DNA of 64,000 nucleotides from Mobula hypostoma (Eukaryota). The DNA is taken from positions 7,750,001-7,814,000 of the forward strand of contig NC_086125.1 of assembly GCF_963921235.1 (NCBI RefSeq). Reading direction: 5' to 3'. Under the pieces are notes generated by a model. That model searched no databases. It saw only the letters and a list, made by a program, of their open reading frames with translations, and was not told the origin of the DNA. Of the stretch, positions 1-64,000 are shown piece after piece; position 1 is the stretch's first letter, and every line of letters starts with the position of its first letter. A program made the position numbers and the translations under genes.

Positions 1-2363
1 TTAGCATTTGGTACAGTGAATGAGTCCTTTAGTTATATACCACAGAAACAAACTCAACTCATCCATGCTGAACAAACAGCCAACCTGAACTAACCCCATT
101 TATCTACATTTGACCCACATCCCTCTACATCATTCACGCCGACGTACCTATCAATATAGAGAAACATTGAAAACCTACAGCACAAGACAGGCACTTTGGC
201 CCACAAAGCTGTGCTGAACATGTCCTTACCTTAGAGCTACCTGGGCTTATCCACAGCCCTCTATTTCTCTAAGCTCCATGTACCTGTCCAGGAGTCTCTT
301 AAAAGACCCTATCGAATCCGCCTCCACCGCCGCCGCCGGCAACCCGTTCCACGCACTCCCCACTCCCTGCATAAAAAACTTATCCCTGACATCTCCTCTG
401 TACCTACTTCCAAGCACCTTAAAACTATGTCCTCTCGTGCCAGCCATTTCAGCCCTGGGAAAAAGCCTCTGACTATCCACACGATCAATGTCTCTCATCA
501 TCTTATACACCTCTATCAGGTCACCTCTCATCCTCCGTCGCCCCAAGGAGAAAAAGCCGAGTTCACTCAACCTATTCTCATAAGGCATGCTCCCAATCCA
601 GGCAACATCCTTGTAAATATCCTCAGCACCCTTTTTATGGTTTCCACATCCTGCCTGTAGTGAGGCAACCAGAACTGAGCACAGTACTCCAAGTGGGGTA
701 TGACCAGGATCCTATATAGCTGCAACATTACCTCTTGGCTCTTAAACTCAATCTCACGATTGATGAAGGCCAATGCCCTGTATGCCTTTCTAACCACAGA
801 ATCAACCTGCATAGCAGCTTTTAGTGTCCTATGGACTCGAACCCCAAGATCCCTCTGATCCTCCACACTGCCAAGAGTCTTATCATTAATACTATATTCT
901 GCCATCATACTTGACCTACCAAATGAACCACCTCACACTTATCTGGGTTGAACTCCATCTGCCACTTCTCAGCCCAGTTTTGCATCCTATCAATATCCTG
1001 TTGTAACCTCTGACAGCCCTCCGCACTATCCACAACACCCCCAACCTTCGTGTCATCAGCAAATTTACTAACCCATCCCTCCCCTTCCTCATCCAGGTCA
1101 TTTATAAAAATCACCGAGTAGGGGTCCCAGAACAGATCTCTGAGGCACACCACTGGTCACTGACCTCCATGCAGAATATGACCTGTATACAACCACTCTG
1201 CCTTCTGTGAGCAAGCCAATTCTGGATCCACAAAGCAATGTCCCCTTGGATCCCATACCTCCTTACTTTCTCAATAAGCCTTGCATGGAGTACCTTATAA
1301 AATGCCTTGCTGAAATCCATATACACTACATCTACAGCTCTACCTTCATCAATGTGTTTAGTGACATCTTCAAAAAATTCCATCAGGCTCATAAGGCATG
1401 ACCTGTCTTTGACAAAACCATGCTGACTATTCCTAATCATATTATGCCTCTCCAAATGTTCATAAATCCAGCTTCTCAGGATCTTCTCCATCAACTTACC
1501 AACCACTGAAGTAAGACTCAGTGGTCTATAATTTCCTGGGCTATCTCTGCCCCCTTCTTGAATAAGGGAAAAACATCCACAAACCTCCACTCCTCAAGAA
1601 CCTCTCCCATCCTTATTGATGATACAAGGATCACCGCCAGAGGCTCAGCAACCTCCTCCCTCGCTTCCCACAGTAGCCTGGGGTACATCCCGTCCTGTCC
1701 CGGTGACTTATCCAACTTAATGCTTTCCAAAAGCTCCAGCATACCCTCTTTCTTAATATCTGCATGCTCAAGCTTTTCAGTCCGCTGCAAGTCATCCCTA
1801 AAATCGCCAAGATTCTTTTCCATAGTGAATATTGAAGCAAAGTATTCAGTAAGTATTTCTGCTATCTCCTCCGGTTCCATACACACGTTTCCACTGTCAC
1901 ACTTGATTGGTCCTATTCTCTCATGTCTTATCCTTTTGCTCTTCACATACTTGTAGAAGGCCTTGAGGTTTTCCTTAATTCTGTCTGCCAAGGCCTTCTT
2001 ATGGCCCCTTCTAGCTCTCTGCATTTCATTTTAATCTCCTTCCTGCTAGCCTTATAATCTTCTAGTTCTCTATCATTCCTAGTTTTTTGAACCTTTCGTA
2101 AGCTCTTCTTTTCTTCTTGACTAGATTTACAACAGCCTTTATACACCACGGTTCCTGTACCCTACCATCCTTTCCCTGTCTCATTGGAACGTACCTACGC
2201 AGAACCCCACGCAAATATACCCTGAACATTTGCCACATTTCTTCCACACGTTTCACTGAGAACATCTGTTTCCAATGTATGCTTCCAAGTTCCTGCATGA
2301 TAACCTCAAATTTCCCCTTACTCCAATTAAACGTTTCCCGAACTTGTCTGTTCCTATCCCTCT

Positions 2364-3006
2364 TGGCTAGGAATGGCGGGAGGAGAAGATAGTGCGCCAT
2401 GCGCGCGCAGCCCTCCGGTGAAAAATGATATTTTATCCGTTAAATAGGGGCCGTGAACAATCCTGATTTGATGGAGACAGACGTGAAAGCACAGAGGAAC
2501 ATCTGGAGAAATTTCTGAAACGCCCGTTTGCTGCTGTTGTTACTGCGCGATCGAGAATCTCCAGAGGGTAGGCCCCAAAATCCCTGGCTTTGCCTGCTGC
2601 TGTCAACCGAGATTGAGGTCGAATCATTTGGATAGAGATGGTGCTTGGTACTTGGTGTCGGGGGCTGATCAGAGGCTCGAAGTTTTCGGATGACTCAGAG
2701 TCGGACTGTAGTTGGGCATGGCAGGGAGAGTTTTCTTCCTTCTCCCATCTGCGTGAGATGTGGGACATTTGAGAGACTTTGAACTTTTTACTGTGCCATG
2801 GTCTGTTCTTCATCAAGTTATGGTATTGTTGCACTGTTGTAACTATATGTTATAATTATATGGTTTTTTTAGTTTTTTCAGTCTTGGTCTGTCCTGTGTT
2901 TTGTGATATCACTCCGGAGGAATAATGTATCATTTCTTAATGCATGCATTACTAAATGACAATAAAAAGAGGACTGCGTGTCCTCATAATCTATAATCTA
3001 TAATCT
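2364..3006 (+). mobile_element. Non-autonomous LINE-derived element (~640 bp), copy 1
   Basis: Homologous to 6112-6682 and 36846-37497. Ends TGACAATAAAAAGAGGACTGCGTGTCCTCA followed by (TAATCTA)n. Splits the CR1 sequence cctatccctct|ccaatgc. Confidence 0.8.
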
Positions 3007-3032
3007 CCAATGCTATGGTAAAAGAGATAGAA

Positions 3033-5157
3033 TGTTATAACGGGGGGCACTGGGAGTGGACACAAATGCAAGACACAGACACTGAAGTACAAGGAGCTGG
3101 ACTGGACTAGGCGTAGGGACGGGGCAGGACACAGACTAGGATCTGGGACAGGAGCACAGACTTGGGCTAGGACTTGGCTAGGAGAGTGGGACCAGGACAA
3201 GGAATGGGGAACAAGGAGCTTGGGCTTGGACTTCGAGCCAGAGACTGGACAAGGACCCAGAACCTGGGTCTTGACTCGGGCTCGGACTCTGGAACTAGGC
3301 AAGGAGATGATGTGGTCTTGGGAGACAGGAACCTGGGAGCCTAGGACGAGGACTGGACGCTCGGGGCCTTGGTCCAGAGCATGGGAACACGGAACCTTGG
3401 ACTTGAGAGAGGAACATGGAAAACAGAACCGGGACCCCTCCTTGGAACAGGACGTAGGGCCAGAACTCATACACAGAACACAGAGCCGGGACCCCTCCTT
3501 GGAACAGGACGTAGGGCCGGGACTCATACACAGAACACAGAGAGATAGTTCCACACAAGATAGTGGCAAACGACCAGACCTACCTAGTGAAGGCGTGGAC
3601 ACAGAGATGGTTCCCAACCCAAGGTAGCGGCAAATGGCCCAACCTACCTAGCGAAGGCGTGGACACAGAGACAGTTCCCAACAACGATAGGCAGTTCCTT
3701 ATCTAGACATTGCAAGGCTCCGGTCTTACTCCGGCGGTAGAACTTAATGGTGAAACAGGCAAGGCTTCAGAAGGAAGGGGAAGAGAAGGGAACAGTCCAG
3801 ACTCAGGGTAACAGCAAAGATGGCCTGACTTACCCCACAGAGGCGAGAACAGGATACTGACGAGACAAACAAGCTCCCACACTCGAACCCAGGGCCACTT
3901 ATATTCCCAGCCCCAAGTTGAGCATCAGCTGCCTATGATTAAGCCCAAATGAAACAAAGGACAGCCTGAAGACCAGTAGTCCGGAGTCCATGGACCAGAC
4001 TGTGAACCAGAACGCGGAAGTCATGGAGCGGACCATGACAGTACCCCCCCACCCCCCATGGGATCCTCCGGGTGAGCGAAGAGGCTCTCCAGGACTAAGG
4101 ACAACCTGGGCGGGTCTGGGGGGGGGTGGTATTCAATCAGGAGGGAACCCAGGATGATGAGAGTTAGATGGCAGTGTCTGCGTTGCTGGGTCCATTTATG
4201 GCTGGTTCATTCTGTCATAACAGGGAGTGCTGGGAGCGGACCCAAATGCAAGACACAGACACTGAAGTACTAGGAACTGGACTGCACTAGGTTTAGGGAT
4301 GGGACAGGACTCAGACTAGGAGCTGGGACAGGAACACAGACTTGGGCTAGGACTTGGATAGGAAAGCGGGACCAAGACAAGGAACTGGGAACAAAGAGCC
4401 TGGGCTTGGACTCCGAGCCAGAGGCTGGACAAGGACCCAGAACCTGGGTCTTGACTTGGGCTTGGACCCCGGAACTAGGCGAGGAGATGACGAGGCTTAG
4501 CCAGGACCCCTCCTTGAGAACAGGACATAGGGCCGGGACTCAAACACAGAACACAGAGAGACAGTTCCCAACACAAGGTAGCGGCAAACGGCTGGACATA
4601 CCTAGTGAAGGCATGGACACAGAGACAGTTCCCTACACAAGGTAGCGGTAAATGGCCGGACCTACCTAGCGAAGATGTGGACACAGAGATGGTTCCCGAC
4701 TCAATGTAGTGGCAAACAGCCAGACCTACCTAGTGAAGGTGTGGATACAGAGAGAGTTCCCAACAATGATAGACAGTTCCTTATCTAGACGCAGCAAGAC
4801 TCCGGTCTTGCTCCAGCGGTAGAACGTGGAGACAAAACAGGCAAGGCTTCAGAAAGAAGGGGAAGAGAAGGGAACAGTCCAGCCTCAGGGTAACAGCAAA
4901 GACAGCCTGGCTTATCCATTGGAGGCAAGGACAGGAAGGGACAGATCCAACTGCAGGGTAATGGCAAAGATGGCCTGACTTACCCCATGGAGGTGAGGAC
5001 GGGATACTGACAAGATGAACCAGCCACCACACTCGAACCCAGAGCCACTTATATTCCCAGCCCCAAGACGAGCATCAGGTGCCTATGATTAAGCCCAACT
5101 GAAACAAGGGACGGCCGGAAGACCCTGAGTCTGGAGTCCACGGACTGGACCATGACA
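3033..5157 (-). mobile_element. Mini LTR retroelement (Gypsy, Tf1/sushi-like): LTR 4213-5157, 172-bp internal part, LTR 3033-4040
   Basis: TG...CA ends, 5-bp TSD TAGAA (3028-3032 / 5158-5162), PPT GGGGGGTGGGGGGGTAC at 4041-4057, ATGGACCCAGCA (MDPA) at 4195, self-priming PBS at 4199-4210. Confidence 0.85.
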
Positions 5158-6111
5158 TAGAATTGTGATCAACATCTCCAAGATGCTCTCCCACTGAGAG
5201 ACCTGACAACTGACCAGGTTCATTTCCCGATACCAGATCAAGTACAGCCTCTCCTCTTGTAGGCTTATATACATATTGTGTCAAGAAAACTTCCTGAACA
5301 CACCTAACAAACTCCGCCCCATCTAAACCCCTCATTCTAGGGAGATGCCAATCAATATTTGGGAAATTAAAATCTCCCACCACAACAACCCTGTTATTAT
5401 TACACCTTTCCAGAATCTGTCTCCCTATCTGCTCCTCAATGTCCCTGTTACTATTGGGTGGTCTATAAAAACAGCCAGTAGGGTTATTGACCCCTTGCTG
5501 TTCCTAGCTTACACCCACAGAGACTCCGTAGACAATCCCTCCATGACTTGCTCCTTTTCTGCAGCCATGACACTATGTCTGATCAGCAGTGCTGTGCGCC
5601 CACCTCTTTTGGCTCCCTCCCTGTCCTTTCTGAAACATTTAAAGCCTGGCACTTGAAGTAACCATTCCTTCCCCTGAGCCATCCAAGTCTCTGTAATGGC
5701 CACAACATCATTGCTCCAAGTGTTGATCCATGCTCTAATCTTCTCGCATTGAAATAGACACATCTCAAACCATCCATCTGAGCGCATCCTTTTCCTATCA
5801 CCTGCCTATCCTCCCTCTCACACTGCATGCAAGCTTCCTCTATTTGTGAGCCAACCACCCTTTCCTCCGTCTCTTCAGTTCGATTCCCACCCTCCCAGCA
5901 ATTCTAATTTAAACTCTCCCCAATAGCCTTAGCAAACCTCCCCGCCAGGATATTACCCCCCCCCCCCCGCAAGGATTCAAGTGCAATCCCTCCTTTTTGT
6001 ACAGGTCAATCCTGCCCCAAAGGAGGTCCCAATGATCCAGAAATCTAAATCCCTGCCCCCTGCTCCAATTCCTCAGCCACACATTTATCCTTCACCTCAT
6101 ACTTTTCCTAT

Positions 6112-6682
6112 GGGGACCGTGCACAATCCTGATTTGATGGAGACAGATGTGAGAGCACAGCGGAACATCTGAAAAACTTCTGAAATTCCTGCTTTGCTAC
6201 TGTGTGGTAACCGGAATCTCCGGAGCTGAAGGCCCCGAAATCTTCGGCTTTGCGTGTTTCAGCGGCCGGGGAGAGGTCGAGGGCACTCGGGAAGCTGTAT
6301 CTGAGAGGCTGATCAGAAGCTCGGAGTTTTCGGACGGATGGACTCAGGGTCGGCTGCTTCCAAGGTATCGGCAAATTGACGTGCCTGGAGGTTTATGGCA
6401 GGGTGTTTCTCCCCTCTGCCGCCTGCTATCGGGGACTCGGGAGTCGATCGACTCGGGACTTTGAGACTTTATTTACTATGCCTATGGTCTGTTCTTTATC
6501 AAATTACGGTATTGCTTTGCACTGCTGTAACTATATGTTATAATTATTGGTTCTGTCAGTGTTAGTCTTTGGTCTGTCTTGTTTTCTGTGATATCACTCC
6601 GGAGAAACATTGTATCATTTCTTAATGCATGTATGCATTTCTAAATGACAATAAAAGAGGACTGAGTGTTCTCATAATCTAA
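6112..6682 (+). mobile_element. Non-autonomous LINE-derived element, copy 2 (5'-truncated)
   Basis: Same body and TGACAATAAAAGAGGACT...TAATCTAA tail as 2364-3006. Confidence 0.8.
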
Positions 6683-7600
6683 CTCCTCGTAGTCTGTTTT
6701 CAGGACCTCCTCCCTTTTCCTACCGATGTGGTTGGTACCAATATGTACCATGACCTCTGGCTGTTCTCCTTCCCACTTCAGGAGCCCACGGACATGATCA
6801 GAAACATCCTGGATCCTGACACCTGGGAGGCAAACTACCATCCATGTTTCTTTCCTGCGTTCACAGAATCACCTGTCTGACCCCCTAACTACAGAGTCCC
6901 TAATCACTGCTGCCATCCTCTTCCTTTCCCTACCCTTGTGAGCCACAGGGCCAGACTCTGTGCTAGAGGCGTGACCACTGTTGTTTCCCCCAGGGAGGCC
7001 GTCTCCCCCAACAGTACTCAAACAGGAGTAGTTATTGTTAAGGGGGACAGCCACTGGGGTACTGTCTAGCATCTGCCTCTTGCCCTTCCCTCTCCTGACT
7101 GTTACCCACTTCTCTGTCTCCTGTGGTCCTGGGGTGCTATACCTGCCTATAGCTCCTCTCTATCGCCTTCGCATTTTCCCTGACCAGACGAAGGTCATCG
7201 AGCTGCAGCTCCAGTTCCCTAACCCGGTCCCTAAGGAGCTGCAGCTCGACGTACCTGGTTTAGATGTGGCCCTCCAGGAGGCTGGGAGTCTCCCGGACTT
7301 CCCACATCTGACACCGAGCACTGAAAACCGGTCTCACACACATACTTCCTGTCTGTAATTTTACACGTAACGTACCTCGCCTCGACCCTTTATCGCCGAA
7401 ACCCCGTTGAGCCAAAGACTTCCTGCTCTGTCTCCCACTACTCAGTCGCCCGCTCCTCCGACGCCCGCTGTATAAAGTTGTCTTCTTTTGAAACTCTTCC
7501 CACTGTTCTCACTGGCTGACCTCCACGCGCTTGCACAGACGTGCCCTGTTCAAACTGCTGAAGAAATATCTTTTAAATATTGTATTTGTACCTGCCTTTA

Positions 7601-10600
7601 GGTTCGTCCATCGTCGACGTCGATGAAGAGCTCGACACTATTGGTCACTTTGAGACTGGATGCGGTGAGTCCGAAGATGAGTGGTCAGGCCAATTCGGGC
7701 ACGGAGTGTCCTGGCACATGTTGGGCAGACATGTGTGGGCACTGCAGTTGTTGCGCTGGTGGCTCTGGACTTGCACAGCTCGCGCGTATGATGTGCTTCA
7801 GCAACGCGCCTTGCTTCGTAACCCTGGCAGCCCTTGTGGATGAGGCCGTGCCAGGTAGGGCGGTTTTGTGCCAGCTTTTCCCAGGTGGTCGTGTCTATGT
7901 CAAGCGACTTCAGGGAGGCCTTTTAGTATGTCTTTGTAAAGTTTCTTCCGCCCTCCATGCGAGCGCCTTCCAGCAGAGAGTTCCCCAGAAAGGAGCTGCT
8001 TGGGTATGCGCTCGTCCGGCATGCGGATGACATGACCTGCCCACCGGGTCTGTGCTCTCATCAGCAGTGTGTGGACTGATGGTAGACTTGCTCTGAAGAG
8101 AACTTCAGTGTCCGGTACTTTATCAGCCATCTGATGCCTTATATTCTGAGAAGCCAAGTCATGTGGAAATGGTTGAGCTGTCCAACATGCCTTCGATACA
8201 CAGTCCACGTTTCACAGGCATACAGGAGGGTAGTGAGTACCACGGCTCTGTAGACCTTCAGTTTTGTTGCTGGGCTGATTCCTCGACGTTCCCATACAGT
8301 GGAGCGCAGTCTACCGAAAGCAGAACTTGCCTTTGCTATTTTGCAGTTAACTTCTGTATCAATAGTCACTGCTCGGGAGAGGGTGCTGCCAAGGTAAGTA
8401 AACTAGTCCATCGCCTGTAGTTTCTGTCCTATGATTGTGACTTTCGGTTCTGTGTACAGTGCATGAGGGGCAGGCTGGTGGATGACTTCGGTATTTTTGA
8501 TGTTGATGGGGAGTCCAAAGTTGTCACAAGCCGTGGAGAATTTGTCCATATTGACTTGCATCTCCGGCTCCGAGCCGGCATACAGGGCGCTGTCATCGGC
8601 AAAGAGGAAGTCCCTTCACTTTGGTAATAGCCCGAAGTCTCCTCAGGTTGAAGAGCTTCCCATCCACTCTGTACTTGAGGCTGATTCCAGCGTCACTGTC
8701 CTGGAAGGCATCATTCAGCGTGGCCGTAAACATCATGCTGAACAGTGTGGGTGAGAGCACACAGCCCTGTTTGACACCATTGGTGACTGGGAACGCCTCA
8801 AAGGATTCTCCGCCGTCCAGCACTCTCGCCATCATGCCATCATGGAACTGGCGTACTACCTGAATGAATTTGGTGGGGCAGCCGAGCTTTGACATGATCC
8901 TCCACAGGCCTTGTCGGCAGACAGTGTCGGAGGCTTTCGTGAGGTCAACAAAAGTTGTGTGGAGTTTGCGATTCTGCTCCTGACACTTCTCCTGAAGTTC
9001 CCGTGCGGCAAAAATCATGTCAATGGTCCCACCACCTTTGCGAAAGCCACACTGTGGCTCTGGCAGCAGGCCCAGCTCCAGATGAGTGACCAGACGATTT
9101 AGCAGGACTCTGCAAGGGTTTTTCCTGCGATGCAGAGCAGCGAGATTCCTCGGTGGTTGTCGCATACTTGTCGATTGCCCTTCCTCTTGTAGAGGTGTAA
9201 GATGGATGCATCTTTAAGTTCCTGAGGAATGGATCCTTGCTTCCAGAAAGACTGGAACAACTTTGTGAGCTTCTCAATAAACACACGACCACCGGCTTTG
9301 TAGATCTCTGCAGGTATGGCGTCTGCCCCGGGGCTTTGCCACTGGCTAGCTGGCTGTCAGCTTCCGTGACTTCGGCTACTACCGGTGGGTTATCCATGGC
9401 GCTGTTGATGTCGACCTGGGGAATCCTGTCTATCGCCTCATTGTTAATAGATGACGGTCGGTTGAGGACGGCTTCAAGGTGTTCAGCCCATCTCTGCAGG
9501 ATCTGAGCCTTCTCTGTAATGAGAGTTGTACCATCTATACTCAGGAGGGGGGAACTCCCAATAGACTGAGGTCCGTAGAGAGTGCTGAGGGCTTCATAGA
9601 ATCGTTTCAACTCGTTTCTGTCAGCGTATCCCTGTATTACATCTGCCTTGGCGCTCAGCCAGGCATCTTGCATCTTACGCAGTGTATTGTGGACTGTCCT
9701 GCGAGCAATGGTAAAGGCGTTTTTCTTGGCAGCCGATGATGGATCGTTCTGGTGGGCACGATGAAGGCGGTACTTTTCAACAAGCAGAGCCTGTATCTCC
9801 TCATCGTTCTCATCCAACCAGTCTTGCTGCTTGCGGGTAGAGAGCCCTAGCATCTTCAGTGCAGATGAATGGACAGCATCCTTGAAGCGATCCCAGTCGT
9901 CCACAGCGCTGCCTGCAAGGTCAGTAAGATTGGTTTCTAAATCTTCAGCCAGTGCTGAAGCTATGCTGGAGTTCTTCCGCCTGGCCACATTGATTCTTTT
10001 CATATCCTTGCTTCCTTGTGGTCACCTCTTGGGTCTGATGCGGAGCTTCATTTTAGAGACGGTGAGCCTGTGATCTGTCCAGCAGTCAGCACCACACATG
10101 GCCTTGGTCACTCTGACACCCTGCCTGTCTTTTCTCCTCACAATGACGTAGTCGATAAGATGCCAATGCTTAGAGCGGGGGTGCATCCAGGAGGTCTTGT
10201 TACGGGTAGGCAGGCGGAAAGTTGTGTTGGTGAGGAGCAGGTCGTGTGCTGCACAGGTTTTCAGTAAGAGTAGGCCGTTACTGTTACATTTGCCCACTCC
10301 ATGTCTCCCAATGACACCCTGTCAGGCTGCAGAGTTGCACCCTACTCTTGCATTGAAGTCGCCGAGCAAGATCAGCTTGTTGGTGATGCTCACTGCTGAT
10401 AGTAGGGCGTCTAGTTCTTCATAGAACCTGTCTTTTGTCACGTCTGGGTTGGTCATTGTGGGGGCATAGGCGCTGATCAGAGTGGCTTGACTTCTGTTCT
10501 GTAGCGGAAGCTGTAGTGTCATGAGCCGGTCATTCACGCCCTCGGGGAGACTGGCAAGTTTCCGAACAAGGTGACTCCTGACGGTGAATCCAACTCCAGC

Positions 10601-11652
10601 ATCAGGACAGTCATCGCTGCCGCGACCGCTCCAGAAAAGGTGTATCCACCTCCAGTTTCAGTCAGCTGACCTACGTTGGCAAGACAAGTCTCACTCAGGG
10701 CTGCAATGCCAATGTTGTATCTTGCAAGCTCTCTGGCAACTAAGGCTGTTCCTCTCTCTGGCCTGTTTGCTGCCGAGTTGTCCAATAGCGTGCGTACCTT
10801 CCAAGTGCCAATGGTGAGCGGTGTCACCTTGCGTTTTGTTGTGTTTGTTTGATCACCGAGACGCAATCCCCGCCAGCTGTGGTAAACTGGCCAGGGTGTA
10901 ATGAAGGGGCACCTTTTCTAGCCCCTTCCTCATACTACGGAGGTGAGCAGTGCGTTCCTAAAGAGGGCTGCTCAGTCGCCCAGCTAGACGCCGAGTTTCA
11001 CTGCTGCTTCGGTCAGCGAGAAACGACCATTAGACCTGAGCCGCCTGTGTGCAGGTCCGTGACTACAGCTCCCGGTGTATCCACACCTGCTGCTTCGCCA
11101 CTCGCCCACCGCCACACGACTTCACAGGTTGAGGGTGATGATGATGGTGTCGAGACTAGCGCGTGATTTGGATTTAAGTGAGGGAGAGTTGCGCAGCGTC
11201 AGCCTCACTCTCTCTTCCCAATTCCCATCTGGGTCCAGTGGCAAGACAGAGTCGAGACGGCTGGAGATGGGACTAGGCGTAGTGGATGACCAGGACGTCT
11301 TCTGTGTCTTGTCCTGCTCTACACGTTCCACAACACTTGCAGAGACCGCCTTCTTGACCGTTGGACCTTCCACTGGTCTCGTCCGCTCAGTCCACCGGAG
11401 TCTGTCTTCACATGCTGGGATAGACAACTCCCTATCTCACCGAGGGTTTGAGACCCGTCGGCTACCCTCACCTGGTTTAGCCGGCTTGTCGAAGCCGTTG
11501 CCCGGGGTGTGGCCGCTGTCGCACGCAAACAGCTACGGGAGCCACAGGTGAGAGCTGAGTGCCAGGTGAGGACCAAAGGTGGACTAACCGCCCTGAAAAG
11601 GACGCGACATGTTCCCCCACCAGAGGTGCTACCCCTCCCTGACACCCCATAG
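7601..11652 (-). mobile_element. Full-length RTE-clade (BovB-like) LINE, frameshifted
   Basis: APE (TIGTWKVRTL, AALSET, SAYAPT, GDFNA), RT (QCGFR, FVDLTKA, GVKQGC, FADD) and a C-terminal region. 10-bp TSD with 1 mismatch, CCTGCCTTTA 7591-7600 / CCTGTCTTTA 11653-11662, inside a CR1 3' fragment. Confidence 0.9.
11465..11648 (-). ncRNA. Candidate HDV-like self-cleaving ribozyme at the RTE 5' end
   Basis: P1 GGGGUGU/ACACCCC, P2 CUCACCUG/CAGGUGAG, P3 GGC/GCC, L3 UCCCGU plus an inserted hairpin, GGGCAAC, P4 CGGC/GCCG, J4/2 GCUAA (C at 11480). Folded by eye only. Confidence 0.7.
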
Positions 11653-11729
11653 CCTGTCTTTAACACTTCCACTGGCAGCTCGTTCCATTTATGCACCGCT
11701 CTCTGCACGAAGATATTGCCTCTCCTACT

Positions 11730-12060
11730 CACTGTCCGTTACGCTGTTGGCGTTTAGGGTAGCAATGCAGGTCCTCCATCTCTGTCTGTCCATACCGTCA
11801 CACAGAGATATAGAATGAGTCTTCATTGCTGTTTCTGCCACGATTCTTTTTGACTAGTCAGGGTTGTTAGCCCTGAGATGAAGCCCTGAACCGGTGGACC
11901 ACACTTAGTCTGTCCTCTACCCTTTGACCTGTTTGGCATGAGTGACCCTACCAGGAGCCAAAGTACAGGGCCCTGACTCCAGCCAGTGTAGCTCTCCTGG
12001 TGGTTGAGGCACACAGGTCTTCGATCTCTACAAGGTTATGATCATCTTGCAGGACATTGC
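11730..12060 (-). mobile_element. RTE-related short element fragment (same family as 61965-62350)
   Basis: Shares motifs such as GTTTAGGG(T/C)AGCAATG, GGGTTGTTAGCCCTG and CCCTTTGACCTG(T/C)TTGGCATG with the 62-kb copy. Confidence 0.5.
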
Positions 12061-12911
12061 CTCTCAGGTCCCCTTTAAATTTTTCTTTTCTCATTTTAAC
12101 TCCATGCCATCCAGAGCATTTTAACTCTATGCTGGAGAAAAGACTATGGCCATTCACTCTATCTATGCCCTTCTTGATTTTATAAACCTTTATTGAACCA
12201 TATTGGATTGACTGTGCGAATATAGCAAGTGATCGGGCACGGAATCAGTCGGGCCTCCTACATGTGGGTGGCTCTCTTTCTTGGCTTGGGCTTCCAAGTG
12301 CGTGTGTTTCTGTCTCGGCGGGCTCAGTTCATCACTTCCCAGCAAGTTGCCCAGCGAGTACCGGGCCTAACGACTCAGTAAGAACGTTTAAACATATGAC
12401 TCCACTGTAGTTCTTGCTCTGTGCATACGTAACCTCTAGAAGGTCACCCTCAGCCCTCTATTCCTCAGTGGAAACATTCTGGCTTATCCCGCCTCTCCTT
12501 ACAACTCAAACCCTCCAGTCCCAGTAACATCGTTGTAAATTGTTTTTGCACCCTTCCCAGTCTATTGGCACGCTTCCTAAGGCAGCACAACCCAAAACTA
12601 AAGATGCTACTCCAAATGTGGCCTTACCAATGTTTTATGCAGCTGCAAAAGTGACAGCTAAACCCCTGTACTCAATATCTTGACTGGTGAGTCACAGATT
12701 GACCTTATCTTCTGGGGACAGTAACACTTTGAGGGACAACTCAGTAAAGAACATAATGTTGTTGAGCTGATCTAACCAGTCCTTTTTGGCAGTGTCAAGG
12801 TGCAGTCCCTTACACTGAAAGGAACTTTACTAGATGACAGCAGAAGTGGGAGACAGGGGGGAATGTTGTGAAGGAGAAAGTTTCCCCAAGATTTGTATTT
12901 AATCGTGCTTC

Positions 12912-13939
12912 TGTCATAAGGGTGGACCCAAGTGCAAGACACGGACACTAAAGTACTAGGAACAGCACTCGGTGTATCAAGAAAGCAAGGGGAGTGGGGA
13001 AGAAAGGACACTGGACATTGACACAGGCCCTGGACGAGACTAGGATGCAGGGCCTGGGCTTGGACTTGGACAAGGAACACGGAACCCGGACAAGGAGCTA
13101 GGAACAAGGAGCCTGGACTAGGGACACAGGACTCCGGAACTAGAGCATGGACAAGGACCTGGAACCTGGGTCTTGGTTAGGACTAGGAACCTAGGTCTTG
13201 ACTCGGAACCGGAATCCGGGTTTAGGCTAGGACAAGATGTGGCTACAGGTCGTGGTATGGCTACAGGACTGGACGTGAGACTCTTGGACAGGACAAGGGA
13301 ACTCCAGCACAGGGCTGGGTGAGGCACACGGACAGGATGAGAACATGAATCCTTGATTTGGTCTTGGGAGACTGGAACCTCAGAGCCTTGGACTTGGAAC
13401 TCAGGAACATGGAACACAGAGCCGGGACCCCTCCTTGGGAGCAGGACATAGGGCCGGGCCTTGTACACAGCACACAGAGCCAGGACTCTCTCCTTGGGAA
13501 CGGGACCAAGGGCCGAGGCTATTTCTATACACAGAACACTGAACATGAAGAGACAGTTCTCCAATCAGGGTAGCGGCAAACAGCCAGGCCTACCTCGCGA
13601 AGGCGAGGACACAGAGATACAACTCCAAACAATGACAGACTGTTCTTTATCTTAACACAGCAAGGCCCCAGTCTGGCTCTGGCGGTTGAACCTGACGGCG
13701 TTACAGGCGAAGGTTGCAGGTGAGGCTTCAGAAGGAAAAGAAGGGGAAGAGAAGGGAACAGTCCAGCAAACAATCCCTGGTTTGCAGAGGTATTAATGTG
13801 CCAGACCGAAATGAGAATCAGGTGCCTCAATTAAACAAAGCACCCAACACAACAAGGGAGAAAACAGGAAAACCGGGAACAAGGATCGATGGACTGGACC
13901 GTGAACTGGCATGCAACCTTTATGGACCGGACCATGACA
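12912..13939 (-). mobile_element. Solo LTR, same family as 3033-5157
   Basis: TGTCATA...CATGACA ends, TSD GCTTC (12907-12911 / 13940-13944), shared GCAAGACAC and GGACAAGGA repeats. Confidence 0.9.
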
Positions 13940-14339
13940 GCTTCACTATTAAATTATAATACTTTACTTCAATAAATCTACTTGCACAAATATTTACAAA
14001 GTAAGTCTTTGTTATATCATTAACAGAACACTTGCTTAGTTATAGATAGAGTCATAGAAAAATACAGCCTGAAACAGGACCTTTGGACCATCCATTCTGT
14101 GCCAAACCATTCAATCTGCTTACTCCCATCAACCTGCACCAGGACCTAAGCCCTCTAACTATGCCACCACTTGTGCTGGCACCTTGTTCTGCACTCTCAC
14201 GGCTCTCTCAGTGAAGGAGTTTCCCCACACATTCCCCTTCAACTTTTTACCTTTCACCCTTAACCCATGACCTTAGAGGAAAACCTCAGAAAAAAAGCCT
14301 CCATACGTTCACTGTATCTGTACCCCTAATAATTTTGTG

Positions 14340-14542
14340 TTGCTGTTCCTTTCCACATCTTGCGACACATCGGGTGGCAGTTTTGCCATTTCCTTAGCAT
14401 CTACTGTTTTTAACAAGTCCAAGGTGCTAGCTTGACGCTCAACCCAGCACAGATGGAAAGTGCGCGAGGAGCTGGCCGGATTTGAACTCGGGGGCCATTT
14501 GCCTTGAAGTCCAGTGCTGATGCCACTACACCACCAGCCAGC
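14340..14542 (-). mobile_element. tRNA-derived SINE inside a CR1 3' fragment
   Basis: A box TGGTGTAGTGG (14533-14523) and B box GAGTTCAAATCC (14489-14478). Confidence 0.75.
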
Positions 14543-14618
14543 AATTATCTTGTATACCTTTATCAAATCTTCCCTTAATCTTCCTATGTTCCAAGGCATA
14601 AGTACAATAAAATATGTC

Positions 14619-14624
14619 TTTATT
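14619..14624 (-). terminator. Candidate poly(A) signal AATAAA for the ICAM-like gene
   Basis: TTTATT on plus, in AT-rich unique sequence about 0.87 kb past the stop. A second AATAAA lies in the MITE at 14784-14789. Confidence 0.35.
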
Positions 14625-14770
14625 GAAAATTAGGAGTATTTTTATAAAATATACAGCATCTACTCAGAAACTACAGTCATTAAAGCTTAGATCTAACTGC
14701 TTGCAAAAGGCACAAACAGTATCACAACAGAAACAAATTATGGTACGGTGTAAGTAACCATTACTAAATA

Positions 14771-15324
14771 CACCAGAGGTCACTTTATTAGTGACCACCT
14801 GAACCTAACGAAGTAGCCATCGAGTGTACGTTCATGATCTTACGCTGCTGTAGCTCATCCACTCCAACGTTCGACATGTGCATTCAGGGAAGCTCTTCTG
14901 CACACCACTGCTGTAATGTGTGGCTTTTCGTCGCATTTCTTCCAGCTTGTCAACCACTGTGGCCATTCTCCTCTGACCTCTCATTAACAAGATGTTCTCA
15001 TCCACAGAACTGCCACTCAATAGATGTTTCTTTTTCGTTTCTCGCACCATTCTCTGTAAACTCTAAAAACTGCTGTGCATAAAAAACCCAAGGAGATCAG
15101 CAGTTTCTGAGATACTCAAACCACCTCGTCTGGCACCAATAATCATTCCATGGTCAAAGTCACTTAGATCACATTTCTTCCCCCATTCTGATGTTTGGTC
15201 TGAACAACAACTGAACCTCTTGACCATGTCTGTGTGCTTTTATGGATTGAGTTGCTGCCACAATGTCGGCTGATGAGATATTCGATTAACAAGCAGGTGT
15301 ACCTAATAAGGTGGCCATTGAGTG
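14771..15324 (-). mobile_element. Tc1/mariner-type MITE in the putative 3' UTR
   Basis: TIRs of consensus CACTCAGTGGCCACTTTATTAGG flanked by TA. Family copies at 34399, 46500 and 57814. Confidence 0.85.
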
Positions 15325-15497
15325 TATGTGTCCACTTGTTTGCAAATATATTATCAAATACTAAGTAATGGCAAATTCTAAGGATTGGGAATAATATCAT
15401 CAATGACAATTGGAACATTGTGGCATCTTACAGAACCAGCAGTTTTTAATACCATTTGTATTGGTTGAATTTGTTTGCAGTTTGCTATGTTCCAGCT

Positions 15498-15679
15498 TCA
15501 GAGTCCCTGGACTAGAAGAATATTGTTCTGATGTTCATTATTGTTGTTGGCCTTTGCATTTGATACCTCATAATTTCCTGTTTTAGATGCTCTGTGCTTC
15601 TTGTAGCACATGAATCCCAACAGCAGCAGTATAATTGCTATGATGATTAAGTAATACATCCATTTCTTCCACATTTTAC
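15498..15679 (-). CDS. Coding exon 6, TM helix plus cytoplasmic tail
   Basis: KMWKKWMYYLIIIAIILLLLGFMCYKKHRASKTGNYEVSNAK...QGL*. Hydrophobic helix, basic stop-transfer, and a K-x-G-x-Y-x-V motif like the VCAM1 tail KGSYSL. The only phase-1-compatible acceptor seen nearby is caacag|GT at 15680/15679. Confidence 0.8.
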
Positions 15680-15834
15680 CTGTTGAACATTCATAAAAGC
15701 TGTTACACAATTGTCAACAGTTCCAGGTAAATATATTTATTGTAAAACCCTGATCCTTTCAACATTCTATGAGCTTTGCCTGATTTCATAATGCAACCAG
15801 ACTCTATATGCAAGTTGATTTCTTGAACCTCTGG

Positions 15835-16240
15835 TAATTGCCCCCACCTTCCTCTCCTTCACCATTCTCCCATTCTTGTTTCCCTCTCTCACCTTATCTC
15901 CTTACCTGTCCATCACCTCCCTCTGGTGCTTCTCCCCTTCCCGTTCTTCCATGGTCTTCTGTCCTCTCCTATCGGGTTCCTCCTTCTCCAGTCTTTCATC
16001 TCTTCCACCAATCAACTTTCCAGCTCTTCACTTCACCCCTCCCCCTCTCCCAGTTTCACCTATCAGCTGCCACTTTGGACTTCTTTCAACCCTCCCCACT
16101 CCTTCTTACTCTGACTTCTTCCCTTGACTTCTTTCCAGTCCTGGTGAAGGGTCTGGGACTGAAATGTCGACTGTTTATTCCCATCCATAGATGCCCTCTG
16201 ACCTGTTAAGCTTCTCCAGCACATTGCATGTATCGCTCCA
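15835..16240 (+). mobile_element. Penelope-like element 3' terminus
   Basis: Pyrimidine-rich tract, degenerate hammerhead at 16136-16173 and GATGC...TGACCTG...CAGCA tail shared with the other PLE copies. Confidence 0.75.
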
Positions 16241-16706
16241 TATGCTGGTCCCATGTTTTCTCACTTCCAAACACATTCCTTATGATAAATAACAACATCA
16301 TCGTTTACTTACACACTTACATAATGCTTTACAGTCAGTGAAGTACCTTTTGAGGAATAATAAACTGGAGGAACTTAGCAGGTCAAACAGCATCTATGTA
16401 GGGAAATGAACAGAGGACCAGGTTGAGAACCTGGGTGATTAATACTCAATACTCAAGACAGGTAGATGTGCTGAACCTCTGTTGAAAGCTTACAATGCAA
16501 TATTTGCAATTTATCCACTGATGTTTTTTTGAAACAACAATTTCATGTTGTTTCATAAAAACATGTTGCACCATTTAATTTAACCTGATTCAGCTTTTTT
16601 CCCCCAAAATAAGCTAAATATTGAAAGCTCTACTGTAGAAGTATGGGTTAAAAGGGTTAAAAGACATTTGTGTCCTTACAGTAAGAAGCTTTTTCAGTAT
16701 TGATTA

Positions 16707-17536
16707 CACTGGACAACGAAGATTTTGCTTCCTGAATACTTTTGGGCGTATCTTATGGATCGTGGGCTGCTGATCATGAAAATTTCCCCATAATGTACTA
16801 TTTTTTAAAGTAAATCACCCATATTGGTTATTTCAATTTATAATTCAAATCAGAATAACAGACGCCAAGATTGAGAAAAGCAATTTTGTTGGTCTGCAAA
16901 TCAAATAGGTCACCAATTTGAAGAATTTCTAGTGGGACCGGAGAAAATCACATGGTCGGCATTCAAGGATGTTGTTGAAAACTTTCCTGGCAACTACAGA
17001 GCACCAAACTATGTGCACCTGATTAACAATATGCTTCAAGCATGCAGAACCATGAAGTACAGCATGTCACTAAAGATTCATTTTCAGCAGTCCCACTTAG
17101 ATTTCTTCCCTGCAAACTCTAGTGTTGTCAATGACGAGCACGGTGAAAGGTTTCACCAGGACATTGCGGTGATGGAGAAACGGTATCAGGGCAACTGGAA
17201 TCCATCAATGCCGGCTGATTATTGTTGAACACAAGTGAGAAGCCTCAGACACTGAGTACAAACGAAAATCATCAACAAAATATTCTTAGCTTATTTGAAC
17301 TAGTGCAAAGAGCCAGCACCGTAATGCAATGGAATGCATTATATTCAATAAAAGTTAATCAGAATTAGAATCAGGTTTATTATCACTGGCATGTGTCGTG
17401 AAATTTGTTGTTTCTTGTTTCTCCAAATTCTTATGTGATACAAGTAGTCTGAAATTATACTTGTGTTCAGTTTCAAGCGGTCTATCATAAAAAAAACAAG
17501 GGAGCAACAGTTTTGAAAAAAATTTGTTGTCCAGTG
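16707..17536 (+). mobile_element. Internally deleted Chapaev3-like (CMC) DNA transposon
   Basis: 11-bp TIR CACTGGACAAC, TTA TSD on both sides (16704-16706 / 17537-17539), transposase C-terminus SLKIHF..SHLDFFP...DEHGERFHQDI..MEKRYQG. Confidence 0.75.
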
Positions 17537-17668
17537 TTATTACACACCGATCTAATGTACAGTATTTGTAATTGTGTTACGTGCAGACTTCAAAGACAAA
17601 GATGCTTCTCTAAATTAAGCTGATATAAATAAAAACCTCGTCTTGCTTTGATACCAGTATGTACTTAC

Positions 17669-17950
17669 ACTGGACATCGAGAGTGGCTGACTGCCGTTTA
17701 ACAATGGTGTTGGAGTGATGGTGAAGTGTCAGCTCGGCCTCGCAGGTGAACTGCTGTCCATTCAGCTCTGCTCGTGGATTCACAGTGTGGTAAATAGTCA
17801 GCCCAGTACTGGCTGACCTGTTCACTAATATCTCACTTCCCTCCTTCAGTCTGAGTTGAAGTTCCCCTGAGACGTTAAACACACTGCAGGTAATAATCAC
17901 TGGAATTCCCTCAGTGGTGATCGGGATTTGGATTTCAGGGTTGGAGAAAA
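17669..17950 (-). CDS. Coding exon 5, Ig domain 4
   Basis: FSNPEIQIPITTEGIPVIITCSVFNVSGELQLRLKEG...ELNGQQFTCEAELTL...LDVQ. Acceptor gttgcag|, donor T|GTAAGT. Confidence 0.92.
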
Positions 17951-18034
17951 CTGCAACGACAGAGAACATTGTTAAAGTTTGTCTTACCAGCAGGACACCG
18001 GATGAGTAGCAGTAGCAGCGAAGGTTTCAAAGGG

Positions 18035-20506
18035 CAGGGACTGGATAAGGTGGAGGTTGTTCTCTGGCAAAGGTGGGATCGGTAGGTGGGAAGCCTTCAA
18101 AGGAGAAATTTTGAGAGTGCAGAGTTTGCATTTTCCTGTCAGGATTAAAGGCAAAGTGAATAGGAATAAGGAACCTTGGTTCTCAAGGGATATTGCAACT
18201 CTGATAAAGAAGAAGAGGGAGTTGTATGACATGTATAGGAAACAGAGAGTAAATAAGGTGCTTGAGGAGTATAAGAAGTGCAAGAAAATACTTAAGAAAG
18301 AAATCAGGAGGGCTAAAAGAAGACATGAGGTTGCCTTGGCAGTCAAAGTGAAGGATGATCCAAAGAGCTTTTACAGGTATATTAAGAGCAAAAGGATTGT
18401 AAGGGATAAAATTGGTCCTCTTGAAGATCAGAGTGGTTGGCTATGTGTGGAACCAAAGGAAATGGGGGAGATCATAAACAACGGAACAACATGAGCCACC
18501 CTCCAATCCTCCGGCACCTCACCTGTAGACAGCGACATTTTAAATATTTCTGCCAGGGCTTGTCAACATGGTTTTGTGCATGGTAGGTCATGTTTGACCG
18601 ATCTATTGGAGTTTGTCGAGGAGGTTACCAGGAAAGTGGATGAAGGGAAGGCAGTGGTTTAAGGTCTCGGCCTGAAACGTCGACTGCACCTCTTCCTACA
18701 GATGCTGCCTGGCCTGCTGCGTTCACCAGCAACTTTGATGTGTGTTGCTTGAATTTCCAGCATCTGCAGAATTCTTGTTGTTTGAGATTTTAAATAGGTT
18801 TTTTGCGTCTGTATTTACTAAGGAAACTGGCATGAAGTCTATGGAATCAAGGGAAACAAGTAGTGAGATCATGGAAACTGTACAGATTGAAAAGGAGGAG
18901 GTGCTTGCTGTCTTGAGGAAAATTAAAATGGATAAATGCCCGGGACCTAACAGGGTGTTCCATCGGACCTTGTAGGAGACTAGCATTGAAATTGCAGGGG
19001 CCCTGGCAGAAATATTTAAAATGTCGCTGTCTACAGGTGAGGTGCCGGAGGATTGGAGGGTGGCTCATGTTGTTCCGTTGTTTAAAAAAGGATCGAAAAG
19101 TAATCCAGGAGATTATAGGCCGGTAAATTTAATGTAGGTAGTAGGTAAGTTATTGGAGGGAGTACGAAGAGACAGAATCTACAAGCATTTGGATAGACAG
19201 GGACTTATTAGGGAGAGTCAACATGGCTTTGTGCATGGTAGGTCATGTTTGACCGATCTACTGGAGTTTGTCGAGGAGGTTACCAGGAAAGTGGATGAAG
19301 GGAAGGCAGTGGATATTGTCTACATGGACTTCAGTAAGGCCTTTGACAAGGTCCCGCATGGGAGGTTAGTTAAGAAAATTCAGTCGCTAGGTATACATGG
19401 AGAAGTGGTAAATTGGATTAGACATTGGCTCAATGGAAGAAGCCAAAGAGTAGTAGTAGAGAATTGCTTCTCCGAGTGGAGGCCTGTGACTAGTGGTGTG
19501 CCACAGGGATCAGTGCTGGGTCCATTGTTATTTGTCATCTATATCAATGATCTGGATGATAATGTGGTAAATTGGATCAGCAAGTTTGCTGATGATACAA
19601 AGATTGGAGGTCTAGTAGACAGTGAGGAAGGTTTTCAGAGCCTGCAGAGGGACTTGGACCAGCTGGAAAGATGGGCTGAAAAATGGCAGATGGAGTTTAA
19701 TAGAGACAAGTGTGAGGAATTGCATGTTGGAAGGACAAACCAAGGTAGAACATACAGGGTTAATGGTAAGGCACTGAGGAGTGCAGTAGAACAGAGGGAT
19801 CTGGGATTACAGATACAAAATTCCCTAAAAGTGGCGTCACAGGTAGATAGGGTCATAAAGAGAGCTTTTGGTACATTGGCCTTTATTAATCAAAGTATTG
19901 AGTATAAGAGCTGGAATGTTATGATGAGGTTGTATAAGGCATTGGTGAGGCCAAATCTGGAGTATTGTGTTCAGTTTTGGTCACCAAATTACAGGAAGGA
20001 TATAAGTAAGGTTGAAAGAATGCAGAGAAGGTTTACAAGGATGTTGCCAGGACTTGAGAAACTCAGTTACAGAGAAAGGTTGAATAGGTTAGGACTTTAT
20101 TCCCTGGAGCGTAGAAGAATGAGGGGACATTTGATAGAGTTATATAAAATTATGATGGGTATAGATAGAGTGAATGCAAGCAGGCTTTTTCCACTGAGGC
20201 AAGGGGAGAAAAAAACCAGAGGACATGGGTTAAGGGTGAGGGGGGGAAAGTTTAAAGGGAACATTAGGGGGGGGGCTTCTTCACACAGAGAGTGGTGGGA
20301 GTGTGGAATGAGCTGCCAGACGAGGTGGTTAATGTGGGTTCTTTTTTAACATTTAAGAATAAGTTGGACAGATACATGGATGGGAGGTGTATGGAGGGAT
20401 ATGGTCCGTGTGCAGGTCAGTGGGACTAGGCAGAAAATGGTTCGGCACAGCCAAGAAGGGCCAAAAGGCCTGTTTCTGTGCTGTAGTTTTTCTATGGTTT
20501 CTATGG
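18035..20506 (+). mobile_element. 5'-truncated CR1 LINE in intron 4 (ORF2 RT, 398-aa open stretch at 19153-20349)
   Basis: [30 protein letters not shown] motifs; (TTTCTATGG)n tail. Confidence 0.92.
18658..18783 (+). mobile_element. Penelope 3'-tail insertion within the CR1
   Basis: GGTCTCGGCCTGAAACGTCGACTG...GATGCTGCCTGGCCTGCTGCGTTCACCAGC, nearly identical to 47895-48020. Confidence 0.85.
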
Positions 20507-20574
20507 AGTTTTATCCCACTGGCAAGCTCTCGCGGGAGTGACCATTATGAGAGAGACTGTGGCCCTGGCACAAG

Positions 20575-21020
20575 AAAATAGCATCCATCATCAAGGGCTT
20601 CCACCACCCAGGCCATGATCTCTTCATACTTCTGCCATTGGGAAGGAGGTACAGGAGCTTCAGGTCTCATACCAGCAAGTTCAGTAACAGTTATTACCTT
20701 TCAACCATCAACTCCTGAACCAGCATGGATAACTTCACTCACCTCAACAATGAACTGATTCCACAACCTATGGACTCAATTTCAAGGACTCTATAAATTA
20801 CAATCTCAGCTTTCTTTCTTTCTTTTTTATTATTGTACTTGTACAGGTTGTCTTCTTTAGCACATTGGTTTTTTTTTGTCAGTCTTTGTGTGTAGCTTTT
20901 CACTGATTATATTGTCTTTCTTTGCTCTAAACTCTGAATGCCTGCAAGAAAATGAATCTCAAGGTGGCACCTGGTGACATATACACACTTTAATAATAAA
21001 CTTACTTTGAACCTTGAAAG
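20575..21020 (+). mobile_element. Rex1/Babar-like LINE 3' fragment
   Basis: HHPGH.LF..LP.GRRYRS-type C-terminus and AATAAAC...(TTTGAAC)n tail. Confidence 0.65.
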
Positions 21021-21829
21021 CTTACTCATTATACGTTACAGAGGCCAGGGCATTGGTATACTGCTGCTGTGGGACGCGGGCAATAGTGGACGTTGGGAAT
21101 GTCCCCAATTTCCCTCATCTGCACCTGGAGGTCGTGTGCTCAGCTGCAGCTCCTTTTGGACCCCAGTAGCAGTTGGGGCTGTGGATGGTCAGGCTATGGA
21201 GAATCTGGGATGCAGAGAATGTCGGAGACAGCACAGTTGGTGAGTTGTTCGTGTCACTGATACAGTAGAGATGGGAGGGTATCGAGGGAGGGTAGTCAGG
21301 GCAGCCAGCTAATTCATTCCCTTTGCAAACTTGGCTCAACGTGTCCATGCCAGCTGTGTCACTGAGCGAGCTAGTCCCACCGCTCATGTTTGGCAAATTG
21401 CCCCCTCATCCATGTATTTATCTAAAGGTTCAAATGCACTTGGTTCGTTTATTATTGAAGTATGTATGCAGTATACAACTCTGAGATTCGTCTTCACCAG
21501 ATAGCCACGAAACAGACAAAATCATGGTAGTCACTCAACGAAACACGTCAGCAGCCCTGTACCCCACACACAAAAAAAAACCCTACGCTGCAAACGGGAA
21601 CATGATCATTAACCCCACCGCGTGAAAAAGAATGACAAATCTCGCAAAACAGCAAGAACATCCAACCCGAACCCCTTCCCTGACAGATCATGCCAAATGG
21701 CAACGAGAACACCAACCCACTCCCTCACACAGAAAAAAAACTTACAGATCGCACCAAACTACAACAAGAAAGAACGGCTGGAAACACAGAATGGAAAAAA
21801 ATAACCTAGAAGTGATGAATTGACAATAA

Positions 21830-22443
21830 ACTGGACTGGTCAAAGAACACTGAGGCTGTCTACAAGAAGGGTCAGAGCCGTCTCTATTTCCTGAGGAGAC
21901 TGAGGTCCTTTAACATCTGCCGGACGATGCTGAGGATGTTCTACGAGTCTGTGGTGGCCAGTGCGATCATGTTTGCTGTTGTGTGCTGGGGCAGCAGGCT
22001 GAGGGTAGCAGACACCAACAGAATCAACAAACTCATTTGTAAGGCCAGTGATGTTGTGGAGATGGAACTGGACCCTCTGACGGTGGTGTCTGAAAAGAGG
22101 ATGCTGTCCAAGTTGCATGCCATCTTGGACAATGTCTTCCATCCACTACATAATGTACTGGGTGGGCACAGGAGTACATTCAGCCAGAGACTCATTCCAC
22201 CGAGATGCAACACAGACCGTCATAGGAAGTCATTCCTGCCTGTGGCCATCAAACTTTACAACTCCTCCCTTGGAGGGTCAGACACCCTGAGCCAATAGGC
22301 TGGTCCTGGACTTATTTCCTGGCATAATTTATATATTACTATTTAATTATTTATGGTTTTATTACTATTTAATTATTTATGGTGCAACTGTAACGAAAAC
22401 CAGTTTCCCCCGGGATCAATAAAGTATGACTATGACTGTGACT
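21830..22443 (+). mobile_element. Rex1/Babar-like LINE 3' part, inserted in another short minus-strand element (~21440-22900)
   Basis: RLYFLRRLRSF...MLRMFYESVVAS...VCWG, RKSFLPVAIKLYN; AATAAAG(TATGAC)n tail. Confidence 0.75.
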
Positions 22444-23029
22444 AAATGATGGAGACCAATTTGAACTACAGTTAGGTTGAACTGCAGTCCACAGTCCAAT
22501 CCACAGAGCGCAGATCTTCGGTAGCATCGAGGGAGAGGGACTTTCCATGATCCATCACACACAGGCACCTTATCCGGCAGCAGCGAGAGATCTGTCACAG
22601 CAGAGAGCAAGAGGCAGGTAGTCAGCGCTGGGCACTTGCTCATCTCCGCATGTGGTTTGATGTTTCATTCTTCCTCGATGCTTTGATCGATGAGAAACGG
22701 AGTCGACCATGGGCTCACACATCGTTTCTTCCCCTCGAGGCCACTTGCACATGCCTCCTGGAACTCTCTCGGGATAGCAAAGAGCGCTAGATCTCTCAAT
22801 CAGTCTCCAAACTGTAAGTCACAGGCTTCAACAGTTCCAGAAACACACTTAAGATAAAAAGAAGATGTAGAAAAAGTGAAATAAACAGTTCCGTGGACTA
22901 TCTGAAAGGCGTCACCATGTGCCCACCTCAACCACTATTTCTGGAGGCTCATTCTATGTGTGCATCTCCCTTTGTGTGAAGAAGCTGCCTTGAAATTGGA
23001 GAGTTGACATGACATCTAAAAATTTGATA

Positions 23030-25210
23030 AACTTTTATAGATGTGTGGTGGAGAGTATATTGACTGGCTGCAGCACAGCCTGGTATGGAAGCCTTGTATG
23101 GTAAATCTGACCCAGTACATCACGTGTAAAGCCCTCCCAACCAATCAGTACATCCACATGAAACACTGTTGTAGGAAAGCAGCATCCATCTTCAGGGATC
23201 CTCATCACCCAGGCCGTGCTGACATCGGATAGCAGGTACAAGAACCTCAGGACTCACACCACCAGGATCAAGAACAGTTACTACCCCTCAACCACCAGGC
23301 TCTTGAATGAAAGGGGATAACTACGCTCAACTTCACTTGCCCCATCAGTGGAATGTTCCCACAACTAATGGTCTCACTTTCAAGGACTCTTTATCTCACC
23401 ATCTCATGTTCTCATTATTTATTGTTTTTGATCTTAATTTACATTTGCACAGTTTGTTATCTTCTGCACTCTGGTTGATCTTTCATTGATCCTGTTATAG
23501 TTACTATTCTATAGATTTGCTGAGTATATATCTCAGGGTTATATAAGGTGACATATATGTACTTTGATAATAAACCTTGCTTTGAGCTTTGAACTTATGA
23601 AGTTTAAATCTCTCGCCTCTGATGTTAAGCCTCGGCCCCTCATTTTCATTGCCTCTTCTCTTGGAAAAAGACTATGTGCTTTCACCCGGTCTATTATCCT
23701 CATGATACCCTATAAGGTCAGCCCCTCGACCTCCTACACTGCAGGGAATAGAGTGCTAGTCTACCGAACCTCCCCTTGTATCTCAGCCCCTCCATCACCC
23801 TCCCCACCACAAGTCCAAGCAACATCCTGGTTAATCTGCTCTACACTCTTTATAGTTTAATAACATCTTTCCTATAACAGGGTGACCAAAACTGTACACA
23901 GTACTCCAGATGCTGCCCCATCAACATCTTATATAACTGCAATATAACTTACCAACTTCTACGCTCAATGCCCTGAGGGAACCAGTGAACCAGAATCAGG
24001 TTTAATATCACAGTCGTACTGTAAATCATAAAGTTTGTTAAACTGAGGCAGCAGACTATTGCAATACATAATCATAATAACTATACATTACATTAAGTAT
24101 ATATATTAATGGAAGTTATTTGTGCCGAACGTGAAAAAGTATGCCAAATGACGTCTTCACCACCCTATCTACCTGTGACACTACTCTCAGTGAACTGTGC
24201 ACTTGAACTGCTAGCTCCCTCTGTTCCATAACACTCCCCAGTGCTCACTGTATAAGTCCTACCCAGCTTCAAAGTTCAAAGTAAAGTTTATTGTCAGTGT
24301 ACATACATGTCACCCCGTACAACCCTCAGTTTCTTTTCCTGTGAACACTCTCAGCAAACCTATGGAACAGTAACTGTAGACAGGATCGGCGAACAACAAA
24401 CTGTGCAAATGCAGATATAAATAAATAGCAATACACAACGAGCACAAAATAACAAGGTAAAGAGTCCTTAAAGTGAGACCATCAGTTGTGGGAACACCAG
24501 AAGTAGAATGAGTGTAGTTATTCCCTTTTTGTTCAAGAGCCTGGTGATTGAGGGGCAGTAACTGTTCTTGAACCTGGTGGGGTGAGTTCTGAGGCTCCTG
24601 TACCTTCTACCTGCTGGCAGCAGTGAGAAAAGAGCATGACCTGGGTGGTGAGGATCTCTGACGATGGATGCTGCTTTTCTACGGCAACGTTTCATGCAGA
24701 CGTGCTCAATGATTGGGAGGACTTTACCTGTGATGTACTGGGCCGAATCCACTGCCTTTTCTATGATTTTCCGCTCAAAGGCTTTGGTTGGATCTCCCAA
24801 AATGCAACACGTCATATTTATCTGGATTACCAACCGTTTGCCAATTCTCAGCCAACATTACCCACCTGATCAAGAAGCTTCTGTAATTTTTCATTAACTT
24901 CCACACTACCTGCAGCTACCAATGTGTAATATCATCCATAAACTTACTAACCATGGCTGTACATTTATCACAAGCAGATCAGGCTTATTATCACTGACAC
25001 ATCTTGTAAAATTTGTTGTTCTGTAGCTGCAGTACAGAAAAAGGTATAAAAAAATTACTGTTCCAATCAATAGTGTCAAAGATGAATAAGGAGGTGGTGT
25101 TCATGGATTGTTCAGATATCTGATGCTAGGGGGGACAAAACTCTTCCTAAAACATTGAGTGGGGGTCTTCAGGCTCCTGTGCCTCCTCCCTGATGGTGGC
25201 AACGAGAAGG
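23030..25210. mobile_element. Cluster of Rex1/Babar-like 3' fragments (both strands) and a CR1 3' fragment
   Basis: CRRKAASI.RDPHHPG motifs at 23.2 kb (+) and 24.6 kb (-); CR1 3' end at 23.62-23.98 kb. Confidence 0.65.
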
Positions 25211-25814
25211 GGGTACATCCGAATCATTTGTATAAATTACAACTAATGAAGGTCCAAGCACTGACCCCCATGGCACACCTCCAGACACAGGCCCACAGTC
25301 AGAGGAACAATCCTCAACCAGCACCCTCTAGTTCCTTGCAGTGAGCCAATTCTGATTCCAATCAGCCATCTCTCCGAGTCCCGTACAATCTAACTGTTCA
25401 GGCTAGCCTGCCGGGAGGGAGCTTGTCAGAGGCCTTGCTAACGTTCATCCAGACAACATAAATTGCCCTACCTACACTCACCTATCCCCTTAGCTACTTC
25501 CTCAAAGAACTCCAAAAGATTTGTCAGGCATGACTTCCCACAGAGCAAAACCCAAATCAGACCCTGTCTCTCCAAAGGGTCTGATGGTTTCTGTAGCTGC
25601 AAGAGACTCCAGGTTGATACATTGCCTCCTTGAAGTTAGGATCAAATATATCACAGAGTGGCTGCAGGACGTTCTGAAATGGTTGGGTAAACAGCCAGAG
25701 GTCATGGTACATGTAAATAACAATAACATGGGTCAGAGGAGAGGTGAGGTTCTGTGGCTTGAGCTTAGGGAGCTAAGTGCCCATTTGAAGAGCAGAAGCT
25801 TAAAGGTTGTAACT

Positions 25815-26720
25815 TAGACCATAAGATATAGGAGCAGAATTAAGCCATTTAACCCATCAAATCTGTTCCACCATTTCATCATATCTGACCCATTTTCCTT
25901 CTCGGCCCCAATCTCCTGCCTTCTCCCTGAATCCATTCATGCCCTGACTAATCAAGAATCGACCAACCTCTGCCTTAAATATATGTAAAGGCTTGGTTTG
26001 CACGGCTGTCAGTGACAACGAAAAATCCACAGATTCACCGCTCTCTGGCTAAAGAAATTCCTCCTCACCTCTGTTCTAAAAGGACACCCCTCTATTCTGA
26101 AGCTGTGTCCTCTGGTCCTAGACTCTCCCACCATAGGAAACATCTCCTCCACATCCATTCTGCTGAGGCCTTTCAACATCTGATAGGTTTCAATTAGGGC
26201 GCCCCTCATTCTTCTGAATTCCAGTGAATACAGGCCCAGAGTCATCAGACGCTCTTCATACGACAAGTCATTCAACCCTGGAATCATTTTTGTGAACCTC
26301 CTTTGAACCCTCTCCAGTGTCAGCACGTCCCTTCTGACTCGCAATACTCCAGATGAGGCCTCGGCAGTATTGTACTTAGCCTCAACATTACATCCTTGCT
26401 TTTATATTTTATTCCTCTTGAAATGAATGCTGACATCGCATTCGTCTTCCTCACCACACATTCAACCTGCAAATTAACATTTAGGGAAATCCTGCACATG
26501 GGCTCTTAACTTGGTAAGCAGCCTCATGTGTGGCGGCTTGTCAAAGGCCTTCTGAAAATCCAAGTACCCACCATCTACCAATTCTCTTTTATCTATCCTG
26601 CTTGTTACTTCCTCAAAGAATTCCAACACATTCGTCGGGCAAGATTTTCCCTTGAGGAAGCTATGCTGACGATGGCCTATTTAATCATGTGCCCCAGGAA
26701 CCCTAAAACCACATCCTTAA
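25815..26720 (-). mobile_element. CR1 3' fragment
   Basis: LERVQRRFTKMIPGL...RRMRG.LIETY; CATAAGA tail. Confidence 0.8.
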
Positions 26721-27393
26721 CTTCTTGATTGCCTCTGGTGGCACGAGCCAGTGAATATGGGAATATAGGGATGGGTGGGATCAATGTGTGACTAAAGGGA
26801 TGGTGCTCAAGGATAGACTTTAGCTTCCTGTATCATTGGAACTGTTTCTGAGGAAGCTGGGACCTCTATAAGTGGAATGAGTTGCAAGTTAGCCACAGTG
26901 GGAGATTAACATGCTTGCTGGCAGATTTGCAGGTGGAAGGTCTAAATTGTGTTGCAGGGGAAGGAGCTCAGAACAGTGTTTCAGATAGAGCACCTAGAGG
27001 AGAAAAAGTATGTTTCAAAGACAAAGCAAATGAGTAAGTGTGCGTGAAGAAAAGTCACCACTAAATTGCATTTATTTTAATGCAAGGTGTATAACCAGTA
27101 AAGCAGATGACTTCAAAGCTTTGATTAAGATAGTGATTTACAATATTGCCATCACTGATGGCAGGATTGTCAAGTCAGTATTCCAGGATATAGAATTTTC
27201 AGCTATGGCAATAGTGAGAGAATGAAAGAGGGAGGAAGGAAATATTCCACAGTTAGTTAAAGATTGATAATGGGATGGGGAGGGGGGAGGGGGGAGGGGT
27301 GAGGGAACGAAAGAGGAAGGAAATATTGCACGCAACACACATCAAAGTTGCTGGTGAACGCAGCAGGCCAGGCAGCATCTCTAGGAAGAGGTA

Positions 27394-27431
27394 CAGTCAA
27401 CGTTTCGGGCCGAGACCCTTCGTCAGGACTG
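27394..27431 (-). ncRNA. Minimal type I hammerhead ribozyme in a Penelope terminus
   Basis: CAGUC-CUGACGA-A-GGG(UCUCGG)CCC-GAA-ACGU-U-GACUG: stem I CAGUC/GACUG, complete core, palindromic ACGU stem III. Confidence 0.75.
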
Positions 27432-27580
27432 ACTGAAGGAAGAGCTAGTAAGAGATTTGAAAGTGGGAGGGGGAGGGGGAGATCCAAAATGATAGGAGAA
27501 GGCAGGAGGGGGAGGGATGGAGCCAAGAGCTGGACAGGTGATTGGCAAAAGGGGTATGAGAGGATCATGGGACAGGAGGC

Positions 27581-28444
27581 TGTGACGAGAATACACATAA
27601 AATTAAGATGTTTGCTGGCCTGGGCTAGCATCAGTGGCATCAGCAGTTGGTCTGCCACCTGCCCTCAGGGGAAGGAGAGATAAGGAACAATGGAGCAGCG
27701 TCTGGAGATGTGTAATGAAGGGATGGGGGAGAGAGAGCTGTCTGGAGCGGCTCCCCCCTTTGAACCTTGAACTGTTTGAAGTGATGGACAGGCGATACCC
27801 CAGCAGGGAGATAAAAAGGGACCGGTTTGCTAAGGCAGGACACACACGCCACTCGAGGTAACGAGACCCTGGAAGCGGTACGCTTCTCACGAGTCGGTGG
27901 GAAGTACCAGACAACGGCCAGGGTGGAAAGGTACGATCAGCGGGAACCCGGTGTGTGTCCGCCCTTGCCTGGGTGCCGGGTTCGCTGCAGAGGATCGACC
28001 GCATCTGGAGGAGGGGGTCACAGTCGGTGACCTCAGGTGACATCACCAAGGACCCGCCCAAAAGCTGCTTGTGAGCCATCTCGCCGGTCTGTGAGTGAAG
28101 CCGTGTCTGAATGATCAGTTGTTCCTGTTCTCTCTCTCTCTTCCCCCACGTTGTCCTTCGCCATGGCAACGATTACTGTGAACTGAACTACTAAACTGGA
28201 CTGAACTTTGAGTCACTTTGAAATTTGGTCATTTACCCCTAGACAACGATAGCGCTTGATTGATGCTGTTATCTTAATTCTGTGCACATGTGTGTTTATC
28301 ATCGCTGAACTGTTGCATTTATTATCCTTTCGATTACTGTGTTGCTTGTTTCTTTAATAAAACTTTCTTAGTTCTAGTACTCCAGACTCCAACTGAGTGA
28401 TCCATTTCTGCTGGTTTGGCAACCCAGTTACGGGGTACGTAACA
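27581..28444 (+). mobile_element. Solo LTR (864 bp), separate family
   Basis: TGTGAC...GTAACA ends, 4-bp TSD AGGC (27577-27580 / 28445-28448), AATAAA about 85 nt from the 3' end. Confidence 0.85.
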
Positions 28445-29885
28445 AGGCCCAGGGAGGAAGAAAGGGGGAGGGCGGAAAAACCTAGAGGATGGGCAAGGGG
28501 TATAGTGAGAGGGACAGAGGGAGAAAAAGGAGAGAGAGAGAAAGAATGTGTGTATATAAATAAATAAATAACGGATGGCGGACGAGGGGAAGGTGGTGCA
28601 TTAGCGGAAGTTAGAGAAGTCAATGTTCATCCCATCAGGTTGGAGGCTACCCAGACGGAATATAAGGTGTTGTTCCTCCAACCTGAGTGTGGCTTCATCT
28701 TTACAGTAGAGGAGGCCGTGGATAGACATGTCAGAATGGGAATGGGATGTGGAATTAAAATGTGTGGCCACTAGGAGGTCCTGCTTTCTCTAGCGGACAG
28801 AGCATAGGTGTTCAGTGAAACGATCTCCCAGTCTGCATCGGGTCTCGCCAATATATAGAAAGCCACCGGACGCAGTATATATCACCCCAGCCAACTCATA
28901 GGTGAAGTGTCGCCTCACCTGGAAGGACTGTCTGGGGCCCTGAATGGTGGTAAGGGAGGAAGTGTAAGGGCATGTGTGGCACTTGTTCCGGTTACAAGGA
29001 TAAGTGCCAGGAGGGAGATCGGTGGGGAGGGATGGAAGGGGGTGCGAACGGACAAGGGAGTCGCGTAGGGAGCGATCCCTGCAGAAAGCTGGGGGGTGTG
29101 GGGGAGGGAAAGATGTGCTTAGTGGTGGGATCCTGTTGGAGGTGGCGAAAGTTACGGAGAATTACATGTTGGACCCGGAGGCTGGTGGGGTGGTAGGCGA
29201 GGAACAGGGGAGCCCTATTCCTAGTGGGGTGGCGGGAGGATGGAGTGAGAGCAGATGTGCATGAAATGGGGGAGATGTGTTTGAGAGCAGAGTTGATGGA
29301 GGAGGAATGGAAGTCCCTTTCTTTAAAAAAGGACGACATCTCCTTCGTCCTGGAATGAAAAGCCTCATCCTGAGAGCAGTTAGTTAAAGATTGAAATCTG
29401 CCCAGAAGTATCACAACCAGGGGCCATTTTTAAATTAAAAGATTTTTTTTCAGTTAGCATGTGGATTGTATTTTCTCGGTGTAAGCTCATGGGTTTGCAA
29501 TGTTCCTTGGATTGTTTACTTTTTATGTCTAATTGTTTGTCTTCGGACTAGCGCTGGGTTTTCACTTTGTGTTGCAGGAGTCTCATTTGGGATCATGGGG
29601 ATTGTTAAGCTTGCTTTGTATTTATCACTTCTACTCAGTTTGGGGTGAGTGAATTAGCACGGGATTTCCAATGTCTTGTATCGTAGTTGTTGTCCTTGTG
29701 GCCTATTGCTTCATTTCAACACTGCGGCTGTCAGAATTCCTACCTGTTCCAGGGTGTATTTCAGGGGAACTTGCCAACCCCTCTTTGCTCGGTCATTGTG
29801 AATGCTTGTCTGGTGAAGCTCTGACTGAGGACTTCCGTGTATCATAACTGATTCAGTTCTACAAGATTTTGTAGAGACTGCCTGG

Positions 29886-30145
29886 ATGCCCACCCATCTC
29901 CTCCCTCTAGTGCTCCTCCATGGCCTTCTGTCTCTTTTACCAATTTACTTCTCAGCTCTTTACTTCATCCCCTCCCCCTTCAGGTTTCACCTATCACCTT
30001 GCATCTCTGTCTCCCCTCCCCCACCTTTTAAAGCTTTTTTTCTCCAGTCCTGCCAAAGGGGTTCAGCCCAAAACGTCGACCGTACTCTTTTCCTAGATGC
30101 TGCCTGGCCTGCTGAGTTCCTCCAGCATTTTGCGTGTGCTGCCTG
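29886..30145 (+). mobile_element. Penelope 3' terminus fragment
   Basis: Pyrimidine tract, decayed hammerhead, GATGCTGCCTGGCCTGCTGAG tail. Confidence 0.75.
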
Positions 30146-30899
30146 AGCTCTTGTTAGTTTTGCTGGCAATTTTTGTAGTACTGTATATCTCTTGTTTTGC
30201 TTGAATTGCCGAAGTGTCTGGGATTCCTGAACTTGAGTTTACCAGTCACCCTGACAAGAAGAGCTTTTTTGATTGAGTATAGGGTAGAACAATGAGTGAA
30301 GGAGCATTATCGGACCTTATCTGGGCGAATGTAGATGGCCAAGTGGATGAAGTGTCAGCTGGGGAACATTTTGGAGAATGCCATGTTTGCCTAGGTTGTC
30401 ACTGAGCTGAAAAAGATGCAGAAAGGATTTATAAGTATGTTGCCAGGATTAGACTGCTTGACTTGTAAGGAGGGATTAGATCAGCTGTATTTTTCACAGT
30501 TTAAGAATAAATCTTTTCTAAACCCTGCTTTCTGTCCTTAAATTAACTTCTTATCCATATATAACTATGTTTTGTTTTCCTTGGATCTTAATTTTACTAA
30601 ATATTATATGAGTTGATATGAAAGATAGCCTTAGATACAAAGGAAAAGATGGGATAGTAGCAGGCCTTGGGCAGACAATCCACATTCATGTTTACATCAG
30701 TTCAACATAGTCACCTCATTCCCATGTCTCTCTTTTGCTTCCATTCATTGGTTAATTTCAATGTCAATTATACTCATTGGCTACTTTGTCATTCTGATCA
30801 ACTGTGCCACAAACATTTGAAGCAACCTCACTATCTAGGGAAAAGTGGCAGGCATTAACAATCAGGACCGATAATAATTGTAACATCCAGCATATTTAC

Positions 30900-31193
30900 C
30901 ATACACCTCAATAGCAACGGAGTCCGTCTTTGGTAGAATGAAGGGATAATCCTCAAAGTCTGCCGTACAGATGAATTCGGTCAGACCGGTCTCGTGTGGT
31001 ATCCATGGTGTTGTTGCCCAGACAGTGAGGTGATCTGACACATTGGTATCGGACTTCCATTCTGTACCATTCTCAGTCCACATTACTCTCACCTTCTCAG
31101 CAGGATAGACGTTTGGGATTTTACATGTTAACTTGACCTGCTGATTCAGTTCTACGGGGTCTCGGTTGAAGATCTTGGGAGGCTCTGGGAAAG
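30900..31193 (-). CDS. Coding exon 4, Ig domain 3
   Basis: (Y)SFPEPPKIFNRDPVELNQQVKLTCKIPNVYPAEKVRVMW...EFICTADF...IEVY, resembling VCAM YSFPKDP/VYP. Acceptor tcttgcag|, donor G|GTAAAT. Confidence 0.92.
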
Positions 31194-31819
31194 CTGCAAG
31201 ACACACAAGAAATACACTGCTTATCATTCTGTTGTGGTGTCTTTCAGATACTGACGGACACAGCTGGAAACAGGCCAGATCACACATCCTGGGAGCCCGT
31301 CATACCTAAACCACCACTGGAGAGACACATACTCTTCATTCATGAGATTACTGATTTCCTAATTGGTCAGGACATGAAGGGATACAGAGAGAGGGCAGGA
31401 GATTGAGGCTGAGAGGGACAATGATGAAATGGTGGAGCAGACTCGATGGGCCAAATGGTCTAATTCTGCTCCTGTATCTTACGGTCTTATTTTTTCCAAA
31501 TATTCAGATTAAAATTCAGCCTTGTTCTTCAGCCCGGTGCACTCATTAATGAACTTCAGGGTAAGTTTAACTTCTATCTGGCTTTAACATCCCTCTTGTG
31601 ACTCGGTCTTCAGATTAACCGTGAAGGGTATAAGTTTATCAAGTTATCTTGGTATCCCTGTATCAGAATCTACTCTTGACCAACACATCTATTAACTATC
31701 AAGGTGTACAGTTGCAGCCAGATGTGTTTCCATCAGACACCCCTTTGGTGTTGGGAAGCATTCATCCTAAGAAGAAGGGTACAAATTCAAACCAACCATG
31801 TAGCCATTTATGTATAAAA

Positions 31820-33680
31820 GCTAATAACCATATAACCATATAACAATTACAGCATGAAAACAGGCCATCTCGGCCCTTCTAGTCCATGCTGAACTCTTAC
31901 TCTCACCTAGTCCCACCGACCTGCACTCAGCCCATAACCCTCCATTCCTTTCCTGTCCATATAGCTGTCCAATTTAACTTTAAATGACAATATCGAACCT
32001 GCCTCAACCACTTCTGCTGGAAGCTCGTTCCACACAGCTACCACTCTTTGAGTAAAGAAGTTCCCCTTCATGTTACCCCTAAACTTTTGCCCTTTAACTC
32101 TCAACTCATGTCCTCTTGTTTGAATCTCCCCCACTCTCATTGGAAAAAGCCTATCCACGTCAACTCTATCTATCCCCCTCATAATTTTAAATACCTCTAT
32201 CAAGTCCCCCCTCAACCTCCTATGTTCCAAAGAATAAAGACCCAACTTGCTCAACCTTTCTCTGTAACTTAGGTGATGAAACCTTGGTAACATTCTTGTA
32301 AACCTTCTCTGTACTCTCTCTATTATGTTGACATCTTTCCTATAATTCGGTGACCAAAACTGTACACAATACTCCAAATTTGGCCTCACCAATGCCTTGC
32401 ACAATTTCAACATTACATCCCAACTCCTACACTCAATGCTCTGATTTATAAAGGCCAGCATACCAAAAGCTTTCTTCACCACCCTATCCACATGAGATTC
32501 CACCTTCAGGGAACTATTATTCTTAGATCACTCTGTTCTACTGCATTCTTCAATGCCCTACTATTTACCATGTATGTCCTATTTTGATTAGTTCTACCAA
32601 AGTGTAGCACCTCACATTTTCAGCATTAAACTCCATCTGTCACCTCTCAGCCCACTCTTCTAACTGGCCTAAACCTCTGCAAGCTTTGAAAACCTACTTC
32701 ATTATCCACAATCCACCTATCTTAGTATCATCTGCATACTTACTCATCCAATTTACCACCCCATCATCCAGATCATTAATGTATATGACAAATAACACTG
32801 GACCCAGTACAGATCCCTGAGGCACACCACTAGTCACCGGCCTCCAATCTGACTAACAGTTTTCTGCCACCATTCTCTGGCGTCTCCCATCCAGCCACTG
32901 CTGAATCCATTTTACTACTTCAATATTAATACATAACGATTGAACCTTCCTAACCAACCTTCCATGTGGGACCTTGTCAAATGCCTTACTGAAGTCCATA
33001 CAGACAACATCCACCACTTTACCCTCGTCAAAATTCCTAGTAACCTCTTCAAAAAAATTAATAAGATTTTTTTTAACATGACCTTCTACGCACAAATCCA
33101 TGTTGACTGTTCCTAATCAGACCCCGTCTATCCAGATAATTATTTATACTATCTCTAAGAATACCTTCCATCAATTTACCCACCACTGACGTCAAACTCA
33201 CAGGCTGATAATTGCTAGGTTTACTCTTAGAACCCTTTTTAAACAATGGAAAACATGAGCAATACGCTAATCCTCCGGCACGATCCCCGTTTCTAATGAT
33301 ATTTGAAATATTTCTGTCAGAGCCCCTGCTATTTCCACACTAACTTCCCTCAATGTCCTAGGGAATATCCTGTCAGGACCCGGAGACTTATTCACTTTTA
33401 TATTCCTTAAAAGCTCCAGTACTACTTCTTCTTTAATCATCATAGTTTCCATAACTTGCCTACCTGTTTCCCTTATCTTACACTATGCAATATCCTTCTC
33501 CTTAGTGAATACCGAAGAAAAGAAATTGTTAAGAATCTCCCCCATCTCTTTTGGCTCCACACATTGCTGTCCACTCTGATTCTCTAAGGAACCAATTTTA
33601 TCCCTCACTATCCTTTTGCTATTTATATAACAGTAGAAACCCTTTGGATTTATTTTGACCTTACTTGCCAAAGCAACCTG
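31820..33680 (-). mobile_element. 5'-truncated CR1 LINE with internal deletions
   Basis: ORF2 pieces (MDFSKAFDKVPH, LVRPNLEYCVQFW); (AACCATAT)n tail at 31824-31850. Confidence 0.88.
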
Positions 33681-34398
33681 CTAATGCTGCATGATTGCAG
33701 AAATCAAGGATTTTGTGCTTCTTCTCTTGTATATGCGAGAACTAGGCCTCAAGCCACGGTCTCACCTGCTTACAACCACAAGGCGAGAGGCGTTGAAGCC
33801 GGTATGATCCACCAGGGGTGGTGTGGTGAGGCCTCTAGGCTGGAGTCAGTGCTGACCCGTAGTGTTCACTTGGCAGAAGACAAGCTCCATTGTGGTCAAC
33901 TACAGATTTCTGCAGCTTGAGTCTAGACTCTTTCATTGCGTGGCTGTGTCTTACTGATACCTTTATGTGCTTGCTATCGTGTACGTGCTATGTGTGCTTT
34001 GTGCTGTGTGACTGTCGGTGCTGTGTTCAGCAACTTCGCTGTCTCGTTTGGCTGTATTCATGTATGGTTGAATGACAATTAAACTTGAATTTAATTAAGG
34101 ATGGGAAAATCTATCCATTCTATAAATGGATTCTGTCTCACATTGCACTGTCTTTACCTTGCCTGAAATATCATTCTAGGAAATAGATCATTTAACGTCC
34201 TCTCTTCTAGAAACAACATACATATGATAGCTATTTGTCTATTCACAAGAGTGATATGCCCCGGAAAACAATTTGTTTAGCCAGAGTTTGTAATGGAAAA
34301 AGGCAGGTGAATTGCATTCTGGCATGATGTATTCCTATGCACAAAGAGTGGGATGATCTTATGGTGGCAAAATAATTAGTGACTTCCATTTATTTCTA

Positions 34399-34835
34399 CA
34401 CTTAGTGGCTACCTCGTTAGGTGTTGGGGGCTAGCCAATCATGTGGCAGCAACTCAATGTATAAAAGCATGCCACCATGATCAAGAGGTTCATTTGTTAT
34501 TCAGACCAAACATCAGAATGGGGAAGAAATGTGATCTAAGTGACTTTGACTGTGGAGTGATTGTTGGTGCCAGACAGGGTGGTTTGAGTATCTCAGAAAC
34601 TACTGATCTCCCAAGATTTTCATGCACCAGCAGTCTCTAGACTTTACAGTGAACGGTGTGAAAAACAAAAAAATACACATCCAGCGAGAGGCCATTCTGT
34701 GGGCGAAAATGCCTTGTTAATGAGAGGAGCTGGAGGAGAATGGCCGGACTAATTCAAGCTGACAGGAGGGTGACAGTAACTCATATCGCCACAGATTACA
34801 ACAGTGGTTTGCAGACAAGCTTCTCTGAACACACA
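34399..34835 (+). mobile_element. Tc1-type MITE, 3'-truncated
   Basis: TA|CACTTAGTGGC... and a body homologous to the other copies. Confidence 0.75.
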
Positions 34836-35361
34836 GAGATACCTCCTTTACATAACAAAGAGACCATTGAGTGTATAAGTGAACCATGTATCTGTTTGGT
34901 TTCATCATATTCTGTATCACTTTTGTCATCTGGTGAGCTGTGTCCTTGGTTCTCCCACTTCTCCCCCAACTGGCCTCACATATCTCTTCGGTAAGTTCTC
35001 CTTCGTTGCAATCTGCAGGAGATCTCTTTTCATCCCATAAAACTTAGGCAACAGTTACCAAAGTGAGATCCCCAAGAGAACAAGCCTAGCCTGTGCTGAT
35101 TGTGCTGGACGCTCACGTGCTGCCCTGACTGGTATACGTGGCGGTAAATATTATGCTCATTATTTTGGGATAGCACAGAGCACACCAAGACGCCAGCATG
35201 CAGGACACTTAACCCAACTTTATTGGTAACCCTTTGCTTGCACAGTATGTGAACTCCTCCCACGTGGGAGTGGCTGACTGAGTGGCAGAGGAATAACGTT
35301 ATTAGCTACCACTACATCACCCCACCTTGAAAAAACACTCAGTATGTACATGAAATACACA

Positions 35362-35582
35362 ATAAATGCTAGGGGAACTCAGCAAGCCCAGCAGCACCTA
35401 GGAAAAGAGTACAGTTGTCACTTCAGGCCAAAATCCTTTGGTAGGACTGTCCTGCTGAAGGGTTTCGGGCCCCAAAACGTTGACTCTACTCTTTTCCTAG
35501 ATGCTGCCTGGCCTGCTGAGTTCCTCCAGCATTTTGTGTGTGTTGCTCAAATTTCCGGCACCTGCAGGTTCTCTCTTGTTTG
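35362..35582. mobile_element. Head-to-head pair of Penelope tails (fold-back)
   Basis: 35362-35449 is an imperfect reverse complement of 35450-35535; the junction lies at the hammerhead CAGTCCTG. Confidence 0.7.
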
Positions 35583-36845
35583 TCTCAGTATGCACATCTT
35601 GTCTGTAGAACTGCATTGAAATTATAGTCGCTGCAATTAAGCAATTCAGCTCACTTTACCCATAATATGTAACTTAATACTCCATACATAAACACAAGGA
35701 AACGGAATTGCCAACATCAGAATTCTCTCTCTCTCTTCCTCCTTTTTTTCACCAATTCCTTTTCTTAAGAATGGTCTCATTTTGTGAAACGTTTTCAACA
35801 TTGGAGCTCTTAAAAAAAAAACACTAAATTTTATGGAGCTCTGGGTGGACTATCTGTACACTCCAGCAAAGTGAAAGGATTATTCTGCCTCTTTAGTCAC
35901 TTGCCCCAAGCTATTAGGCTATGGAGTCAATCTCTGTGGTGGGACAGATAAACAACCCAATCTGGAATAGGTTCCTGGAAGCATTGGAGCGGATTGAGAT
36001 TCTTAAGCAGGTGCGCCACCTTAGGTAAGTGGTCTTTGTCATAAGAATCAAGCCACTCTATTCCTTTCTCTGCCTTTCATGAGTGTTGAAGCACATGAGA
36101 ACATGCCTATTCCAACTGATTTCACCTCATAGAAACATAGAAAATAGGTGCAGGAGTAGGCCATTCAGCCCTTCGAGCCTGCACTGCCATTCAGTATGAT
36201 CACGGCTGATCATCCAACTCAGAACCCTGTACCTGCCTTCTCTCCATACCCCCTGATCCCTTTAGCCACAAGGGCCTCATGATGTTCTGATCACAAATAT
36301 TTGTGGTTCATGCTGCCGGACGATTGTTCCTTTGGTGAATTGGTCTGAAACCCAAACAGCTTCACCACTCCTGAGTGACGGCAGAGATTTTGCCCCGTAT
36401 CTGAGAACGTACATGCTCTTCACTTTCTCACACTGTGTTGTCTCACGGTTTCTCACCTTGTCCAAGTCCAGTAAGTGAGATTGAAGGAAAAACTGGCAGG
36501 CCTGTTCTCAGTCTCCAGCCCATTGACAGCTCTGGTGGACTGTAGCCATTCACAATAGATGTGGAGTGATACTCTAGAAGTGCTTTGTAGGGGTCTTTTT
36601 CCTTCAGTATGAGACTCCTAACAGTTTGCTCTGCTCTTTCAACTTTTCTATTTGCTTGCGGGTACCGTGTCTGGTGTTAGAACTCATAATCCCGAGCAAA
36701 GGCTTTGAATCCTGAGCAGCTGAATTCTGGACCATTGTCTGATGCATGTGCCTCTGGTCTTCCACGGCAATGAATTAGCTTTTAGGTGCTTTATAACTGC
36801 TGCTGAGGATGTGGAGGATTGCTTGGATACCACAAAGACACTGAG

Positions 36846-37497
36846 GAGGGAGGAGAAGATGGTGGCACGACGCAGCGCGCGTGGCCCTTCCAAATGATAT
36901 CGTATGTGTTAACTAGGGGGCCATGCACAATCAGGATTTGATGGAGACAGACGTGAGAAGCACAGAGGAACACCTGGAGAAACTTCTGAAATGCCCGCTT
37001 CGCTGCCGCTGCTACTGTGCGATCGTGGATCTCCGGAGGGGAAGGCCCCGAGTCCTCGGCTTTGCCTATCGCCTGTTGCCGGGGCCGGTGTCGAAGCGCT
37101 CGGCAGAGATGGTGCTTGGTGCTCGGTGTTGGAGAGCTGGTCGGAGGCTCGGAGTTTTCGGACGGACTCGGAGTCGGACTATGGTCGGATGCTTCCAGGA
37201 TGCTGCATCGGCAAGTTTGCGGCGCTGGAGGTTCACCGTCTGCATGAGATGATGGGACTTTCGAGAGACTTTGAGACTTTTTACCGTGTCCATGGTCGGT
37301 TCTTATCAAATTACGGTATTGCTTTGCACTGTTGTAACTATATGTAATAATTATGTGGTTTTTGTCAGTTTTTCAGTCAGTTTGTCATGTGTTTCTGTGC
37401 TATCATTCTGGAGAAACATTGTATCATTTCTTAATGCATGCATTACTAAATGACAATAAAAGAGGACTGCGTGTCCTCATAATCTAATCTAATCTAA
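36846..37497 (+). mobile_element. Non-autonomous LINE-derived element, copy 3
   Basis: Starts GGAGAAGATGGTGGC, ends with (TAATC)n, and interrupts the Gypsy integrase remnant. Confidence 0.8.
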
Positions 37498-39974
37498 CAA
37501 TCCATGAGTAGTAATCCACAGTGGGACTTACAGGAAGATGTAGTTTCCTGTTTAGCACTGGTGCCTGTCCCACCTCTAAAGGTGCCCTTAGGACAGCTGC
37601 AGGGTCATCAGCCAGGGCTCACCACTCACTGATGTTCCACTTCCTTGGCCCCGGGACACCTCCTGGTGGCGGAACAGTGCCAGGGATGTCACCCGGACAC
37701 CTCCTGCAGCTACCAATGGGGTTAGTCAGTCCGCCATTTTCTGCCCTTCCTCCTCAGCCACGGCCAAAAGCTGTCCCTTTTCTGTCTCTTCAGAAGATAC
37801 TTGTCTCCTCTCAGCTCGGAAACGTCTGCGCCTGCAATTTGCCATGGAAAGTTTGGGAGTTCTGTGGGACAGGGAGGTTCAGCATGATTTTTGTACGGTT
37901 TTCTGCATGCTTCAAATTGCTTTACAAAATTTCCCTGCTGTGAGCTCAGACTAGGCCACAGCATAGATTGCCTTGCTCTTAGGGAACATTTTTCGATGTC
38001 TTGATGTCCTTGGTGGATTTGACTGATGATCTTGGTGTGCACAGAAGCAGGAATGACGAATCTAGAGCCCTGTTGCAGCAAGCCATCAAGGATGGTGAGT
38101 GTGTCTCTTTCAAGCCAGTAAGGTCTGAGTTTGTGAGCTCCTTTTGGAACAGCTGGGAATCCATACTGACAGTATTACCTGATGTTGACGTGGATTTTGT
38201 CCTTTTTTAACTCAGCATGAATTTCCTTCAGTTTACTCTGTGCTGCAGGAAGGCTTTCAGTTACCTGAGCTAAGTGGATGGTTGGTATCTTCCATGAGGC
38301 AGAGTCAGTTTCCATCACTTTCGCGTGGCATCCTTGATGGAGTGTGTGGTGCTGTGAAAGATTTGCTGGGGACATGTTCAATGTCATAACAGAGTTGCGT
38401 AAACTACATTCTGAATCTTTGCAGATGTGGAGGTAAGTTATCCAAGTGTTTTGAACTCAGGATGCTAACAACAGGTTTGTGGTCTATTTCAAATTGGAAT
38501 TTAGTGCCTATCAGGTAGCAGCTGATGCATTCACAAGCGTCTCCTTTTTGATTTGGGAATAATACTGTTCAGTAGAAGTTCTTGATGCACATGCCTTCAG
38601 TTTCCATACACCACTGCAGTATATCAATATCGTTACTTGATGGTCTTCTGAAGCCTGAGTGAAATTGCTTGCAACTCTAAATCTCTGAAAGCATGTGAAA
38701 TATCTCTCAAAGTCCTCCGGTTTAGAGAAATCAGATATCTCTGGGGGGGGGGGGGCAGGTTATTAGGTAAATAGCTGTAGGTAATAGAGCTACTTGCTTC
38801 ATTTGCCTGTTTGCTTGTTTATTTATTGTTTTATTTATTTGGACTACAAAAATCTTCTTTTCTCTCCCTGAGGGTTGGACTAACTTCTGTGACTTCTCTG
38901 CTGTGTCTCTGTGCACTTCCCCAGGCTAGTGGAGGCTCTGCACTTCCCCAGACTATTACAATGTATCCACCTTTGGGTGTAGCTTGAAGGTGTTGCCTAG
39001 AAACCCTGGCTCTTTCTCAACTCATTTAGCAGCTAGCAAAGACAGCTTTGGTGAAGTCTCTGGACATTTTTTCGAAGATGTGAACAACAACAGCTTTACT
39101 GTAAATTCTTTCTTTCTCACTTGCTCTTAGCACCAATTTATCGACGTTCAACCACTTCTGACAACATGTTGTGTTTGTTATTAAGAGATAGTGCAGAGCA
39201 CATCAGGCCGCAAGCATGTAGGATATCAACCGAATGTTATTGATAACCCGCTGCTTGTGGACTATGTGAACTCTTCCCATGTGGGACTGGCTGACTGAGT
39301 GGCAGAGGAGTAACACTATTAACTATCACACACCAGTAAAGGCAAATCCACAGGCTCAGTGGCTGCAGTCTGCCTGTTATCCAACTGATAAACTCACCAC
39401 CGTACAGAATGTCTCCAAAGTTATAACAGACTAACAAGGCTTTGCAAATTAAATTAAATTATGTTTTCTGGAGACCCCTGCATACAGCTGCTTGGCCTAC
39501 AGAAGTTCGATCAAGCTTCGTACAGTAATCATGGAAAGCTGCCTTCAGCTCCCTTAACTACCTGACTTTACCAAGCTTTCTCACATACATCATGATGTTA
39601 GATGGTCTTCCCTCCGTGAGGCTCTGCTTTAGGCTTCTTCCCTCTGCAGTGACTGAGGAATCAGGCCAGGGCCTGAGCTACTATTTTGGACCCAAATGTC
39701 CATAAATAGCAAGTTGATGCCAAGACTTTGGCAATTTTTTTTAAAGATTCTCTGGCTGTTATGAAATATCCAGGCAATTTATTGTCACACTTTGGAAAAC
39801 TGAACGTTTTTGATGGTGTCCAAGATACTTAACTGACAGATTTCATAAAATAGATTAAATAGGAGCAACAAAAAAATAGTCACAGGTTTCTTTCTCAGTA
39901 TTAACTATCAATAAAGTATTTAAGTTTTATCTATCCTCAGAAGGAGGAGAAAACATCTTTAATGTAGAACTCAC

Positions 39975-40286
39975 AGTAAGTCTGCAGAATCAGAGAGGTG
40001 TTTGTGATGGGTTTTGTTGTGTTAGAGTCCAAGAGCACCTCTGCCAAGCAAGTGTACATCAGTCCATTGTCCGAAGTAGTTGCTCTGAAATTCAGGACAT
40101 TCCTCAATGGACCATCTTCCGGGAAACCTGGGTCCTCTGTGGAATTACGTTCTACAACCTCACTCCCTCTGAGCCAGGTGAGTATGAGTTTGTTCTTTGG
40201 ATAGACCTTCGGGCCAATGCACTCCAGCTGATATGGTTTGTTAACTTCCAGCACTTCAGGAGGTGGAACAATGCTTAAGTTTCGAT
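39975..40286 (-). CDS. Coding exon 3, Ig domain 2 (I2-set)
   Basis: RNLSIVPPPEVLEVNKPYQLECIGPKVYPKNKLILTWLRG...DNGLMYTCLAEV...ILQTY. Acceptor ctcctttgacag|, donor T|GTGAGT. Confidence 0.92.
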
Positions 40287-40822
40287 CTGTCAAAGGAGAA
40301 TTAAGGATTACAGCAATCATTGGAACAGTCTGTATCCCAACTACAAATATGAATCTTTCTACCCTGTGACATCCCCAGTTTGAAGAATCCCTTCAAACCA
40401 CAGCAAATGAATAATCTTCATCTATCGCAGTAACTGTGAAACTCAGCTATGAATATCCATTACCTAACTGGATCCTAACACTCCCCCATAGATCAGTGTG
40501 TTACGTATCAAAGCATTGGAGTGTGAAATATCAGCACATTCTTAACCTGAGAACAAATTTGTCCACTCTCAAACGTTCCTTTCTCCATTTCTGTAGAATT
40601 GTCTCTGTTAAATATCAATATCTGAACTCATCTCAGACTGTGAACTCATTGTGGGGGAGTGAGGTGTAAATCTATTTCCCAGCAGGCCGTTCACTACCTC
40701 ACCTGATACACAACAGCATCTTTCTGTGTAACGTTTTCAGGTGAAACGTAATTTTATTTTGCTGTCTTTCATCCTGTTATACTCTGCTATGGGATATGTT
40801 CAGAACAAGAGAAGTCACTTAC

Positions 40823-41092
40823 TGTACACTGGGACCACCCGTTTGTCCTCCTTCACTGTATTTTGACATTTTACAGTACAGGGTGCTGTGTAATCCCATT
40901 TCTGGACACTCGGAAATCGGTCTGTAATCCACTTATCTCCGCGAGTTCTGTTGGGATTTATCCCTGGTTTATATTCCACACCTATCATCGATGCGTTGTC
41001 ACACGTTGTACTGCAGGTCACCTCCAGGGAGTGTCCAAATTCCACCGCTGGGGGGGTTATTTTGATTGAAACCTTAAATCCATTCAGTTTAT
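40823..41092 (-). CDS. Coding exon 2, Ig domain 1 (ICAM D1 type)
   Basis: FKVSIKITPPAVEFGHSLEVTCSTTCDNASMIGVEY...APCTVKC...VVPVY. Has the C-x3-C...C-x3-C four-cysteine pattern of ICAM/VCAM/MAdCAM D1 and resembles ICAM2 SLEVNCSTTC. Acceptor cag|AT, donor A|GTAAGT. Confidence 0.93.
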
Positions 41093-41649
41093 CTGCTAGA
41101 GACACACAGGGAAATGGAAAACATTCAGTGTTTCGATCTCTGTACCTAACGATGGATGTACTTTCCATTGATGCAGTAAAGAGGAGATTCACCAGACTGA
41201 ATTCTGATATCGCAGACTTTCAGAAGAGATTAAGTTGACTGACCTTTGCTTACTAGAATTGGAGAAGGTCAAACTGAAATGCACAAAAATGTCAACATAT
41301 TTTGACAAGTTGAAACAGGATTGATGTTTGCTCTGGTTCGGAATTCTAAAAGGTGTTAGGAGATTCAGGATACAAGATGGGGATATTGGGAATATCTTCA
41401 ACGCAGGGCTATGGAGGTCAAGGTAATAAATCTATTTAAGGAGGGATAGACTGATAACATTATGTTCATCTGGGGATATGGGGAAGAAATAGGGCACTGA
41501 TTTGATGGAGTTGGCTGCCCGCACCCAGCCCTGTCAACTTCCATATAAATCCAACATTTCAATTTTTACTCAATGTAATTATAGTTCTTCCATATTTCAA
41601 ACAAAACAGAATATTTTCAGTCAGAATGACACTATATTAAAAAAAAGTG

Positions 41650-42270
41650 ATTGTCATTTGACTATAGAGTCATGGGGTCATGGAAAAGTACAGCATCTCA
41701 GCCCCTCTATGCCAAACCATCTTAACTGCCTACTCCCATCAACCTACACCGGGACCAAAGCACTGCATACCACTCCTATCAAGTATCTATGGAAACTTCG
41801 CTTGAACATTGAAATCGAGCTCTCATGCACCAGTTGTGCTGGCAACTTGTTTCACACTCTCATGACCCTCCGAGTGAAGAGGTTTCCCCTCACGTCCCCC
41901 TTAAACATTTCACTTTTCACCCTTAACCATGACCTCCGGTTGTAGTCCCAACCAACCTGAGTGGAAAAAGCCTGCTTGCATTTACCCTACCTATACCCCT
42001 CATGATTTTGTATATCTCTATCAAATCTCCTCCCAGTCTTCTATGTTCTAAGGAATAAAGTCCTAACCTACTTAATCTTTCCTTATGACTCCGGTCCCCC
42101 AAACCCAGGAACATCCTTGTAAATTTTCTCTGCATTCTTTCAAAATTATTTACATCTTTCCTGTAGGCAAGGTGAACAAAACTGCACAGAATACTTCAAA
42201 TTTGGCTTTACCAATGTCTTATACAGCTTTGATAGAACATCCTTTCTCCTGTACTCAATACAACTGTGGT
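41650..42270 (-). mobile_element. CR1 3' fragment in intron 1
   Basis: MQRKFTRMFLGL...RRLGGDLIEIYKIMRG. Confidence 0.8.
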
Positions 42271-42777
42271 GATTTTATTTTTGAGGAGAAGACATACAAA
42301 TTAATAGAGGAAACCATCTGAAGGAATATTGACTGAACATCCAAAAAAGCTCGCAACACTGCTTCTGTAGAGACTGCAGACAGAGGCACTTTCTTGTACA
42401 CTATAGAGCTGTACAGAACAGGAAGCAACCCTTCAGCCCATTGTGTCTGTACTATACTTCTCGCTGCCTCAGTAAAGCAGCCAACATAAACAAAGATCCA
42501 TTGACTATAGACACTTGTTTGTTTCTGCTTTCCCAATGGGCATGTTATGCTTGGTAACTTCAGAAACTAACTGGGTAAAGTTCGTGGGAGCCGGGATATT
42601 TGTCTACCAAGTTTTCCTTTTCCTTTTTCTTTCATGAGGCACTCACATACGTTATGACGTGTGCCATTCACAAACGTCTTACATGTAACCCAGAATGAAT
42701 TATGTAAACAAACAAAGAATGCTTCATCAAATAATACATTAGCTATATACAGTTACTGCTACATTTACAATATTGTA

Positions 42778-44371
42778 AGTTTTCTTGTTGTATTGTTTTA
42801 CCACGTTGAATCACGGTGGATTTAATTTAATTTGGCTTTTTTTGACACTGATCCACAGAAAAAGACTCTTTTGTGTCAAAGTGAAAACCGATCTCTACCA
42901 ATGATCTAAATTAATTACAAATATAAAAGACAAAATAACTGATTGGACCATTTAACTAATTATGTGACTTCTAAAACCAATTGGCTGCACCAGTGATGAT
43001 TTAGTGTGTTATATTAAAGGGTGGGGGGGGGGCGAATCTTTATACAATAAGATGATTTTGTTTTTGGAGACCTGTGTGCAGTTAAGGTGTTTCAATTGAT
43101 TGTTGGAAAAATACACCTGTAACTGGAAGGTCCAACTGCTGGTGAATCAGTACCTGGCAAAATCTACACCATGAAGACAAAAGAACACTCCAAGCATCTT
43201 GGCAAAAAGGCTATTGAAAAGCACGTTAGGAGATGGATACAAGAAAATTTTCAAGTCACTGAATATCCCTTGGAGTACAATTAAGTCAATCATCAAGAAA
43301 TGGAAAGAAAATTGCACAACAGTAAATCTGCCTAGAGCAGGCCGTCCTCAAAAACAGAGTGACCGTGCAAGAAAGTGACTAGTGAGGGAGGCCACCAAGA
43401 GACCTATGACAACTCTAGAGCAGTTACAAGCTTCAGCGGCTGAGATGGGAGAAACTGCACATACAACAACTGTTGCCTGGGTGTTTCACCAGCCACAGCT
43501 TTATGGGAGAGAGGAAAAGGGAAAGCTACAGTTGAAGAACTCACATGAAATCTCGGCTAGAGTTTGCCAGAAGGCATTTGGGAGACTCTAAAGTCAGCTG
43601 GAAGAAGGTTTTATGGTCTGATGAAAGCATAATTGAGCTTTTTGGCCATCAGACTAAACACTATGTTTAGTGTAAGCAAAATACCACACATAATCAAAAA
43701 CCCTGATGCATGGAGGTGGGTGCATCACTGAAGCAGGTCCTGGCAGCCTTGTGAAGGTAGGGGGTAAAATGAATGCAGCAAACAGGGAAATCCTCGAAGA
43801 AAACCCAGTGCAGTTTTCAAGAGAACTGTGACTTGAACGAAGATTTGTTTTCCAGCTAGACAATGACCCGAAGCGTAAAGCCAAAGCTACACAGGAATGG
43901 CCTAACAACAGCAAAGTTAAAGTCCTGGAGTGGCCAAGTCAGAGTTCAGATCTCAATCCAATTGAGAATTTGTGGCTGGACTTGAAAAGGTCTGTTCACT
44001 CATGATCCCCATGCAATTTGACAGAGCTTGAGCAGTTTTGTAAAGAAGTATGGGGAAAAATTGTAGGGTCCAAATGTGCAAAGCTGGTAGAGACCAATCC
44101 ACACAGACTCAAGGCTGTAATTGTTGCAAAGGTGCATCTACTAAATACTAACTTGAAGGGGGTGAGTAATTATGCAATCAATTGTTTTGTGTTTAATAAT
44201 TGTAATAAATTTAGACCAATTTGTAGAAATTTGTTTTCACTTTGATACGAAAGAATCATTTCTGTTGATCAGTGTAAAAAAACCAAATTAAATCCACTGT
44301 GATTCAGTGTTGTAAAACAATAAAACATGAAAACTTCCAAGGGAGAGCAAATACTTTTTGATAGGCACTGT
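42778..44371 (+). mobile_element. Degenerate Tc1 transposon with long TIRs
   Basis: Transposase remnants MKTKEHS..., [30 protein letters not shown] (DD34E type). ~200-bp inverted ends; the right end finishes GGCACTG|TA. Confidence 0.9.
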
Positions 44372-44429
44372 ATATTCAGTATACTGTATAATACAATAAC
44401 TATATAGATATCCACAGCATAATAAATTT

Positions 44430-45365
44430 TAAGTTGCCCAATTCAGGCCTGATGATTTAATCACTGTGAAGGATTTCATACTCTTGTTGGATAAAGTCTT
44501 CCCTGACAAGAGGATCACTCTGCTTGGCTTGTGAATTTTGTGACTATCAAACAATCTCAGGTTCTGGGTCCTCCTCCGTGGTGGTTGTGGGACTTGACTC
44601 TGGGACTGCAGGAAGTGGTTCCGACAGTTCTGGACACCTTTGTTCTCTAACAATTGACTCCGCTCTCCTCAACTGATCGACGTGTCATCTCCAGATGACA
44701 TCAGACACAATCCCCACTGTGCAGGAGACTGTTCCAGTGCTGTCCTTAATCTTTCCAAGTACCTACTTTTGATAGTCTCTGTTGTCCCTCACCAGGATTG
44801 CTTGTTCAGGAGTGAAACATCAAACCCTCAGTTTGTCTTAGCTGCTTGTCCTGCAAACTCCTTCTCAGACTGGGTCTGAGAAAATCCAAGTGTGAGCACA
44901 AGGGACGTCCCAGGAAAGCACAGCTGGTGAGTTGTTGGTTTTGAACTGTGCTGCATTGCAATACGCAAAGAGAAAATTGTTGAGGTTCTGATTCAGTGCC
45001 CTGTGTTCTGATGACATCGCTCACAGAGCATTCCTTAGATTCTGGACAAAACTTTGCACCAATCCATTTGAGCTGGGTGGAACAGTACAGGTGCAACGTG
45101 TCTTATTCCATTCATATTCAGGAACGACAAACGGTTCCACAACAAACTCTGGTCCATTGTCACTGACTAAGTATTCTGGAACAGCAGTCTTGAGAAGAGG
45201 CTTCTCAACACATCAACAGTGTGCAAAGCTGTAGTGGAGACTATTGGAAACACATCTGGCCACTTTGTAGCTGCATTGACTACTGCCTAGAAATCTGTGC
45301 CCATGAATGGTCTGGCAAAATCCACATGAAGCTTCTGCAAGGGCACCTTAAAGCTTTTGTCACCT
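44430..45365 (-). mobile_element. Gypsy integrase remnant
   Basis: LHVDFARPF, VVNAATKWP, LVSDNGPEF, SPAVLFLGRPL...LDFLRP. Confidence 0.75.
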
Positions 45366-46499
45366 TAAATCTGTGACATTTCCAACCTGGGAGGAACACT
45401 GACTCTCTACCCTATCTATGCCCTCTATCATGTCGCCTCTCGGCATCCAGTGCTCTTGCCTCTCCTTATAGATCCAGACAAAATTCTGATGAATCTCTTA
45501 CGCACTTATTCAAATCTTCTACATCCTTTCTCGATGAGGTGACCATAGCTACACAAGTATTCCAAATATTGCTGAACCAATGTCTTGTACAGCTGCAATG
45601 TTCCTGTCAATGTTCATGCTCGGTGTTCCCACCAGTGAAGGTGAGCACGCTTCACACTGTCTTTACTGCCCTTTCCACTTTCAGGGAGCAATAGACATCC
45701 ACCCCAAGATCCCTCTGTACATCAATACTCTCAAGTATCCCATTTATTCTCTACTTTTCTCTAGCATTTGATGTCCAAAAATGCATCACCTCACACTTAT
45801 CTGCCTAAATTTCCGGCTGATCTCCTGTAACTCCTGCTATATCCTTTGACAAAGTTCCTCACTCTCCAGTACTCAATCAATTTCTCTACAAAACCTACTG
45901 ATCAGACCATCCACATGCTCATCCAAGTTATTAATTGATATTACAAACAAGAGATCCCTGGGCTGATACTTGCAGAACACCAACAGTCACAGACCTCCGG
46001 TCAGAAAAGCATCACAACTATCTATCTTCTGTGATGAAGCCTATTATTTTCTCTTAGCTATTTGAAACAACCTCTTGTGTCTGAAGGTCAAGGCTATCTC
46101 TCAGAATGGACCATAGATTTAAATGTTGGCCAGGAGATTGATTTTCTGAAGAGCTGCAATGAGAAACTGAGTTAGTTTCATATCAAAAGGGGAAGGAAGT
46201 TGTTTGTTTTTTCCACTTATTGTTTCAGTTAACTACCATCCGTATGAACAGTCCTGGCCCAAAACATTAACTGTTTACTCTTTTCCATAGATGTTGCCTG
46301 GTCTGCTGTGTTCCTTCAGCATTTTGTGTGTATTACTTTGATTTCCAGCAGTGACAGATTTTCTCTCGTTTGTGATTCAACTATGGGCTATGCCCAATAT
46401 CCCCTGAGCTGTTTTCTTGACCTGCCTCGGCTCTTCAGGTGAAGGTGGGGTCGGAGTTCCAGGATTTATACCCAGTGATGATGAAGGGGTGGCAGAATA

Positions 46500-47363
46500 C
46501 ACTCAGTGGCCAAGTTTATTAGATAATCTTTGCAGCTGCTCATTAATGCAAACATCTAATCAGCCAGTCATGTGGCAGCAACTCAAAACATAAAAGCATG
46601 TAGTCATGGTCAAGAGGTTTAATTGTTGTTCAGACCAAACATCAGAATGGAGAAGAAATGTGATCTACATGGCTTTGAACGTGGAATGATTGTTGGTGCC
46701 AGATGGGTGAGATGAGGGCTTCTGTCAGTCAGAGTTGACCATGAATGCTGCATCCTAGCTGTCTAGATATGCAAGCCTGGGCAGTATGATATGGAGAGCA
46801 AGCTGTTGCCTATGTAGCAAGCTGCCCCTCTCCATGCACCTGATAAACCCAAAGGAACCGATACAGTTTGGTACAGAAGTGTCCCAGGAGCTGCCAGTCA
46901 GCATTGAACTCGATGTAGCACTGGCTTAGGTATTCCAGCTTCCGATTTTTCCCTCAGGACTCACTCCTGAAGCCTTTCCCATGAGCGGGTATAGACACAG
47001 GAAGGGCTTAAATATCTTGGAAACTGCCGATCTCTTAGGATCTTCACTCACGGCAGTCTCTGAAGTTTACAGAGAATGGCATTAAAAACAAAACAAAAAT
47101 GTCAAGTGAGCGGCAGTTCTGTGTGAAAATGCCTTGTTAATGAGAGAGGTCACAGGAGAATGCCTAGACTGGTTCAAGCTGACAGGAAGGCAGCAGTAAC
47201 TCAGATAACTATGTGTTACAACAGCGGCGTGCAGTAGAGCGTCTCTGAATGCACAACTTATCAAATCTTAAAGTAGATGGACTACAGTAGCTGAAGACCA
47301 CAAACATACACTCAGCGCAAAATTTATTGGGTAGAGGAGTTACCTAATGAAGAGGCCAGAGTG
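46500..47363 (+). mobile_element. Tc1-type MITE with a nested ~290-bp RTE-like short element (~46715-47005)
   Basis: TA|CACTCAGTGGCC...GAGTG|TA; body interrupted by unrelated sequence. Confidence 0.75.
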
Positions 47364-47874
47364 TATCTCCCGGTCAGAATGACGTGTAACCAGGTGAGGA
47401 ATGTACCAGTGTTGGTAATCCCATGCACCAGCTCCCATGTCCTTTTTGTGATCGGTGTGGCACCTTTGGGAGGTGTTGTTCGTTAATAAATTGGGGGAGA
47501 AGAAGCTGCTTGCAGCCTCTTCCATCTGAAACGATCCAGAAAATGCTGGAAGCACCCAGTAGACTAGGAAGCATCCAGGAAGGAAAAACAAAATTAACAC
47601 TTCTGATTGAAGAACTTTCTTCATAACTGCCTTTATTTCAGATTTCCAGTATTGGCGCTTTTTAAAAATGTGGTTACTTCCGGCTGCCCCAAAACCCTTG
47701 GGGGACCCCCGGAAGGGAATTTGTGAGGGATTGGGTGTTGTGCCAGAGCAGAATGGGCACATGGAGACACCGGCGACTACAAATGCGGGAACCTGGAACA
47801 ACAAACAACCTGCCGGACCAGCTCAGCGGGTCGATCGCTTCTGTGTCGGGAAAAGGAACGAACGACGTTTCCGG

Positions 47875-48020
47875 CCAAGCAGCATCTATGTCAGGACGAA
47901 GGGTCTCGGCCTGAAACGTCGACTGCGCCTCTTCCTATAGATGCTGCTTGGCCTGCTGCGTTCACCAGCAACTTTGATGTATGTTGCTTGAATTTCCAGC
48001 ATCTGCAGAGTTCCTGTTGT
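47875..48020 (+). mobile_element. Young Penelope tail inserted into an older antisense Penelope tail (~47770-48045)
   Basis: 15-bp TSD GAACGACGTTTCCGG (47860-47874 / 48021-48035). Confidence 0.8.
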
Positions 48021-48561
48021 GAACGACGTTTCCGGTGGAGACCGGTTATGGTGACTGGTCAGACTGTTATATCGGAAGGGCATACAGAAACTCGGGCTAT
48101 GGGCACTTTGGTGGCTGTTGCAGTTTTACACAAAAATACGGAGTTGTAAACAGAGCCAAAACCGGACTCGCGGTCGGACTCAGCCCAGCGCTCAACGGTG
48201 AGCAAGTGTACAGAGTACTGAAGGAGTACAGAGATCAGTGATTGCTTCTGACGTAATGAGTAAAATAATGAGATATATTCTTAAATTTAAATTTAATTCC
48301 TGAATCATGCAACTATTTTGCTCGGTGTCTAGTTTTCATTTCCACCTTCCTCGCCATTCTTGAGCGGAATTCAAGTTAACGTAAAATGTCTTTTCGCCAA
48401 AATGAAGATTGCGACGACACAGGAAATGAATAATGGTCCATGCTTAATAAACCGCTCAGTAGCGCACAATCCGAAATATATAGTTTGTATGTACAGTTAC
48501 TCTCTAACGCTGCGTGACTCCGTGCAAATATATTGATTATACTTAAAACCACTTTACCTAC

Positions 48562-48610
48562 CTGTTACCACGCAGAGTAAAGCGAAAAGGGAAATCGACC
48601 TGGAATACAT
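48562..48610 (-). CDS. Coding exon 1, signal peptide MYSRSISLFALLCVVT
   Basis: ATG at 48610, hydrophobic 16-aa stretch, donor ACAG|GTAGGT in phase 1. Joins exon 2 to give ...VVTDKLNG^FKVSI, resembling the VCAM1 mature start FKIE. Confidence 0.8.
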
Positions 48611-48719
48611 AATAATCAAATCTCAAACGAAAACGTGGTCCGAATGGGATTAATTGCTTCAAAAAAAGTCCCGAAATGAACGCGAAGAGCCAGTATTCAT
48701 CTGCTTGGCGGCATCGAGC

Positions 48720-48810
48720 AGTAAAGAGGTGGCAGCGTTTCCGGGTTGGAAGTTCCGCGGAATTCCCCCCTCCCCTTCGGGCAGTGACTCGGGCTCTTTT
48801 TTTTAACATT
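48720..48810 (-). promoter_or_regulatory. Proximal promoter: two kB-type sites, STAT-type palindrome, GC/KLF box, ETS-like and AP-1-like motifs
   Basis: TGGAAGTTCC 48747-48756; GGAATTCCCC 48759-48768 (= GGGGAATTCC on minus); TTCCGCGGAA 48753-48762; GGGGAGGGGGG; CCGGAAA; TGACTCG 48785-48791. All lie about 140-180 nt upstream of the ATG. Confidence 0.6.
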
Positions 48811-49244
48811 CGGACAACTACTGTTGTTGTATCACTACTGATCGACTAGTAAAACTTCGGTTCATGAATATGAATACCTTGCTTTTCTGGAACACGACAA
48901 GTTTGTGCACTGTGCAAAATACGCAGTTTGTTGCCACTTATACAGTTCAACTCTCAACATCAGCTCTGAATCTCTTAATCTCTTTTTTTCCCCCCGGAAT
49001 TTGGAATAATATAATGAAATAGATTGTGAAAACCTTCATTTCCGACTCTGAATTTATTTGCTGCATGTCAGGATTCCTTGTTGTAACTTGTTCATTACAC
49101 GTGTTTCGATGCAGCTGTTCAGCATGTCAGATTTTCATCATCCAGATCTGGCAAAATCTTCAACGAATTTCTCTGCTGCTTCGTGATCAGCAGATGCTTT
49201 ATCACCACAAATCTTCAAAAATTTAATGCCGTGCCTTTTCTTAA

Positions 49245-50051
49245 ATTTCTGCAACCAACCTGCCTAATATGCACAAATACCCTCAATTTTCAGTTCGTCC
49301 GGATAGAGCTGTGCTTGTTTCATGATCAGCGTACCGTTAAGTGGCGAACGCTCACACTGACGCTGACGAGTCCACTCTTTCAATACAAACTCAAGATCTT
49401 CATTTTTTTTGGCTTTATATTGTGCTTTCATTACCTTCTGTTCATTACATCTGTGAGGTCACTTCTCAAAACCTTCTGTGATGCACGGAGTCATCTGTGC
49501 CACTTGGCAACTTTCCTAGCGCCTTGCAGAATTTTCCATTTGTGACATCCGGTCAGCTCTCAAAACAATTTCGGATTTCGGAGGTTTTCAGAGTTTGGAA
49601 TTTCGTATAAGGGGTACTCATCCAGTGGTTGGTTAGAACGGTACTGTCATTATGCAGAATGAGAGGTCACTCTGTGTTTGGCATGTGGATACTGTGCGCC
49701 ACTCATTCTCAAACTTCTTGTCAGTGTGGTATTTTAGCTTTAACCATGCACAATTTATGTTTCCCCTTCCCTTCTATATTCTGGCTATCTTCACTCTGTT
49801 TCCTCAGACCTACTGTAAGATCTTGGCCTGAAATTATGACCATTACTTTGCCTCCACCAATGCTGCTTGACCCTCTGAGTTCTTACAGTACTTTATTTTA
49901 TTTCTGCAACCAACCTGCTTAAAATTCACAATTGCCTTCAATTTTCAGTTTGTCATGATAGATCTTTTCTTGTTTCATGATCAACATGCTGTTAACTGGT
50001 TCACTCTGACGCTGATGAATCCACTCTTTCAATACACGATCAAGATCTTCA
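49245..50051 (+). repeat. Local direct duplication of ~155 bp (49245-49402 and 49900-50051)
   Basis: Both copies run ATTTCTGCAACCAACCTGC...CCACTCTTTCAATAC...CAAGATCTTCA. Confidence 0.85.
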
Positions 50052-50666
50052 AATGCTGGGGAGGGTTTAAACTAATTTGGAAGCAGGTTGGGAACCGGAG
50101 TGAAGGGACTCGGGATAGGACGAATGGTAAAAAAAGACAAAGATAGCGTACAGTCAGACTGTCAGGAAGGACAGGCAGATGATAGGACATAATTGTAGCC
50201 AGCAGGGGGAGGATCAGTGCATCAGGGATGCAGAATGAAAAAGGGTGGCAAATGCAGTACTCAGTGTTGTATCTAAATGCGTGCAGTATAGGATGATTTT
50301 GTTGCAATGTTACAGATTGCCAGGTATGATTTTGTGGTCATCACTGAATTGTGGCTGAAGGATGGCTGTAGTTGAGAGCTGAATGTCCTAGGTTACACGT
50401 TGTATTGGAGGGATAGGAAAGTAGGCAGAGGGGGTGGCATGGCTTTGCTTGTAATGAATAGCATCAAATCAGCAGAAAGATGTGACATAGGATCAGAAGA
50501 TGTTGAATCCTTGTGGGTTGAGTTAAGAAACTGCAAGGGTAAAAGGACCCTGATGGCAGTTATGCACAGACCTCCTAACAGTAGTTGGGATGTGGATCAC
50601 AGAAAATAGAAAAGGTGTGTCAAAAAGACAATGTGATGATAGTCATGGGAGATTTCAACATGCAGG

Positions 50667-53156
50667 TGTCATGATCCAGTCTGTGAAATCCGCATTCCGG
50701 TTCACAGTCTGGTCCACGTTCCGCATTCCAGGTTTTCCAGTTTTCCCCAGTTTCTGTTGAGGCAGCTGATTCTCGTTTGGGCTGGCTTCATAAATAGCTT
50801 CAGGATTCAGCCTCTGATTGATGTGTGGAGGTGGGAGAAGTGCCTCTGTACTTAAGATGAATTCAGCTGGCCCTGCAGTATTGAGCAAAGCTAAATGGAT
50901 TCCATCACAGCTGTCCACCAAAGTGTCTTTTGCAGGGGAAGTCGGAGTGCCAAAGTAAAATTAAAAGATACCCATTTTTAGATGTGGTTAATAACTGGGC
51001 TGTGAAATTGAAACTGACTGAGGAAGACATAGCTGACCAAATTTACTTGCCACCCATCCCTTTTTGGCTCCTTCCAGAACTGGAAGTAGACCTATTCCTC
51101 CTTTTTCAGCTTCAAGGAAGCAGTGCAATTTCATCAGCATTGATCACAAATGAATATTTAAATAATAAATGGGGATCTTATCTGAAGATTTTTACTGATG
51201 GCTCAGTGGACCCAGAGAGCAGTAGGGCAGGATTTGGGATGTATGTGTCTCAACTTGGAGTTGAGATTGGTCACCGGGTTTCAGATGGTGTTTCTGTCTT
51301 TGCAACAGAATTACTAGCAATCCTCTGGGCTTTATGGTGGATAGAAGACTCTCAACCACGTAGCGTTATCATCTGTTTGGATTCTGCTGCTGCCTTAGAG
51401 GCTATAAAAAGGAATAAATCAAAAGCTCGTCCTGACATAGTTGTTGAGATTCTCTTAGTGTTGTTTAGAGTAGGGAAGATGGGTTGTGCAGTTAGATTTT
51501 CATGGATACCTGGGCATGCTGGGGTGGAAGGAAATGAAATTGTGGATGGCATTGCAAAGTCTTCCTTACAGAGCAGGCAAGTAGAAATTAGAGTTCCCCT
51601 AGGCAGAGCAGAATTGAGAAGTAGGATTAAAAAAGGTATAGAGAAGTGGGAGGAGGATTGGAAAAATGAATTGACGGCAGGCATTATTTTTCTAGTCACC
51701 CACTAGTTAAAAAGGTCTCAGACTGTTACCTTTTAAGTCATAGAGATGTGGTGAAATTAACAAGACTTAGATCGGGGCATCGTGGGTTAAACTATTATCT
51801 AAAGATAATAGGAAAACATCCTACTGGATTATGTGACTGTGGTAGTCCAGAGACAGTCCAGCATGTTTTGTTGAGCTGTAATCGATACAAAATTGAAAGA
51901 AGCATGTTGTTCAAGAGGCTAGCTGGCTTAAGTTTATTTTGGTTTTCTATTAAATCTTTGTTTGGCCATCAAGAGAATCAACATCTGATTGAAGAGTTTA
52001 TTTTTCAGTTTATACGTGAGACTAGGTTGCATTCGAGAATTTGAGTTCCTTGAAGTTCTATAATTAATTATACATCCTGCGGAGGGCTGTAATATGCCTA
52101 GATGTGTCTAATCAGCCAGAAATAGAAGAAGAAGAAGAAGTCGCCGCCTCTGGTTGCTGGATTGTTCCTGTCTATACCCCCGTCTGAATCCCTTCCCTTC
52201 CTTCTGTTGCCTCGCCTTCTCTGAAGCCTTGCCTCGCCTGAAGCCCTGCCCTGCCTGTAACCCTCACCTGCACCTCTGTCAAGTTCAATTGCTGGAGCAA
52301 GATAAGGAACTGTCTATCGTTGTTTTGAACTGTTTCTGTGTCTACGCCTTCGCTAGGTAGGTCCGGCCATTTGCTGCTACCTAGTGTTGGGATCTGTCTT
52401 TGTGTCCTCGCCTTTGCTAGGTAGGTCCGGCCGATTGCCGCTACCTAGTGTTGGGATCTGTCTTTGTGTCCTCACCTTTGCTAGGTAGGTCCAGCTGTCT
52501 GCCACTGCCTTGTGTTGGGAACCACCTCGTTGTATTCTGCATTCTGTGTAATGAGTCCCGGCCCTACGTCCTGTACCCAAGGAGGGGTCCCAGCTCTGCT
52601 TTCCATGTTCCTGTCTCTTCCTTGACCAAGGCTCTGTGTTCCTGTCTCTCCCTCAACCAAGTCAAAGCTTCAGGGTCTCATCCAATCCTAGCCACGATCC
52701 AAGAACCTTGTCCTGTCCAAGCCATGGCTTTGTATTCTCGTCTCGTCCATGTGTCTCGCCCAGCCCGGTGCTGAGGTTCCCTTGTCCTCTCCAGGAGTCT
52801 CACATCCAGTCCTGTTGCCCCTCCTCGTTCTGTAGCCATGTCTTGTCCCTGCCTAGATGCGGGGTCCGAGCCCGAGTCAAGACCCAGGTTTCTGGTCCTT
52901 ATTCAGTCTCTGGCTTGGAGTCCAAGCCCAGGCTCTTAGTTCCTACTTCCATGTTCTGGTTCCGCTATCCTAGTCAAGTCCTAGCCCAGGTCCTGTATCC
53001 TTGTCTCGTCCCAGGCCTGTGTCATGTCCAATGTCCTTTCTTCCCCACTTCTCTTGCTTAACTCTAGTCCTAGTCCTGATCCTTGTTCTTCAGTGTCTGT
53101 GTCTTGCATTTGCGTCCGCTCCCAGTGCACCCCCCCCCCCCCCCCACATTATGACA
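50667..53156 (+). mobile_element. Solo LTR of the 3033-5157 family, containing a Nimb/I insertion
   Basis: TGTCATG...TATGACA ends, TSD GCAGG (50662-50666 / 53157-53161), ~62-bp internal tandem repeats at 52330-52520. Confidence 0.88.
50817..52140 (+). mobile_element. 5'-truncated I-clade (Nimb-like) LINE with RNase H
   Basis: IFTDGS...ATELLAI...ICLDS...WIPGHAGVEGNE.VD (RNase H), LTRLRSGH and a C-terminal CCHC knuckle (LCDCG...HVLLSC), (GAA)n tail. Confidence 0.88.
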
Positions 53157-55954
53157 GCAGGTCGATTGGGGAAAATCAGGCTGGTAGTGGATCTCAAGAC
53201 AGAGTTTGTTGAATGCCTAAGAGATAGGTTTTTAGAGCAGTTTGCCATTGAGTCTCTAGGGGATCAGCTATACTGGATTGGGCGTTATGCAATGAACTGG
53301 AGGTGATTAGAGGGTTTAAGGTAAAAGAACTCTTAGAAGTCAGTGATCAAAATATGATTGAGTTCAGCTTGAAATTTGATAGGGAGAAAGTAAAGTCTGA
53401 CTTAGCAGTATTTCAGTGGAGTAAAGGAAATTACAGTGGTATGAGAGAGGAGTCGGCCAAAGTTAATTGGACGGAGGTGCTGACAGGGATGACAGCAGAG
53501 CAGCAATGGCGTGAGTTTCTGAGAAAAATAAGGAAAGTGTAGTGTAGATGTATTCCAAAAACAAAGAAATACTCAAATGGCAAAACAAATGGCAGACAAG
53601 GGAAGTCAAAGCTAATGTAAAAGCAAAAGAGTGGGCATACAACGAAGTAAAAATTAGTGGGAAGACAGAGGATTGGAAAGTTTTTAAAAACCTACAGAGA
53701 GCAACTAAAAGAATCATTAGGAGGGAAAAGGTGAAATGTGAAAGCAAGTTAGCAATAGTAAAAGCTTTTTCAAGCATGTAAAAAAATAAATAAAAGAGAG
53801 ATGAGTGGATATATGACCACTAGAAAATGAGACCGGAGAAATAATAATAGGGGACAAGGAGATGGCTGATGAACTAAATGAGTGTCTTGCATCACTCTTC
53901 ACTGTGGAAGATACCAGCAGTGTTGAAGTGTGTGAAGGAAGAGAAGTGAGTGCAGTTACCATTACAAGGGAGATGGTGCTCTAAAAGCTGAAAGACCTAA
54001 GGGTACATAAGTTACCCGGAACAGATAAACTGCACCCTGAGGTTCTGAAAGAGGTAGCGGTAGAGATTATGGAGGCATTAGAAATGATCTTTCAAAAATA
54101 ATTAGACTTTGGTATCCTGTAACACCACTCTTTAGGAAAGGAGGAAGGCAGCAGAAAGGAAGCTATAGACCAGTTAGCCTGACTTCAACGGTTGGGAAGA
54201 TGTTGGAGTCAATTGTTAAGCATAAGGTTATTGGGTACTTGGTAACACAGGACAAGATAGGACAAAGTCAACATGGTTTCCTTAAGGGAAAATCTTGCCT
54301 GACGAACCTATTGGAATTCTTTGAGGAGATTACAAGTAGGATAGATAAAAGGGATGCAGTGGATGTTGTATATTTGGACTTTCAGAAGGCCTTTGACAAG
54401 TTGCCACACATGAGGCTGCTTACCAAGTTAAGAGCCCATGGTATTACAGGAAAGTTACTGGCATGGTTAGAGCATTGGCTGATTGGTAGGAGGCAAAGAG
54501 TGGGAATAAAGGATCCTTTCTCTGGTTGGCTGCCAGTGACTAGTGGTGTTGGGACCACTAGCCACAATATTAATGAATTAGATCATGAAATAGATGGCTT
54601 TGTTGCCAAGTTTGCAGATGATAAGATGATTAGTGGAGGGGCAAGTAGTGTTGAGGAAACAGGTAGGCTGCAGAAGGACTTGGACAGATTAGGAGAATGG
54701 GCAGGAGGGTGGCAAATAAAATACAACGTTGGAAAATGCATGGTCATGCACTTTGGTAGTAGAAATAAATGTGCAGACTATTTTCTAAACAGGGAGAAAA
54801 TCCAAAAATCTGAGATGCAAAGGCACTTGGGAGTCCTTGTGTAGAACATCCTAAAGGTTAACTTGTAGGTAGAGTCAGTGAGAGGAAGGTAAATGCAATG
54901 TTAGCATTCATTTCAAGAGGTTTAGAATACAATAGCAAGGATGTGATGCTGAGGCTTTACAATACAGTAACAATTATGGTGATTTTCAACATTTATATTT
55001 GGAAATCCTGATACTCCACTATCTGGAATGCAGTGTATTTGGCCAGAGGCATGGGTCAGGAATGCAGGCTGAGCTAGTGGACCAGGACGACCCACTATAG
55101 GAATGATGTTGAGGCTTTGGAGAGGGTGCAGAAGAGGTTTAGCAGGATGCTGCCTGGTTTAGAGGGCATGTACTATCATGAGAAGCTGGATAAACTTGTG
55201 GTGTTTTCTCTGGAACGGCAGAGGCTGAGGGGAGATCTGATAGAGGTTTACAAGATTATGAGAGGCACAGACAGAGTAGACAGAGAGTGTCTGTTTCCTA
55301 GGGTTGAAATGTCTAATACCAGAGGGCATACACTGAAGGTGAGAAGGGGTAGTTTCAAAGGGGAAGTGAGCAGCAAGTTTTTTTACTCAGGGACTAGTGG
55401 ATACCTGGAATGCGCTACCTGGTATGGTGGTAGAGGCAAACATATTAGAGGCTTTTAGGAGAGATTTAGATAGGCACAAGGAGGTAAGGAAGATGGAAGG
55501 TTATGGGCATTGTGTAGGGAGGAGGGATGAGTGTTTGGAAGTTTTTAATTTGCTCTTTAGCTGGTTTGGTACAACATTGTGGGCTGAAGGGTCTGTTTCC
55601 GTGCTGTACTGTTCTGTGCTCTATTAAGTTCACTGGAAAAGGTATTATACTATTGTGTAAATATAAAAGGTGAAATAAAATTGTTTGGATTTTGGGAGTA
55701 ATATCCAATAGCCCAGCAAATCTGTTCGTCTGCCACCACCAAATTCCTGAAGGTGCCAAATTATTGGGATCTGGTCAATAAGACGAATGGTAGGACCCAG
55801 CGGCAGTAAGAGCGGTCCCAGTCTGGAGAGGGTCAGGACCTCGGTCCGAGCTGGATCTGGAGCTGATAAGACGAGCTGTAGGACCCAGTGGAAAAGACGA
55901 CTGTCCACTAAGATCTTTTAGAAGCCCACTGACTCTCATAACTACCTCAACTAT

Positions 55955-57130
55955 ACCTCTTCCCACCCTGCAACATGCAAAAATGCCATTCCCTATTCCC
56001 AGTTCCTCCATCTCCGTCGCATCTGCTCCCAGGATGAGGCTTTCCATTCCACGATATCACAAATGTCCTCTTTCTTTAAGGATCATGGTTTCTCTTCTGC
56101 CGTCATCAATGATGCCCTCACCCGCATCTCCTCCATTTCCCGCACTTCGGCCCTCACCCCATCCTCCCACCAGCACAACAGGGACAGAGTTCCCATTGTC
56201 CTCACCTACCACTCCACCAGCCTCCAGTTCCAGCACATTATCCTCTGCAACTTCTGCCACCTTCGACAGGACCCCACCACTAAGCACATCATTCTCTCTC
56301 CACCCCTCCCCGCTTTCCGCAGGGATTGTTCCCTCTGCGACTCCCTGATCCACACGTCCCTCCCCACGGATCTCCCACCCGGCACTTATCCCTGTAAGCG
56401 TAAGTGCTACACCTGTCCCTACACCTCCTCTCTTGCCACCATTCAGGGCCCCAAACAGTCCTTCCAGGTGAGGCAACACTTCACTTGTGAGTCTGTTGGG
56501 GTCATCTATTGCATCCGGTGCTCCCGGTGCGGCCTCCTCTACATTGGTGAAACCCGACGCAGATTGGGGGACCGCTTCGTCGAGCACCTCTGCTCCATCC
56601 GCCATAACAGACAGGATCTTCCGGTTGCCACCCACTTCAACTCTGCTTCACATTCCCATTCGGATATGTCCATACATGGCCTTCTCTACTGCCATGATGA
56701 GACTAAACTTAGGTTGGAGGAGCAACACCTCATATACCATCTGGGTAGTCTCCAGCCCCTTGGTATGAACATGGAGTTCTCCAATTTCCGTTAATTCCCT
56801 CCCCCTCTCCCCCAGCTGCCCACTACCTCCCTCATGGTTCCGCCTCCTTCTACTACCCATTGTGCTTTCCCCTATTCCTTCTTCACCTTTCCTGTCTATC
56901 TCCTCCCTGCCTCCCCTCCCCCACCACTTGATCTTTCCCCTTACTGGTTTTTCACCTGGTACCTACCAGCCTTCTCCTTCCCACCCTCCCCCCACCTTCT
57001 TTATAGGGCCTCTGCCCCTCCCTCTTCAGTCCTGACGAAGGTTTCCAGCCCAAATGTTGTCTGTTCTTTTTCCACGGATGCTGCCCGACCTGCTGAATTC
57101 CTTCAGCATGTTGTGAGTGTTGCCAAATTT
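55955..57130 (+). mobile_element. 5'-truncated Penelope-like element with GIY-YIG endonuclease (ORF 56063-56794)
   Basis: VIYCIRCSRCGLLYIGET.R.LGDRFVEH...PVA.HFN; pyrimidine tract, decayed hammerhead at 57027-57063, and tail. Confidence 0.92.
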
Positions 57131-57813
57131 TTGGAATATTTACTGGAGTTTCTGTATGCCAGAGGCGGAGGAGGTGAATGTTTTATACAACAGACAGCGG
57201 TGTGCTAACCTAGCAAACTGGGCTGTTCTGGTGATGTTGGAATATCTTACCTTCTTTTTTAATTAATTTTTGGGATCTGGGTGCTGCTGGAAAGGCCAGA
57301 ATTTAATACCATTTTCTAATTAACCTCGAGAAAGGGTTACAAGACACCAACTGAAGCCGCCGTGATTTTTCCGATGAAGGCATCCCTTGACATCCATTTC
57401 AGATTGATCACTTGAAGGAACAGTTGAAGAGAGCAGTGTTTATATATGCCTGCTACCCTTCTTTATCTTGGTACAAGGGTTGCAGTTTTTGGAAGATGAT
57501 GTTGAAGAAGTCTAGGTGAATTAGTGCAGACAGCACTGATCATAAACAATATGACAAATAATGAACAAATGGATCATGAACATCTGGTAAACAAGCAGAC
57601 AAAAAATAATTATTTCATTCAGTTTTCTGGATCTGTGGAGGAGCTGTTGTATTCATTTTCTCTAGATCTAGACCAGCAATGCCAGCATTAATTGTCCTCA
57701 CAAATGTGGTGTTGAGTCAATTTCTAGAACCACTGAAGTCCCTCTGGTGAAGATACTCCCAGAATTCTGTTAAAAAAGTTTCGAGGACTTTGACCCAGTA
57801 ACAATGATACCTC

Positions 57814-58380
57814 TTCTGTGGCCACTTTATTAGATACACCTGTACACCTGCTTTGTTCATGCAAATATCTAATCACCAAATCATGAGGCAGCAACTCAAT
57901 GCATGAAAGCATGCAGACGTAGTCAAGAGGTTCAGTTGTTGTTCAGACCAAATATCAGAATGGGGAAGAAATGTGATCTCAGTGACTTTGACCATAGAAT
58001 GATTGTTGGTGCCAGACGGGGTGATTTGAGTATCTTAGAAGCAGCTGATCTCCTGGGATTTTCATACACGACAGTCCCTAAAATTTATAGAGAATGGTGC
58101 GAAAAACAAAACAGTAAAGAAACATCTAGTAAATAGTAGTTCTTAAAGCAAAAACACCTTGTTAATGACAGAGAAGAATGGCCAGACTGGTTCAAGCTGA
58201 TGGAAAGGCGACAAAAACTCTGATTACCATGCGTTACAATGATGTACAGGAGTATATCTCTGAATGCACAGCACTTTGAACTTTGAAGTGAATGGGCTAC
58301 TGCAGCAGAAGACCACAAACATACTCGCAATGGCCATTTTATTCAGAACTTCCTGTACCTAATATAGTGGCCACTGAGTG
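57814..58380 (+). mobile_element. Tc1-type MITE
   Basis: GTGGCCACTTTATTAG ... GTGGCCACTGAGTG|TA. Confidence 0.85.
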
Positions 58381-58859
58381 TATTTCTAAATCAGATGGAG
58401 TGTGACTTGACAGAGGGGTTTGGTATCATCTTGCTGATGGTGTTCCCAAGGCCTCACACCATTATCTGCTTGGTAGCAGTCAGGGTCGGGAGGTGACAGA
58501 GTAGCCCAGGCATTTTGTAGATGGTTCAGTTTTTGACTGGTGGACGAGAGTATCAATGTTCAGAGTGGTGAATGTGTGGCATTCAGATGTGCAGCTGTGT
58601 TTTCTTTCTGTTTTGTGGAAGTCTGCGAAGTGTAACGATATCAGGTTGAATGTTCTCTGATATTAAGTTGAATCATTTGAACCATTTCTCGGAGTCTTTA
58701 ACGCAGTACTCAATACAAAGATATCTTGATGTTAATCATTGACTTCATCTTTGAAAATCAGCCCTGAAGTGCATATTTGGACCAAGTCTTTTATGAGGTT
58801 GAAGCATTGCAATATGTGATAATGGAGAGGAAAAAACTGTGAATTACATTAAGTATATA

Positions 58860-59538
58860 CTTACTAAACAATTAAATTAAATAAGTAGTGCTAAAATAAA
58901 AATATAGAAAGTAGTTGAGGTAGTGTTCATGGGTTCAATGTCCATTCGGAAATTGGATGGCAGAGGGTAAGAAGCTGTTCCTGAATCATTGAGTGTGTGC
59001 CTTCAGGCTTCTGTACCTCCTTCCTGATGGTAGGAATGAGAACAAGGCATGACCTGGGTGATGGGGGTCCTTAATAATGGACACCACCTTTTTGAAGCAT
59101 TGCTCCTTGAAGATGTTCTAGATACTATGGAGGCTAGTGCCCATGGTAGAGCTTAATCAATTTACAATTCTGCAGCTTATTTTGATCCTATGCAGTAGCC
59201 AACCCCTACCCCGCCTCACCCCACCCCCATACCAGATGGTGATGCAGCCAGTTAAAATGCTCTTCATGGTACATATGTAGAAATTTTTGAGTGTATTTGG
59301 TGACAAACCAAACCTCTTTAAACTCCTAATAAAATATAGCAGTGGTTGTGTCGCCTTTGTAGCTGCATCGATGTGTTGGGCCCAGGTTAGATCTTCCGAG
59401 ATATTGACACCCAGGAATCTGAAACTGCCCACTCTCTTCACTTCTGATCCCTCTGAGGACTGGTCTGTGTTCCCTCATCTGACCGTTTCTGAAGTCCATA
59501 ATCAGTTATTTGGTCTTACTGATGTTGAGTCCAAGTAA
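58860..59538 (-). mobile_element. Rex1/Babar-like LINE 3' part
   Basis: FRFLGVNISEDLTW..HI...LYFIRSLKRFG...SILTGCITIWYG. Confidence 0.8.
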
Positions 59539-60399
59539 TTTCTAGTGATTTTTACAGTTTAGACAGTAATTTGCTGGATTGGAGAGATTTGTTGGAGTGT
59601 TGACAGGACAGTGGTGTAACTGTACTAGAACAGTTTGACTGGAGACACAGCTAGTCCAGAGTCAAAACACTCAACGTAATAATCAGGATGTTAACTGTTC
59701 CTTAACCTTTGCTACATCCAGTCTTCTTGGCCATTTTATACAAAAAGGACTGAATCAAATTAGATAAATCCAGATCCATTTGACACTATGGATTAAACAT
59801 GGTAGCAAATATTTCAGCTTTGTCTTTACCACTCACACACTGGACCCCACCATATCTGCCCATGGGAATATTCTTGAAGTCTCTTTGCTTTAGATAGCTG
59901 ATTAGTGGCCACAATTATCCATGGTTAAGACTGGTAGGATCACAGAGTTTAATCCTAGTATGATGATTGTAAAATAGATTAATTCTGTGTAGGACACACT
60001 TGCCCTTTGCTTAGCTTGTGCTTAGCTAGGTTGAGGTCTTGTTTTTAGCTATACCAAGTGCTGCTGCACTCCCCACTGATGTCCTGAATTCTTAGTAATG
60101 TTACAGTGAAGGATATGCTAGACTGTGTCGTTACAGACTGTGTTGGTGGAATCTGTTGCCATGTGGAGGCCATGTCATTGGGTATATTTAAGGCAGAGTT
60201 CCATAGATTCTTGATTAATCAGAGCATGAAGGGATATGGGGAGAAGGCAGGATTTTAGGGTGTAGAGGGAAAATGGATCAGTCACGATGAAATGACAGAG
60301 CAGACAAAGAGTCAAGGTGCTCGACGAAGCGGTCCCCCAATTTACAACGAGTTTCACCAATGCAGAGGAGGCCATATTGGGAGCACCGAACACAATAGC

Positions 60400-61410
60400 T
60401 GATTCCAGCAGATGAGCAGATGAAGTGCTGCTTCACCTGGAAGGACTGTTTTGGGGCCCTGAATGGAGGTGGGGGGGGGCACGGTGTATGGGCAGGTGTA
60501 GGACCTCGGCCACTTGCAGGGATAAGTGTTGGGAGGGATGAGTGGACATGGGAATAATGAAGAGAGTGATCCCTGTGGAAAGCAGAGGGGGGAAGGTAAA
60601 GATATGCTTGGTGGTAGGATCCCCTTGGAAGTGATGGAAGTTGTGTAGAGTGACGTGTTGGATGCAGCAGCTCATGGGGTAGCAGACAAGGGCAAGTGGA
60701 ACTCTATCACTGTGAATGTGCTGGGTGGATAGGGTGCGCACAGACGTTTGGGAAATGGAGGACATACGGGCGAGGGAAGCATCAATGGTGGAGGAAGGAA
60801 AACCCTGTTCTTTGAAGAAGGAGAACACCTCTTATGTCCTGGACGTAGCTGGGGCAGAGATGAAGGAACTGAGAAAAGGGAACAGTATTTTTTTACAGGA
60901 GACCAGTTCAGAAGTGGTATAGTCAATATAAGTGGGTGAATCGGTAGGTTTATAAAAGATGTTGGTTGACAGTTTGGCTCTAGAGATGGAAGCAGATCAA
61001 GAAAGGGGAAGGTGGTGTGGGTGGAAGTTGGAGGCAAAGCTGATGAAATGGACGAGCTCAGCATGGGTGCATGAAGCAGCACCAAAGCAGTCAGCAATGC
61101 AGCGGAGGAAGAGTTGGGGAGCATTACAAGGGAAGGCTTGGAACAGGGACTGTTCAACATGACCAATGAAAAGAAAGGCATAGCTGAGGCCCATGTGGGT
61201 GCCCATAGCAATCCCTTGATTCTGAAGAAAGTGGGGCAAGCCAAAGGAGAAATTGTTGAGGGCGATGACTAGTTGAAACTGTTTAATTTTCTTGGCCCGA
61301 AACATTGACTGTTTATTGATTTCCATGGATGCTGCCTGATCTGCTGAATTCCTCCAGCATTTTGTGTTCTGCCTTGAATTTCCAGCATCTACAGATTTTC
61401 TCATGCTTGC
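60400..61410 (-). mobile_element. Penelope RT fragment with an inverted terminal tail (61290-61410)
   Basis: QGIAMGTHMG.SYA.LFIG, FLRCIADCFG (Penelope RT motifs); plus-strand tail joined at the 5' end. Confidence 0.8.
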
Positions 61411-61419
61411 TGTTCAAGA

Positions 61420-61640
61420 GGGAGCTGTGCTAGATTAGAGCGACCTTCGCTGTGAGGCAGAGAATAAGTGGCCACTGCAAAAGGAGAGACTGAACGACCA
61501 AAAGACCCAACCAGCAACCACAGCCACCACATGCTCGTGTCTACACTGCACCAGAACATGTGGATCCCAGACTGGCCACCACAGCCACCTGAGGAACCAG
61601 CAAGGAGAACATCTTACTCGGCTCGAGTGATGACACAACT
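61420..61640 (+). mobile_element. RTE-clade 3' end
   Basis: CLHCTRTCGSQTGHHSHLR C2H2-like terminus typical of RTE ORFs. Confidence 0.6.
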
Positions 61641-61964
61641 CATCTGTCTACGGTCCGCTCCATACACTAGCCCTGAATCAGTTCACAGCCTCAAGCCCTC
61701 TCCTGCAGAGTTATCACCCAGACACTCTGTAGCAGTGAGGAACTTCTCTGCCTGATGAGCAATGCAGGCAGGAAGGCTCCAGGGGCACAGGCAGAAAAGC
61801 CCTGGAATGAGTGGCAAGTCAGCACTGTTAGTGTTCTATTTCCAGTGCACGAAAATAGAAATTAAGAAAATATGGGTAAAGGAGAACTTTGTAAAAACAA
61901 CTCAGCTCTCAGGATTTATTGTAGTGGTAGCCATGCTACTTTATGTGAATTGTGACTTACTTAC

Positions 61965-62350
61965 GGCCCATTACACCACTGGTGTTTAGGGCAGCAATGA
62001 AGGTCCTCCAGCTCAGGTGGTGTTGAGGGCTTCCTTCATCATGTCAGTAGCTTCCTCTCGGTTTTCTCTACTGTTCGTCATGGAAGTCCCGGGTGGAGAC
62101 TCAGGAATATCGTTGGACTTAGATGTAGAAGGATTCTTCGTTGCTGTGTCTGAAACAGTTTTGTTTCACAAGTTAGGGTTGTTAGCCCTGTGCTGAGAAC
62201 CAGTGAACAACTCTTCGTCTGGCTCTGCCCTTTGACCTGCTTGGCATGGGTGACCTACCAAGACCCAAAGCATGAAGCCCTGACTCCCATCAACATGGCC
62301 CACTGCATTATTGAGGCACAGACAAGGACCACAACAAGGGTGTGTTCCTC
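61965..62350 (-). mobile_element. RTE-related short element fragment
   Basis: Homologous to 11730-12060. Confidence 0.5.
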
Positions 62351-62867
62351 TTGGAGGTGTGTGCATTGTGAATAAAATATCAACTTAAAAAGGATCTTCA
62401 CTAATTTGAAAATATACTTCCACATCTTTCACACAAGTTGTGTTTTATCCCTGCCTTGACATGTATATTGCTCAGGAAATGTGAAGAAATCAGGTAGGTC
62501 AGCTTCCATGATGCTGCCCTGAATAGGAGAATGTGGGGGCGGGGGTTGGATAATGGTGTTTCTGCTGGAGCTGCAGACCTCTGTAATCTCATCACTATAT
62601 TCATCACTTTTACTGGAAACCTTGACACAGTTTTGCGGTTTTTCTAAGAAAAGTAAAGCGGATACAAAACGAGCAGCCCTTCTCAACGATACCTCACGCC
62701 ATCTGTTCTCTGATAAACATGAAACCCAAACTGAACCACATACTGATTCATCCATCGGCAGGGATTTCAGAGCAGATCTGGTGCCTTTGTTTCATTGAAG
62801 TCCAAGTTCAGCTAAAATTTGGTTTGCCCAGTGAAGTGTTATTTTATACAGTCCCAGAGAGAGGCTG

Positions 62868-63435
62868 TGTCAGGACACTGGAGCAGGGATCCAATCACAG
62901 ACCCAATACTGGGTGAGAGTGGATTCCACTGTTAGCTCTTTCAGTCTGGAAGACCCATCCTGTATTAAGGAAGTTCTTAGTGACTGAAGAGTAGAGCCAC
63001 TGCTGGACTTTTCCCTGGCAGAATTGGAGAGCGGAGAGCACACATTGATCTAAATGAGTAACAAGTCCCGAGGTGCAGACAAAGTTGGCATCAAAGTTCA
63101 AGCAGAGATCAAAACATCCAGAGAAATCCAAAATCCAGAATCAGGAAATGGGCAGAGTCAATATTCAGATGGATAGAGTTCAGATACAAATGCTGGAAAG
63201 GCTCAGGAAAATTCACTGGCACAATCTGGCCACAAACAGGTGAAAACACAGGACTGAAATACACTGACAATAACCAGAGAGGCAGATGATAGGTGGAGCA
63301 TGATGAGACACAGGTGGCAGCAATACAGGTAATAATGAGAAACAGATGAGAGACGGAGTACTCAGTAATACAGGGGCCGGAGTAGAGCAGGAGTGGGGAC
63401 AGGAGCACATGGCAATACAAAACCACAGACTGACA
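62868..63435 (-). mobile_element. Possible solo LTR of another family
   Basis: TGTCA...TGACA ends and LTR-like composition; the TSD is imperfect (GCTG/GCTA). Confidence 0.35.
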
Positions 63436-64000
63436 GCTAGGGGGAAAACACACAAAAAGACAGTTCAACTGGAGGTACTGACGGGCTGCCTCGAACTGAA
63501 AGAAACTCGGCATAATTCCTCTTGGCTCTGACTGCTTAAGGCTCCTCCAGAGAGAGAGAGAGAGTATTCATACCTGTCAGATCCAGATTCCGATCCGTTC
63601 ATTTATCACAAATAACAGGCAGTGAAATGCATCATTTCTGTTAACAACCAACACAGCCTAAGAACGTGCAGGGAGCAGTCTGAAAATGTTAACAGATATT
63701 CCGATGCCAATGTGGTATGGCCAGAATGTTCAGCAGCAGCAGACAAGCAACAAGAACAGCACAACAGAAACAGCAGAACAAGCTCTTTTTTCACCCTCAA
63801 TCCATCCTGAAGCCCCAGCTCTTTTCCCACGCTTCCTCAGTAAATAGTGCATCTTTCCAGGTTTCCATCGATGCAGTGTGTTGTTGTCAGCTCTTTGAGG
63901 TTTGTGGACAGCTGCCAGAAGTGAGCCTCCGCCAACCTCGGAAATCGAGCCCGAGGCTCTGCAGGCGCAAAGGCCTTTGCAACCGTGACTCGGCTCACGG

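Follow-up and report, generated by a model that had tools for sequence, protein, structure and literature searches.

An RTE-type LINE family, of which a decayed copy lies in the window (the whole 64,000-nt stretch of DNA analysed here), probably has a large self-cleaving ribozyme of the HDV-like type, ~195 nt long, at the very 5′ start of its elements, the window copy being a truncated relic of it. In the proposed architecture, the 5′ half would consist of P1, formed by the first seven bases of the element, G(G/U)GGUGU, a 3-nt linker, a ~95-nt P1.2-like stem-loop in J1/2 and a 10-bp P2, and the 3′ half of P3, L3 (UCC plus a 5-bp hairpin), P1′, GGGCAAC (the GG of which would form P1.1), a 6-bp P4, J4/2 with GCUAAAC and P2′. 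The element would be transcribed within a longer host read-through RNA, the ribozyme would cut 5′ of G1, and the freed RNA, starting at the first base of the element, would be passed on to translation and target-primed reverse transcription. That an HDV-like fold lies at the 5′ end of an RTE LINE had been proposed in a sequence-only reading of the window, and it is borne out here, the fold being conserved and covarying in six copies.

Among non-LTR retrotransposons, HDV-like ribozymes are found at the 5′ end of RTE, R4/Dong, Baggins, L1Tc and Drosophila R2 elements (PMC3774820; PMC7761336); the first of these sources, citing Ruminski et al. (2011), has RTE-clade elements cleaved at their 5′ junction. 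This kind of ribozyme is already established for RTE LINEs; the features that make the present one a variant are a hairpin in L3, a base of J1/2 that mimics P1, invisibility to Rfam and vertebrate hosts.

The LINE in the window and its relatives

Judged by its ORF architecture, the element is of the RTE type, the features of the RTE clade (a single long ORF that encodes APE at its N-terminus and also RT, no more than a short ORF upstream and a length of ~3–4 kb) being present. The window LINE is co-linear with a copy from Varanus komodoensis (L003) across 11651–7663 and keeps the order of APE then RT seen in intact relatives, but it is fragmented, its coding region being spread over stop-to-stop pieces in three frames with many breaks (Table 1). 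As read from the alignments, it is an old, frame-shifted insertion, 5′-truncated by six bases. The window sequence contains 0 N; self-BLAST of its 64,000 nt revealed no second copy of the element, and a covariance-model search of the window returned this single ribozyme locus and no other. RTE elements typically end without poly(A), in a short simple repeat; here the 3′ ends read ...GAAC followed by ATC (L002 and L003) or by ATCATCAT (L012), and the window copy is without an A-tail.

A 333-aa piece of the window LINE has relatives in Mobula birostris (83%), V. komodoensis, Bufo, shrimps, corals and cestodes, several of which, including that of V. komodoensis, bear the NCBI name 'craniofacial development protein 2', presumably a BovB/RTE-derived gene. 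Intact relatives contain ORFs of 1,060–1,085 aa with PF03372/PF14529 (Exo_endo_phos) and PF00078 (RVT_1) on contigs of ~4.1–4.3 kb, and an intact ORF2 stands behind the ribozyme in L012 (1,070 aa) and L037 (1,085 aa). At the DNA level, the window copy (11651–7663) is 72–78% identical to the V. komodoensis copies L002 and L003, the lizard and toad (Bufo bufo, L004) copies are 81% identical to each other, and recognisable copies also occur in a shrimp (Penaeus indicus, L005), a soft coral (Xenia, L006) and cestodes; this patchy host spread of the family suggests that horizontal transfer may have taken place.

The ~195-nt 5′ segment was compared in six sequences: the window copy, two V. komodoensis copies reached via their proteins (L002 and L003), two metagenome contigs from a core-pattern scan (L012 and L022) and a freshwater-metagenome contig reached via its intact ORF2 (L037). 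The core pattern fixed GGCUCCC, GCC, GGGCAAC and GGCNAAAC and put no constraint on P1, P2, P4 or the hairpin, so that the invariance of the four fixed strings in L012 and L022 is by construction. The metagenome scan gave 21 matches, only L012 and L022 being homologues; the other 19 were rejected because P1 or P2 was unconvincing or homology was lacking altogether. Both pattern scans of viral contigs gave no match, the protein scan of genome contigs confirmed no relative, and the four bacterial matches in the DNA pattern scan of genome contigs were set aside as chance, three of them scoring 9–10 bits with the model R1 and the fourth not matching it. The ribozyme is absent from the 5′-truncated relatives of Mobula (L001), Bufo (L004), Penaeus (L005, ending in an AT microsatellite), Xenia (L006) and Sparganum (L007).

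The RTE LINE is itself nested in another repeat (window 11660–11980 and 61958–62287), which reads through in a '...QRAVHKWNELPVEVL...' type frame and of which the part flanking the LINE at 11726–11980 is 77–79% identical to the second copy near the window end. Just 3′ of the RTE element, translations judged by eye point to fragments of a different LINE (window 5078–6868, minus strand), with pieces similar to an endonuclease and, from an upstream ORF, a piece that resembles the esterase-type ORF1 of CR1/L2-like elements.

Conserved helices and covariation

The motifs from which the sequence-only reading had built its ribozyme all recur, on the minus strand, at the positions given there: GGGGUGU at 11648–11642, ACACCCC, CUCACCUG and CAGGUGAG, GGC and GCC, UCCCGU(A), the hairpin, GGGCAAC, GCUAA and a second CCUCACCUGG. 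Its assignments of the catalytic core (GGGCAAC, C11480, P2, P3 and P4) are likewise supported, although two helices had been drawn too short: P2 exists and extends to 10 bp (11554–11545 with 11474–11465), and P4, described as 4 bp with an 8-nt loop, is a 6-bp helix closed by a CGAC tetraloop. Among the six copies, GGGCAAC is kept in four, with AGGUAAC in L003 and GGACAAC in L037, and the GGC that follows P4 and includes the C of J4/2 is invariant; in the partial Rfam match described below it falls at the corresponding position of RF02682, and the C at 11480 is the putative catalytic cytosine.

Table 1. Features of the LINE, its 5′ segment and the first base of its relatives. Coordinates are window positions unless a contig is named; A4 and A6 are the alignments defined in the text.
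Feature	Position	Strand	Pairing, basis or remark
Decayed RTE-type LINE, ~4.05 kb	7601–11652	(-)	Ribozyme/5′ UTR, APE and RT remnants, 3′ end ...GATGGACGAAC(C)
APE endonuclease remnants	~10917–10025	(-)	Stop-to-stop pieces
RT remnants	~9356–8100	(-)	Pfam RVT_1, E 1e-17 on 8593–9165
Target-site duplication, 5′ copy, TAAAGACAGG	11653–11662	(-)	9/10 match to 7600–7591
Target-site duplication, 3′ copy, TAAAGGCAGG	7591–7600	(-)	Directly past the 3′ end of the LINE
UAU, remainder of the family 5′ terminus (U7 of P1 plus A8–U9 linker)	11649–11651	(-)	Alignments A4 and A6
Structured J1/2 domain, P1.2-like long stem-loop	11557–11647	(-)	RNAalifold consensus; 32 pairs in the A6 count; window MFE fold agrees
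Base of the J1/2 domain	11647–11631 with 11571–11557	(-)	'P1' and 'alternative P2' regions of the sequence-only reading
Second CCUCACCUGG	11571–11562	(-)	3′ strand, base of the J1/2 stem-loop
P2 5′ strand, CUCUCACCUG	11545–11554	(-)	10 bp with 11474–11465; contains the previously read CUCACCUG (11552–11545)
P2 3′ strand, CAGGUGAGGG	11465–11474	(-)	Motif search, A6; contains the previously read CAGGUGAG (11474–11467)
P3 5′ strand, GGC	11541–11543	(-)	Pairs with 11513–11511; invariant in 6/6
P3 3′ strand, GCC	11511–11513	(-)	A6
L3: UCCCGUA, inserted hairpin, then G	11514–11540	(-)	Hairpin in 6/6 copies
L3 hairpin, GCUGU-UUGCGUGCG-ACAGC	Stem 11533–11529/11519–11515, loop 11528–11520	(-)	A6
Candidate P1.1	CC 11539–11538 with GG 11503–11502	(-)	Proposed pairing
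P1 3′ strand (P1′), ACACCCC	11504–11510	(-)	Pairs with the first heptamer in five full-length relatives
J1/4, GGGCAA (its leading GG the proposed partner in P1.1)	11498–11503	(-)	With C11497, the HDV-core string GGGCAAC
P4, CGGCUU-CGAC-AAGCCG, 6 bp, CGAC tetraloop	11482–11497 (11497–11492 with 11487–11482)	(-)	Fold, A6
J4/2, GCUAAAC, candidate catalytic C at 11480	11475–11481	(-)	GGC invariant in 6/6
First G of the element in relatives	L002:5656, L003:4115, L012:78, L022:3166(-), L037:159

Scans with HDV models and descriptors had been suggested as a check of the fold. No match at the gathering score was obtained from Rfam, the curated models of which include HDV_ribozyme, HDV-F-prausnitzii, drz-Agam and CPEB3, for the window, L002, L003, L012 or L022, and in a permissive scan (E ≤ 10) the sole match was a partial one, GGGCAAC...CCGGCUAA to the HDV-F-prausnitzii family (RF02682), with 13.2 bits and an E value of 6.6 against a gathering score of 44; the drz-Agam families of Rfam gave no match even at E ≤ 10. 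A post-hoc descriptor of the HDV type matched once in the window, versus 0.065 matches per window after dinucleotide shuffling (13 of 200 shuffles). A helices-only descriptor with G–U pairs allowed matched everywhere, had no evidential value and was dropped. The window alone is suggestive, not decisive, and the weight rests on conservation and covariation in the relatives.

Pairing was counted in a plain MAFFT alignment (A4) and in a covariance-model realignment to which the J1/2 domain had been added, with 65 pairs (A6). In A4, the HDV-type helices were 93.8% paired versus 32–49% with slid partners, and five pairs had changed on both sides. In A6, the counts of which are biased because some of the helices had served to fit it, 92.6% of the cells were paired versus 34–52% when slid, and 14 pairs had changed on both sides versus 1–4 when slid and 6.2 ± 1.7 when shuffled (reached in 0 of 500 shuffles), in a sample of only six sequences of which two are from one genome. 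Covariation of the helices among copies, which had been named as a check, is present: both-side changes were counted in P1, P2 and P4 and also in the hairpin of L3 and the domain in J1/2. The first pair of P1 is G1–C or G1–U in the five full-length relatives and the second is G–C in four copies and U–A in L012; P2 shows compensatory changes from C–G to U–A in L022 and from A–U to G–C in L037, P4 has two pairs changed on both sides from G–C to A–U or U–A, and the innermost pair of the L3 hairpin is U–A, U–G or C–G among the six copies. All helices of the nested double pseudoknot, in the order P1-P2-P3-(L3)-P3′-P1′-P4-P2′, are present in the five full-length relatives. P3 (invariant in 6/6) and P1.1 (in 5/6) have their complementary sequences with zero covariation signal, and the pseudoknotted core therefore rests on analogy with HDV.

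It is very unlikely that the likeness to HDV is coincidental and that the segment is instead a structured 5′ UTR that serves, for example, in translation, as an internal promoter or in binding the element's own protein. Such a role would fit the lack of an Rfam match at threshold, the invariance of P3 and P1.1, a fully nested and likewise fully conserved alternative that RNAalifold offers for the 3′ half (UGGC with GCYA, extending P2), and also the unrelated 5′ UTRs of sister RTE lineages with ORF2s ~64–82% identical (L029–L036, L038 and L039/L040). However, the long-range pairing of P1 covaries and sits precisely where the element begins; GGGCAAC and GGCUAA, as well as the order and spacing of P1, P2, P3, P1′, GG, P4, C and P2′, match HDV-type cores; and an arrangement of this kind is documented for RTE elements (PMC3774820).

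The 5′ end and the register of P1

The five full-length relatives all open with G(G/U)GGUGU-A(U/G)-GGGGUG..., and their upstream flanks are mutually unrelated. Target-site duplications adjoin the first G in the two V. komodoensis copies (ATATTGTCT in L002 and AATTATTTCCA[G] in L003), and carry more weight than the flanks of the metagenome repeat contigs, which can be chimeric. The common first G and the adjoining duplications indicate that the G opening the first heptamer is the first base of the family's RNA. The sequence-only reading had taken 11648 as G1 and 11648–11642 as P1, and had named as a check whether the 5′ ends of other full-length copies cluster there; the five relatives place the covarying P1 9 nt further upstream, at the first base of the element, and all five start at the G of that authentic heptamer.

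The window copy departs from this pattern. Its first base in common with the family is U7 (11651), with a single unmatched C before it, and G1–G6 of P1 are absent according to alignments A4 and A6; the only unpaired P1 cells in the A6 pair count are the bases flanking this copy. The 5′ boundary set by the target-site duplication (9/10) and its offset of 4 nt, CUAU, from 11648 had been read correctly, and the gap is explained by the 6-nt truncation.

In the ribozyme proposed here, the heptamer at 11648 belongs to J1/2. Unguided RNAalifold pairs the region of this second heptamer (columns 11–27) with the 3′ end of J1/2 (columns 92–106), with compensatory changes in the inner helices, and the MFE fold of the window copy itself shows the same pairing at the base of J1/2. 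In L012, P1′ reads ACACCAC, which is fully complementary to the first heptamer (GUGGUGU) but cannot pair with the second (GGGUAUU).

For the window copy taken by itself, the earlier register, with the second heptamer as P1 and the cut between 11649 and 11648, 3–4 nt inside the insertion, is conceivable yet unlikely to be the true one. The second heptamer can pair with ACACCCC at all seven positions, the remaining core is intact, a duplex of -11.8 kcal/mol is available and the length of J1/2 is flexible in HDV-like ribozymes (PMC4908430). Against this, the heptamer forms the base of the conserved J1/2 domain, and the predicted cost of releasing it, ~+12.0 kcal/mol, cancels the gain from the substitute P1; the equivalent heptamer of L012 cannot pair with P1′; the window copy has a 1-nt deletion in single-stranded L3 relative to its relatives (A6); and the LINE is dead. 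In addition, the UAU retained upstream of 11648 corresponds to templated U7-A8-U9, so that the RNA from which the window copy was made had not been cut at this position. On this energy balance, cleavage from the substitute heptamer at 11648 would be possible but unlikely.

The second CCUCACCUGG, thought earlier to compete for P2 and to act as a folding switch, does not behave as such: this upstream segment ignores the changes in the 3′ strand of P2 in L022 and L037, whereas the proximal P2 strand follows them. Nor does 'active or recently active' fit the window copy, as the strand with the authentic cleavage site is missing and the reading frame is in pieces; it is most likely a relic of the ribozyme rather than an active one. 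For annotation, G1 of the ribozyme shows where the 5′ end of the family truly lies and reveals small 5′ truncations.

The L3 hairpin and known ribozymes

The L3 hairpin is the unusual feature. It had been noticed in the window and is present in all six copies, in which UCC(C/A)(N)GUA, a 5-bp stem with a loop of 7–9 nt and a G lie between P3 and P3′. To our knowledge, L3 is a short, unbranched loop in the HDV-like ribozymes described so far; here, the U, the CC and the following G are present, but the hairpin is inserted in 6/6 copies and the partner of the U–G pair is not assignable. Without the hairpin L3 measures 8–9 nt, and the L3 of HDV, in HDV numbering, is 8–9 nt.

There would be no insertion in L3 if the 5-bp hairpin were P3 itself, its 7–9-nt loop L3 and GGC/GCC a spacer helix, and the hairpin does show some covariation while GGC/GCC shows none. 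This assignment is nevertheless extremely unlikely: GGC/GCC is 1 nt from P2 and 0 nt from P1′, like P3 of HDV, and UCC follows GGC as in the L3 of HDV, whereas the loop of the hairpin is without a CC for the GG, and 12 and 4 unpaired nt would be left at the P2/P3 and P3/P1 junctions.

The loop of the hairpin (A6 columns 137–146; window 11528–11520) is centred on CAUG, within a self-complementary hexamer: three copies have GCAUGC, the intact L012 has ACAUGU and the window GCGUGC. The hexamer could engage in a loop–loop contact, be a protein site or close a CAUG tetraloop with one additional pair. A more elaborate idea, which we regard as speculative and rather unlikely, is that the hairpin is a functional module wired into the active site, for regulation, protein binding or loop–loop dimerisation, and that the P1-like second heptamer gives two registers, working either as a switch or as a reserve cleavage-site strand with which copies that lack a few 5′ bases, such as that in the window, could still process themselves.

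With the ribozymes of other retrotransposons, the present one shares the position at the first base, the nested double-pseudoknot order, a 7-bp P1 that begins with G, the GG after P1′, the C of J4/2 and the presumed role of excising the RNA of the element from a read-through transcript (PMC3774820; PMC7761336). It differs in the hairpin of 19–21 nt within L3, in that no Rfam model detects the ribozyme of this RTE family, and in its hosts, which are vertebrates (a ray and a monitor lizard) and metagenome sources.

An architectural parallel may be drawn with drz-Agam-2-1, which is activated by a structured J1/2–P1.2 domain and a long P2 (PMC4908430). Both have a long, stable stem-loop in J1/2 with very short linkers to P1 and P2, and an extended P2, of 10 bp here and 12 bp there (PMC4908430). 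There is, however, no detectable similarity in sequence or model, and in the present ribozyme the base of J1/2 nearly repeats the P1 helix and L3 contains the extra hairpin. The genomic HDV ribozyme and that of Faecalibacterium prausnitzii (RF02682) have in common with it GGGCAAC after P1′, GGCUAA in J4/2, UCC at the start of L3 and, as proposed here, a 3-bp P3, whereas the match is limited to a partial one of 13 bits, J1/2 is ~100 nt long, L3 contains the insertion and a G1–C pair replaces G1–U in 4/6 of the P1′ strands.

HDV-like ribozymes have mostly been found with fixed structural descriptors and Rfam models, both of which the L3 helix and the ~100-nt J1/2 escape. As the family evades these tools and yet is conserved in the RTE elements of a ray, a lizard and metagenomes, HDV-like ribozymes may be under-counted in vertebrate LINEs. 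Whether the insertion in L3 is tolerated or used, it would be informative for the workings of the delta fold and for ribozyme engineering.

Some observations were also made on the 5′ ends of the sister lineages. The element represented by L029–L036, from Tara Oceans and other marine metagenomes, has an ORF2 73% identical to that of L012 and an unrelated 5′ UTR; its independent insertions all start at (GG)CAGTGGGCAGATATTC, and no Rfam family matches its first ~200 nt. In L038 (69–260), another sister RTE with an ORF2 79% identical to that of L012, no convincing P2 or J4/2 was found; the element starts with GGGGGGU, and ~110 nt downstream ACC-UCCACGU-GGU-ACCCCCU-GG resembles P3, a canonical 7-nt L3, P3′, P1′ and P1.1, with no L3 hairpin. 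The contig L040 opens with an inverted copy of a segment of its own 5′ UTR (1–70 versus 180–260), which is probably a repeat assembly artefact.
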